Shown one piece after another: positions 1-37,119 of a stretch of 37,119 nt of DNA. Positions within the stretch are counted from its first letter, which is position 1, and every line of letters begins with the position of its first letter. A program made the position numbers and the translations under genes. Location: the IMG/VR virus record IMGVR_UViG_3300029159_000013, positions 1 to 37,119 of that record. One strand, given 5' to 3'. The notes under the pieces are model-generated. The model did not search any database. It was not told the origin of the DNA and was given only the letters and a program-made list of their open reading frames with translations. The DNA is from a virus.

Positions 1-127
1 CTTCCAGATACAAATAAACGTCTTCGGCAGTCAACGACTTACTTTCGTTATTTCCAGAAGGATTGTAGCGACTGGCATTAGAAATACTCGTACGGCCTGC
101 TGAAAAGCTTTGAGGGGCATTGTTGAT
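1..127. repeat. 127-bp exact terminal direct repeat, copy 1, identical to 36993..37119. Circular-assembly overlap.
   Basis: Read directly: bases 1..127 are identical to bases 36993..37119. A gene runs uninterrupted across the junction. Confidence 0.9.
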
Positions 128-367
128 ACTTTCATACGTATCCGCACCAACATCAACAAAATACATTATTTGCGCACACAGAGCGAGTTTAAACTGTTTC
201 ACTCTAAATTGCCTAGAATCTTTCGTTATATCATTGAACTGATAAAAGTAATTCGTTACATTATCAATCGCTGCGGTGGCTTTTACTAAATATTTGTCAA
301 AGTTATCTTTATATTCATCTGCGGCGCCTGTAAGCTCTTTAAACTCTTCAAAATCAATATAGGACAT
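1..367 (-). CDS. Head-tail connector / gp6-like DNA-packaging protein, N-terminal part. The gene wraps the circular junction and continues at 36992..36955. Total 134 aa.
   Basis: ATG at 367 with RBS GGAGGAATCTAAG upstream. Reading frame is open through position 1 and continues in 36992..36955 to a TAA. It sits between the major capsid gene and the head-tail adaptor genes. Confidence 0.6.
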   Translation of the reverse strand, partial: MSYIDFEEFKELTGAADEYKDNFDKYLVKATAAIDNVTNYFYQFNDITKDSRQFRVKQFKLALCAQIMYFVDVGADTYESINNAPQSFSAGRTSISNASRYNPSGNNESKSLTAEDVYLYLE

Positions 368-370
368 CTT

Positions 371-399
371 AGATTCCTCCTAAAAAAAGAAGGAGACTA
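371..399 (-). terminator. Intrinsic terminator / attenuator after the major capsid gene.
   Basis: Hairpin AGAAGGAG-ACTAAG-CTCCTTCT followed by T7 on the minus strand. Confidence 0.55.
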
Positions 400-464
400 A
401 GCTCCTTCTTCCATTTCAATAACAACCCCGCTTGTTGTCGGCGTTAGTTTACCAACTTTCGGGG

Positions 465-1331
465 CTACACTTTTGGGGCAACACCTTTAATAATCGCTTT
501 AGCATTTTTTTCAGGGATATATTTGCCATACTTACCTGCCGCTTGTAACGCTGTGCCTGCGAAATCTTCTGAATCCATAGCACGTGCTACTTGAATACCT
601 ACGCCAGCTACACCTACGTTATCAGCTGAAAAAATTGCTACCTCATTTGGTTGAAATTTTTCATCTGGTAACTCTTCTAAAACAAACCCTTTAAATTTGT
701 ATAAAGTTTGTTCATCAACATTAGCGGATGAATTTTTAGAAGTTGTTGCAAGTTTTGAATCAATTAATAAGTCGTAAACGTCTGAATTAACATAGGCAAC
801 CCATGCAACGTTTTGAGAAACATTGTTATTAACAAATTTCTTATGAGCATTAGAAAATAGTTTTGTAATACCAGCTTCATCTAATGTAGTGGTTAGTTCT
901 TCACTTGCATTGTCAGATAATGCTTTGCCTAACAAGTTATCCACATGTTGCGCCCAGGCAACAGCATGCAAAGCTAAGCGCTCTGCTACAACTTGATCAG
1001 GAATATCATTTACAGTAAACTGATCGACACCTTCATGAATTGAAAGTGGCGCTTCATATTTAACTTGTTTATTGACTGATTTAACTTCTTTACGTTTACC
1101 AAAACGGCTTGAGCTGCCTGTCCCTGTTCCAAACCCTACATTTTCATCTGTCGAATATGCTTGAATAACAACGTCCGTATCTGTAACTTTCAAATCTAGA
1201 AATGTATCGTTTTGAGAGACTCCGTCTTTTGTCTGTAAAGTACCTCCGAAAGCACGTAAAAATACTGCTTTTTTAGCAAACAGTTCTGGCAAAATACCTG
1301 CATATTGTTTAGTGTAATATTTGATTGACAT
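465..1331 (-). CDS. Major capsid protein.
   Basis: 288-aa ORF directly downstream of the scaffold gene in a head module. Strong RBS. Followed by an attenuator hairpin. Confidence 0.6.
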   Translation of the reverse strand: MSIKYYTKQYAGILPELFAKKAVFLRAFGGTLQTKDGVSQNDTFLDLKVTDTDVVIQAYSTDENVGFGTGTGSSSRFGKRKEVKSVNKQVKYEAPLSIHEGVDQFTVNDIPDQVVAERLALHAVAWAQHVDNLLGKALSDNASEELTTTLDEAGITKLFSNAHKKFVNNNVSQNVAWVAYVNSDVYDLLIDSKLATTSKNSSANVDEQTLYKFKGFVLEELPDEKFQPNEVAIFSADNVGVAGVGIQVARAMDSEDFAGTALQAAGKYGKYIPEKNAKAIIKGVAPKV

Positions 1332-1347
1332 AATTTATTTCTCCTTC

Positions 1348-1902
1348 TTAAATATATTTTTCAACTGCTGCTGCAAACACGTCTGTGTTTCCTTTATCAT
1401 TTTTAGGATTTCCAGGGTTAACGATTTGCGGCGTTGAAGCTGGGTCTTTATCGGTTTGAAACAAAAAGGCTTTATTTTCTTGTAGTCCCTTTAATTGTTC
1501 CTCAAAACCTTGTAAATTACCGTCGACAACTTTAATAGTGTCTTTATCTAGTTGACCAAGTAAGATTTCTTCATCAAGCGCATTCGCTTCTTTTAATGCT
1601 AATTTAATTGCGAAATCTTTTTGTTGTTCAGCTAACTGTTTTTCAGAATTATTTTTCGCTTCATCAAACTTTGTTTGTAAATCAGCTAATTTTTGCGTTA
1701 AATCATCGTTTCCTTGTGCTGATTCTTTTAAGGCCGTCAATTCTTCTTGGTTAGCTTCTAGTTCTTGCTTAGCGCTGTCACGTTCACTCTCTGCAGTAGC
1801 AACTTGTGCATTTAGTTGCGTGACCGTCTTACCATGTAAAGCCATGATAGACTTCGCTGTTTCTTCCTCAATGCCTAATGCGATTAAATCCTCTTTTTTC
1901 AT
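1348..1902 (-). CDS. Scaffolding protein, coiled-coil. Start probably the ATG at 1902, not the upstream in-frame codon of the 1348..1944 track ORF.
   Basis: Highly charged E/K/Q-rich coiled-coil protein between the minor-head and capsid genes. RBS AGGAGGAACAGATTT precedes ATG 1902. Confidence 0.6.
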   Translation of the reverse strand: MKKEDLIALGIEEETAKSIMALHGKTVTQLNAQVATAESERDSAKQELEANQEELTALKESAQGNDDLTQKLADLQTKFDEAKNNSEKQLAEQQKDFAIKLALKEANALDEEILLGQLDKDTIKVVDGNLQGFEEQLKGLQENKAFLFQTDKDPASTPQIVNPGNPKNDKGNTDVFAAAVEKYI

Positions 1903-1985
1903 AAATCTGTTCCTCCTAAGTGTTTTTTGAGTGGCAACTCCCACTGTGAGCCGTCTTTTTGAGACTTCCGAGCAGGTCTAGGTAT

Positions 1986-2011
1986 AAAATAAAAAGCCTA
2001 ACATTTGTTAG
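1986..2011 (-). terminator. Internal hairpin plus T-run, possible attenuator inside the late operon.
   Basis: CTAACA-tt-TGTTAG stem followed by a T-rich run on the minus strand, overlapping the stop codon of the 110-aa gene. Confidence 0.35.
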
Positions 2012-2340
2012 ACTTTAATTGCCTTATTTTCCCATTTTTTATATGCATCAAAATAAATCTCTTGCTTATCGCCGTTTAGGGTTAATTCATAATACATACC
2101 ATCAAGCAAAGTAGTACTTAATAGCGCTTTGTTATTTTGCAATGTTTTACAGCTCCAAACCACAAAGACATCTTTTTCAGTAATTTCTTTTCGGTCTGAT
2201 TTATCCAAGTGTTTGTTTGCATAATTTAATACAATTTCTTTACAATTATCAATAAACTTTTGTGAATTCATCTTTTTGCCCTCTTTTCTTAAATATTCTT
2301 CATAATCAGCGTCTAAATAGTCATAAGGATCGTCATTCAT
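2008..2340 (-). CDS. Hypothetical acidic protein embedded in the head module.
   Basis: 110-aa ORF with RBS, tightly packed between the gp7-like and scaffold genes. Confidence 0.5.
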   Translation of the reverse strand: MNDDPYDYLDADYEEYLRKEGKKMNSQKFIDNCKEIVLNYANKHLDKSDRKEITEKDVFVVWSCKTLQNNKALLSTTLLDGMYYELTLNGDKQEIYFDAYKKWENKAIKV

Positions 2341-2354
2341 AAAATAACTCCTCT

Positions 2355-3512
2355 CTAAAAATCATCATAGCGAAAATCTTTTAGCAACGTATTAACTGGG
2401 GTGTAAACTTTTTCACGGGCATAATTTCTGCCTAAATACTCATTAGAATCTACTAGTTCTCGTAGTTTCGCTTGGTTTGCTCTTACTTTCTGTTTCCATT
2501 GCTTGGCATTGTCAGTATGATCTAATGCTTCGGAAACCATTTGATTCTTTTTAAATTTGACTACTTGGCGCTCTAATTGCCGTTGACGTTTCGTCAATTC
2601 AGCAACTTTTTCATTTTCCTTTGCATCAATTTTAGGTTGATTATTTGTATTGATACCAGGGATAAAAGGAATGTGTAAATGATTGCAGTTAATCCCTCTA
2701 TGCCCGCCAGCAGTTCCATATTCTGCGCCCCAATAAGGGTCGTAAATACTCTTATACTTTTCATTACTTGAAACAGATTCACGTAAATCGGCAACGTGTC
2801 CTTGAATCTTAGAACAAGCTTTTCTAGCCCCCATATGGCTAGTGACCAGTACCGTGTGAACGTCATACTCGCTCATACGGTCTTTTCGTAACTTATCATA
2901 GGTGTTACCTAATGTAGACTTTAAAACGGTTCGAACGTAACGTTCCAAGCTCCACGTATGACCGCCTTTATCTACAAATGTTGACTTAATCCCTTTCTGT
3001 GCCCAACTTTGTATAGTACGTTCTAACGCTTCGTCAAATGTAAATAACCCGCTGTTAAATGCAGCGACTGTCTTATTAATGATTTCATTGTACATTTGGC
3101 TGGTGGCTGTTCCATAACCGAAGTTAGTGGATAACAACGTTTGATTTACATAGTTGTTAATATCAGACCACACTTGGTCGTGATAGGCTTTCATAATATT
3201 GTCTAAATCTGTTGGCATAGGCTTTGGATCATAAGGTAATTCTTTATCAATATCTTTTACAATTTTTTGCCCGGTACTTTCAAACATTCGCTCTATTTCA
3301 GATTCAGCAATTCCTGTTACTTGAGAAATGACTTTTGCGGTTTCTTTGTTAAACAAATGTAACTCTTGAAGCTTTTCTCTTTGCCAATCTAAAATATTCT
3401 CGTTACCGTTTTTTAAACGCTTAGCGATGATTCGTATTAATTCGCCCTCTAACGATTGGTAGAGGTGTGACATATTAGAGGACCATAAATCTAATTGATG
3501 AGGCGTAATCAT
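2355..3512 (-). CDS. Minor head / head-morphogenesis protein, SPP1 gp7 / Mu F family.
   Basis: Sits immediately after portal. Contains a Mu-F-like core (HRGINCNH) and a C-terminal coiled coil. Confidence 0.65.
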   Translation of the reverse strand: MITPHQLDLWSSNMSHLYQSLEGELIRIIAKRLKNGNENILDWQREKLQELHLFNKETAKVISQVTGIAESEIERMFESTGQKIVKDIDKELPYDPKPMPTDLDNIMKAYHDQVWSDINNYVNQTLLSTNFGYGTATSQMYNEIINKTVAAFNSGLFTFDEALERTIQSWAQKGIKSTFVDKGGHTWSLERYVRTVLKSTLGNTYDKLRKDRMSEYDVHTVLVTSHMGARKACSKIQGHVADLRESVSSNEKYKSIYDPYWGAEYGTAGGHRGINCNHLHIPFIPGINTNNQPKIDAKENEKVAELTKRQRQLERQVVKFKKNQMVSEALDHTDNAKQWKQKVRANQAKLRELVDSNEYLGRNYAREKVYTPVNTLLKDFRYDDF

Positions 3513-5011
3513 TATTCCTCATCTCCTAGTTCATTTTCCGCCGATATTCTTTCTTGTTCTGGGTAGTCCATTTCTAACGTTTCTGCTCTAATCTCGTAAA
3601 CTATTTTTTTGGCCTCTTTTTCAGTCACACCCGTTAATTTCTGAATAGCGCTTAGTTTTGATGAAAGACCAGCTGTAACTAATTTAGAGTAATAATCAGC
3701 TTTGGCATCTTGAGATTGAAAAACACCGTCATCAAAATCTATATTAATGCCTAGTTCTTTTGAATATTTGAATAGATTAAATGCTGCGGACAATTCGAAT
3801 ATAGTTGTAATTAATTCTTTTAATGCTTCTTCCACAATTAAGACATTATCTGAACGGGTAGAAAAAGTCTCAGAATTTTCGCTGATGATTTCCGTAGCTG
3901 TTTTGACTGATTGTCCATCAAAGCTAAATGTTCCACTTGAAAAACCGGTTTGTAATTCAACAATGCGTAAAATAAAATTGATTGTCTCAATAAATTCCTG
4001 TGACCGTAACGTAGGAACAAATTCACTAATAAAAGGATCGTCTGATTTCAACCGTTGATATACAGATGTCTTACTGTCAAATCGTTTTATAGGATTCCCT
4101 TTTTCATCATATCTAACTTTGAAGAAATGATCTGAAGCTAATATTTTTCTTCTCGCTTCTTCAACTTCATTCATAAATTCATCGTATTTTTCGTTAATAT
4201 CAATCAATTGGCGCTTCGCGTTGTCAATAATACCTAAACTCAATGGACTATCGATATCTATGTTGTTTTTTCCAGCTAGTTTTATATAGACAAATAATGG
4301 TCGAGTAAATCCGACTAAAGCAGTCTCCTCTTTTAGTTCCTTGTACTTGTCTAATGTCGGTAATGGTACCCTAACACCTGTTTGAGATTGTTCTTCTGAA
4401 CGATACAATTCGTTTCTGATATAGTAAGTGCTATTTTCCCACTCATGAAATTCTAAAAGTGTGTAATAAACATTTTTCTTACCTTCATTCTGTTGTGTAA
4501 TCGTAGCAATAGCTGCTTCAGATATATCATTAGTGTTGGACTGTAAAGGGTAAAAAGTATCAGCTCGGCAAAAGGATATTTTTATTTTGTTTGTCTTTGT
4601 GTCTACATAGGGACGTAGGACAAGCCCTCCTATTGCATATCCTGCTTCCAGCTCTTCACCAAAGTTCTTACGAAACTTATTATCGTTAAAAACTGATTGT
4701 AAAAACTGGTCCGCTTCATCATTATCAATGCTTATCGCACACCCGTCATTAAAGACTAGCTTAGCTAATTTGCGAGAAACTACTTTTGATACATTTAATG
4801 AATGAAAAGCCCTGTGCATACGCATACCATCACTATTAACGTAGCTCACATCAGGAAACTTATTTTTATATATGCGTTTGTTGTCCATTATTCTATCGAT
4901 TTCAGCAGTATTTACTCCGATTTTTGGATGATCTGTAATTCTATTAAGTGTTTCTACCATACCTATTTTTGCACCTCCAATCCTGAACATCGCTTTTAAT
5001 TTGTCAAACAT
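3512..5011 (-). CDS. Portal protein, SPP1 Gp6-like.
   Basis: 499 aa, immediately downstream of terL. Acidic C-terminus. Confidence 0.75.
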   Translation of the reverse strand: MFDKLKAMFRIGGAKIGMVETLNRITDHPKIGVNTAEIDRIMDNKRIYKNKFPDVSYVNSDGMRMHRAFHSLNVSKVVSRKLAKLVFNDGCAISIDNDEADQFLQSVFNDNKFRKNFGEELEAGYAIGGLVLRPYVDTKTNKIKISFCRADTFYPLQSNTNDISEAAIATITQQNEGKKNVYYTLLEFHEWENSTYYIRNELYRSEEQSQTGVRVPLPTLDKYKELKEETALVGFTRPLFVYIKLAGKNNIDIDSPLSLGIIDNAKRQLIDINEKYDEFMNEVEEARRKILASDHFFKVRYDEKGNPIKRFDSKTSVYQRLKSDDPFISEFVPTLRSQEFIETINFILRIVELQTGFSSGTFSFDGQSVKTATEIISENSETFSTRSDNVLIVEEALKELITTIFELSAAFNLFKYSKELGINIDFDDGVFQSQDAKADYYSKLVTAGLSSKLSAIQKLTGVTEKEAKKIVYEIRAETLEMDYPEQERISAENELGDEE

Positions 5012-5026
5012 GTAAACACCTCTTTT

Positions 5027-6316
5027 CTAGGCGATATAGGTTTTATAAAAGTAATTATTACCATACCTTGCTTCATCAAGTGCATGATTATATTTATCTA
5101 CGGGCAATCCATTGTCATTTCTCACATACATAGAGATTTCTTTTTCAAAATTATAGTGGTCAAATTCTTCTCCACATTCTAAAACTATAAATTGGCCACT
5201 TATCATGGTGTTTTGTAGTCGTTCTATTCCAACCTCTATCTTTAAACCATTACTTGAAACTTTATCGGAGCTATTGTTATCAGCTTTATCTGTAATAATC
5301 CCTATTAAGTCAAGCTCAGAACGTAACGTTTTACAGGCAGGATCGACAAAGAAATAATTCCAGTGTGGCAAATGGTTCCATTTTGTATAACACCACTCAA
5401 CAAACTGTTTAATCTCTTTTGCATAAATTGACATCGCTTTTGTTTCTCCCGTATCCGTTCCGCTATGATAGTAGTTTGCTAAACGATACAGATAAAATTT
5501 CCCAGCATAGAAGGTGACAACCCAAAATGCACAGGTAGTTGCATCAGCTTGGCCACCATCAGCAGTAAAAAACGTTTCAATGATGTTTCCTTTTATTTCG
5601 GTTGCCTTGTTGTTCTTACCGAACATCGAGTAAATAACACCTTGTGGTAGCACTCTATGACCATACCAGTCACGTTCTAAAAGATATTCGCTACTTGATA
5701 ACTCATCGTATAACTGCTGCTTTCTTGATTCACTTAAGATTGGATTATCATCTGGTGTCCAATGACGAAATAAAAAACGTCCTGATTTCTCAAAACGTTC
5801 TAACAATTCTAAATTAGGGTGATTCGGTGCTGGCGGATTCTGTTCGCCTAAATGATAGCGCCATTCTGCAGCAAAAGTACGTCTAAAGCACTCATTAATG
5901 AAATCTTTATGCAGCAAGTTAAATTCTAAGAAAGTAACTGAGCCTAACGACATACCCGTAATAGCACCAACCGAATTGATTTTGCCGCCGCCTTTGTAAT
6001 AAATCTTTTTTTCTCCGTTAGGTGCATATAAAAGCAAATGGTCCCCATGCTCATCATGTCGAATATCTGAAACACCATCAAAGATATGCATTAAGCCTAA
6101 ACCGTCACCGTCCATAAACATTCGGAAAGCTTGTTCTTGATTATAAGCAGTCACAAGATGGTTCTGGTCTGGTGAGCGTAAATAGAAGTCTGCCATTTTA
6201 AATATATCACTGGTGGTTTTTCCGCTACGAGGAGTGCCTTCGTTTAGTTCAAAGGTTACTTTACTTGTATCATAATTGATATTTGCCACTTGCTTATCAC
6301 TAAAATTAATTGCCAT
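5027..6316 (-). CDS. terL: Terminase large subunit.
   Basis: Walker A motif GTPRSGKTT near the N-terminus. 429 aa. Overlaps terS. Confidence 0.85.
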   Translation of the reverse strand: MAINFSDKQVANINYDTSKVTFELNEGTPRSGKTTSDIFKMADFYLRSPDQNHLVTAYNQEQAFRMFMDGDGLGLMHIFDGVSDIRHDEHGDHLLLYAPNGEKKIYYKGGGKINSVGAITGMSLGSVTFLEFNLLHKDFINECFRRTFAAEWRYHLGEQNPPAPNHPNLELLERFEKSGRFLFRHWTPDDNPILSESRKQQLYDELSSSEYLLERDWYGHRVLPQGVIYSMFGKNNKATEIKGNIIETFFTADGGQADATTCAFWVVTFYAGKFYLYRLANYYHSGTDTGETKAMSIYAKEIKQFVEWCYTKWNHLPHWNYFFVDPACKTLRSELDLIGIITDKADNNSSDKVSSNGLKIEVGIERLQNTMISGQFIVLECGEEFDHYNFEKEISMYVRNDNGLPVDKYNHALDEARYGNNYFYKTYIA

Positions 6317-7151
6317 CGCTCACACCTCGTGATTTTACTTCTAACAAGGCTTCTAGCAATTCATTAGCTTTACCTCCAGCGGTTAACTTATCAGCCTTAT
6401 TCGTAAGTATTTTCGCTTCTGCTTGAGCTTTTTCAGTTTGCGCTTGTTTTAATTCATCAGTAGCAATATACTTCATCAACTCACTCATAGCCTTTTGCTT
6501 ATCGTAAAGCTTAACTGATACACCGTCTTTACCTTTTTTAACTTCCTGAATCAATGTACCGTCAACCTCGTTCGAATCTTTAAGAGAGACATTTGAAACT
6601 TTGTATGTTTTTACTTCGCCTGTTTCTTCGTCTATAACCTCTTCACCATTAATATCTTTAAACGGATATTCATCATAACCAAATTCTGTAAAATCGGTAA
6701 TATCGGCAAATGCTTGCTTAACATACTCTTGTATCAAGTCTTTAATATCCACAAACACATCTTGTTGCAACTCTGCTTTTAAACGGTGCAACTCTTTTTT
6801 TATGCGATCTTTTGCTAGCAACCTAATGCTATTGGCTCTAGCTGAATTATAGCCACATCCGTATGCTTGTTGATATGCCTTAGTGGCGTTAAAATGCTGT
6901 AAATAAAATAAACAGAACATTTTCTGTTGCTCTGTTAAAGCATCATTCTCTATAACGGGTTGCGACTCTTTTTTGTGTGCAACCTTTTTCTTTTTGGTTG
7001 CAACCTCTTTAGGAGTCGCGTTCCATTTGCGAGATTTCCAAGACTTCACGGTGTTAATAGATACATCGTATTTATCTGCTATATCTTTATACTTCATACC
7101 ATTTTTATAATTCTCATATGCTAAGTCCCATTTCTGCACACCCAACGCCAC
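6306..7151 (-). CDS. terS: Terminase small subunit, N-terminal HTH. True start probably the TTG/GTG at 7145-7151.
   Basis: HTH sequence KYKDIADKYDVSINTVKSWKSRK. AGGAGG RBS at 7153-7158. Directly upstream of terL. Confidence 0.75.
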   Translation of the reverse strand: MALGVQKWDLAYENYKNGMKYKDIADKYDVSINTVKSWKSRKWNATPKEVATKKKKVAHKKESQPVIENDALTEQQKMFCLFYLQHFNATKAYQQAYGCGYNSARANSIRLLAKDRIKKELHRLKAELQQDVFVDIKDLIQEYVKQAFADITDFTEFGYDEYPFKDINGEEVIDEETGEVKTYKVSNVSLKDSNEVDGTLIQEVKKGKDGVSVKLYDKQKAMSELMKYIATDELKQAQTEKAQAEAKILTNKADKLTAGGKANELLEALLEVKSRGVSDGN

Positions 7152-7287
7152 CTCCTAATTAATTTTATGTAAATGTGCGACAGATACATTAATACCTGTT
7201 ATACTCTTTATATGGTAGTACTCCTTTTTTAAAAGCTTGAGTTCAGAGATTACAATCTATCTTAATTTTGACACTAACGCTACCTAG

Positions 7288-7317
7288 CCACTAGACCCAT
7301 AATCTAGTGGTTTTTTT
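7288..7317 (+). terminator. Rho-independent terminator on the plus strand.
   Basis: CCACTAG-N9-CTAGTGG stem followed by T7. Confidence 0.6.
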
Positions 7318-7323
7318 ACGTAC

Positions 7324-7356
7324 AAAAAAAGACCACTCATTTTTATTGAGTAGTCT
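7324..7356 (-). terminator. Rho-independent terminator ending the early minus-strand transcript. Together with 7288..7317 it forms a bidirectional pair.
   Basis: GACCACTCA-N8-TGAGTAGTC stem followed by T7 on the minus strand. Confidence 0.55.
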
Positions 7357-7527
7357 AAAGATTTATATTAGACTGCCTAGCCAATCTAACACTTATTTAA
7401 CAATACTAGGTTGCTAGCCACTTTATCCTGTTTCCGCAGGCTGGCTAATTCTGAAAGGAGGTGAACCGATCGTTAAAATAAGAAACATTTATTGACGATT
7501 TTTTTATTTAAGTAGCATAGCTACTTA

Positions 7528-7601
7528 TTGACGTGACAGGAGTCGAACCTGCATGTACTTGATTGAAAACCAACCGCTCTCACAAATTGAGCTACACGCC
7601 A
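7528..7601 (-). tRNA. tRNA-like cloverleaf with predicted anticodon UUC (Glu). No encoded CCA. One G.G mismatch at pair 27:43.
   Basis: Folded by eye. Acceptor stem TGGCGTG/CACGTCA has 7 bp. D-arm GCTC..GAGC. Anticodon arm GTTGG-TTTTCAA-TCAAG with U33 and A37. T-arm GCAGG-TTCGACT-CCTGT. Confidence 0.5.
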
Positions 7602-8179
7602 TACCAGAAGGAGCTACCTCCTAGCAATTGCTAATAAATCAAATTAACCTTTACACACTCTCGTCAGAATGTTTTCCCATCAGGACGTAGCTTTCGCAGA
7701 CTTTCACGGCTAAAATGATTATGTCACTGGCAAGGATTTGCACCTTGGTATGGTCTATATTCCACCACAGTGACCGATCAATCAAACACCAGCAAAAACA
7801 ATTGATCAAGTTTATCCTAAACGTACCTAGCTGCTACTCTATGAGTTTAGGAATTGCTCTCGTGCGTAAGCAGCTGCCGCAGAGTTCTGGTTAGTGTCAT
7901 ATCTTCAGATGCTGGGCTAAAATACCGCGCCTAGCCTCGCTTACTACGCTTTACCTTGCGTAAGGTAGTTACTGCATCTCTAGTAACTATTTGTCACTTG
8001 CAAACCTGTAGAAAAAAAGAGAAGGCTCTTCACCTCCCCTCTAAGAGAACGTATCAGTTTGCGAGTGATAGTGTGATCAGTGTTAGCAACGAGATAATAT
8101 TTATTTTTGATTTCCTTACACTTCTCACACTACTAATTTACCATGTGAAATAACCTCGATAGTGCACAAATAGTGCAAA

Positions 8180-8599
8180 TTATATATCTAAATTTAATTC
8201 TTTTGCGATTTCTTCAAAAAATATTCTTTGTAATTCGAAGGCCTTTCTTCTACTACAAAATATTTTCCCTTGATCAATTAATCCTTGCATAGTGAATCTA
8301 GGCCGTTTTTTAAAATGAAGTTCTTGAATGATAGTGATGGTATCCTCACACGATTCACTAAGCACTTTGTCAATGATGCGTTTATTCCGTTCTAAGCTTG
8401 CTAGCCGCCTGTCTTGTTCAATCGTAATAAGTAAATTGGCAGCAGCTTCATTATTTCCGTGTGATCCTTTAATGCCACTGTTCAAATCACTTTCTCTAAA
8501 TGGATAACGTAATTCTTCTTCGCGTTGCCGAATATAGTCATCGGTTTTATAATAGTCCCCTAAAATATCTTTGATATAGTTAAATGTTGATGTCCGCAA
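8180..8599 (-). CDS. arpU: ArpU-family late-gene transcriptional regulator (sigma-like).
   Basis: 139 aa, the last early gene before terS. The sequence pattern resembles ArpU / TIGR01637-type phage activators. Confidence 0.55.
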   Translation of the reverse strand: MRTSTFNYIKDILGDYYKTDDYIRQREEELRYPFRESDLNSGIKGSHGNNEAAANLLITIEQDRRLASLERNKRIIDKVLSESCEDTITIIQELHFKKRPRFTMQGLIDQGKIFCSRRKAFELQRIFFEEIAKELNLDI

Positions 8600-8812
8600 C
8601 TAATCATCATCTCCTAATACTGTTATCGGTCTACCATATTTCAAAATTTTCCATTCGCCATCTTTTGTATTGGTTTTATTCATATGATTTCTTTCATCAC
8701 GAGCAATTGTATAATTGAAAAATAAATCGGCTTGTTCTGATCCATGCAGGTACTCAACATAAACGCCGTCTACTTGACGGCCCAGTATATATAATTCTGG
8801 ATAACTTAGCAT
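8600..8812 (-). CDS. Hypothetical protein.
   Basis: 70-aa ORF, translationally coupled to its neighbours. Confidence 0.4.
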   Translation of the reverse strand: MLSYPELYILGRQVDGVYVEYLHGSEQADLFFNYTIARDERNHMNKTNTKDGEWKILKYGRPITVLGDDD

Positions 8813-9123
8813 TGTTGTTCTCCTTCAAGAGATATAGTCGCACCAGTGATTTTTAAGCCAATTAGTTTACTTAAAACCATAATTGCTTCATCAACCAGCA
8901 ATCCATCTCGTTGAATAGAACTGGCAAATGTAAAGCGGTCCATCATTACAATTTCTTCCACTGTCACAGGATATGGAATATTTACACCTATCCTTTTTGC
9001 AATTTGCTCAATAGCTTGAACATGCGATTTATTCGATGCTAAAATATACTGGCCTGTTCTAGCTGATTCTTTAACTAGCTCTGTTGTTTTTCCAGTCCCT
9101 CGACCTTTAGCAATAATTTTCAT
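8806..9123 (-). CDS. Small P-loop protein (GRGTGKT Walker A).
   Basis: Walker-A-like motif at residues 7-13. Confidence 0.45.
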   Translation of the reverse strand: MKIIAKGRGTGKTTELVKESARTGQYILASNKSHVQAIEQIAKRIGVNIPYPVTVEEIVMMDRFTFASSIQRDGLLVDEAIMVLSKLIGLKITGATISLEGEQQC

Positions 9124-9136
9124 TTATTTGACCTCC

Positions 9137-9379
9137 TTACTTAATCCCCAGCACTACATAGCCATCTTGTTGGGCGTAATCTGTAATGTATGTTATTTCT
9201 GCAACATGAAAATTGCCTGTATACTTGCCATCTTCATCACACATGCCTTCTTGAATTTCAACACTGGTGATAATTTTGAAAAATCCGTTGTCTGATCCTT
9301 GAGCATTTACCAAGACTTCAATGTCACCGTAGATATCTTGTAATTCTTGTATTTTAGCTATTGCTTCTGAACTATTCAT
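9137..9379 (-). CDS. Hypothetical protein.
   Basis: 80-aa ORF with RBS. Confidence 0.4.
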   Translation of the reverse strand: MNSSEAIAKIQELQDIYGDIEVLVNAQGSDNGFFKIITSVEIQEGMCDEDGKYTGNFHVAEITYITDYAQQDGYVVLGIK

Positions 9380-9762
9380 TCCGATCCCTCCAATAACTCA
9401 CTATTCTCGTAGATATTACCAACAATCTCAATATCGTCGGTAACTTCAAATAAATCCTCAGATATATTTTCCCACTCATATTTAAATGCACCATTTTCAA
9501 AAATTACTTGTCCGTGCACTTCTTGATGGTCATCCCAGCCAATATCCCCCTCAAAAATCTCCACGCCATTCTCGTCTTTTAGTCCTGTTGATTGCATGAG
9601 CGCGGTCTCAATCAATGGTATATCAAATAATTCATCATATTTAGGTAAATAAGGAGCCAAATCACAAGTTGTTTGTTCTGGATCGCCCCAAAGGTCAATT
9701 TTAGCCACGTACCACATTTTTTCGGCATAATAAGCTCTAAACTTCGGTATCATCTTCTTCAC
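9376..9762 (-). CDS. YopX-family protein.
   Basis: N-terminal MIPKFRAY motif typical of YopX (PF09643). Confidence 0.55.
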   Translation of the reverse strand: MKKMIPKFRAYYAEKMWYVAKIDLWGDPEQTTCDLAPYLPKYDELFDIPLIETALMQSTGLKDENGVEIFEGDIGWDDHQEVHGQVIFENGAFKYEWENISEDLFEVTDDIEIVGNIYENSELLEGSE

Positions 9763-10309
9763 TCGCTTTCAACTCTTGTTTGCTTAAATATTCTTGGAAT
9801 CTCACTTTATCTTGCACATTCCAAACGTGGTTACCATAGTTTTTATACTCAGTTCTAGGCATTTTTTTATAAGGGATTTTTTCACGTTGGCAATGTGCGA
9901 TTAGAGACGACATCTTAATGTTTAATTTTGTGCATATTTGGCTGAGGTAGTAATCTTCGTCAATCAAACGTCGGATTTCTGTATCTAGCTCTTTAATCTT
10001 CTTGTGCTTTGTCAGCCCTAATTTTTTAGCCCTAAACTCAACAGCTCCAACTGTACGATTTAACCTATCAGCTATATACTTATTTTTCATAGATAAATAG
10101 TGCTTTTTTAAGAACTCATCCTCTTTTTCAGACCATAGACGGTGCATGTAGCATCTAAAATTATCTTCTTTTCGCATTTTGCACAATTTTTTTCTAATCG
10201 CATTGGTGCTTCTATTTAAGTGCTTAGAAGCTTCAATTAGCTGAGTATCGTTTTCAAAAACAAAATATTCTAAATACACTAGTTCGTCTTCTGTCCATTT
10301 TCTATACAT
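9737..10309 (-). CDS. DNA-binding protein with repeated Myb/SANT-like HTH units.
   Basis: Two W-x-E-x-E...L...A..L-x-R units and a third HTH. Basic. Directly downstream of the tyrosine recombinase gene. Confidence 0.45.
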   Translation of the reverse strand: MYRKWTEDELVYLEYFVFENDTQLIEASKHLNRSTNAIRKKLCKMRKEDNFRCYMHRLWSEKEDEFLKKHYLSMKNKYIADRLNRTVGAVEFRAKKLGLTKHKKIKELDTEIRRLIDEDYYLSQICTKLNIKMSSLIAHCQREKIPYKKMPRTEYKNYGNHVWNVQDKVRFQEYLSKQELKASEEDDTEV

Positions 10310-10321
10310 GAAATCACCACA

Positions 10322-11266
10322 CTAGGAAAGTTGCATCAATGCACCAAGAATCTTTTCATCATCCTTACTCTGTAATTCATCAATGATATGCATATATGTT
10401 TCTTGAGTAGTAGTCACGCTTGAATGTCCTAGACGTTTAGCTATGCTATGAGTTGACACCCCGTCAGCGAGTAAAATACTTGCATGTGTATGTCTAAGTC
10501 CGTGCATTGTGATGACAGTGATTCCTGATTCTTTGCATTTTCTGATCAGGTGGGAATTGTATGTTGAATTGAAAATTCGTTTATATTTGCCTGTCTTTTC
10601 ATCTCGATTTACAAAAATCAATTCATCTTGAGGTAAATTTTCAATGAGCGGTTTAAACTGACCAACTATTTGCCAATCGATGCTTATCGTTCTAACAGAA
10701 CTTTTGTTTTTCGTATCCTGAAAAAACATTGTAGAATTTTTGTAGTTCAATGTTTTATTAATGCTGACGGTATTTCTGGTCCAATCAAAATCAGCTGGTG
10801 TTAACGCAATGGCTTCCGCAAAGCGCATTCCTGTTTTTGCAACCAGTAAAATGAACCAATCCATATTTATCCCTTCGCCAAGTTCTAGTGATCTCAACAG
10901 CTTTTGTAGTTCGCCTTTTTGCAGGAATTTTTTCTTTTTTGGTCTCGGCGGTATTCCTTTGATAATCGCTTTGTAGGTTGGATCACGTTTAATTAGTCCT
11001 TCGTGATACATATCTCTTACACAGCTGCCAATTTGGTGATGAAAATCCATTGTTGTCTGCCGCTCATGTGTCAGAGCGTATTCATTAAGGATGCTTTGAT
11101 AAGCCTTTCTATCTAATTTATCTATCGTTAAATCAGGGCAAATTTCAGTAAGGTGTTTGTGGGCTATATAATATTTACTAACTGAGATATCTCTAATTGC
11201 ACCGACTTTGTAAGTTTCAATCCATTCTAAAAAATAGCCAGCAAAAAGTCTGGGACGTTTGCTCAT
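10322..11266 (-). CDS. Tyrosine site-specific recombinase (integrase / XerC-like).
   Basis: C-terminal catalytic region HGLRHTHASILLADGVSTHSIAKRLGHSSVTTTQETYMHI (R..HxxR..Y). Confidence 0.85.
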   Translation of the reverse strand: MSKRPRLFAGYFLEWIETYKVGAIRDISVSKYYIAHKHLTEICPDLTIDKLDRKAYQSILNEYALTHERQTTMDFHHQIGSCVRDMYHEGLIKRDPTYKAIIKGIPPRPKKKKFLQKGELQKLLRSLELGEGINMDWFILLVAKTGMRFAEAIALTPADFDWTRNTVSINKTLNYKNSTMFFQDTKNKSSVRTISIDWQIVGQFKPLIENLPQDELIFVNRDEKTGKYKRIFNSTYNSHLIRKCKESGITVITMHGLRHTHASILLADGVSTHSIAKRLGHSSVTTTQETYMHIIDELQSKDDEKILGALMQLS

Positions 11267-11955
11267 TCGTTTTCTCCTCCTAACACGCTGGGACTTTCGA
11301 TGTGATCAATAGCTTCTTCCAGCCATTCTCTGACTTGAAACTCTCTTGTGACCACATCGCTGTGCGGCATAACATTTACATCGCTAAAAGCCAACGAATC
11401 ATCTTTTGAATTTTGTAAAAAGTAAATCTGTTTTATTTTTCTGTCTAGCGAATCACCGTGGACTACGGTGGCATTCATCCCACGAATAGCAAGATTGAAC
11501 AGCAGGAACGGAATGGTTCTATCAGATAACTCCTCTAAATCGTAAAAAGTCATTGATGGTTTATATTCAAAAAAACCAATAGATAGTCTGTCTGCTCGCC
11601 ATTTTTGTATGATCATTCCACCTGTCCCAGAAGCTACTTCATGTGTCAACCCACTTCCAGGCCCTACGATTTTTGCAATCACTTCCCCAATTGAATTTGG
11701 CGTAAAATCTTGCTTCTTAACTTTCCGATCAGCATGTTCGTCTTGAAAATATTCGTGAAACCAATCGAAAGTTAAATCTTTTTCTATTTCTAAAAATTTG
11801 TTAAACACGATTTCTCGTTTATCGCGACTTAGTAATATATTCATGAGCGCTTCTGGCGCTTTGTAGGCATCATCAACACCTAGCAATTCATTTATTTTTT
11901 CTGTTGTTAGTTTCATCGTTTTTAAAGGAGCAAAAAGCTTTTTATGCGGCCGCAA
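11263..11955 (-). CDS. Truncated, catalytically degenerate N6-adenine methyltransferase-like protein (HsdM / N6_Mtase N-terminal half).
   Basis: DFTPNSIGEVIAKIV...EVASGTGGMII matches the FTP...DPACGSGG (SAM motif I) context. LLFNLAIRGMNATVVHGDSL matches the HsdM NLAIRGI..GDTL block. NVMPHS sits where NPPF would be. The protein is only 230 aa. A 4-bp ATGA overlap couples it to the recombinase gene. Confidence 0.5.
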   Translation of the reverse strand: MRPHKKLFAPLKTMKLTTEKINELLGVDDAYKAPEALMNILLSRDKREIVFNKFLEIEKDLTFDWFHEYFQDEHADRKVKKQDFTPNSIGEVIAKIVGPGSGLTHEVASGTGGMIIQKWRADRLSIGFFEYKPSMTFYDLEELSDRTIPFLLFNLAIRGMNATVVHGDSLDRKIKQIYFLQNSKDDSLAFSDVNVMPHSDVVTREFQVREWLEEAIDHIESPSVLGGENE

Positions 11956-11968
11956 ACTCCACTCCTTT

Positions 11969-12175
11969 CTATAAATTCACTGGCTCTTTTTTATAACCAG
12001 CATCAATCAAAATTCCCTCAATCACATAAAGGTCCGTTTTCTGCTTTAAACTAGCCTTAAATTTCTTCGCAATATTTCTAGCTGTTTCTAAAGAAACGAC
12101 TTCATATGTTTTAGCCAATGCATCCGCAATAATAGCGGATGTTGGCGTATAATAAATCTCAAGCAAAATGAACAC
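11969..12175 (-). CDS. Hypothetical protein.
   Basis: 68-aa ORF. Confidence 0.4.
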   Translation of the reverse strand: MFILLEIYYTPTSAIIADALAKTYEVVSLETARNIAKKFKASLKQKTDLYVIEGILIDAGYKKEPVNL

Positions 12176-12194
12176 TCACTTTCATTTCATAAAT

Positions 12195-12458
12195 CTAATT
12201 TAAATGTTCAGCTTTGTATTCCCAGAATTTGTTTCTAGGCATTCCTAACGCTTCTATGATTGCATTCACTGAATAACCAATCCACTGCAAATACAAATAT
12301 TCTTGAATGGTGAACTTGTCTTTATCAATTGAGTTGATTGGTTTAGATTTATCCATTGTTTGCTCACCAATCTCCTTACCAAGCATTTTAATTTGACGAT
12401 AGACCATGCTTTTTGGATGTATATACCAGTCTGGGTTTTCATTCATTAACTTAAGCAT
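12195..12458 (-). CDS. Hypothetical protein.
   Basis: 87-aa ORF. Confidence 0.4.
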   Translation of the reverse strand: MLKLMNENPDWYIHPKSMVYRQIKMLGKEIGEQTMDKSKPINSIDKDKFTIQEYLYLQWIGYSVNAIIEALGMPRNKFWEYKAEHLN

Positions 12459-12537
12459 TTCTTTTCGCTTTTGCTTTTTTTTCAGCTTGAATACGTGCTA
12501 TATCTTCAAAAATTACACTTTTCATTTCGTTAACCTC

Positions 12538-13065
12538 CTAGAACGGCAGATCATCATCGCTAATGTCGATTGAATTACCTGCACCTGCGAACGGATCTAC
12601 ATCTCCACCAAACGATATTTGTTGGCTGTTATTTTGCTGATTTAAGCCTTTGTTTTGATTCGCAGCATAATTACTCTCGAAATTATTTTGAACGCCTGTA
12701 ACGCTATTCTGTGAACTCTGAATGCTATTTCTATTCTCATTGGCGCTTTTTGCCTCTAATAATTGGAAACTCTCGCAAACAACTTCAGTCACATAGACAC
12801 GTTGGCCTTGTTGGTTGTCATAATTACGAGTTTGAATTCTGCCAACAACTCCTAATAATGTTCCTTTACGAGCATAATTAGCCATTGTTTCAGCAGGCTT
12901 ACGCCAAATTACACAGTTGATAAAATCCGCTTCTCGTTCGCCGTTTTGGTTTGTAAAATTACGGTTCACAGCAAGAGTAAAGCTTCCAACTGCAGAACCA
13001 CTTGCGGTGTAGCGTAAATCTATATCTTTCGTCAGCCTTCCGATTAATACCACATTATTTATCAT
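12538..13065 (-). CDS. ssb: Single-stranded DNA-binding protein.
   Basis: OB-fold N-terminus, Q/N/G-rich linker and acidic C-terminal tail DDDLPF. Confidence 0.9.
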   Translation of the reverse strand: MINNVVLIGRLTKDIDLRYTASGSAVGSFTLAVNRNFTNQNGEREADFINCVIWRKPAETMANYARKGTLLGVVGRIQTRNYDNQQGQRVYVTEVVCESFQLLEAKSANENRNSIQSSQNSVTGVQNNFESNYAANQNKGLNQQNNSQQISFGGDVDPFAGAGNSIDISDDDLPF

Positions 13066-13366
13066 TCAAATCACTCTCCTTAACGAACACACCATTGACA
13101 TTTTTTCCCTTACGATCTTTAATCTCGTTATACGCTTGGTTCAGACATTCATATAAATCCATATCATTTTGCATAGCGAGAATAACTAGTGTCACAACAA
13201 CATCACCGATACCATCCCTTAAATCATTTTTATTATTTCTTGCTAATGCTGCTGCGACTTCTCCGACTTCTTCAACCACTTTTAGCATTTGTTTCTCAGG
13301 CTCTGCGATATCTAGATTTTTTTCTCTTGCCCATTTCTCAATTAATTTAACTAATTCATTCATCAT
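13055..13366 (-). CDS. MazG-like nucleotide pyrophosphohydrolase.
   Basis: EEVGEVAAALAR...DGIGDVVVTLVILA resembles the MazG/NTP-PPase EExxE...D motif. 103 aa. Confidence 0.6.
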   Translation of the reverse strand: MMNELVKLIEKWAREKNLDIAEPEKQMLKVVEEVGEVAAALARNNKNDLRDGIGDVVVTLVILAMQNDMDLYECLNQAYNEIKDRKGKNVNGVFVKESDLNDK

Positions 13367-14169
13367 TTACCCTCCAAGTATTCTTTTATTTGTCTATCAA
13401 GCTCAGCTTGTTCCTCTGACGAAAGTTTCTCTTCTTCTTGCTTCTGATTGTTAGCCCAATCAGGTAACTTTTCTTGTCTCATTGGCACCTTAGAATAGGC
13501 TGGCAGTTTATTTGTTTTAGATAAATCATATTCATCGTTATAACGATCATCACGGATCCAACGAAATAATTCTTGTGGATGGTACCAATCGTTTAATTTA
13601 ATATACGCAAGATATTCTTTATATCCTTTTTCGAACTGGACCAAATCTTCTTCTGACTTAAATTTCTTTAAAAATTGTTCTCTAGCTTTTTTCTTGTTGG
13701 TTTTCTTTGGATAAGTTTTCCAAACTTTTTCGAATAATTCAGGCATAGTTGAGCTCGGCTCAACACTATTCTTTTTATTCTTTGTATTATTCTCTGTATT
13801 ATTAAGTAATGTATTATTATCTTTGGCGTTTTCGCCTATACCCCTATAGTTATTTTCACCTATACCCTCTAGTTGTTTTCGCCTATACCTATCGGTAATT
13901 TTAACTACACGTCTCTCTATTGATTTTGTCCCTGATTTGTACTGATAACTTACGTCAATGTAGCCTTTTTCTTTTAATCCGGATATAAGTTTAGAAACCC
14001 TATCTTTACTAAGACCAAAGAAATTTGAAAAGTATTCATTGCTAGCAAAACAGCCATTTTCATTGTCTAAACTATCGATCTCAACTATCAAAAATTTTTC
14101 TATCCAGCTTAATTCATCATCAAGCCAAACGTTTTTAGGGATCCAAATACCTTTAAACGCTCTCTCCAT
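13363..14169 (-). CDS. Replisome organizer / replication initiator. The origin lies inside the gene.
   Basis: N-terminal region is like phage replisome-organizer proteins. Iterons are embedded in the coding sequence. Basic lysine-rich C-terminal half. Confidence 0.55.
   Translation of the reverse strand: MERAFKGIWIPKNVWLDDELSWIEKFLIVEIDSLDNENGCFASNEYFSNFFGLSKDRVSKLISGLKEKGYIDVSYQYKSGTKSIERRVVKITDRYRRKQLEGIGENNYRGIGENAKDNNTLLNNTENNTKNKKNSVEPSSTMPELFEKVWKTYPKKTNKKKAREQFLKKFKSEEDLVQFEKGYKEYLAYIKLNDWYHPQELFRWIRDDRYNDEYDLSKTNKLPAYSKVPMRQEKLPDWANNQKQEEEKLSSEEQAELDRQIKEYLEGK
13829..13899. repeat. Three tandem iterons of about 23 bp (TTTCRCCTATACC-YCTAKNGTTRT), a putative origin of replication, with an adjacent AT-rich stretch at 13770..13828.
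   Basis: Direct repeats read in the sequence. They encode a repeated IGENNYRGIGEN peptide in the organizer protein. Confidence 0.65.
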
Positions 14170-14172
14170 TTG

Positions 14173-14814
14173 TTATCCCCCTATGTTTAATTTTTTACGT
14201 TCATCAGTGTTCAATTTCACCGGTTTAATTTGATACTTATTCAAGAAGTTCTTAGTGCCTATTTGGTGTTCCTCTTGATGGTGTTGACGGCAACCAGCAT
14301 AAAATGTGAATGTCTCATGATTGATTTTTTTACGATTACGCCCCATACCAACAACCTCAATGTGACAAACGTCAGCATGCTTACCGCAAATACAGCACTT
14401 ACGATATTTCAGACAGTAATAAAACCATTTGTTATTTTCAAGCAAATATTGGTATCTTTTTTCCAGTGGTATATCGTTTTTCAAAATGAACTCAATCAAG
14501 AAACCGATCCACTCCGTCGCTTCATTCTTGGTAGCTCGACTATGTTCAAAATAAACACCACTCTTAGCCTCGTAGTAGTATTTCAAGACACTTTCAATCC
14601 ATTTAGGTTCGTCATAGCTCCAACGTGCCACATCGGCTATTAGAACGTGAGAAAGTGCATTCTGTTTTTGAGACATCTGTCGATTATCTAAGAATTCAAC
14701 TTTCGCTAAATTATCATCGTTATTAGCCAGAAGTTCGAGAAAATTTGAATTTATTTCATCCTCAAATTCGATGACCAATTTATTCCCTTTGTGGTTTATG
14801 ATTTTTCCAATCAT
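14173..14814 (-). CDS. Zinc-finger / HNH-like protein (DUF968-like).
   Basis: Motif CCICGKHADVCH...GCRQHHQEEH. Confidence 0.4.
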   Translation of the reverse strand: MIGKIINHKGNKLVIEFEDEINSNFLELLANNDDNLAKVEFLDNRQMSQKQNALSHVLIADVARWSYDEPKWIESVLKYYYEAKSGVYFEHSRATKNEATEWIGFLIEFILKNDIPLEKRYQYLLENNKWFYYCLKYRKCCICGKHADVCHIEVVGMGRNRKKINHETFTFYAGCRQHHQEEHQIGTKNFLNKYQIKPVKLNTDERKKLNIGG

Positions 14815-14818
14815 TCAA

Positions 14819-15835
14819 TCACTTCTTTTCAAAATCATTTGCAATAGGAGGATTTGCCTCGTCAAATAATTCTGTTTGTTCTTCATCTAGTTCGTTTTCA
14901 CTTTGTTGTTCTACACTAGGAACTTCAATCTTTTCTAACATTTCTTTCATACGCTCAAGAACTTTAGTTTTTACGTTTTTTAAAGGTACGTTGTTAATCT
15001 TGCTGTGCAACTCTTTAAACATATTTTCATGATTTTCAGATTGTGTAGCAAGTTCTGTAATACTACTAATTAATTCATCTTTTAATTTTTCTAAATCTAT
15101 TCCTTCGCTACTCCATTCATATATTTTTTCGCCTACTTCTTTTGTTATTTTAAAAGGCATATTAAACATATTTGAGTTATCTTTGGTAGCTTCCGCTATG
15201 TGGTCCTGATCAATACGTAAAGCGATAGCAAATTCATATTCCAAACTATCTTTTTGATCAGGTTTCAACCCTAGTTTTACTACTTGTGTTTTACCTTGTT
15301 CATTTTTTTCCATGTCGTAGGCTTGCTTACTTCTAGACGTTCCAATCACATACATTGAATTTCCTGTTACTAACTTAAGAAATTCTTTCTCTAATGGTTT
15401 TACTTTATTCCAAGCCAACATTTGATTTTTAGAGTTGCCTCTCTGATGGTTTTCTACTTGTTCTAAAATGCCACCTTCACCACTCCAAGCATGTGTTAGA
15501 GAATCGACTATGACCACCTCTACCCCAGCTTGTTTGAATAAATTAAAAGCCTGTATATATCGCTGTACAGTAAATGGTGCTTCAAAATCAATATGCAAAA
15601 ATTCCCCTATGTCGACATTCCCAATAGTTGAATCAGCATATAACAACGATCGTTTGTGCTCAGTGTCAATGACACCTATTTTTTCCCATTGTTCTTGTTC
15701 TGATAAGTCTGAATGCATTTTTTCAATAATTCCTTTAGCAATAAACAACGCACTTACTGTTTTTCCACTACCACTTGCGCCAGTTATCATGATAGGAACT
15801 TTTATTTTTTCGCGTTTAGCCTTTTTTATTTCCAT
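14819..15835 (-). CDS. RecA-like AAA_24 ATPase (Sak4-like recombination/replication protein).
   Basis: Walker A GASGSGKT, Walker B VVIVDS. Neighbours Gp157, as in Sfi21-type replication modules. Confidence 0.6.
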   Translation of the reverse strand: MEIKKAKREKIKVPIMITGASGSGKTVSALFIAKGIIEKMHSDLSEQEQWEKIGVIDTEHKRSLLYADSTIGNVDIGEFLHIDFEAPFTVQRYIQAFNLFKQAGVEVVIVDSLTHAWSGEGGILEQVENHQRGNSKNQMLAWNKVKPLEKEFLKLVTGNSMYVIGTSRSKQAYDMEKNEQGKTQVVKLGLKPDQKDSLEYEFAIALRIDQDHIAEATKDNSNMFNMPFKITKEVGEKIYEWSSEGIDLEKLKDELISSITELATQSENHENMFKELHSKINNVPLKNVKTKVLERMKEMLEKIEVPSVEQQSENELDEEQTELFDEANPPIANDFEKK

Positions 15836-15846
15836 ATTGAAACCTC

Positions 15847-16347
15847 CTATCTAATTCTCAAACTCTTAGTTTGAACTAATTCTGCACCTTTGATTTCCCC
15901 ATGTTTCAGTTCTTCTTTCAAAGCTGTTTTATCAACTTTGGGAGGTTGAGGAATTAAAAAGCCAATAGGAATTAATTTTTCGTCTATAATATTCACGGAA
16001 ACTGGATTGTTTTGAATTCCTACATTGAATAATTCGCCCTTGATTTTCGTTTTGCCTACCTTTTCCATTTCATCTTGCAGATATCCTTTTAGATTCTTTA
16101 CATTGTTAGAAAGCGTTGTTTTTCGTGACTGTAGCCGTTTGATTTCTTTTTCAACAATAGATATGTTGCTTTCAAGTTCTTTAACTACTTTTGCTGTGTT
16201 TTCTACTTTTAAATCGATTGAATCGCTAATACTATCTAACGTATCTTTTAATGTTCCATCATCAAGCTCTTCAGCTAATGACAAAACTTTTAAATAATCG
16301 TTGCTAAGTTCATAAAGTGTTGCCACGGCTATCTTCCTCCTCGTCAT
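15847..16347 (-). CDS. Siphovirus Gp157-family protein. Start possibly the GTG at 16326, preceded by GAGGAGG.
   Basis: Size and coiled-coil pattern are like Sipho_Gp157. A 40-aa acidic ORF overlaps the annotated 5' end. Confidence 0.5.
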   Translation of the reverse strand: MTRRKIAVATLYELSNDYLKVLSLAEELDDGTLKDTLDSISDSIDLKVENTAKVVKELESNISIVEKEIKRLQSRKTTLSNNVKNLKGYLQDEMEKVGKTKIKGELFNVGIQNNPVSVNIIDEKLIPIGFLIPQPPKVDKTALKEELKHGEIKGAELVQTKSLRIR

Positions 16348-16517
16348 ACTCCCATTCTGGTTCGATTTTCTGTAATTCTTCTAACGGCTCTGTTAAAAAT
16401 TGATCTAGCGCATCTGCTTCACTACGATTCATTCACAAGACCTCGTTTCTGTGATATAATTTTTCTTGTATAATTTTTGTATGTGCCTTAATCGTTGGCA
16501 GACGATTGGGCATTTTT

Positions 16518-16820
16518 TTATAACTTCCGACAAAAATCAGCAAATTCATCGCTTGTTACCTCTTTGAAACATTCGACTTTCTTCTCTTTTCCATCAGAAT
16601 AATAAATATTGATAATTGGAGTATCCCAATCACTTCCTGGAATTCCAGCAATAGTCTTTACTTTTCCCAAGTCAATAATATATTTGCCTTTTTCCCAAAC
16701 AGTTTCGGCAGTCCAAAAGTAATCTGAGAGAGTTCCTAAACATACTTTATCAACATCTGCATTATCCACTTCGACATCGATTAGATCTTTAGCTTTTTTA
16801 AAATCATATAATTTTGGCAT
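16518..16820 (-). CDS. Hypothetical protein.
   Basis: 100-aa ORF, with an ATG/TGA overlap to the upstream small gene. Confidence 0.5.
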   Translation of the reverse strand: MPKLYDFKKAKDLIDVEVDNADVDKVCLGTLSDYFWTAETVWEKGKYIIDLGKVKTIAGIPGSDWDTPIINIYYSDGKEKKVECFKEVTSDEFADFCRKL

Positions 16821-16931
16821 TCAAATACCTCTTCTCTTTTTTTGTTGAGTAATATATATCTGCCCCTTTTGTTGCTGGTACCATAAATCAGCAAGTTTTT
16901 TCGTTTGCTGTAATTTTTCTTTCCTTGTCAT
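16821..16931 (-). CDS. Small basic protein (36 aa).
   Basis: RBS GAGAGG 8 nt upstream. ATGA overlap with the preceding gene and TGA/ATG overlap with the next. Confidence 0.45.
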   Translation of the reverse strand: MTRKEKLQQTKKLADLWYQQQKGQIYITQQKKRRGI

Positions 16932-17101
16932 TTATTTACCTCTCTATCTTCAAGAGCTAAGTCATAAAATAATGTCCAAATAATGAACAATCCAATATAC
17001 ACATTTTGGATGATTGGATTAAAGTTTCCACCCACTATCAACCCCAATCCGAAAACGATTAGCAATACTGCAATTCTTCTTAAGTTATAAATTTTTCTCA
17101 T
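16928..17101 (-). CDS. Small membrane protein (57 aa, two TM segments).
   Basis: RBS AAGGAGA 6 nt upstream of the ATG. Hydrophobic segments. Confidence 0.5.
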   Translation of the reverse strand: MRKIYNLRRIAVLLIVFGLGLIVGGNFNPIIQNVYIGLFIIWTLFYDLALEDREVNK

Positions 17102-17112
17102 TTCATTTCTCC

Positions 17113-17298
17113 TTATACATGGATTCTATTTTGAATCTCTAAGTATCTTAAAAATTCAAGTTCTCTTTCAATTTGATATGTTTTTCCTTCGGTCAGTTGT
17201 TCTGATTGTCTAAGCGCTGCTCTATCATCTTGTAGCTGTTTCCGCTCTTTTTTGATTTGGTTGAGTATCCAGCTTTCTTGTTCTATTGTATAAGCCAC
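17113..17298 (-). CDS. Hypothetical coiled-coil protein (61 aa).
   Basis: ORF in the early-gene string. Confidence 0.4.
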   Translation of the reverse strand: MAYTIEQESWILNQIKKERKQLQDDRAALRQSEQLTEGKTYQIERELEFLRYLEIQNRIHV

Positions 17299-17308
17299 AT
17301 TGACACTC

Positions 17309-17419
17309 CTAACTTTGTTTGACTCCGTTGAGACGTTCAGCTAGTTCTTTGTATGGGTCTGTGATACTCCGTTCCTTTAAAGATTCATGATATTTATCTT
17401 GGATATTTTCTTTAGACAT
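17309..17419 (-). CDS. Small protein (36 aa).
   Basis: RBS GAGGAGA 8 nt upstream of the ATG. Confidence 0.4.
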   Translation of the reverse strand: MSKENIQDKYHESLKERSITDPYKELAERLNGVKQS

Positions 17420-17447
17420 TTAAAATTCTCCTCTGATTACCAAATTT

Positions 17448-17456
17448 TGATATAAT
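17448..17456 (+). promoter_or_regulatory. Extended -10 promoter element TGaTATAAT driving the KTSC gene.
   Basis: Perfect TGnTATAAT about 45 nt upstream of the ATG at 17504. Confidence 0.45.
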
Positions 17457-17503
17457 TAGTTATTAGCATGTTTGTGCTAAAATAAATTAAGGCGGTGAAT
17501 AGC

Positions 17504-17710
17504 ATGGATATGATTCCTGTTTCTTCTAGCAATATGGTTGCTGCAGGATATGACTCTTCTAGCCAAGAGCTGACGGTCCAATTCCACAACGGAGCATACA
17601 CGCATTTAGGTGTACCTCAATATGTCTACGATGGTCTAATGTCGTCCCCTTCAAAGGGCAGCTACTACCATCAAAACATCAAAAGATACCCTTACAGACA
17701 TGGATACTAA
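17504..17710 (+). CDS. KTSC-domain protein.
   Basis: MIPVSSSNMVAAGYDSSSQELTVQFHNGAYTHLGVPQYVYDGLMSSPSKGSYYHQNIK matches the KTSC domain pattern (PF13619). RBS AAGGCGGTGA. Plus strand, inside the minus-strand early region. Confidence 0.65.
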   Translation: MDMIPVSSSNMVAAGYDSSSQELTVQFHNGAYTHLGVPQYVYDGLMSSPSKGSYYHQNIKRYPYRHGY

Positions 17711-17869
17711 TTAATTCCATTCAGGTGTTGGCTCTGACCAGTCAACACTTGTCTGTTCGATTCTGTCTATGCTGATTTCAATTTTTGTATTAGGGTTGCT
17801 TTGTTCTTTTAATATCTCTACAATTTCCAACGCTAGTTCGCGTATTTTTTCTTTTCCTTCTTCATTCAT
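17711..17869 (-). CDS. Small acidic protein (52 aa).
   Basis: RBS AGGAGGG 8 nt upstream. Its stop abuts the KTSC stop, convergent. Confidence 0.45.
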   Translation of the reverse strand: MNEEGKEKIRELALEIVEILKEQSNPNTKIEISIDRIEQTSVDWSEPTPEWN

Positions 17870-17882
17870 TTCAAATTCCCTC

Positions 17883-18227
17883 CTATTCGATACCTAATAT
17901 GCTACTTAACATATCTACTTTTTGATAAATAAGGTCTTGATAGTCTTTAATCCCAAAATCATCACTTAGATTAATTTCTAGTAACTCCCGAATTTCATTA
18001 ATAACACTTTTTACTGTCGGTTCTTCAGGAGCAAGACCTTCGTATTCCATTTGTTCTTGTAACGTATAGTACACATCGTTTAAATTTTGCCCTTCCAGAT
18101 TTACCAATTGGTTGGCTGATTCTTCTGAAACGATAGTACTCAAGAATTCCTTTACTGCTCGTTTTTCTTCAATATCCATCCTAATTCTCCTTCCAGATTC
18201 CGTATTTAATAGCAAAATCTTTAACAA
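17883..18227 (-). CDS. Hypothetical acidic protein.
   Basis: 114-aa ORF. Confidence 0.45.
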   Translation of the reverse strand: MLKILLLNTESGRRIRMDIEEKRAVKEFLSTIVSEESANQLVNLEGQNLNDVYYTLQEQMEYEGLAPEEPTVKSVINEIRELLEINLSDDFGIKDYQDLIYQKVDMLSSILGIE

Positions 18228-18933
18228 CTGCTAAATAGATTTCTTTTAGTCGTTTGTCATTGTCTATGACATCTAATTTATTTGTATTCCTGATTTTGGT
18301 TTTCGAAGCACCTTCGTATGCCATGCGATTTTTTAAATTGGTTAAACGTGTTTTCAACGATGAGCCAGCTCGACGATCTACTTCGTTATAAATCGCTGTT
18401 TGTATTTCTTGATAAGCACCAAATTCACCTTGTGTTTTTGCCATCTTATTAACCAGGCTACGGCATTCTTTGCGCCAATCAGTTGTATTTAAAGCGATAA
18501 TATCCGTGATGTTATCTACCTTGTTTTCAAGACGTTTGTTCGCTATTTCTTGTTTTGCGAGTGATTGGACTACGCTATTCATGAATTGTAGTTCTGGACT
18601 TAAAGTTGACGTATCTAATTGTTCCTTGATGTGATTTTCCATTTGATTAAAAGCCTCAATATATTTCAGTTTGAACTGCAATGCCTTTTGACCAGTGAAT
18701 CCCATTGCTAGTAGTGTGAATCCGTCACGGTTCATAATTACTTGGCGATATGATTGTTTGTTTTGTGGATGAATGTAGGTGTCTTCGTAAAATAAGTCTG
18801 TCCAATTTTGGACACCCTCTTTCAAATTATCCAAGTCACGCAAAACATGTTGGTGATTTTTACTAAACGTTTCAGCAACTTGTAAACTACTTGTTACCGC
18901 TTGTTGGTCTTTCATTATTACTAAATTGTTCAT
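18181..18933 (-). CDS. Rha-family phage regulatory protein / antirepressor.
   Basis: N-terminus MNNLVIMKDQQAVTSSLQVAETFSKNHQHVLRDLDNL is like Phage_pRha. Confidence 0.6.
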   Translation of the reverse strand: MNNLVIMKDQQAVTSSLQVAETFSKNHQHVLRDLDNLKEGVQNWTDLFYEDTYIHPQNKQSYRQVIMNRDGFTLLAMGFTGQKALQFKLKYIEAFNQMENHIKEQLDTSTLSPELQFMNSVVQSLAKQEIANKRLENKVDNITDIIALNTTDWRKECRSLVNKMAKTQGEFGAYQEIQTAIYNEVDRRAGSSLKTRLTNLKNRMAYEGASKTKIRNTNKLDVIDNDKRLKEIYLAVVKDFAIKYGIWKEN

Positions 18934-18950
18934 TTGCTTTATTTCCTTTC

Positions 18951-18959
18951 TGGTATAAT
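18951..18959 (+). promoter_or_regulatory. Extended -10 promoter TGgTATAAT for the plus-strand gene at 19011.
   Basis: Perfect TGnTATAAT 52 nt upstream of GTG 19011. Divergent from the Rha gene start. Confidence 0.45.
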
Positions 18960-19010
18960 TTAATTATCAGCAAGTGGTCTGCTGAAATAACTGATAAGGT
19001 GGTGAAAATA

Positions 19011-19424
19011 GTGAAACTTGATTTATCCTTTACTATTACAGCAATTATTGCCCTTTGTGCTTTGATCACTCCGTTACTCACAACAAAAGTAAATAACTCT
19101 CACCAGATAAAACTAAAACAGTTAGAATTGAGACAGCAGTCAATCAAACAAGAGATAGACTATGTGAGAAATAAAATAGATATCTATCTTCAAACTGTTG
19201 GGGCATACATTGGCGCTGAAACAATTGAAACTCAGTCTGCCTTTGAAGAGGCACACTTTTCTCTTCTTCCTATACTACCTATGAATTTGATTCCTGTATT
19301 CGAAGATTTTTATAACATGTTGATAGTGGACCATCAATTAGAGAAATCAAGAATAGCTCTTCATCAAGCCATTGTCCCAAATCTAAAAAATATGAAAATG
19401 GGCCAGAGTGAAGAGTCCGAATAA
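19011..19424 (+). CDS. Membrane-anchored coiled-coil protein (137 aa, GTG start). Candidate lysogen-expressed moron (superinfection exclusion or Abi-like).
   Basis: RBS AAGGTGGTG 6 nt upstream of the GTG. N-terminal TM helix FTITAIIALCALITPLL. Opposite orientation to the surrounding early genes. Own promoter. Confidence 0.5.
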   Translation: MKLDLSFTITAIIALCALITPLLTTKVNNSHQIKLKQLELRQQSIKQEIDYVRNKIDIYLQTVGAYIGAETIETQSAFEEAHFSLLPILPMNLIPVFEDFYNMLIVDHQLEKSRIALHQAIVPNLKNMKMGQSEESE

Positions 19425-19547
19425 AAGCCATATTACAAAAGTATAAATTGCGTACCATTGATTATTTTCATCTATTTTTTTCATGTATCTTACACACCAG
19501 ATACAGATTAATAAAAAAATAGCCATACAAATTAAAGTAATTTTCAT
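19383..19547 (-). CDS. Small membrane protein (54 aa, two TM).
   Basis: Internal ATG of the 90-aa track ORF with RBS GAAGGGA. The 3' end overlaps the convergent plus gene by about 42 nt. Confidence 0.4.
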   Translation of the reverse strand: MKITLICMAIFLLICIWCVRYMKKIDENNQWYAIYTFVIWLLFGLFTLAHFHIF

Positions 19548-19587
19548 TGTTGTCAGTCCCTTCGAATTGAGCAGCAAATACAAATTT

Positions 19588-19758
19588 CTAAATGGTTGGG
19601 TGCCGAATAATATATCCTCTACCAGGTATCGAAATAACTTCGAGTGATTTTCCATAAGGATTTATTTTGATATCTATATTTTTATCCTCTTGACTACTTC
19701 CAATAGTTGAGAGGATATTTTTTATTTCTTGCTCAGTTCCTTCGATTGTTATTTTCAT
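19588..19758 (-). CDS. Small soluble protein (56 aa) downstream of cro.
   Basis: Excellent RBS AAGGAGA 8 nt upstream of the ATG. Below the track's length cutoff. Overlaps the 5' part of the 90-aa track ORF in another frame. Confidence 0.5.
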   Translation of the reverse strand: MKITIEGTEQEIKNILSTIGSSQEDKNIDIKINPYGKSLEVISIPGRGYIIRHPTI

Positions 19759-20014
19759 GTTCTATCTCCTTAATTATTTTGTTTGTATTTGTTGCATTCC
19801 CCATATTTACAAGTTTTAGTTAGCTTCTTTCTGATAATTGTTACCTTCACTTTTCTTAGATTCACTTTTACTTTTTATTTTACAAACATGTTGTATGCCA
19901 GTACGTCGCGTTAAAACATCAGCAAAAGCTTGTGCCAATAAATCGATATCTACTTTTTCTGACGACTTTTGATTCATATCACACTTCCCTCCTCCTTTGT
20001 TGACATTAGGGAAC

Positions 20015-20221
20015 TCAACGATTAAAAAAAATAGATATTCTAGATTCTGGCATTTCTAATGCTGTTGCTATTTTTGCTAGTTCATCAACTCCCAATGAAA
20101 CTGCACCATTTTCACGTTTTGTATACATACTTCTGGTCCAACCTAATTTTTTTGCTAATTCTTCTTGCGAATAACCCTTAGCAATCCTTTCAGCCTTTAA
20201 ACGATTGAGTTCAAATTCCAT
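20015..20221 (-). CDS. cro: Cro-like XRE-family HTH repressor.
   Basis: 68 aa. HTH QEELAKKLGWTRSMYTKRENG. Divergent from cI. Confidence 0.8.
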   Translation of the reverse strand: MEFELNRLKAERIAKGYSQEELAKKLGWTRSMYTKRENGAVSLGVDELAKIATALEMPESRISIFFNR

Positions 20222-20268
20222 ATTAATAATTCCCTCCTTGATTTTTATTCATCCATGAATGTGCTTTA

Positions 20269-20297
20269 ATGATATATCGACAATTCCCGATTGTCAA
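20269..20297 (-). promoter_or_regulatory. P_cro-like promoter (TTGACA-17-TATCAT) overlapped by the operator palindrome.
   Basis: Read on the minus strand. -35 at 20292-20297 and -10 at 20269-20274. Confidence 0.5.
20279..20295. promoter_or_regulatory. Operator: perfect palindrome GACAAT-N5-ATTGTC.
   Basis: 17-bp inverted repeat in the cI-cro intergenic region, overlapping the P_cro -35 and spacer. Confidence 0.55.
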
Positions 20298-20326
20298 CTA
20301 ATTGTGCCGAATTAGAACATTTTTTG

Positions 20327-20355
20327 TTGACTATTGGGAACTTTATTAGTATTAT
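20327..20355 (+). promoter_or_regulatory. P_cI (maintenance) promoter TTGACT-17-TATTAT.
   Basis: Near-consensus sigma-A hexamers upstream of the cI RBS. Confidence 0.5.
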
Positions 20356-20366
20356 TCTCTTAGGAG

Positions 20367-21083
20367 GTGAATAATTTGAGAACAAACGATGAGATCATGA
20401 CATTAATTACAGATTTGCGCAAACAGAAAAAAATGACATCCACTGAATTAGCAGAAAAAGTAGGGATAGCTAAGTCCGCAATGTCACGTTACGAAAATAG
20501 AACAAGACAATTCCCTGTTAATAAGATATCTGATTTTGCCAAAGCTTTAGAAACAAGTCCAGAATACCTATTAGGATTTGAAGAAGAACCCCTCTCTCAA
20601 ATATTAACGAAAATAAATGAAACCTCAGCTAAGTTAGAAACTAAAAGACAAAAAAATGTATTAATATTTGCCGAGAAAGAATTAGATAAGCAAAACTTTG
20701 AAACGGAATCACGCAATAGAAAAGTTGTTCCATTGGTCGGAAAGACCGCAGCAAATCCTGCAGTTCTAGAATATGGAGATATAGACGTTGAACAGCATTC
20801 TTTCGCACACGTACCGGAAGGAGCAGATTGTGCTATTAATATTCAGGGAGATTCAATGGAACCGCTAATTAAAGATGGAAGCATTGTTTTTTATAAAAAA
20901 CAATGTGATGTTGAAAATGGTGAAATTGCAATCGTAGAAATTGATAATGATGGTGTTACATGTAAGAAAGTAATTAAAGACTACTCAAATAAACAAATTA
21001 TTTTGAGATCAATCAATACCAAATATGAAGATAGAATTTTAGAAAATGAAAAAATTAGAATTATTGGAAAAGTTATATTATAG
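20367..21083 (+). CDS. cI: CI-like repressor: XRE HTH plus S24 (LexA-like) peptidase domain. Start GTG at 20367 or TTG at 20376.
   Basis: HTH sequence TSTELAEKVGIAKSAMSRYE. The C-terminal domain aligns with LexA (PLVGKTAANPA...GDSMEP...TCKK). Confidence 0.85.
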   Translation: MNNLRTNDEIMTLITDLRKQKKMTSTELAEKVGIAKSAMSRYENRTRQFPVNKISDFAKALETSPEYLLGFEEEPLSQILTKINETSAKLETKRQKNVLIFAEKELDKQNFETESRNRKVVPLVGKTAANPAVLEYGDIDVEQHSFAHVPEGADCAINIQGDSMEPLIKDGSIVFYKKQCDVENGEIAIVEIDNDGVTCKKVIKDYSNKQIILRSINTKYEDRILENEKIRIIGKVIL

Positions 21084-21247
21084 AACTTTTGTATTAGACT
21101 TAAAAGTATTCTATTAAAGACCAATCTGTTTAAAAAAATAATTTATAGAAGAATAGTTCGTGGTTAGCTAAGAAATAAATATAAATTTTAACCCTCGGAC
21201 TTTTCTTCTTACAAAAAAAGAACATACATTCTCTAAGGAGGGATATT

Positions 21248-21430
21248 ATGAATAAATATGAAGTAGAAAAAAGACTTTGCGAAGAGTTAAATATTGAATA
21301 TATTAACTTAAGTTTACGTACAGGACCTAGTCATAGATTTACTGAAAAAGAATACCAAGAACTTAAATCTGATTATGCTCAGTTATTTTTACAATTAAAC
21401 AAGCTTAATGTTGAGAAAGACCAAGAGTAG
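21248..21430 (+). CDS. Hypothetical 60-aa protein between cI and the integrase (possible excision / directionality factor).
   Basis: Strong RBS AAGGAGGG. Position inside the lysogeny module. Confidence 0.45.
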   Translation: MNKYEVEKRLCEELNIEYINLSLRTGPSHRFTEKEYQELKSDYAQLFLQLNKLNVEKDQE

Positions 21431-21458
21431 TTTTTAAATAAGATAGGGGGATTCGTTT

Positions 21459-22808
21459 ATGCTAAAGAGAGCAGCGTTATACATTAGGGTTTCTACTGAT
21501 CAACAAGCAAAACACGGGGATAGTTTAGACGCACAAATAGCTACTTTAAAAGATTATGTAAGTACTCAAGACAATTTGACAATCATTGACACGTATATTG
21601 ATGACGGCATTTCAGGACAAAAATTGTACCGCGATGAATTTCAACGCTTATTAGAAGATATAAAAAAGAACAGAATAGATATTATTTTGTTTACCAAATT
21701 AGATCGATGGTTTAGAAATTTACGTCATTACTTAAATATTCAAGAAATATTAGATAATTCTGGCGTAACATGGCTTGCCGTTTCACAACCATTTTTCAAT
21801 ACTGATACTGCTTATGGGCGTTCCTTTGTTAATCAGTCAATGAGTTTTGCTGAATTAGAAGCACAAATGGCATCTGAACGTATCAAAGCAGTATTTGAAA
21901 ACAAAATTAGAAAGGGAGAAGTGGTAACTGGTAGCGTTCCTTTTGGTTATAAAATCTGTGATAAGAAGTTAATACCTAACGAAAATGCACCTATAGCAAA
22001 AGACATTTTTAAACATTATTCTATTCACAACAGTATACGCCTAACTGTTGAATATCTATTCAATGAATATGATATTACAAGAAGTTCTCGAACAATCAAG
22101 CACATGTTAAGGAATAGAAAATATATAGGTGAAGTTTCTGGTAACAAAAATTATTGTCCTCCCATAGTAGATAAGGAAACCTTTGAGAAGGTTCAAAATC
22201 TATTAGATAAAAATATTTCATCTATAGCAAAACGTACTTATATCTTTTCAGGACTGGTAGTATGTAGTTGTTGCGGTAAAAAAATGACTGGACGTTATCG
22301 AAAAAGAAAATATATTAAAAAAGATGGCACAGTGATGTATTATACAAAAAAAGTATACCGTTGTAACGGAAACACTTATAAAAGAAATAAATGCCCAAAT
22401 AAGATAAATATAGCTGAAGAGATACTTGAAGAGTATTTATTAAACAACATTAAAGCAGACGCGGAAAACTTTGAAGCTAAACAGAAGAAAATAGCAGTTT
22501 CTGCTCCTGAAAAAAACAATAATTCAAAAATACTAAAGAAAATAGAACGGTTAAAAAAAGCGTATCTTAATGAGGTTATAAGTTTAGACGAATATAAGAA
22601 AGATAGAAAAGAGCTTGAACAGATGATGATTCAAGTCAAGCCTAAGGAAACTATAGTATTTAAATCAAATTGGTTTAACAAAAATATAGAAAGTACTTAT
22701 CGTGATTTCGATGAAGAAGAAAAAAGATTTGTTTGGAGATCAGTACTTAAAAACTTAATTGTAGACCCTCATAGCAAAATAACAATTAATTTTTTAACAA
22801 AAAATTAG
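21459..22808 (+). CDS. int: Large serine recombinase (integrase).
   Basis: N-terminal resolvase catalytic motif AALYIRVSTDQQ. 449 aa with Cys-rich and coiled-coil C-terminal domains. Confidence 0.85.
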   Translation: MLKRAALYIRVSTDQQAKHGDSLDAQIATLKDYVSTQDNLTIIDTYIDDGISGQKLYRDEFQRLLEDIKKNRIDIILFTKLDRWFRNLRHYLNIQEILDNSGVTWLAVSQPFFNTDTAYGRSFVNQSMSFAELEAQMASERIKAVFENKIRKGEVVTGSVPFGYKICDKKLIPNENAPIAKDIFKHYSIHNSIRLTVEYLFNEYDITRSSRTIKHMLRNRKYIGEVSGNKNYCPPIVDKETFEKVQNLLDKNISSIAKRTYIFSGLVVCSCCGKKMTGRYRKRKYIKKDGTVMYYTKKVYRCNGNTYKRNKCPNKINIAEEILEEYLLNNIKADAENFEAKQKKIAVSAPEKNNNSKILKKIERLKKAYLNEVISLDEYKKDRKELEQMMIQVKPKETIVFKSNWFNKNIESTYRDFDEEEKRFVWRSVLKNLIVDPHSKITINFLTKN

Positions 22809-22860
22809 CCACTTTTAGGAACTGTCCTACTGGATAATTCCATTTAACGCAAACAAAAAA

Positions 22861-22894
22861 CCTCGTTCCCTAGAAGAGAGCGAGGTTTTTTTAT
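22861..22894 (+). terminator. Intrinsic terminator after int. The hairpin has T or A runs on both sides, so it may act in both directions.
   Basis: ACCTCG-N15-CGAGGT followed by T7. Confidence 0.6.
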
Positions 22895-22967
22895 GGACCA
22901 TACAGGACTCGAACCTGTGACCGAACGGTTATGAGCCGTTTGCTCTAACCAACTGAGCTAATGGTCC
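22894..22967 (-). tRNA. tRNA with anticodon CAU, elongator type. Sequence is Ile2 (lysidine)-like. No encoded CCA.
   Basis: Perfect cloverleaf: acceptor GGACCAT/ATGGTCC, D-arm GCTC-AGTTGGTTA-GAGC, anticodon arm AACGG-CTCATAA-CCGTT, T-arm ACAGG-TTCGAGT-CCTGT. G1:C72 is paired and the anticodon stem lacks the three G-C pairs, so this is not an initiator. Confidence 0.8.
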
Positions 22968-22968
22968 T

Positions 22969-23000
22969 GAAAAAACGCTCTGCCTTTAAAGCAGAGCGTT
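22969..23000 (-). terminator. Intrinsic terminator for the upstream minus-strand moron genes.
   Basis: 10-bp stem AACGCTCTGC/GCAGAGCGTT followed by T6 on the minus strand. Confidence 0.6.
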
Positions 23001-23034
23001 TCGAATACAAATTAAGTAACATATCAATGATACT

Positions 23035-23421
23035 CTAAGCAAAACATTCATCTTCTAAGATATCAATATATTTTTTCCTAAATGTTCTGGATTTAAACCA
23101 TCGATCTGTTTTAGTTTCTTGCTTAACTTTATTTTCTGAGATAGCGAATTCAAGCTGGTGTTTAACTACTTCTACTAACATAACTAAGGCTAAGTCGTAT
23201 CTTAGCAATAATTGCTTACAGACAAATAGTATGAACCTTTTATCATCTCTACCTTCCCATGCAATCTTTACATGTACTTTAAATATAAAAAACATTACTA
23301 ACAAAGAGAAAATATAATTTAATTTAATTCGCTCTTGTTTGAACATTAAATGTGTTTTTCTGGTAAGAACAAATAGATAGATTAAAATCGATAAAAATAA
23401 AACTACATAGAATTCCATCAA
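23035..23421 (-). CDS. Membrane protein (two N-terminal TM segments), moron.
   Basis: Hydrophobic N-terminus. Located between the lysis cassette and the tRNA / putative attP. Confidence 0.45.
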   Translation of the reverse strand: MMEFYVVLFLSILIYLFVLTRKTHLMFKQERIKLNYIFSLLVMFFIFKVHVKIAWEGRDDKRFILFVCKQLLLRYDLALVMLVEVVKHQLEFAISENKVKQETKTDRWFKSRTFRKKYIDILEDECFA

Positions 23422-23434
23422 AATCTACTCCCTT

Positions 23435-24004
23435 CTATCTCTTCTTATCTTCATTTTCTAAAACAAATTCTTTTGTCTCTCTGTTCATTTTAACATTCCG
23501 ATCACGATTTGCAAACTTTTTTTTCTTATTATCTTTTTCAATTTTTAGAGCAGTGTGTCTTTTCATTTCTTTTATAGAAGGCGCTTTATAATCTTCATCG
23601 TCTTTTAAAGCAAAGTAACCCGCTATAGGTGAACTACAAAAAACTACAACCCTAGATAAAAATGTCAATATACTTTCTACTATATCCCATTTTAAGCTGT
23701 TGCTTATCAAAAAACAAATAAAAAGAGCTGTGCCCAGCCATGCATAAGTATTTAATATTTTTGCTCTTCTCTTTAATCCTGCTTCACTTTTTGGATCTAC
23801 CGAATAAAAAGCTAAGGCGTTTGAAATATAATATGTAGCTGATGAAATAAGTAGACCACTAATACTAACTGCAGTAAATGAATTAACTGCTAAGGAAACA
23901 CCTGATATTATTGTTAATATAATTTTCCCATTGCTCACGCTTAACTCGTCATATTTGAAATTACTCAACACCATCCACTCCCAATCATCGCTAGATAAAA
24001 GCAT
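23435..24004 (-). CDS. Polytopic membrane protein with a lysine-rich C-terminal tail, moron.
   Basis: About four TM segments followed by KKKKFANRDRNVKMNRETKE. Downstream of the late-operon terminator. Confidence 0.45.
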   Translation of the reverse strand: MLLSSDDWEWMVLSNFKYDELSVSNGKIILTIISGVSLAVNSFTAVSISGLLISSATYYISNALAFYSVDPKSEAGLKRRAKILNTYAWLGTALFICFLISNSLKWDIVESILTFLSRVVVFCSSPIAGYFALKDDEDYKAPSIKEMKRHTALKIEKDNKKKKFANRDRNVKMNRETKEFVLENEDKKR

Positions 24005-24037
24005 ATCATGTTGGAAAGATTACTTCAATACTTTTTT

Positions 24038-24068
24038 AAGAGAAGAGCCGCCTTGGGGAAGGCGACTC
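24038..24068 (-). terminator. Putative terminator after the endolysin gene.
   Basis: GC-rich stem GAGTCGCCTT-cccc-AAGGCGGCTC followed by TTCTCTT. Confidence 0.4.
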
Positions 24069-24128
24069 AAGAGAAATTTAATAAGTGTAAGTTTATTCTA
24101 AACTAAGGACTAAAGAAAGACAAGTCTT

Positions 24129-25214
24129 TTAATATCCAGTACCCCAAGTATTGTCTGGGTTGCCGTCGTTTGGACCAACAGGAATGTAAATTCTAGTTCC
24201 GTTTGAATCAGAACCACCTAGCCAAACATAGCCATCTGCCACGTGAACGGAATCATATCTAAATTGAGACCCCTTCGGCCATACTCCGTAAATTGGCGCG
24301 TACAAACTAGGTGATCCAGTACGCAACACAATGCCTTCATTTACACCAATAGTGAATGTTTTAGCTGGTGCTGGTTTACTGTTTTTCCAAAGCTCCGCAA
24401 TATCACCATCGTTCGCATAACCTAGTAATTTACCGCTATTTTCAACACGATATAGATTTTTACGGCCATTTAGTTTTTGTGTAATGGTTCCAACTTGTGT
24501 CCACAGTGTATCTGCGTTGACATGCTGTGCAATTGGTGCGTCTGGATTTTTATATATAGTAGTGAATCGGATATTTTGTCCTACTTTATATTTGGGTTTA
24601 TTAGGCTTGCCAGGGTTTACAATAACATCCGAGCCATCTTCTGGCAATCCAGTTTGTAAATCTTGTGCAAACTGTGCCTTACTAATCCCCCAAGATGCCA
24701 AATAGCCGTATGGATCTGTGTGATTTCCACCTAAATTGTTTGTCACCCACAAATGAGTTTTTATGCCGTAACCTGTCGGATCGTCTAAATCAAACGTCAC
24801 ATTAATTTGACGTGCTAAATCACGTAATAAGTTAACGTAAGCTGCATAGTCTTTCTTAAACATAGCTTTATTTGAAGTATTGGCTAATTCGACTTGTGCA
24901 TAAGCATAAGGGTTTGCATCTCCTGCGCCCCAAGCTATACGACCGTTTTCCGCTACCTGAAGTACACGGCCCCCTCCACCTACAACATATTGCGTAAACG
25001 CTTCTTGTCGTTGCCAGTTGTTAAGCATGTTATTGGCTTCGTTTTCTACACCAGCGTCCATATTTGCAGTATCATGCGCAATGATGTATCGATTAACTGT
25101 TGATGGCCAACCTGCGTTAATATTTCCGCGGGTTTCTACTTGGTAAGCATCTACATTGATTGCGGGCATAAAAAATAGAGCGACAAGCGCTCCAACTAAA
25201 ATTTTCTTTTTCAT
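24129..25214 (-). CDS. Endolysin: N-acetylmuramoyl-L-alanine amidase (Amidase_2, Ply511-like) with an N-terminal Sec-type signal peptide and a C-terminal cell-wall-binding region.
   Basis: Signal peptide MKKKILVGALVALFFMPAINVDA. Catalytic domain IIAHDTAN...YVVGGGGRVLQVAE...WGAGDANPYAYAQVEL is very similar to the Listeria phage A511 amidase. Confidence 0.8.
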   Translation of the reverse strand: MKKKILVGALVALFFMPAINVDAYQVETRGNINAGWPSTVNRYIIAHDTANMDAGVENEANNMLNNWQRQEAFTQYVVGGGGRVLQVAENGRIAWGAGDANPYAYAQVELANTSNKAMFKKDYAAYVNLLRDLARQINVTFDLDDPTGYGIKTHLWVTNNLGGNHTDPYGYLASWGISKAQFAQDLQTGLPEDGSDVIVNPGKPNKPKYKVGQNIRFTTIYKNPDAPIAQHVNADTLWTQVGTITQKLNGRKNLYRVENSGKLLGYANDGDIAELWKNSKPAPAKTFTIGVNEGIVLRTGSPSLYAPIYGVWPKGSQFRYDSVHVADGYVWLGGSDSNGTRIYIPVGPNDGNPDNTWGTGY

Positions 25215-25448
25215 TTATTTGTCTCCTTTTCTATCTGATAATCCAGGCGTTGTATGGTCTGTCACAATTCCTAAAATAGTTAATACAACAAACACTGCAT
25301 TGACAACATCTAACAGCTGCTGATTAATCACATCAATTTGAAATTTATACCCAAAAGGGACTGCAACTACTTGAACAAGTAGCAAAACTGCAGGAATAAG
25401 AGACAACCAGAATTGTTTATTTTTTATTCTTGATTTCCAATCAATCAT
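25215..25448 (-). CDS. Holin, phiLC3 / LL-H family. Start at the internal ATG at 25448, giving 77 aa.
   Basis: MIDWKSRIKNKQFWLSLIPAVLLLVQ matches the family's N-terminus. Two TM segments. Immediately upstream of the endolysin (TAAATG junction). Confidence 0.7.
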   Translation of the reverse strand: MIDWKSRIKNKQFWLSLIPAVLLLVQVVAVPFGYKFQIDVINQQLLDVVNAVFVVLTILGIVTDHTTPGLSDRKGDK

Positions 25449-25665
25449 TTTTATTTCCTCCAATTCCTCGAAAGAGGGTTTTATTTTGTTCTTCCAATCG
25501 ACTAATGCGCACTTCATGGTTATTTAATCGGTCAACAGCCTGTTTTAGTTCTTTCATGCTATCTTCTAATTGAGAGAAGACATGATAGAATTTCATTAAT
25601 GCGAAGATAATTCCGCTTAAAAATGTAATCACCGCTAACCATTGTTCTAGTGTTAAGTTCATCAT
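25441..25665 (-). CDS. Small TM plus coiled-coil protein upstream of the holin (lysis accessory? XhlA-like architecture).
   Basis: N-terminal TM helix WLAVITFLSGIIFALM followed by a coiled coil. 8-nt overlap with the holin start. Confidence 0.45.
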   Translation of the reverse strand: MMNLTLEQWLAVITFLSGIIFALMKFYHVFSQLEDSMKELKQAVDRLNNHEVRISRLEEQNKTLFRGIGGNKND

Positions 25666-25736
25666 GCACCTACTTTCTACTTACAATAAAACCGCCTAGC
25701 TTTTGCTAAACGGTTACTCTAAAATTAATTTAAATC

Positions 25737-27509
25737 TTACTTAGTAAATGACCCATTACTATTAGCTTTTAGTTTAACCACGGTACCATTCCCAACATTT
25801 CCAATTTTTGGATATGGATCATCCGTAGTCCATGTACAAACGCCATATTGATTACCAAATTGACCCGACATAAAAGTCACACGATTTGGATAATCATTGT
25901 TTCCTGGTTCTAGGTGCATTTTTACTACTTTTTGAGTACTAGGTGTAGCCGTTGAATTAACAGCGAACGGAATGTTCCATATTGCGCCCAAATCTTCAGC
26001 GCCAGTTGCGTAAGTAGCTCTAAATCCTTCTGGAATTTGTAACAAGACATTGTTTTTTGGTTCAGTATCAGTTTTTGCCACGTTTACACGTATATGACAT
26101 GTAACAACATTTCCAATCCTTATACACGTTACTTCAAGTTGACTTACCACATTTGTATCTGGAGAACCTGATTGTTTATATACAAATTTGTCAAACTGTC
26201 CATTATCAACAATCATTTTGTTCCAAGTTGTCCAAGTAGCAGGACTACCTTGTCTACTCCTAATATACGTTTCGCCTTTATAAATATAAGTTTGATTGAT
26301 GAATGTATTATCTGCATATACAACGAGTACACCGTACACAGCACCGTCATAAGGCCTATTAATTCCTGAAGCACCAAACACTGTGTAAATTCCTTTGTCT
26401 AAAATTTCATCCCAGTCCTGCGCCTTAATCACAGTTTTTTTAGCAACTAATGCTCCATTTTCTATATCAGTTAAGTTTACAACACTGTCTGTAGTAGCCA
26501 AAATTTTGAACGGACTATTTTGAGAAGAATTAGGAGAAGTCGTTCTAAATGCAATTAAAGGTGTTGTTAACGAATTCATTCTAATTTCTTGATACATAGA
26601 TCCTGCAGTGCCCGCAATGGCATGTTGATAAACATATAGAGCAGAATATTTAAATTCAGGTGGCAAATCTGCTTTGTCAGTCATTGTTCCCGCAACTATA
26701 GCATTTAGATAATAAAAACCAGCATAACCTGATAATTCTTTAAATGAAGTTACTCCCTTTGGCAAAGGCAGACCTGAACCATCATCATTAGTTAGCTTTT
26801 TATTTTGAATGTCAAGGTTTTCCGTCTTACTTAAAAATCTATTATCAGCTTCCTGCTTCGTATAGAAGTTTCCCTCTTTAAACTTTTCAAGTGCTGCATC
26901 AACTTCATCTGTTACTGACTTCCCAATGGCTGAAATGCGACCTTCTGCATCTACCAATATATCTGTTATTTGTTTTTTTAGCGTATTTAAATCTACCTTG
27001 ATCGCTTCAATACGTTTTTCAACATTATCATAGTCAGTATTCATTTTATTTAGTGCAGCTTGATATGCTTCATTCAAAGATTTTACAAGTTTATTGTATT
27101 CAGTAATAATTGTTTCAGCTTCTTCGGCATCAATGTCAGCATTTCCTTTAACAATGATTTTAAAGTCTCCCGTAGTGTCTCTTTTCCCGTCTTTTTGAAA
27201 CGAAAAATATGCCCTTTTGTACGTCCCTTCTACGCTAAACGCTGCACTAGGAAACGTGTATTCAAATGTTCCTTTTTGCAATCCAGCGTTATTGGAAGAA
27301 ACGTTTTCAGAATCAAAAACTTTCACTTTTCCGCCTGCAGGTTCTCCCTCAAAGGTGATGATTCCACCCGATAAATCTGCTATCTCATCTCGTCGAGAAA
27401 TTTTCACAGTAATTGTTTGCATTTTTTCATCGCCAACACGACCATAAATAATTGGTGGCATGATTGGATCCTTTGAAAAATCGAGATTTAATATCTTATT
27501 CGCCATCAA
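25737..27509 (-). CDS. Receptor-binding / baseplate upper protein (BppU-like N-terminus, coiled-coil neck, C-terminal head domain).
   Basis: AYFSFQKDGKR...FKIIVKGNA resembles the BppU N-domain. Position after Tal. Confidence 0.6.
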   Translation of the reverse strand: MMANKILNLDFSKDPIMPPIIYGRVGDEKMQTITVKISRRDEIADLSGGIITFEGEPAGGKVKVFDSENVSSNNAGLQKGTFEYTFPSAAFSVEGTYKRAYFSFQKDGKRDTTGDFKIIVKGNADIDAEEAETIITEYNKLVKSLNEAYQAALNKMNTDYDNVEKRIEAIKVDLNTLKKQITDILVDAEGRISAIGKSVTDEVDAALEKFKEGNFYTKQEADNRFLSKTENLDIQNKKLTNDDGSGLPLPKGVTSFKELSGYAGFYYLNAIVAGTMTDKADLPPEFKYSALYVYQHAIAGTAGSMYQEIRMNSLTTPLIAFRTTSPNSSQNSPFKILATTDSVVNLTDIENGALVAKKTVIKAQDWDEILDKGIYTVFGASGINRPYDGAVYGVLVVYADNTFINQTYIYKGETYIRSRQGSPATWTTWNKMIVDNGQFDKFVYKQSGSPDTNVVSQLEVTCIRIGNVVTCHIRVNVAKTDTEPKNNVLLQIPEGFRATYATGAEDLGAIWNIPFAVNSTATPSTQKVVKMHLEPGNNDYPNRVTFMSGQFGNQYGVCTWTTDDPYPKIGNVGNGTVVKLKANSNGSFTK

Positions 27510-29791
27510 ATCCCTCCTCTATGATATTTTCTTCTATTCTTGTTAGGCTTGTTTATTTTTTTTTCTAATTGTTCAATTTTTTCAATAAGCTGTTTATTAG
27601 TTAAACTGTTAAGCATCACTTGTTTATTCATATCTAAACTTAAATAGTGGTCTTCATTATGTTTAACACTTAAAAATGGTGAATATTGAGCAATTAGCCC
27701 AAGTTCTCTTTTATTAGAAGGCTGTTCTATTGGATTATTACTTTTATAGTTTTGCTTTCTATCAAATTCCACAAAGTTTAACTTTTTGGTTTCTTTGATA
27801 CCATCAATCTTCGTATCTGTTATATTCTCCTTTAGCCGAACATCTGATTGATTTAGAATTGAAAAACCATTCATGTTTAAATTAGAGTAAAATCCTAAGT
27901 TAACATTGTTATTCACTGTAAATTTTGTACTAACACTAGTATTTACCAATGTTGAATTTTTTATTTCTCCAGATCCTCCAACATAACTTCCACCCATGTT
28001 TAAATTTGATATTTGAACCCCTGCGTCAAAAACTGTAAAATGTCTCGCAACATCGTTCCCTGAGACTTTTTTTGCTCCGACACTTGCTAACACTCCTGGT
28101 TCAGAATAAATATGGATTTCTTCTTTACCTAAAGAAGTAGAAAATGCTCTACCCAGACCTCCTAACTTATTTAAAGTGCCTTCTTTGTTAAATCGCACAC
28201 CATCAGAATTTAGTTGCATCAATTCAATTTCTCTAGAATCATATATTGAAAATTTGTTAGCATCCATTGTTGATTTTAAAACATTATTATTGTAGTTCTT
28301 GATAGCTCCCTTTGACATTATAATTTTGTTATAGCCACTTTCACTTGTAATGTCACTACCTGTAATTGTCACACCTATAATGTTAATAGCTCTCAATGTT
28401 CCTGTAGCCATCCTGTCTGCAACAATTAGCCCATTATTTGTCATTGCTAACTCATAGTTACCGTTATATCCAGTTGAGCTAAATCCCAGCCCTCCAACAT
28501 TCCACCGCCAGACTTTTCTAGCAGTATTTATACTTGTCGTATCCATAATTAATAGTTCTTGAGGATCTGCAAGCGACGGATATATGAGCACATGACCTTT
28601 TCCTGGATTTTTGATAATATCAGATGCTTCTTTTTGCGCTTGTTCAAGCCAATCTATTTTGTCTGACAAATCATTAATATTTTCTTTTGAGTCTTCAATT
28701 ACTTTAGCAAAATCAGTTCTCGCTTCACCTAATTCGATTGACTCATATTGATCTAAAGAAATATTCCACACAGTTTTTACAATTTGTGCCGTTGTATTAA
28801 TGTTTAGTTGATTAAACGCAACCGTTACCCAATCACATAAATCTACAACCTCAAGGCTTTTAAGTTGTTCATCTGAGACGGAACTCGCTAAGTCTACATA
28901 ACTAGCTTTTATACTTACACGAGGAATCCCCACATTATTAGACTTAATAAACGATTTAACCATGCCGCGTAAAGCTTCAACATCTTTTGGCTCTTTATCA
29001 CTAAAATCAACCATTTGTATTCTACGTTCCGTATAATTACTGACATAGTCACTATCAATATATATTTCTGGTAGAGTGATTACTTTTTCATCATCGCCAT
29101 TACCAATTTTAGCCCAGCCATATATTGAAGTATACGTATTTTCAATGGATTCCTCTTGATTAATATCTGTTAAATTTTTACCGTAGGCAATGACTACATT
29201 CGTATCGGTACCGGCTTTTGCTAACAAGCGAACTTGATTATTATTAAAAAGATATTCCCCACCGAAATTATCTAAAATTGAACCAGCGACACCGCCTAAA
29301 ACTTCTTGCGCATTTTTATATTTTGCGGGGTCTGTAAAATCAATTGAAGATGTAGTCCCCACATCACTGTAAAAAGTAAAATCACTTTTAGGCTCCATCT
29401 GACTTCTTAATTGATTCAATGCTGTTTGTGCCGAAATATTAGAATATTTGGAACCGATTTTTACCATTGTGCGCAACAATTTATAGCGATAATGCTCACA
29501 GTAAACAGTGACAATCCCTTTGATTGGTTTTGTAATTTGTGCAATTTCAAACCGTTGACTTTTAGCGACCAATGTCGGTCCAGCATCAGCGACTATCCAT
29601 CTTCCTACTTTCAGCTCATGAAACAAATTCCCTACCACTGGATACTGGAATGTCATATCATAAATACCATTACGTTCCCTTGTAGAAAGAGGATTTATTG
29701 CATCTTGTAAAGGACCTATGCCTAGGGAGTTCCAATTGTTATTTTTCTTATCATGTAAAATAATCGTGCTCATACGGCTAAAGTCCTCCAT
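27506..29791 (-). CDS. Tail-associated lysin / Tal (prophage tail endopeptidase family).
   Basis: 761 aa, directly after Dit. N-terminal region typical of siphovirus Tal proteins. Confidence 0.65.
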   Translation of the reverse strand: MEDFSRMSTIILHDKKNNNWNSLGIGPLQDAINPLSTRERNGIYDMTFQYPVVGNLFHELKVGRWIVADAGPTLVAKSQRFEIAQITKPIKGIVTVYCEHYRYKLLRTMVKIGSKYSNISAQTALNQLRSQMEPKSDFTFYSDVGTTSSIDFTDPAKYKNAQEVLGGVAGSILDNFGGEYLFNNNQVRLLAKAGTDTNVVIAYGKNLTDINQEESIENTYTSIYGWAKIGNGDDEKVITLPEIYIDSDYVSNYTERRIQMVDFSDKEPKDVEALRGMVKSFIKSNNVGIPRVSIKASYVDLASSVSDEQLKSLEVVDLCDWVTVAFNQLNINTTAQIVKTVWNISLDQYESIELGEARTDFAKVIEDSKENINDLSDKIDWLEQAQKEASDIIKNPGKGHVLIYPSLADPQELLIMDTTSINTARKVWRWNVGGLGFSSTGYNGNYELAMTNNGLIVADRMATGTLRAINIIGVTITGSDITSESGYNKIIMSKGAIKNYNNNVLKSTMDANKFSIYDSREIELMQLNSDGVRFNKEGTLNKLGGLGRAFSTSLGKEEIHIYSEPGVLASVGAKKVSGNDVARHFTVFDAGVQISNLNMGGSYVGGSGEIKNSTLVNTSVSTKFTVNNNVNLGFYSNLNMNGFSILNQSDVRLKENITDTKIDGIKETKKLNFVEFDRKQNYKSNNPIEQPSNKRELGLIAQYSPFLSVKHNEDHYLSLDMNKQVMLNSLTNKQLIEKIEQLEKKINKPNKNRRKYHRGGI

Positions 29792-30531
29792 TTTGGCTTA
29801 ATTTTAAAATCAGTGATATAGGTATAATTGATAATGCTTTCGCCTGGGGGCAGAGTGATTGGGTTATAACCATCTGTATTTAAAAAGCAATATTTTGTGA
29901 TATTAAGGCCACCATCTTTATAAGCAATGCCTTCTTCGCAATCTAGCGTAATTTTTCCTGTTCCAGCTTCTTTTGCAATCCTGAATTGTTGGCCATTAAT
30001 ATAAATATTACTATCTTGTGTACTACTAGTTTTATTGAAAGTTATAATTGGCAGACTAGAAAAAGCTTCTGGATTCCTAATACCACCTCCACTTTTTATA
30101 TCTCTTTCATCATCACCATCAAGACGAAAAACGAACGGCTGGCACTTAAAAACAAAATCAACATCTAACCAACTTCTTGTTTTGTCTGCTGCATCTACTT
30201 TGCTGTAGCCTAGCGCTTTATAATAGTACTCGCTGTATTCACTAAAAATAAGTGGGGCATAATCTTTCGATAAATAAAGCCACGCAGCTATATCCCTTAA
30301 CTGCGCAGCAATGGTTGTATCTGGTTGTTTATAAAGTCTTACCGGAAAGACTTTCTCAATGTCGTTATATTTTCCTTTATCGTATATGACATCGGAATTT
30401 CTTCCGTCAATTTCTGTAAACTGCAGAGCGGCTTCTGGAATAGTAAACGTCATTTCGTTTCTTATTCGCATAGCGAATTCATTCGATTTTTTTCCTCTAA
30501 ATTGAAAATATGGATAATTCGTTAAATCCAT
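29770..30531 (-). CDS. Distal tail protein (Dit).
   Basis: 253 aa, immediately downstream of the tape-measure protein. Confidence 0.65.
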   Translation of the reverse strand: MDLTNYPYFQFRGKKSNEFAMRIRNEMTFTIPEAALQFTEIDGRNSDVIYDKGKYNDIEKVFPVRLYKQPDTTIAAQLRDIAAWLYLSKDYAPLIFSEYSEYYYKALGYSKVDAADKTRSWLDVDFVFKCQPFVFRLDGDDERDIKSGGGIRNPEAFSSLPIITFNKTSSTQDSNIYINGQQFRIAKEAGTGKITLDCEEGIAYKDGGLNITKYCFLNTDGYNPITLPPGESIINYTYITDFKIKPKWRTLAV

Positions 30532-33500
30532 TATAGCCGCCCCCTTGTTTGTCGTTCTGTGAGTGTTGCCAATTGTTGAGAAGTTTCTTCAATTGATTTC
30601 TCATTAGAAAGATCTGCATGTTCAATGTTTATATTGATTGTAGGATTGTAGGTTTTCGCAAAGTTGCTATTATTTACAATTTGGCTACCCAAATTAGCAG
30701 CGCCCATCATATTTGTGTTTAATGCTAATTCTGGACTAGTAAAGTTAAAATTTGAAAAAGCATTGTCAAATGAGAGTTCCTTAGAAATAGAATCTGCCAT
30801 ATTAGAAGTAAGATGTTTAACATTATCAAATCCTGCTATTATTCCCTTTTCTAAACCAAACATTAGTGCAGAACCATTATCAATTAAAACTTTTTTATCA
30901 TATGGAATTGGACCTTTTAAACTAGCGATAGTATCTGCGATACCACTAACAAAGCCTTTAACTTTTTCAAATCCCCATTTTATTCCTTTTAGTAATCCAC
31001 CCATTAAAGATGTACCTGCATCCCATAGTTCATCTCCAACAATTGCAGAACCTAAACTATTTACTAATCTTTTTACTGCCTCTCTAGCCTCTTCTTTATT
31101 ATTATCAATACCCTCTGCTAAACCATTAATTAATCGTATAGCTGCTTTCCACATTCTATCTGAGAAATTAATAATATTCTCAACTAATTTATCGACTAAA
31201 TCAGCGGCTGCATTTACTAATCGGTATAAATTATTTCCAATTCCTTCTATACATTTCACTACTAAATCCATACCTGCATCAACGATTCGTGATAGATTAT
31301 TAGAAATACCTTGTAGTACGCTAACGATTAACGTCACTCCGGCATCAATGATATCAGGCATTCTAGAAGATAATCCATTTAAGAAATTAATCATCAAATT
31401 AACAGCTGCATCGATAATATCTCCCATTCTATTACCGATTGCATTAACAAAATTAACGATAATACTAATTGCTTCATTAGTGACTCTGCCAATATTATTT
31501 GCAATTCCACGAAGAAAATTAACCAGCAAATTGAAACCAGCTTGCAAAATATCTGGCAAATGTTTATTCAACTCTGAAAGCCACGTGATAATTAATGTAG
31601 CCATATTTTGCACTACTTTAGGTAATTGTTCTGTTATACCTTGAAGCAATGCATTTATTAAACTAGCTCCAGCTCCTAACAACTTTGGTAATGCTTCAGT
31701 AAGTGAACCTAAAAAAGTAGTAATAATCGTCGTTGCTGATTCTATGATAGTCGGCATAACTAATAAGATACCGTTAGTCAGTGCATTGATTATTTGTACT
31801 GCAGATTGAGCAATGATAGGCAACAGCGTGACTATTCCATTAGTAAACGCCATTATCAGTTCTCCCGCAGATACTACAATGCTTGGCAATCCTTGTGCGA
31901 TACCAGAAATAAAACCAGACACTACTTGTAAAGCTCCAGTAATAATACCTGGTAAAGCATTGGCAATCGCACCTAAAATTCCTTGTAGCGCTGTACCAAA
32001 ATTTGTACCTAATTGTGGCCCATAAGTTTTGATTCCTTCAGCTAATCCTTTAAAAGAATTCATAATTGTATCAATACCTTTATTTACATCTCCGCCACCC
32101 AGAGCTTTTGCTAGTAATTCAAAAACTTTTATAAAAAGACCAACGGGACCCATCATTCCTAGGATAACCATTTTAAGAATTTTTAAACCTACACCAACTA
32201 TATCAAATGATTTTCCAACTCTCTCAGTTGGGTTTATAAGTTTTTTTAGAGAATCTATCACATTTTTTATTGCTTTACCGATTTTCATGATATTTTGCTC
32301 ACCTTTGACGGTGAATGCTCCTTCAAGAAAATTACTTAATTCGCTCATATTTTTAATTGAACCAGACATTATTTTTCCGATTGCCTTTATCCCAAGTTTC
32401 ATATCATTAATTTTTCCAGTAAAATTAATCATTCCTTGCCAAAGACTTTCAGGAAATAGCTTAATAAATTGAGACCTTAATTCCGCGATTTTCTCTCCTG
32501 GACCATTGGTTAGCATTTCAACAAAGCCTTTACTTAAAAGCTTTAATCCTTTAAATACTTGATCAATGGGTTTCATGAACGATTTTAAAGTCGACACCAT
32601 TCCATCAACCTTATTCCTAAAAGTATCTGAAGTTTTATAAAAATAGATGAAAGCTGCGATTAATGCACCAATTCCAGCGATAACTACAGCAAAAGGATTT
32701 GCCATCATAGCCACTTTCATTAATGAGAAAGCCGTTTTGACACCATTAATTGCTGTTTTAACACTGTTCATAATTCCGATAGTTGCTTTGAAAGCAATAA
32801 AGCCTGCTATAGCACCAACAATAACAGAACCTAGAAATTTAATTATTTGAGCATTTTTACTAATAAGTTCAAACAATTTATCAAAAATAGGAAATTTATC
32901 GCCAATTGAGTCTAATAGTTCTGCAAATGCCGCTTTTACATGAGGAATAGAAGCTTTGACAAAAGTAACAATCGCTCTTGGTAATGCTTTTAATATATTT
33001 CCAATCATGGGAATAAAGTTACCGAAAAGAAATGTGGCCGTTGTTTCTGCTAACTGATTTAAAGAAGGTTGGATATCTTGTCCAAGAGCCATTTTACCAA
33101 GTACATTAGATAAAGAAGCTTTCATAGCTGCGAATGAACCGCTAAGTGTCTCTGCCGCTTCTTTTGCTGTAGTTCCTGTGATATCAAGATTTTCTTGTAT
33201 TGCGTGAATGGCATTGTATACATCACTTAGGTTACTAATATCATATTTAACGCCTGTAAGTTTTTCGGCATCAGAGAGTAGTCGTTGCATCTCTTCTTTT
33301 GTACCACCGTAACCTAATTTCAAGTTATCAAGCATTGTATAGTTTTGCTTTGCAAAACCTTGATAGGCATTTTGAATATCTTGCATATTTGTACCCATTT
33401 TGTTGGCGTTGTCAGACATATCAATCATAGCCATATTTGCAACATCTGCTGCTTTTTCTGTATCGCCACCAACAGATTGTAGTAAACTAGCGCTAAAACT

Positions 33501-33851
33501 TGTTACGTTTTCCATATATGCATTCGCTGATAACCCAGATGTTTTATACGCTTCATCTGCATACTTTTTTACTTTGTCCGCACTACCTTTGAATAATGTT
33601 TCAATCCCACCGAGGGATTGTTGTAGATTTGCTCCTTCTGAAATTGCGGTAGAGAATGCAGTTTTAATTGATGAAATAGCTTTGCCTACAACTGCAGAAG
33701 CAACTTTTACTAATCCCATTGAGATAGCTAAATTTTTTATAGAAAAACCAGCTTTGTCACTACTGCCTTCCAATTGATCTAGCTGGCTGTTAAGCCCAGC
33801 TACACTTTTACCATTAACATCAACATCAATTACAACTTGCCCATCAGCCAT
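30531..33851 (-). CDS. Tail tape-measure protein.
   Basis: 1106 aa. Ala/Gly/Ile-rich helical repeats. Follows the gpG/gpT chaperone pair. Confidence 0.85.
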   Translation of the reverse strand: MADGQVVIDVDVNGKSVAGLNSQLDQLEGSSDKAGFSIKNLAISMGLVKVASAVVGKAISSIKTAFSTAISEGANLQQSLGGIETLFKGSADKVKKYADEAYKTSGLSANAYMENVTSFSASLLQSVGGDTEKAADVANMAMIDMSDNANKMGTNMQDIQNAYQGFAKQNYTMLDNLKLGYGGTKEEMQRLLSDAEKLTGVKYDISNLSDVYNAIHAIQENLDITGTTAKEAAETLSGSFAAMKASLSNVLGKMALGQDIQPSLNQLAETTATFLFGNFIPMIGNILKALPRAIVTFVKASIPHVKAAFAELLDSIGDKFPIFDKLFELISKNAQIIKFLGSVIVGAIAGFIAFKATIGIMNSVKTAINGVKTAFSLMKVAMMANPFAVVIAGIGALIAAFIYFYKTSDTFRNKVDGMVSTLKSFMKPIDQVFKGLKLLSKGFVEMLTNGPGEKIAELRSQFIKLFPESLWQGMINFTGKINDMKLGIKAIGKIMSGSIKNMSELSNFLEGAFTVKGEQNIMKIGKAIKNVIDSLKKLINPTERVGKSFDIVGVGLKILKMVILGMMGPVGLFIKVFELLAKALGGGDVNKGIDTIMNSFKGLAEGIKTYGPQLGTNFGTALQGILGAIANALPGIITGALQVVSGFISGIAQGLPSIVVSAGELIMAFTNGIVTLLPIIAQSAVQIINALTNGILLVMPTIIESATTIITTFLGSLTEALPKLLGAGASLINALLQGITEQLPKVVQNMATLIITWLSELNKHLPDILQAGFNLLVNFLRGIANNIGRVTNEAISIIVNFVNAIGNRMGDIIDAAVNLMINFLNGLSSRMPDIIDAGVTLIVSVLQGISNNLSRIVDAGMDLVVKCIEGIGNNLYRLVNAAADLVDKLVENIINFSDRMWKAAIRLINGLAEGIDNNKEEAREAVKRLVNSLGSAIVGDELWDAGTSLMGGLLKGIKWGFEKVKGFVSGIADTIASLKGPIPYDKKVLIDNGSALMFGLEKGIIAGFDNVKHLTSNMADSISKELSFDNAFSNFNFTSPELALNTNMMGAANLGSQIVNNSNFAKTYNPTININIEHADLSNEKSIEETSQQLATLTERQTRGRL

Positions 33852-34425
33852 CTTCTTCCTCCTCTCCTAAGTCAGTATTAGGTAAGGCATATTTCCTTTT
33901 TAACTCTCGCATTCGACGTTTTTCTTTACTTGATTCCCCTTTTTGAGGTTCCCAATTCCTAATCTGAATAATCCTCTGCATAATACAATTATCTGGTAGA
34001 CTCTCTAAAAGTGCTTGAAACTCTTCCCAACTCATTTTTCCTTGTTCTTCGAAAAGATTAATACCAATTTGACGAAAAGAAGCATAGATATACTTGGCAT
34101 CATAAACCAAATCTATATCTTTACTATTTATTTTAGTTGGTAATTCATTGCCTAATTCATCAGTTTCAACTTCGGAATGTTGACCTAAAAGCAGGTATTC
34201 ATCATAAACGTATTTAAACATTTCAAATTTTTGTAGTATATCTAAATCAACTTCCCCAACTAAGATTAGAATCGAAAGTTCAATCTTATCTTCTAATATC
34301 AAACTCTCATCTTGTATTATTTCAAAAACATCAAGGACATGATCAAACGCTAAGTTTATTGGAAATTCTTTGCCCAAAAACGAAAAGGATGTAGTCAGCG
34401 GATTATTCAACCGCATAATACTCAT
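33844..34425 (-). CDS. Tail assembly chaperone, gpT-like frame. Probably expressed as a G-T fusion by -1 frameshift.
   Basis: Lies in the -1 frame relative to the upstream gpG-like ORF. Acidic C-terminus. Confidence 0.6.
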   Translation of the reverse strand: MSIMRLNNPLTTSFSFLGKEFPINLAFDHVLDVFEIIQDESLILEDKIELSILILVGEVDLDILQKFEMFKYVYDEYLLLGQHSEVETDELGNELPTKINSKDIDLVYDAKYIYASFRQIGINLFEEQGKMSWEEFQALLESLPDNCIMQRIIQIRNWEPQKGESSKEKRRMRELKRKYALPNTDLGEEEEDG

Positions 34426-34841
34426 CCTTTCTTTTTGCTAACTTTTTTTAGATATTCTTGTTTTAATTTTTTTGATTTTTTACCACGCTCATCTAATAAT
34501 TCAGTCTGTTTCTTAGTGTATTCTTCAATAGATTCACTAATACCTACTGATAAATCGTAAAAGGCGTTTAGCCATGCGATTATGTCTGGGATGTCTTTAT
34601 ACAAAATTGCAAACGTACCTTCACCAAGTACGGAATCATACCCTTTTGTCAACACAGAAATATATAATTCATCACTCATTTCCTCAGAATTTTCATCTAA
34701 GTCTTTCAGTTCTTGTACGACTTTATCGTACGTTTCTTCATATTCTTTTATATGCTCTAATGAACAATCAAAGAAAAATTCGTGCCCAGCAATTTTCACT
34801 GGAAAACCAGTACGCTCTACTTTAATCTCTAATGCTTTCAT
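34422..34841 (-). CDS. Tail assembly chaperone (gpG-like).
   Basis: 139 aa, acidic. Between the major tail region and the TMP. Confidence 0.65.
   Translation of the reverse strand: MKALEIKVERTGFPVKIAGHEFFFDCSLEHIKEYEETYDKVVQELKDLDENSEEMSDELYISVLTKGYDSVLGEGTFAILYKDIPDIIAWLNAFYDLSVGISESIEEYTKKQTELLDERGKKSKKLKQEYLKKVSKKKG
34431..34437 (-). promoter_or_regulatory. Candidate -1 programmed frameshift site C-AAA-AAG near the end of the gpG-like ORF.
   Basis: The AAA-AAG Lys-Lys slippery motif is 2 codons before the gpG stop. The -1 frame is open from here into the gpT-like ORF. Confidence 0.45.
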
Positions 34842-34893
34842 TTAATTACCTCCATAAAAAAGGACAGCCAAATAGCTGCCCTTATTTTCGTAT

Positions 34894-35346
34894 TTATGCT
34901 TGATTATTTAGTGTTAAGGTATGTTGTGCTGTTTTCTTACCATCCTCTGTTTCGCCTTTGGTAACATAATTACCAGCCGGTACTGCTTCTGTCCAAGTAA
35001 TATAACCTGTTTCAGAGACAGCAAGACCTTCTGTTACAGGCGTAATAGAATAGTTTACTTTTTTATTTGTAGCATTTTCAGGCAAAACAGTTGCTGTGAT
35101 TTGTCGGCTACCTGCAGTACCCGCATTTGCTGTGGACGTTTTAGGAGAAAACTCTAAGCCTGTTACAGCAATTGGCGATGTTTTAAATGACGGTACATCT
35201 ACTTTTTCGCCGCCGTCTGCAAAACCTACTTTGTATGTTCCTGATGGAACGTCGGTGTTTGGCTCAATACCTGTAATTTCTAGAGGGCTTGGACTAGCCG
35301 GAACAATGACTTCCTCACCTTTATAAACAATATACTCTCTAGCCAT
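34894..35346 (-). CDS. Ig-like (Big_2) domain protein, a tail decoration/accessory protein.
   Basis: ITATVLPENATNKKVNYSITPVTEGLAVSETGYITW resembles bacterial Ig-like domain group 2. Own RBS AAAGGAG. Confidence 0.55.
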   Translation of the reverse strand: MAREYIVYKGEEVIVPASPSPLEITGIEPNTDVPSGTYKVGFADGGEKVDVPSFKTSPIAVTGLEFSPKTSTANAGTAGSRQITATVLPENATNKKVNYSITPVTEGLAVSETGYITWTEAVPAGNYVTKGETEDGKKTAQHTLTLNNQA

Positions 35347-35416
35347 TCTTATTCTCCTTTCTCCATTTCAATGATTACCCCAGTTTTAGTCGGAGTCATT
35401 TTACCGATTACTGGGG

Positions 35417-35896
35417 TTATACTTTTGGGGTGATATTAGGTAAGGTATCAAAGGTAATCGTGCAGCTGAAATCTTCATACTCTGTCGCATCTCCTGCACC
35501 AGCGACAATATCTGTTACTGTTGCACGCCCTACATAAGTATCGCCATTCGTCATAATAATTTTATGCCAAATCTTACGATTTTCTCCAATTTTGTATTTT
35601 TTACTTGCAATTAATTTTTGTGCGGGATCTTCTGGGTCATAAAATCCTTCAGGACTATAAGCACCAGAAACAGAAGTCACTGTAGTTTCTGGTGTACCAT
35701 CGCCATCATAGAAACCTGCATCGTCCGTTTCTTCATCGGTATCATCGCCAATTGAACTAATGTACTTGGCAAGACGTTTCCACTCTAACTCGGTAGTTGG
35801 TGCTGTTTCTTTCCCAGGTACATACTCAGCAATAAAATGCTGCCGTTTTGCATTTTTGTTCCGTGCAAACATTTGAATATTCATTTTTAATAACAT
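35417..35896 (-). CDS. Major tail protein.
   Basis: 159 aa. Strong RBS AAGGAGG. Upstream of the chaperones and TMP. Confidence 0.55.
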   Translation of the reverse strand: MLLKMNIQMFARNKNAKRQHFIAEYVPGKETAPTTELEWKRLAKYISSIGDDTDEETDDAGFYDGDGTPETTVTSVSGAYSPEGFYDPEDPAQKLIASKKYKIGENRKIWHKIIMTNGDTYVGRATVTDIVAGAGDATEYEDFSCTITFDTLPNITPKV

Positions 35897-36294
35897 TAAT
35901 TTTCCTCCTTAAATGTGGTTAATTTTGCTTGAAAATCTAATAAAAAAACGAACCAACCTTGTTCATCAGCTTCATTAATGAACGGTTTGCTCGTTATCAT
36001 TAAATTATTACACTCAAAAGAGCCATCTTTACTTGATAATTCTTCAATACTTTCTAATACATCTGAAAGAAGCCACAACGTATGCTCTAACTTATTACCG
36101 TCTTTTGATTTCATGGCAATTTCATAGTTTAACAACTCGTCTTTGATTCCGTCATAATATTCGGTTTCTACCTTACCGCCCGGTAATGAGTAAATCACTA
36201 AACTTTCTAGTGCTGAAAGGTATCCTTTCCGGATATTTAACGGCAAATTTGGAATCTGATTTATCCTTTCGTTTAAACAATCAAGAAAATCCAT
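35896..36294 (-). CDS. Tail-completion / head-tail joining protein.
   Basis: 132 aa. Translationally coupled, in the head-tail joining string. Confidence 0.45.
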   Translation of the reverse strand: MDFLDCLNERINQIPNLPLNIRKGYLSALESLVIYSLPGGKVETEYYDGIKDELLNYEIAMKSKDGNKLEHTLWLLSDVLESIEELSSKDGSFECNNLMITSKPFINEADEQGWFVFLLDFQAKLTTFKEEN

Positions 36295-36620
36295 TATTTA
36301 ATACCCGCTCCTTTCAAAAAGGCACGTTCCCACGAATTCATATAAGCACCTTTTGCTTTTAAATCCCACCGTGGTCCAGTCCCAGGCGTAGTATATTTTT
36401 TTCCATTTAGATAAAATTGGCGTTTCGCATATTTTGTACCATAAATAATCTTTTCACCTTCACTTGATAAATGAGCGCTTTGCCTTAAACTATTATTTTT
36501 TCGTGGTACAAATTGATTCATATCTGCCATCGCTTGATTACCAAGCGCATATCTGCCTCGTCTCATTGCCTCAGGGCTTACTTTGGTTCTTACACCGCTT
36601 AAATTCACCTTAATCCCCAT
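36294..36620 (-). CDS. Head-tail joining protein (head closure, HK97 gp10-like?).
   Basis: 108 aa, coupled (ATGA-type overlaps). Confidence 0.45.
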   Translation of the reverse strand: MGIKVNLSGVRTKVSPEAMRRGRYALGNQAMADMNQFVPRKNNSLRQSAHLSSEGEKIIYGTKYAKRQFYLNGKKYTTPGTGPRWDLKAKGAYMNSWERAFLKGAGIK

Positions 36621-36961
36621 CAGACTACCTCAATCTCATACGAGTAGACATCATTCGAATAGGCTTCAATTACGGTATCAACTTTAGTGATTACGTGTTC
36701 TTTGTCATCGTAAATAACTACTGATTGTTCTTTGAACTCAGGCAAAGGCGTAGTCAATTCGTGATAACAGAAAATCAATCCGTTATAAAGCAATTGTTTG
36801 CCACTTGATGAAAAAGTATATTGGCTTCCTCTGTCAATTCGGCAATACTCAATAAGGATCGGTTCCTTGTATACTGGCTTGTTCCAATCGCCCTCCCCTA
36901 AGTACTCTTTATACTCAAAGGAATCAACTAAGAATTTTTTGGGTGGCTTTGGCATTAGCAT
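36620..36961 (-). CDS. Head-tail adaptor protein.
   Basis: 113 aa. Its start overlaps the stop of the junction-spanning connector gene. Confidence 0.45.
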   Translation of the reverse strand: MLMPKPPKKFLVDSFEYKEYLGEGDWNKPVYKEPILIEYCRIDRGSQYTFSSSGKQLLYNGLIFCYHELTTPLPEFKEQSVVIYDDKEHVITKVDTVIEAYSNDVYSYEIEVV

Positions 36962-37119
36962 GACGAAACACCTCGATATAACAAACCTGTACCTTCCAGA
37001 TACAAATAAACGTCTTCGGCAGTCAACGACTTACTTTCGTTATTTCCAGAAGGATTGTAGCGACTGGCATTAGAAATACTCGTACGGCCTGCTGAAAAGC
37101 TTTGAGGGGCATTGTTGAT
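36955..37119 (-). CDS. C-terminal part of the junction-spanning connector gene. Stop TAA at 36955-36957 overlaps the ATG of the next gene.
   Basis: Same frame as 1..367 once the 127-bp duplication is collapsed. Confidence 0.55.
   Translation of the reverse strand: MNNAPQSFSAGRTSISNASRYNPSGNNESKSLTAEDVYLYLEGTGLLYRGVSSC
36993..37119. repeat. 127-bp terminal direct repeat, copy 2.
   Basis: Identical to 1..127. Confidence 0.9.

What the first reader, a model, noticed from the sequence alone, without database searches (positions are those of the whole stretch)
7152..8179. Unusually long (about 1 kb) structured non-coding region between arpU and terS containing a tRNA-Glu(UUC)-like cloverleaf
No credible ORF lies between the late activator gene and terS. 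The region contains (i) a facing pair of intrinsic terminators (7288..7317 plus strand, 7324..7356 minus strand), (ii) a 74-nt sequence that folds as a tRNA with a 7-bp acceptor stem, canonical D and T arms and anticodon UUC but a G.G mismatch at 27:43 (7528..7601, minus strand), and (iii) a consensus SD-like AAAGGAGGTGA (7454..7464) with no start codon after it. A CTAGCCA motif recurs three times (7283, 7377, 7413). Imperfect inverted repeats GGAGGTGAA (7457) / TTCACCTCC (8028) flank about 570 bp that include the tRNA-like element, and AGTGCAMAAT is tandemly duplicated at 8161..8180. This is also where the pac/cos site and the ArpU-dependent late promoter should be. The tRNA-like element lies at the 3' end of the early transcript. 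A plus-strand terminator with no upstream plus gene suggests a short antisense or ncRNA starting around 7200.
Basis: seen in the sequence. Interest (0 to 1): 0.6.

Follow-up and report, generated by a model that had tools for sequence, protein, structure and literature searches.

The report
Phage late-leader tRNA and ncRNA cassette
The 1-kb "empty" gap in front of the DNA-packaging genes of this Enterococcus phage is a block of RNA genes: a real but unusual tRNA, a decayed tRNA-like relic, two conserved RNA segments of unknown role and a small antisense RNA, all lying behind the late-gene promoter.

Summary
ARAGORN and Rfam (55.5 bits) call a tRNA(UUC) at 7528..7601(-). No ORF in the gap matches any protein family. 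The facing terminators, the SD-like motif and the repeats are all there.

The interpretation needs revision. The upstream regulator is RinA-family, not ArpU-family. Read on the minus strand, the gap contains, in order:
- two activator repeats with an extended -10
- a structured leader with a terminator-like hairpin
- a 219-nt conserved but unstructured segment B
- a 52-nt degenerate tRNA-like relic
- segment D
- the tRNA
- a terminator

More than 50 Enterococcus phage contigs share this cassette. Sister copies carry the same tRNA body with UUU, UUC, UCG or ACG anticodons.

Published phiFL2A data show that the repeats drive terS expression through this region. The 5' end mapped in that study lies 3 nt past the tRNA, which I read as a processing site.

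The relic belongs to a covarying tRNA-Leu-like family with hypervariable inserts. The family is absent from Rfam 15.

The region is not ROOL or GOLLD. The functions of B, D and the antisense RNA are unknown.

The parts
8180..8599 (-). It is RinA family, within the Ltr superfamily.
   Evidence: TIGR01636 phage_rinA 109.7 bits against a cutoff of 31.9. Also phrog_36 and the Alt-like phrog_2198. No significant similarity to phiFL2A ArpU.
8159..8177 (-). Two direct repeats, TGCACTAT-N3-TGCACTAT, at 11-bp spacing, starting 3 nt after the regulator's stop codon. Presumed RinA-type binding sites.
   Evidence: Unique in the window. Repeat type covaries with the regulator's C-terminal sequence in 45 loci, including the chimera L096. 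The equivalent repeats in phiFL2A are required for terS expression and bind ArpU (PMC3753634).
8135..8143 (-). Extended -10, TGGTAAATT, with no -35 hexamer. The inferred late promoter, with a predicted start near 8126-8128.
   Evidence: Read from the sequence. The same layout (repeats, about 18 nt, then TGnTAnnnT) occurs with all four repeat types. The start site was not mapped.
7994..8068 (-). Structured leader. A 12-bp long-range helix (8068..8057 with 8005..7994) encloses a terminator-like hairpin (8042..8016) followed by U7.
   Evidence: Terminator scan. MFE -26.7 kcal/mol, z -3.13. 3 of the 12 helix pairs show compensatory changes among 14 variants. Analogous helix-plus-hairpin leaders occur in other lineages.
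7775..7993 (-). Segment B: a conserved non-coding block whose 3' 140 nt are almost invariant. Function unknown.
   Evidence: Present at full length in 58 loci, all close Enterococcus phages. 28 sequence variants. 0 compensatory pairs among 54 predicted pairs. Folding z +0.40. Absent from some sister cassettes.
7722..7774 (-). Degenerate tRNA-like minihelix: a 7-bp acceptor stem and a T arm, with no anticodon arm. It is a relic of the tRNA-Leu-like 'frame' RNA family.
   Evidence: The covariance model built from 57 frames from other loci gives one hit in the window: 41.9 bits, E 4e-12. The D stem, G18G19 and the closing G:C pair are broken. Sister phages carry full frames with 30-230-nt inserts at the same position.
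7602..7721 (-). Segment D: a helix-enclosed domain, then a conserved GGAGGUAGCUCCUUC hairpin (7621..7607) 5 nt before the tRNA.
   Evidence: 51 loci. z -2.29. The pre-tRNA hairpin recurs in other lineages with compensatory variants (GAGGG..CCCTC, GAGGG..CCTCT).
7528..7601 (-). tRNA with anticodon UUC on a Lys-type body. It has G3.U70, a conserved G27.G43 mismatch, no encoded CCA, and a private G18-to-U change.
   Evidence: ARAGORN. Rfam 55.5 bits. Differs from the sister tRNA-Lys(UUU) copies by A31G and U36C. Anticodons across cassettes: UUC 16, UCG 15, UUU 10, ACG 8, 8-nt loops 6.
7357..7527 (-). 3' trailer. It holds a conserved post-tRNA hairpin (7526..7510), the CGTCAAT box, and a variable module that includes UCACCUCCUUUC (7466..7455).
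   Evidence: 7530..7484 is conserved in nearly all cassettes. 7484..7340 is shared only with L023, L033, L087, L038 and L039.
7323..7356 (-). Intrinsic terminator that ends the RNA cassette: a 10-bp stem followed by U7.
   Evidence: Terminator scan. A terminator occupies the same position in sister cassettes.
7177..7318 (+). Candidate antisense small-RNA gene. Extended -10 TGTTATACT (7197..7205), RNA from about 7212 to 7317. Its 5' GGUAGUACUCCUUUU pairs with GCUACC (7279..7284), followed by a terminator hairpin (7288..7310) and U7.
   Evidence: Promoter and terminator scans. 25 of 26 distinct homologous copies keep the extended -10 at 55-98 nt, against 5% expected. Compensatory changes in both helices. 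z -3.06. Single copy in the window.
6306..7151 (-). terS, the first late gene. The listed GTG start overlaps its own SD, so the true start is probably a few codons further in.
   Evidence: phrog_2606 at 4.8e-83 and PF03592. Sequence read.

Best explanation
The gap is the RNA-rich 5' leader of the late operon, plus one convergent small-RNA gene.

Proposed sequence of events:
1. After induction, the RinA-type activator binds the two repeats that follow its own stop codon and fires a -35-less, extended -10 promoter (inferred here; shown for the equivalent repeats of phiFL2A).
2. The transcript runs through a structured leader, segment B, a decayed tRNA-like minihelix, segment D and a tRNA.
3. RNase P and RNase Z cut at the tRNA, and probably at the minihelix. 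This releases the tRNA and the flanking RNAs (inferred; one published 5' end fits).
4. Polymerases that pass the leader hairpin and the terminator at 7356..7330 continue into terS.

The tRNA is the payload with the clearest role. Sister phages keep the same acceptor and T arms but swap the anticodon arm (UUU, UUC, UCG, ACG). All Lys/Glu-type copies keep a weakened anticodon stem. This fits a substitute tRNA that escapes host tRNA-cleaving defences better than it fits codon supply (inferred).

From the opposite strand, a constitutive-looking extended -10 promoter makes an RNA of about 105 nt. It is complementary to the late transcript between the cassette terminator and terS, and it probably damps leaky late expression (inferred).
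For: - The tRNA is called by ARAGORN and by Rfam.
- The cassette is conserved at 83-89% and is never annotated as coding in phage records. It occurs in 49+ viral contigs.
- The cassette is modular: B, the insert in the tRNA-like frame, and D come and go as units.
- Repeat type tracks the regulator's C-terminus, including a natural chimera.
- PMC3753634, on phiFL2A, which is my locus L002 with the same cassette:
  - The repeats are essential for terS::blaZ expression and bind ArpU.
  - Foreign repeat blocks fused to the phiFL2A intergenic region transfer specificity, so the promoter travels with the repeats about 650 bp upstream of terS.
  - A terminator in this region blocks read-through when no activator is present.
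- Their 5'-RACE end lies 118 bp upstream of the terS ATG. That is L002 position 2548, 3 nt past the tRNA discriminator base at 2551. No promoter-like sequence lies in front of it.
- Both the tRNA and the minihelix are followed by A-UAA and encode no CCA.
- Anticodon variation on a constant body, with a conserved G27.G43.
- Phage rescue tRNAs with altered anticodon loops or stems are documented (PMC10264068, PMC11464382, PMC12445682).
- Antisense RNA.
Against: - There are no transcript data for this phage. The start site near 8127 is predicted only.
- Two strong terminators lie between the proposed promoter and terS, so read-through needs an explanation (see novel case).
- Segment B has neither thermodynamic nor covariation support for structure.
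- The window's tRNA carries G18-to-U in an otherwise universal position. Its identity is ambiguous: a Lys-type body, a UUC anticodon and G3.U70. It may be poorly functional or mischarged.
- The minihelix has lost the family's invariant features.
- The RACE end is 3 nt away from the canonical RNase Z site, not at it.
- The anti-defence role is an analogy only. No E. faecalis nuclease target is known to me.
Confidence: 0.6

Rival explanations
1. The gap is a decaying tRNA array. Apart from the promoter and the terminators, everything in it (B, minihelix, D, perhaps the tRNA too) is relic sequence kept by recent common descent and has no function of its own.
For: - The minihelix has lost G18G19, its D stem and the closing G:C pair.
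- The window's tRNA has G18-to-U.
- Some sister 'tRNAs' are not called by any predictor (L012, L031).
- B shows no structure signal.
- Some phages lack B, and some lack D and the minihelix.
Against: - The 140-nt core of B is essentially invariant, while the adjacent 85 nt, the leader and the trailer differ by 10-30% with indels.
- D and the pre-tRNA hairpin are kept across lineages with compensatory changes.
- The cassette persists in more than 50 contigs with four different regulator alleles and several terS types.
Confidence: 0.15
2. The leader is mainly a cis-regulatory device. The terminator-like hairpin and the cassette terminator gate late expression. Either the activator (like lambda Q) or an RNA element (leader or B core, like HK022 put) makes RNA polymerase resistant to termination. 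The tRNA is a passenger.
For: - Two strong hairpin-plus-U7 terminators lie between the only activator-dependent promoter block and terS. The same holds in phiFL2A.
- In phiFL2A, read-through from Pcad is blocked without the activator, yet expression occurs with it, and also with foreign activators plus their cognate repeats (PMC3753634).
- An invariant B core would fit contact with a conserved host machine.
Against: - Cassettes that lack B still have both terminators.
- No pause or nut-like element was identified.
- Leaky termination of a very strong promoter is not excluded.
- This rival is compatible with the best explanation rather than exclusive of it.
Confidence: 0.15
3. The roughly 450 nt upstream of the tRNA is a ROOL- or GOLLD-type large ornate RNA. 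Those RNAs occur in Lactobacillales prophages next to tRNAs, and E. faecalis ROOL is 580 nt.
For: The context matches: a prophage, next to a tRNA, in Enterococcus (PMC5737381, PMC12990946, PMC12191101). The conserved block 7489..8068 is 580 bp long.
Against: - Rfam found no ROOL or GOLLD match even at E up to 10 with lax filters on 1.15 kb, nor in 8+8 related loci.
- The ROOL model does work in this set-up: 262.9 bits on L079.
- The region is a mosaic of separable modules, and its largest block is unstructured.
Confidence: 0.02
4. A protein-coding gene that is frameshifted in this genome, or a small unannotated ORF, occupies the gap.
For: ORFs of 52-65 aa exist on both strands.
Against: - No PHROG or Pfam hits.
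- No CDS is annotated in any of 20 phage records.
- Indels of 1, 3, 10 and 150+ nt fall between relatives inside the conserved blocks.
Confidence: 0.02
5. The conserved core acts at the DNA level, as a pac or cos packaging site or another protein-binding site.
For: It lies just upstream of terS. Its sequence is extremely conserved without any RNA-structure signal.
Against: The same B core sits in front of unrelated terS or downstream genes: the window's PF03592 terS, phiFL2A gp34, and the phiFL3B methyltransferase side. A pac site should covary with its terminase. B is absent from other phages of the group.
Confidence: 0.04

Closest known systems
Ltr (RinA/ArpU/LtrC) repeat-dependent late promoters of Gram-positive temperate phages (Quiles-Puchalt et al. 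2013, PMC3753634)
   Same: Direct 7-8-nt repeats lie immediately distal to the regulator's stop codon. Repeat specificity is tied to the regulator's C-terminus. A terminator sits in the regulator-terS gap. terS is the first late gene.
   Different: Here, and in phiFL2A, about 1 kb of RNA genes and two terminators separate the repeats from terS. The published work did not notice the tRNA and read a 5' end 3 nt past it as the transcription start.
Phage-encoded rescue tRNAs that evade tRNA-targeting defences (PMC10264068; T5 tRNA-Lys against PARIS, PMC11464382; tRNA-Thr against P2 OLD, PMC12445682)
   Same: A phage tRNA that is unlike host isoacceptors. The anticodon types are favoured nuclease targets (Lys UUU, Glu UUC, Arg). 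The anticodon stem is weakened. The anticodon arm turns over rapidly between sister phages.
   Different: This is a single tRNA in a temperate siphovirus, embedded in the late leader. No cognate defence system is known. The charging identity is uncertain.
ROOL and GOLLD large ncRNAs (Rfam RF03087; PMC5737381, PMC12286853)
   Same: Non-coding RNA in Lactobacillales phages, adjacent to tRNAs. One contig (L079) carries ROOL and a frame RNA in the same tRNA array.
   Different: There is no match to either covariance model. The region has a modular mosaic architecture instead of one ornate fold, and its main block is unstructured.
T4 tRNA-cluster stable RNAs, species 1 and 2 (rnaC, rnaD); from my own knowledge, not checked with tools
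   Same: Small stable RNAs of unknown function that are co-transcribed with phage tRNAs and matured by the tRNA-processing enzymes.
   Different: No sequence relation was tested. The T4 RNAs sit in an early/middle tRNA operon, not in the late leader.
tRNA mimics with replaced anticodon arms: the tmRNA tRNA-like domain, YrlA Y RNAs, and engineered 'tRNA scaffolds'; from my own knowledge
   Same: The frame family keeps the acceptor, D and T arms and replaces the anticodon and variable arms with another RNA domain.
   Different: Not detected as tmRNA by ARAGORN or as YrlA by Rfam. The D arm is tRNA-Leu-like, the T loop is UGCAAAU, and the acceptor/T stack is 13 bp. The window holds only a 52-nt relic with no insert.
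Phage cis-antisense RNAs (lambda OOP, P22 sar) and the convergent RNA pairs of type I toxin-antitoxin loci; from my own knowledge
   Same: A short RNA with its own promoter and intrinsic terminator, convergent with and fully complementary to a phage mRNA leader, sharing a back-to-back terminator pair.
   Different: The target is the late-operon leader just upstream of terS. No toxin ORF is present in the window. The family has a conserved 5' GGUAGCAACUCCUUUU and a variable middle.

Membership tests
tRNA (Rfam RF00005) | Cloverleaf scoring above the curated covariance-model threshold and called by a tRNA predictor | tested here: met
   55.5 bits against a threshold of 29, covering the full model (positions 1-71). 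ARAGORN calls tRNA-Glu(ttc).
tRNA (Rfam RF00005) | Universal tertiary nucleotides G18 and G19 in the D loop; T54, C56 and A58 in the T loop | tested here: inconclusive
   The T loop, UUCGACU, is canonical. The D loop is AAUUUGUGA, whereas 14 sister copies have AAUUGGUGA, so G18 is U in the window copy only.
tRNA (Rfam RF00005) | Aminoacylation and use in translation; amino-acid identity | not testable with these tools
   The body is Lys-type (it differs from the sister tRNA-Lys by A31G and U36C). G3.U70 is present. Identity cannot be inferred with confidence.
ROOL RNA (RF03087) | Match to the family covariance model (gathering score 99.1 bits) | tested here: not met
   No hit at E up to 10 on 7100..8250. 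Positive control: L079, 262.9 bits.
GOLLD RNA | Match to the family covariance model | tested here: not met
   No hit in the window or in 40+ related loci. No positive control was available.
Group I intron or self-cleaving ribozymes | Match to the Rfam models | tested here: not met
   No hits, despite CUGAUG.. and CUGACGAG strings in segment D.
ArpU family regulator (TIGR01637) | Score above the curated cutoff (43.1 bits) | tested here: not met
   The window protein does not hit TIGR01637. The phiFL2A protein does, at 131.5 bits.
RinA family regulator (TIGR01636) | Score above the curated cutoff (31.9 bits) | tested here: met
   109.7 bits over residues 1-135.
Ltr-dependent late promoter | [quoted passage not shown] | tested here: met
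   The repeats start 3 nt after the stop codon and are unique in the window. Covariation with the regulator allele is seen in 45 loci.
Ltr-dependent late promoter | Regulator binding and activator-dependent transcription start | not testable with these tools
   Shown only for phiFL2A, 80alpha, phi29 and phi55 (PMC3753634).
tRNA-Leu-like 'frame' RNAs (family defined here, model R1) | 7-bp acceptor stem, 6-bp T stem and UGCAAAU loop, scored by the covariance model | tested here: met
   41.9 bits, E 4e-12, the only hit in the window. The window copy was not in the training set. Family covariation: 97% of positions paired against 77% when shuffled, 0/500.
tRNA-Leu-like 'frame' RNAs (family defined here, model R1) | D arm GCGG-AAWRGGUAGA-CGC with G18G19; invariant closing G:C pair; an inserted domain of 30-230 nt | tested here: not met
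   In the window copy the D stem pairs are broken, GG is deleted, the closing pair is C.C, and there is no insert. It is therefore a degenerate relic, not a full member.
Intrinsic terminators | GC-containing hairpin followed by a U-run | tested here: met
   8042..8016(-), 7356..7330(-) and 7286..7312(+). 7 sites found against 1.0 expected.

The most novel reading that the evidence does not exclude
The 1-kb leader is an antitermination-plus-payload module. RNA polymerase that starts at the activator repeats becomes resistant to termination. This could happen because RinA/ArpU-type Ltr proteins act like lambda Q rather than as simple activators, or because the invariant core of segment B or the leader acts in cis like HK022 put RNA. 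That would explain how two strong terminators can sit between the only activator-dependent promoter and terS. The tRNA and the tRNA-like frames would then be payload RNAs cut out by RNase P and RNase Z. On this reading, the 'late promoter' start sites mapped by 5' RACE in this phage group are processing sites.
Probability: 0.25. Interest if true: 0.8.

Novelty: new variant of a known kind. Interest (0 to 1): 0.62.

Why it matters
1. It changes how the late switch of a well-studied group of Gram-positive phages is read. The activator's binding site and promoter lie about 1 kb upstream of terS, separated from it by terminators. The published start site in phiFL2A coincides with the end of an unnoticed tRNA.
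2. It shows a single-tRNA cassette whose anticodon arm is exchanged between otherwise near-identical phages. That pattern is expected for an arms race with tRNA-cleaving defences, here in the clinically relevant genus Enterococcus.
3. Following the 52-nt relic uncovered a covarying family of tRNA-Leu-like RNAs in Lactobacillales phages. These RNAs carry hypervariable inserts in place of the anticodon arm, sit next to tRNAs, and once share an array with ROOL. A second family surfaced as well: antisense small RNAs of about 100 nt with an anti-SD-like 5' end. Neither family is in Rfam 15 or in the searchable literature.

All of these points can be tested directly with an induced lysogen.

Tried and rejected
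- ROOL/GOLLD identity: rejected by Rfam, with a working positive control.
- Group I intron in the tRNA-like frame, and hammerhead-like strings in D: no Rfam support.
- Coding potential of the four ORFs in the gap: no family hits.
- Structure of segment B: RNAalifold on 16 variants gave 0 compensatory pairs, and the folding z-score is +0.40.
- Remote homologues of B and D among about 210 fetched loci (nhmmer): none outside the close Enterococcus group.
- Complementarity of the cassette RNA to the rest of the phage genome: only chance-level matches of 13 nt or less.
- CTAGCCA x3: enriched, but only the first copy lies in a conserved element.
- Literature searches for six-plus diagnostic sequence strings from B, the frame and the antisense RNA: no paper contains them.
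- The E. faecalis ROOL sequence could not be retrieved from supplements.
Full report
**What the window is.** It is a complete temperate Enterococcus faecalis siphophage of the phiFL2A/IME197 type.
- The only DNA matches to 7152..8179 are 20 Enterococcus phage records.
- The window also encodes a serine integrase, a CI-like repressor and an endolysin.
- Genes around the finding run on the minus strand. terS is 6306..7151 (phrog_2606, PF03592).
- The upstream regulator is 8180..8599. The phiFL2A protein is the true ArpU family member (TIGR01637), and the two proteins are not detectably similar.
- Both families belong to the Ltr superfamily of late activators (PMC3753634).

**Check of the observation.**
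- The tRNA sits at exactly 7528..7601(-) (ARAGORN; Rfam 55.5 bits).
- The facing terminators are confirmed.
- The SD-like AAAGGAGGTGA is at 7454..7464 with no ORF after it.
- The tandem AGTGCA(C)AAAT lies next to the regulator gene and is unique in the window.
- Two motifs are off by one base: TTCACCTCC is at 8029, and CTAGCCA is at 7284 and 7414.
- No ORF in the gap hits PHROGs or Pfam. No relative annotates a gene there.

**Anatomy, read 5' to 3' on the minus strand.**
1. Two 8-nt direct repeats at 11-bp spacing (8177..8159), starting 3 nt after the stop codon.
2. An extended -10, TGGTAAATT (8143..8135), with no -35 hexamer.
3. A leader (8068..7994) in which a 12-bp long-range helix encloses a terminator-like hairpin plus U7. 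Its folding z-score is -3.1, and 3 helix pairs show compensatory changes.
4. Segment B (7993..7775).
5. A 52-nt tRNA-like minihelix (7774..7723).
6. Segment D (7721..7602), ending in a GGAGGUAGCUCCUUC hairpin.
7. The tRNA (7601..7528).
8. A conserved hairpin and a variable trailer.
9. An intrinsic terminator (7356..7330 plus U7).
10. The region that overlaps a plus-strand small-RNA gene.
11. terS.

The block 7489..8068 is 83-89% identical in IME197, phiFL2A/B and others. Its core 21-mer occurs in 49 viral contigs.

**The promoter.** Four repeat types occur, always at an 11-bp period and always followed by an extended -10: TTGGCGG x3, TTAGGG x3, TGCACTAT x2 and GGGAATTT x2.
- Each repeat type goes with one regulator C-terminal sequence.
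- The natural chimera L096 has an ArpU type-1 N-terminus and a type-2-like C-terminus. It carries (G)TAGGG repeats.
- For phiFL2A (my locus L002, same cassette), Quiles-Puchalt et al. reported four relevant results:
  - The three repeats are indispensable for ArpU-dependent terS::blaZ expression.
  - The repeats bind ArpU in gel shifts.
  - Staphylococcal repeat blocks fused to the repeat-less phiFL2A intergenic region transfer activator specificity.
  - A terminator in the region blocks read-through when no activator is present.
- The activator-dependent promoter therefore travels with the repeats, about 650 bp upstream of the 5' end they mapped by RACE.
- That end is 'a G 118 bp upstream of the terS ATG', which is L002 position 2548. 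This is 3 nt past the discriminator base (2551) of the tRNA that Rfam places at 2551..2623. Their paper never mentions a tRNA.
- I read that end as a product of tRNA 3' maturation, not a transcription start. This is inference, but it is the simplest reading of their data together with this anatomy.

**The tRNA.** It is real by both predictors but atypical.
- It has U1:A72, G3.U70, a G27.G43 mismatch, no encoded CCA and a UUC anticodon.
- Across cassettes, the same acceptor and T arms carry UUC (16 loci), UCG (15), UUU (10), ACG (8), 8-nt loops (6), UUA (2) and UAU (2).
- The 'Glu' form differs from the Lys(UUU) form only by A31G and U36C, and L096 is an intermediate. It is therefore a Lys-type body with a mutated anticodon.
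- G27.G43 is present in every Lys/Glu-type copy, so it is a lineage trait.
- The window copy alone has G18-to-U.
- Rapid anticodon-arm turnover on a constant body, the anticodon types involved and the weakened anticodon stem all resemble phage rescue tRNAs that escape anticodon nucleases (PMC10264068), PARIS (PMC11464382) or OLD. For OLD, resistance comes from altered or shortened anticodon stems (PMC12445682). That role is inferred here, not shown.

**The minihelix and its family.** Sister phages carry a larger RNA at the same position. It has the same 5' GUCACUG-UG-GCGG-AAUAGGUAGA-CGC and the same 3' G-CAAGG-UGCAAAU-CCUUG-C-CAGUGAC, but with unrelated inserts of 30-230 nt where a tRNA's anticodon and variable arms would be.
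- A D-arm pattern search returned more than 120 viral loci. They split cleanly into two groups:
  - genuine 81-85-nt tRNA-Leu genes;
  - 'frames' with one extra invariant G:C pair (a 6-bp T stem and a 13-bp acceptor/T stack) and a UGCAAAU T loop.
- To avoid bias, I defined the 3' end only by the first TGCAAAT downstream, with no pairing required. The 57 distinct frames then show:
  - 97.0% paired positions, against 76.9% when shuffled and 32-41% when the register is slid;
  - 196 double-change positions, against 54 in the shuffled control;
  - 24 different acceptor strands, with 0/500 shuffles reaching the observed value.
- Frames occur in Lactobacillales genomes next to tRNAs, after late regulators, and inside the tRNA arrays of large phages. 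In one such array (L079) a frame sits alongside a bona fide ROOL.
- Neither Rfam nor ARAGORN recognises them.
- A covariance model built from these frames finds exactly one hit in the window, 7774..7722, at 41.9 bits. In that hit the D stem, G18G19 and the closing pair are broken, and there is no insert.
- The window copy is therefore a degenerate relic. It may still serve as an RNase P/Z cutting mark.

**Segments B and D.**
- Both exist only in the close Enterococcus group and are always full length.
- B's 3' 140 nt are almost invariant, while its 5' 85 nt vary and carry indels.
- B folds no better than shuffled sequence (z +0.40). None of its 54 predicted pairs covaries.
- Its conservation therefore calls for a sequence-level explanation: a protein or polymerase contact, or base-pairing to a target outside the phage. 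No target exists inside the phage.
- D is modestly structured (z -2.3). Its terminal hairpin is conserved across lineages with compensatory variants.
- Some cassettes lack B. Others fuse the frame's 5' half directly to the tRNA. The parts are therefore separable.

**The plus-strand RNA.** Read on the plus strand it contains:
- an extended -10 (window TGTTATACT, 7197..7205; also flagged by the promoter scan);
- a start near 7212;
- 5' (A)GGUAGC(A)ACUCCUUUU;
- a variable 45-70 nt;
- GCUACCUA, which pairs with the 5' end;
- the hairpin CCACUAGA/UCUAGUGG followed by a U-run.

Evidence for it:
- 25 of 26 distinct copies have the extended -10 at 55-98 nt, against 5% expected.
- Both helices show compensatory changes: UAGG/CCUA to UGGG/CCCA, and CCACUAG to CCGCUAG or CCGUUAG with matching partners.
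- The window copy has z -3.06 and is single.

The RNA is convergent with the late transcript and fully complementary to it just upstream of terS. A damping role on late expression is my inference.

**Mechanism, and what is shown.**
- Shown here: the tRNA call; the conservation and modularity of the cassette; family covariation for the frames, the leader helix and the antisense RNA; repeat-regulator covariation.
- Shown by others in a sister phage: the repeats are the activator site and drive terS through this region, and a terminator is present.
- Inferred: the start site; processing by RNase P and Z; the anti-defence role of the tRNA; the role of the antisense RNA.
- Unexplained: how polymerase passes two strong terminators, and what B and D do. 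The first puzzle motivates the antitermination reading given as the novel case.

**Comparison with known systems.** The region is not ROOL or GOLLD (tested, with a positive control), not a group I intron, and not a coding gene. It works like a phage tRNA operon fused to an Ltr-dependent late leader. The closest analogues are phage rescue tRNAs, the T4 tRNA-cluster stable RNAs, and tRNA mimics such as tmRNA or YrlA for the frames.

I rate it a new variant of a known kind. The tRNA is an ordinary category. The frame family, the antisense RNA family and the leader architecture appear to be undescribed.

**Limits.**
- All relatives of B and D are close, so the lack of covariation is weak evidence.
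- No expression data exist for this phage.
- The host-genome check of the tRNA was not run.
- E-values from my covariance model are rough.

Noticed in passing
L003, L012, L013, L031, L059-L096, L097-L222 (e.g. L110 83 nt, L061 91 nt, L080 276 nt): A family of tRNA-Leu-like 'frame' RNAs. The acceptor, D and T arms are constant but covary. The T stem has 6 bp and the T loop is UGCAAAU. Hypervariable inserts of 30-230 nt replace the anticodon arm. The same insert type recurs with different frames. They are found next to tRNAs in Lactobacillales phages and genomes, and are not in Rfam 15.
   Followed up: yes
L063, L067, L072, L074, L088 (downstream of the cassette tRNA or frame): Another conserved RNA-like element, AGCAACCGAGG...variable...GUGUAGGUUGCU (closing helix AGCAACC/GGUUGCU), follows the tRNA in non-faecalis lineages. 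It has no Rfam match and is absent from the window.
   Followed up: no
By my own knowledge, that matches the 3' end of 16S rRNA (anti-SD). It is complementary to the leader hairpin arm and to the terS SD. It is present only in the window-type trailer module (L023, L033, L087, L038, L039).
   Followed up: partly
L059, L068 (8-nt anticodon loop); L074, L083 (UUA); L076, L093 (UAU): Sister cassette tRNAs include copies with an 8-nt anticodon loop (ARAGORN 'tRNA-???(tt)'), a UUA anticodon (reads a stop codon), and UAU. This suggests frameshift- or suppressor-like variants, or decoys.
   Followed up: no
L002 2548 (phiFL2A): The published 5'-RACE 'transcription start' of the phiFL2A late operon (118 bp upstream of terS) lies 3 nt beyond the 3' end of an unannotated tRNA-Arg. 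It is probably a processing site.
   Followed up: yes
L079 2307..2894 and about 6263..6391: A bona fide ROOL RNA (262.9 bits) and a frame RNA lie in the same tRNA array of a 105-kb phage contig.
   Followed up: partly
L012 10640..10960: Type I toxin-antitoxin-like RNA hits (RatA 55 bits, rli28 143 bits, BsrG 47 bits) lie immediately beside that phage's copy of the conserved antisense-RNA element.
   Followed up: no
window 22894..22967 (-): A second, high-scoring tRNA-Met(CAU) (73 bits) has its own flanking terminator hairpins. It sits between the lysis-side small genes and the serine integrase gene (21459..22808).
   Followed up: partly
window 7137..7157 (-): The GTG listed as the terS start (7151) lies inside its own Shine-Dalgarno sequence, AGGAGGUG. 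The real start is probably the in-frame TTG (7145) or GTG (7139).
   Followed up: no
window 7284, 7377, 7414 (+): CTAGCCA occurs three times within 137 bp (7 in the window against 2.3 expected). The first copy is part of the antisense RNA. The other two lie in the variable trailer and may be remnants of further copies of that element, since other phages carry two copies.
   Followed up: partly
L096 (regulator gene and repeats): A natural chimeric ArpU has a type-1 N-terminal part and a type-2-like C-terminus, followed by four (G)TAGGG repeats. This is a field example of C-terminal domain and repeat co-exchange.
   Followed up: partly

What the first reader, a model, noticed from the sequence alone, without database searches (positions are those of the whole stretch)
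20367..21083. CI repressor keeps the LexA-like S24 catalytic dyad but has Ala-Asn at the position of the Ala-Gly scissile bond. The phage also carries an Rha-type antirepressor.
The C-terminal domain aligns by eye with LexA: PLVGKTAANPA versus PLVGRVAAGEP, GDSMEP versus GMSMKD, TCKKVIK versus TVKRLKK. The catalytic Ser and Lys are present, but the Gly of the cleavage site is Asn (LexA G85 substitutions are non-inducible). The repressor may therefore resist RecA-stimulated autocleavage. Induction could instead run through the Rha-family antirepressor (18181..18933) or another route.
Basis: partly seen in the sequence, partly recalled or inferred. Interest (0 to 1): 0.55.

Follow-up and report, generated by a model that had tools for sequence, protein, structure and literature searches.

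The report
Phage repressor with Ala-Asn-Pro cleavage motif
This Enterococcus faecalis phage repressor really has asparagine where LexA-type self-cleaving repressors have glycine, but the change is a conserved feature of a whole clade and comes with matching active-site changes, so it looks like a working, undescribed variant of the cleavage site.

Summary
ORF 20367..21083 (likely start TTG 20376) encodes an HTH_XRE + Peptidase_S24 repressor. It keeps Ser163 and Lys200. HMMER and ungapped BLASTP alignments place Asn130 at the LexA Gly85 position. The protein has no Ala-Gly or Cys-Gly anywhere.

The interpretation (non-cleavable, induced through Rha) is weakly supported.
- "AANP" is not a lesion. 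It occurs in 104 of 269 collected homologues from Enterococcus, Carnobacterium, Brochothrix and Lactiplantibacillus, down to about 31% identity, always with the dyad.
- Both Asn codons occur among near-identical prophages.
- AANP-type C-terminal domains sit among Ala-Gly types (up to 70% identical). They also swap with them behind an identical DNA-binding domain (L. plantarum prophage versus phage Sha1).
- The Asn/Ser state covaries with Arg/Lys at the LexA Ile177 position, a catalytic-pocket residue: 19 of 19 versus 8 of 132.
- Rha lies in the repressed lytic operon and has no LexA box. The same cI-cro-antirepressor layout occurs in phages with Ala-Gly repressors, including 80alpha.
- The phage encodes no ImmA-like protease.

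Best reading: a functional repressor that self-cleaves at Ala129-Asn130. No cleavage was tested. I found no report of an Ala-Asn site in S24 proteins.

The parts
20376..21083 (+). CI-type repressor gene. The ORF opens at GTG 20367 (238 aa). The likely start is TTG 20376 (235 aa).
   Evidence: ORF list and sequence. Pfam HTH_3 + Peptidase_S24. Most homologues are 235 aa.
20412..20570 (+). N-terminal HTH_XRE DNA-binding domain (residues 16-68, GTG numbering).
   Evidence: Pfam HTH_3 6.2e-10. The model shows helices there.
20730..20762 (+). Cleavage-site region P-L-V-G-K-T-A-A-N-P-A (residues 122-132).
   Evidence: HMMER alignment to LexA residues 77-87. The motif is conserved in 104 homologues.
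20751..20756 (+). Codons GCA AAT for Ala129-Asn130, the predicted scissile bond (LexA Ala84-Gly85 position).
   Evidence: Asn is encoded by AAC or AAT in relatives.
20775..21077 (+). Peptidase_S24 catalytic and dimerisation domain (residues 137-237).
   Evidence: Pfam 2.3e-22. Foldseek matches LexA and lambda CI C-terminal domains.
20853..20855 (+). Ser163 codon (TCA), the predicted nucleophile in GDSMEP.
   Evidence: Aligned to LexA Ser119. Invariant in the AANP clade.
20964..20966 (+). Lys200 codon (AAG), the predicted general base in TCKK.
   Evidence: Aligned to LexA Lys156. Invariant in the AANP clade.
21033..21035 (+). Arg223 codon (AGA), at the LexA Ile177 pocket position. It covaries with Asn/Ser at P1'.
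   Evidence: R/K in 19 of 19 AAN/AAS types versus 8 of 132 AAG types. Ile177 is listed as a LexA pocket residue in PMC10020695.
20222..20366 (.). Divergent switch region. The lytic promoter is on the minus strand (TTGACA 20297-20292, 17 nt spacer, TATCAT ending at 20269). The repressor promoter is on the plus strand (TTGACT 20327, TATTAT ending at 20355). Candidate operators are the perfect palindrome GACAATTCCCGATTGTC at 20279-20295 and 18-nt inverted arms at 20284-20301 and 20323-20340.
   Evidence: Promoter scan, inverted repeats, and the palindrome is the only exact match to that pattern in the window. The operator role is inferred.
20015..20221 (-). Cro-like HTH gene (68 aa), first gene of the lytic operon.
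   Evidence: Pfam HTH_3 3.5e-14. It is divergent from the repressor.
18181..18933 (-). Rha-type antirepressor-like gene (250 aa), downstream of cro on the same strand.
   Evidence: Phage_pRha 1.1e-28. phrog_373 anti-repressor 1.5e-73. No Cheo box upstream.
21459..22808 (+). Serine integrase of the lysogeny module (context).
   Evidence: Pfam Resolvase + Recombinase + Zn_ribbon_recom.

Best explanation
The gene encodes the functional maintenance repressor of a temperate Enterococcus faecalis siphophage.

**Proposed mechanism**
1. The HTH domain binds operators in the 145-bp divergent promoter region (inferred).
2. This shuts off the cro-...-rha lytic operon (inferred).
3. The C-terminal S24 domain is an active Ser163/Lys200 autopeptidase. 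Its internal substrate is the conserved loop V-G-K-T-A-A|N-P (inferred from conservation).
4. On DNA damage, RecA* most likely stabilises the loop in the active site, and the chain is cut between Ala129 and Asn130 (inferred, not shown).
5. The cut separates the DNA-binding domain from the dimerisation domain. It leaves an N-terminal fragment ending in -Thr-Ala-Ala-COOH, which resembles the -Val-Ala-Ala-COOH ClpXP degron exposed when LexA is cleaved (inferred by analogy).

Asn-Pro at P1'-P2' is the native state of a clade of repressors in Lactobacillales and Brochothrix phages. In that clade the catalytic pocket has changed in step, notably Arg at the LexA Ile177 position. This is therefore a specificity variant of the Ala-Gly site rather than an inactivated one.

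Rha is an early lytic-operon product expressed after derepression, not the trigger.
For: **Shown**
- Domain architecture, the dyad and the exact positional equivalence of Asn130 with Gly85.
- AANP occurs in 104 of 269 collected homologues. It also occurs in 9 of about 145 representatives of 50%-identity clusters, across several genera. Pairwise identity falls to about 31%, and the GxSM Ser and the Lys are kept in every member.
- Asn is encoded by AAC (10) or AAT (6), and the covarying Arg by AGA, AGG or CGT. This variation is seen even among prophages with identical C-terminal domains, which indicates purifying selection.
- One AASP variant exists in a C-terminal domain 82% identical to the query's. 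Ser (AGY) is the single-step codon intermediate between Gly (GGY) and Asn (AAY).
- The nearest Ala-Gly-type C-terminal domain is 70% identical. In a neighbour-joining tree the AANP types are interleaved with Ala-Gly types.
- L. plantarum prophage repressor P0029 (AANP type) and phage Sha1 gp43 (Ser-Ala-Gly type) are near-identical over residues 1-110, then only about 30% identical from just before the cleavage site. The two kinds of C-terminal domain are therefore exchanged as equivalent modules.
- Position 223 is Arg/Lys in 19 of 19 non-redundant AAN/AAS proteins and in 8 of 132 AAG proteins (Fisher p = 3.5e-18, not corrected for phylogeny).
- Four of the ten columns that best separate the two types are LexA L113, S116, E152 and I177. 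These are 4 of the 5 non-catalytic C-terminal-domain residues listed as lining the LexA pocket in PMC10020695 (hypergeometric p = 3.6e-4).
- The window carries a 127-bp terminal direct repeat, so it is a circular assembly with attP internal. This is consistent with excised or packaged phage DNA.

**From the literature**
- E. faecalis prophages are induced by SOS-triggering agents (PMC3675006).
- The C-terminal Ala of the LexA N-terminal fragment is a ClpXP signal (Neher et al. 2003, as cited in PMC12273997 and PMC10584840).
Against: - No AANP-type protein has been assayed for cleavage.
- Every S24 cleavage site described in the papers I could read is Ala-Gly. From memory, saturation mutagenesis of LexA (Mo et al. 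2014, not readable here) found a preference for Gly at P1'.
- The AlphaFold2 model gives pLDDT below 50 for the loop (residues 126-136 in TTG numbering). It therefore says nothing about whether Asn can dock in the active site.
- The Arg223-Asn130 contact is inferred from covariation and from a docking-based pocket list, not from coordinates.
- The covariation is partly confounded by shared ancestry.
- Only three sequenced phages in the 50,697-record collection carry this C-terminal domain type: BL3, NF5 and zrk29-2. Yet it is common in E. faecalis and L. plantarum genomes. This could mean such prophages are recovered less readily after induction.
Confidence: 0.5

Rival explanations
1. Asn at P1' makes the repressor refractory to RecA*-stimulated self-cleavage. 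Induction is driven by an antirepressor (Rha) or another route, and the S24 domain serves mainly for dimerisation.
For: - Acidic substitutions of the P1' Gly abolish induction in LexA and in phi11 CI.
- A Rha-type gene with antirepressor-family matches is present.
- AANP-type repressors are rare among sequenced, isolated phages.
Against: - Ser and Lys, and the P3-P1 residues (Ser/Thr-Ala-Ala), are invariant across an AANP clade that has diverged to about 31% identity. That is unexpected for a protease with no substrate.
- Pocket residues co-vary with P1'.
- Rha lies inside the operon that the repressor controls. The scan found no sigma-70-like promoter directly upstream of it, and the window has no GAAC-N4-GTTC box.
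- The same gene order occurs next to Ala-Gly repressors, including 80alpha, and phi11 CI is cleaved on SOS induction.
Confidence: 0.2
2. The repressor does self-cleave at Ala-Asn, but the trigger or threshold is not classical RecA*. One possibility is slow RecA-independent autodigestion modulated by pH or stress, as reported for the S. suis XRE-S24 regulator PrlP. Another is an altered RecA dependence set by an Asn-Arg latch.
For: - PrlP shows stress-modulated self-cleavage in a Lactobacillales XRE-S24 protein.
- In the RecA*-LexA complex, residues flanking the scissile bond (R81, E86, P89, Q91) touch RecA. Changing P1'-P2' to Asn-Pro could therefore alter RecA coupling.
- Pocket remodelling goes together with the Asn state.
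Against: - PrlP itself uses Ala-Gly.
- The basic P4 residue that contacts RecA in LexA (R81) is kept as Lys126.
- E. faecalis prophages are generally SOS-inducible.
Confidence: 0.2
3. The repressor is inactivated by cleavage at another bond or by a protease acting in trans (host Clp or Lon, or an ImmA-like enzyme). On this view the AANP motif serves another role, such as a structural turn.
For: - Related E. faecalis phages such as phiFL1A use an XRE repressor with an ImmA/IrrE metalloprotease at the same genomic position.
- ClpX is needed after CI cleavage in S. aureus.
Against: - No ORF of 70 aa or more in the window contains an HExxH motif.
- AANP sits exactly where the S24 substrate loop lies.
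- Conservation of the dyad argues for cis activity.
Confidence: 0.1

Closest known systems
E. coli LexA (MEROPS S24; PDB 1JHE, 1JHF, 8GMS)
   Same: - The same C-terminal fold and Ser-Lys dyad.
- The same P6-P1 pattern, V-G-basic-x-A-A (VGKTAA versus VGRVAA).
- A loop-into-active-site architecture.
   Different: - P1'-P2' is Asn-Pro instead of Gly-Glu.
- Pocket positions L113, S116, E152 and I177 are Ile, Gln, Gly and Arg here.
- The N-terminal domain is an XRE-type HTH rather than the LexA winged helix.
Phage lambda CI and Staphylococcus phage phi11/80alpha CI
   Same: - HTH + S24 architecture.
- A divergent cI/cro switch next to the integrase.
- In 80alpha, an antirepressor-like gene follows cro.
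- phi11 CI is cleaved on SOS induction, and its N-terminal fragment is handled by ClpX.
   Different: - Those repressors cleave at Ala-Gly (lambda A111-G112; phi11 G131E is SOS-insensitive).
- The register of the 80alpha site against this protein is ambiguous: BLASTP and MAFFT differ by two residues.
Brochothrix phages BL3 gp34 and NF5 gp28; L. plantarum and other E. faecalis prophage repressors (AANP type)
   Same: - The same AANP motif, dyad and Arg at the 223 position.
- The same cI-cro-antirepressor-like layout with a serine integrase.
   Different: - The N-terminal DNA-binding domains differ, so immunity specificities differ.
- None has been characterised biochemically.
Lactobacillus phage Sha1 repressor gp43
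   Same: Its N-terminal 110 residues are near-identical to those of the AANP-type L. plantarum repressor P0029. A Rha + KilAC gene follows cro.
   Different: It has a canonical Ser-Ala-Gly cleavage region and a C-terminal domain only about 30% identical.
Type I signal peptidases (MEROPS S26, same clan SF)
   Same: Ser-Lys dyad chemistry and a preference for small residues at P3 and P1. From my own knowledge, they accept many P1' residues other than Pro, which shows that the chemistry does not need Gly at P1'.
   Different: They cleave in trans, are membrane enzymes, and have no conformational switch. This comparison was not tested here.

Membership tests
Peptidase family S24 (LexA-like autopeptidases) | S24 domain, by sequence and by fold | tested here: met
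   Pfam PF00717 2.3e-22. Foldseek matches LexA and lambda CI C-terminal domains, with target TM-scores of 0.70-0.79 for the C-terminal-domain chains.
Peptidase family S24 (LexA-like autopeptidases) | Ser-Lys catalytic dyad | tested here: met
   Ser163 and Lys200 align to LexA S119 and K156. Both are invariant in the clade.
Peptidase family S24 (LexA-like autopeptidases) | Ala-Gly (or Cys-Gly) scissile bond in the loop before the catalytic core | tested here: not met
   Ala129-Asn130 occupies that position. There is no AG or CG dipeptide in the whole protein (translation).
Peptidase family S24 (LexA-like autopeptidases) | Self-cleavage at alkaline pH or with RecA* | not testable with these tools
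   This needs purified protein. No published assay of an AANP-type protein was found.
Lambda-CI-type prophage maintenance repressor | [quoted passage not shown] | tested here: met
   HTH_3, HTH_26 and HTH_31 hits at residues 16-73.
Lambda-CI-type prophage maintenance repressor | Divergent from a cro-like gene, with back-to-back promoters and palindromic operators, within the lysogeny module | tested here: met
   cro-like gene at 20015..20221 (-). Promoters at 20297 (-) and 20327 (+). Palindrome at 20279-20295. Integrase at 21459..22808. Operator binding itself was not tested.
SOS-controlled antirepressor induction (Gifsy, 186 Tum and N15 AntC type) | Antirepressor gene under a host LexA operator, outside the control of the phage repressor | tested here: not met
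   There is no GAAC-N4-GTTC box in the window. The best 14-mer, with one mismatch, lies at 17827, downstream of rha. rha is co-oriented with cro and downstream of it.
Rha / phage antirepressor-like proteins | Phage_pRha N-terminal domain | tested here: met
   PF09669 1.1e-28. phrog_373 1.5e-73.
Rha / phage antirepressor-like proteins | Binds and inactivates the cognate repressor | not testable with these tools
   No assay is available. The family names are annotations only.
ImmR/ImmA (XRE repressor plus metalloprotease) immunity modules | Adjacent ImmA/IrrE zinc metalloprotease (HExxH) | tested here: not met
   No HExxH motif in any ORF of 70 aa or more. phiFL1A has such a module at the equivalent position.

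The most novel reading that the evidence does not exclude
AANP-type repressors form a distinct specificity class of S24 autopeptidases. In this class Asn at P1', fixed by the following Pro, is read by an Arg in the catalytic pocket (the LexA Ile177 position). This Asn-Arg pairing would change how easily the cleavage loop enters the active site. Prophages of Lactobacillales would then have an induction threshold or trigger different from that of Ala-Gly repressors in the same hosts.
Probability: 0.3. Interest if true: 0.6.

Novelty: new variant of a known kind. Interest (0 to 1): 0.45.

Why it matters
- S24 repressors (LexA, CI, UmuD) are routinely recognised, and judged inducible or not, by the Ala-Gly/Cys-Gly rule. 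If a conserved Ala-Asn-Pro class with a matching pocket Arg cleaves, that rule mislabels a common class of E. faecalis and L. plantarum prophage repressors as non-inducible.
- It would provide a natural experiment on what P1' does in the LexA conformational switch.
- It could reveal prophages tuned to a different SOS threshold in gut and food bacteria.
- If the class does not cleave, the strict retention of the dyad would itself need explaining.

Tried and rejected
- **LexA boxes.** I searched the whole window for Firmicute LexA (Cheo) boxes. There was no exact core. The only one-mismatch 14-mer lies downstream of rha.
- **ImmA-like protease.** I looked for one through HExxH motifs and found none.
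- **Structure prediction.** I used AlphaFold2 to see whether the Asn docks in the active site. The loop has pLDDT below 50. Foldseek rmsd values against open and closed LexA structures are mixed, so nothing could be concluded.
- **Anchoring on 80alpha/phi11.** I tried to anchor the site on the genetically defined phi11/80alpha site. BLASTP and MAFFT disagree by two residues, so I did not use it.
- **Literature.** No paper in the held library pairs Ala-Asn with LexA. Mo et al. 2014 and Ndjonka & Bell 2006 are not held, so the P1' tolerance data are cited from memory only.
- **Induction data.** I found no induction data for BL3 or NF5.
- **Genome scan.** The species-representative genome scan returned only three AANP loci, because it used two peptide patterns. 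It is not a census.
- **Link to V583 prophages.** I could not link the repressor to the experimentally induced V583 prophages. The cluster names carry no strain information.

Full report
**What is in the sequence**

Pfam finds an XRE-type HTH at residues 16-68 and a Peptidase_S24 domain at residues 137-237 (2.3e-22).

The GTG at 20367 overlaps the Shine-Dalgarno AGGAGG. TTG at 20376 is the more likely start, and most database homologues are 235 aa.

phmmer against PDB sequences aligns 'plvgktaaNpavl' with E. coli LexA 'plvgrvaaGepll', 'gdSmep' with 'gmSmkd', and 'vtcKk' with 'vtvKr'. In GTG numbering the equivalences are:
- Ala129-Asn130 = LexA Ala84-Gly85
- Ser163 = LexA Ser119
- Lys200 = LexA Lys156

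A 57%-identical homologue (P0031) aligns without any gap as GKTAAGTTPVTYGD against GKTAANPAVLEYGD. The protein contains no Ala-Gly or Cys-Gly dipeptide at all.

**Genomic setting**

The window is an Enterococcus faecalis temperate phage.
- It carries a 127-bp terminal direct repeat. The head genes continue across the window ends, so it is a circular assembly of about 36,992 bp.
- The repressor is divergent from a cro-like HTH gene at 20015..20221 (-).
- The 145-bp spacer holds back-to-back sigma-70-like promoters. It also holds a perfect palindrome, GACAATTCCCGATTGTC, which overlaps the -35 box of the lytic promoter.
- Downstream of the repressor lie a 60-aa ORF, a serine integrase and a tRNA-Met gene at the probable attP.
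- Downstream of cro, on the minus strand, lie small ORFs and then the Rha-type gene at 18181..18933 (Phage_pRha 1.1e-28; phrog_373 'anti-repressor').

**The Asn is a clade character, not a lesion**
- Among the 120 best database homologues, 'AANP' is the majority motif.
- Over all 269 collected proteins, 104 have AANP, one has AASP, and 141 have an Ala/Cys-Gly.
- Nine of about 145 representatives of 50%-identity clusters are AANP types.
- The hosts include Enterococcus, Carnobacterium, Brochothrix (phages BL3 and NF5), Lactiplantibacillus and Furfurilactobacillus.
- AANP proteins diverge to about 31% pairwise identity, yet all keep the GxSM serine and the lysine.
- At the DNA level, Asn is AAC in 10 loci and AAT in 6. 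Both codons occur among E. faecalis prophages with identical C-terminal domains. That is the signature of purifying selection on the amino acid.
- The single AASP variant sits in a C-terminal domain 82% identical to the query's. Ser (AGY) is the one-step codon intermediate between Gly (GGY) and Asn (AAY).

**AANP and Ala-Gly domains behave as equivalent modules**
- Excluding the motif, the query's C-terminal domain is 70% identical to the nearest Ala-Gly type. In a neighbour-joining tree the AANP types fall in several groups interleaved with Ala-Gly types.
- The L. plantarum prophage repressor P0029 (AANP) and the phage Sha1 repressor (Ser-Ala-Gly) are near-identical over residues 1-110. They then drop to about 30% identity from just before the cleavage site. 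This is a recombination that exchanges the two kinds of C-terminal domain behind one DNA-binding specificity.
- E. faecalis AANP domains are likewise joined to unrelated N-terminal domains.

**The catalytic pocket changes with P1'**

I compared AAN/AAS proteins with their closest Ala-Gly relatives. The best-discriminating column is residue 223, in the sequence K-Y-E-D-R.
- It is Arg (17) or Lys (2) in all 19 non-redundant AAN/AAS proteins.
- It is Arg or Lys in only 8 of 132 Ala-Gly proteins, which mostly have Ile or Met. Fisher p = 3.5e-18, not corrected for phylogeny.
- This column is LexA Ile177.

Four of the ten best-discriminating columns are LexA L113, S116, E152 and I177. A modelling paper lists V82, L113, S116, E152, T154, K156 and I177 as the residues lining the LexA catalytic pocket (PMC10020695). 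The overlap has hypergeometric p = 3.6e-4.

I could not measure the Arg223-Asn130 distance. Model coordinates are not returned, and the loop is predicted with pLDDT below 50.

**Rha is not a specific partner of the Asn state**
- rha is co-oriented with cro and lies downstream of it.
- The scan found no sigma-70-like promoter directly upstream of it.
- The window has no GAAC-N4-GTTC LexA box.
- The repressor-cro-antirepressor-like order occurs with AANP repressors (BL3, L006, L007). It also occurs with Ala-Gly repressors (Sha1, 80alpha).
- phi11 and 80alpha CI are cleaved on SOS induction, and the phi11 G131E mutant is SOS-insensitive (PMC10584840).
- phiFL1A shares the rha region at 85.6% nucleotide identity, but it uses an XRE + ImmA module instead.
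- The window encodes no HExxH protease.

**Most likely mechanism**

The most likely mechanism is a working CI-type repressor that self-cleaves at Ala129-Asn130, most probably on RecA* stimulation. The N-terminal fragment would end in -Thr-Ala-Ala-COOH. This is like the -Val-Ala-Ala-COOH ClpXP signal of cleaved LexA. The basic P4 residue that touches RecA in the LexA complex is retained as Lys126.

The steps from 'conserved' to 'cleaves', and from 'cleaves' to 'RecA-dependent', are inferences. I put this explanation at 0.5.

The rivals are:
- refractory to cleavage and induced otherwise (0.2);
- self-cleaving with a non-classical trigger or threshold (0.2);
- cleaved elsewhere or in trans (0.1).

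One point favours the first rival. Only BL3, NF5 and zrk29-2 among 50,697 sequenced phage records carry this domain type, although it is on hundreds of E. faecalis contigs.

**Comparison with what is known**

The protein meets the fold and dyad criteria of family S24. It fails the Ala-Gly/Cys-Gly criterion. I found no paper pairing Ala-Asn with LexA-type cleavage, and recent S24 papers define the site as Ala-Gly. The non-inducible P1' substitutions I could document are all acidic. I therefore rate this a new variant of a known kind. It is of moderate interest and is directly testable with a cleavage assay and with N130G and R223M mutants.

Noticed in passing
window 1-127 and 36993-37119: The first and last 127 bases are identical, and the head-tail adaptor and major head genes continue across the ends. 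The window is a circular assembly (a k-mer overlap artefact) of a phage genome of about 36,992 bp, not an excised prophage segment.
   Followed up: partly
window 22894-22967 (-) and 7528-7601 (-): A complete tRNA-Met gene lies just after the integrase. It is probably the attP core and is about 98% identical to stretches in EFC-1, phiFL4A and IME197. A tRNA-Glu gene sits near the small terminase.
   Followed up: partly
window about 19018-19424 (+), hairpin 19683-19717: A plus-strand ORF lies antisense inside the early lytic operon, between the small ORFs and rha. It follows the RBS AAGGTGGTG, starts at GTG around 19018, and has an N-terminal hydrophobic segment. A strong plus-strand terminator-like hairpin (14-bp stem plus a T-run) follows it. 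It may be a lysogen-expressed moron. It has only a weak PHROG hit.
   Followed up: partly
L004 (Enterococcus phage phiFL1A, NC_013646.1) 4423-6128: phiFL1A shares the rha region with the window at 85.6% nucleotide identity. It has an XRE repressor plus an ImmA/IrrE metalloprotease where the window has the S24 repressor, so the whole immunity module has been replaced.
   Followed up: partly
OP650937.1 (Hujiaoplasma phage zrk29-2) 24746-25282: The repressor of this phage, attributed to a deep-sea Tenericutes host, is 81.7% identical to a Lactiplantibacillus plantarum prophage repressor (P0029). The host assignment looks doubtful.
   Followed up: no
proteins P0015, P0019, P0037 (E. faecalis): Very similar AANP-type C-terminal domains are fused to unrelated N-terminal HTH domains. 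This shows frequent shuffling of DNA-binding and cleavage modules among E. faecalis prophage repressors.
   Followed up: partly
proteins P0139 and P0256: Two homologues have Asp at the P1' position (AADIP, TADSP). Both also have a changed residue before the catalytic Ser (EDSME, DDSML instead of GDSME). They may be degenerate or a further variant.
   Followed up: no
window 21248-21430 (+): A conserved 60-aa ORF (phrog_7724, 3e-38, unknown function) lies between the repressor and the integrase. It is on the lysogeny strand and has its own RBS.
   Followed up: no
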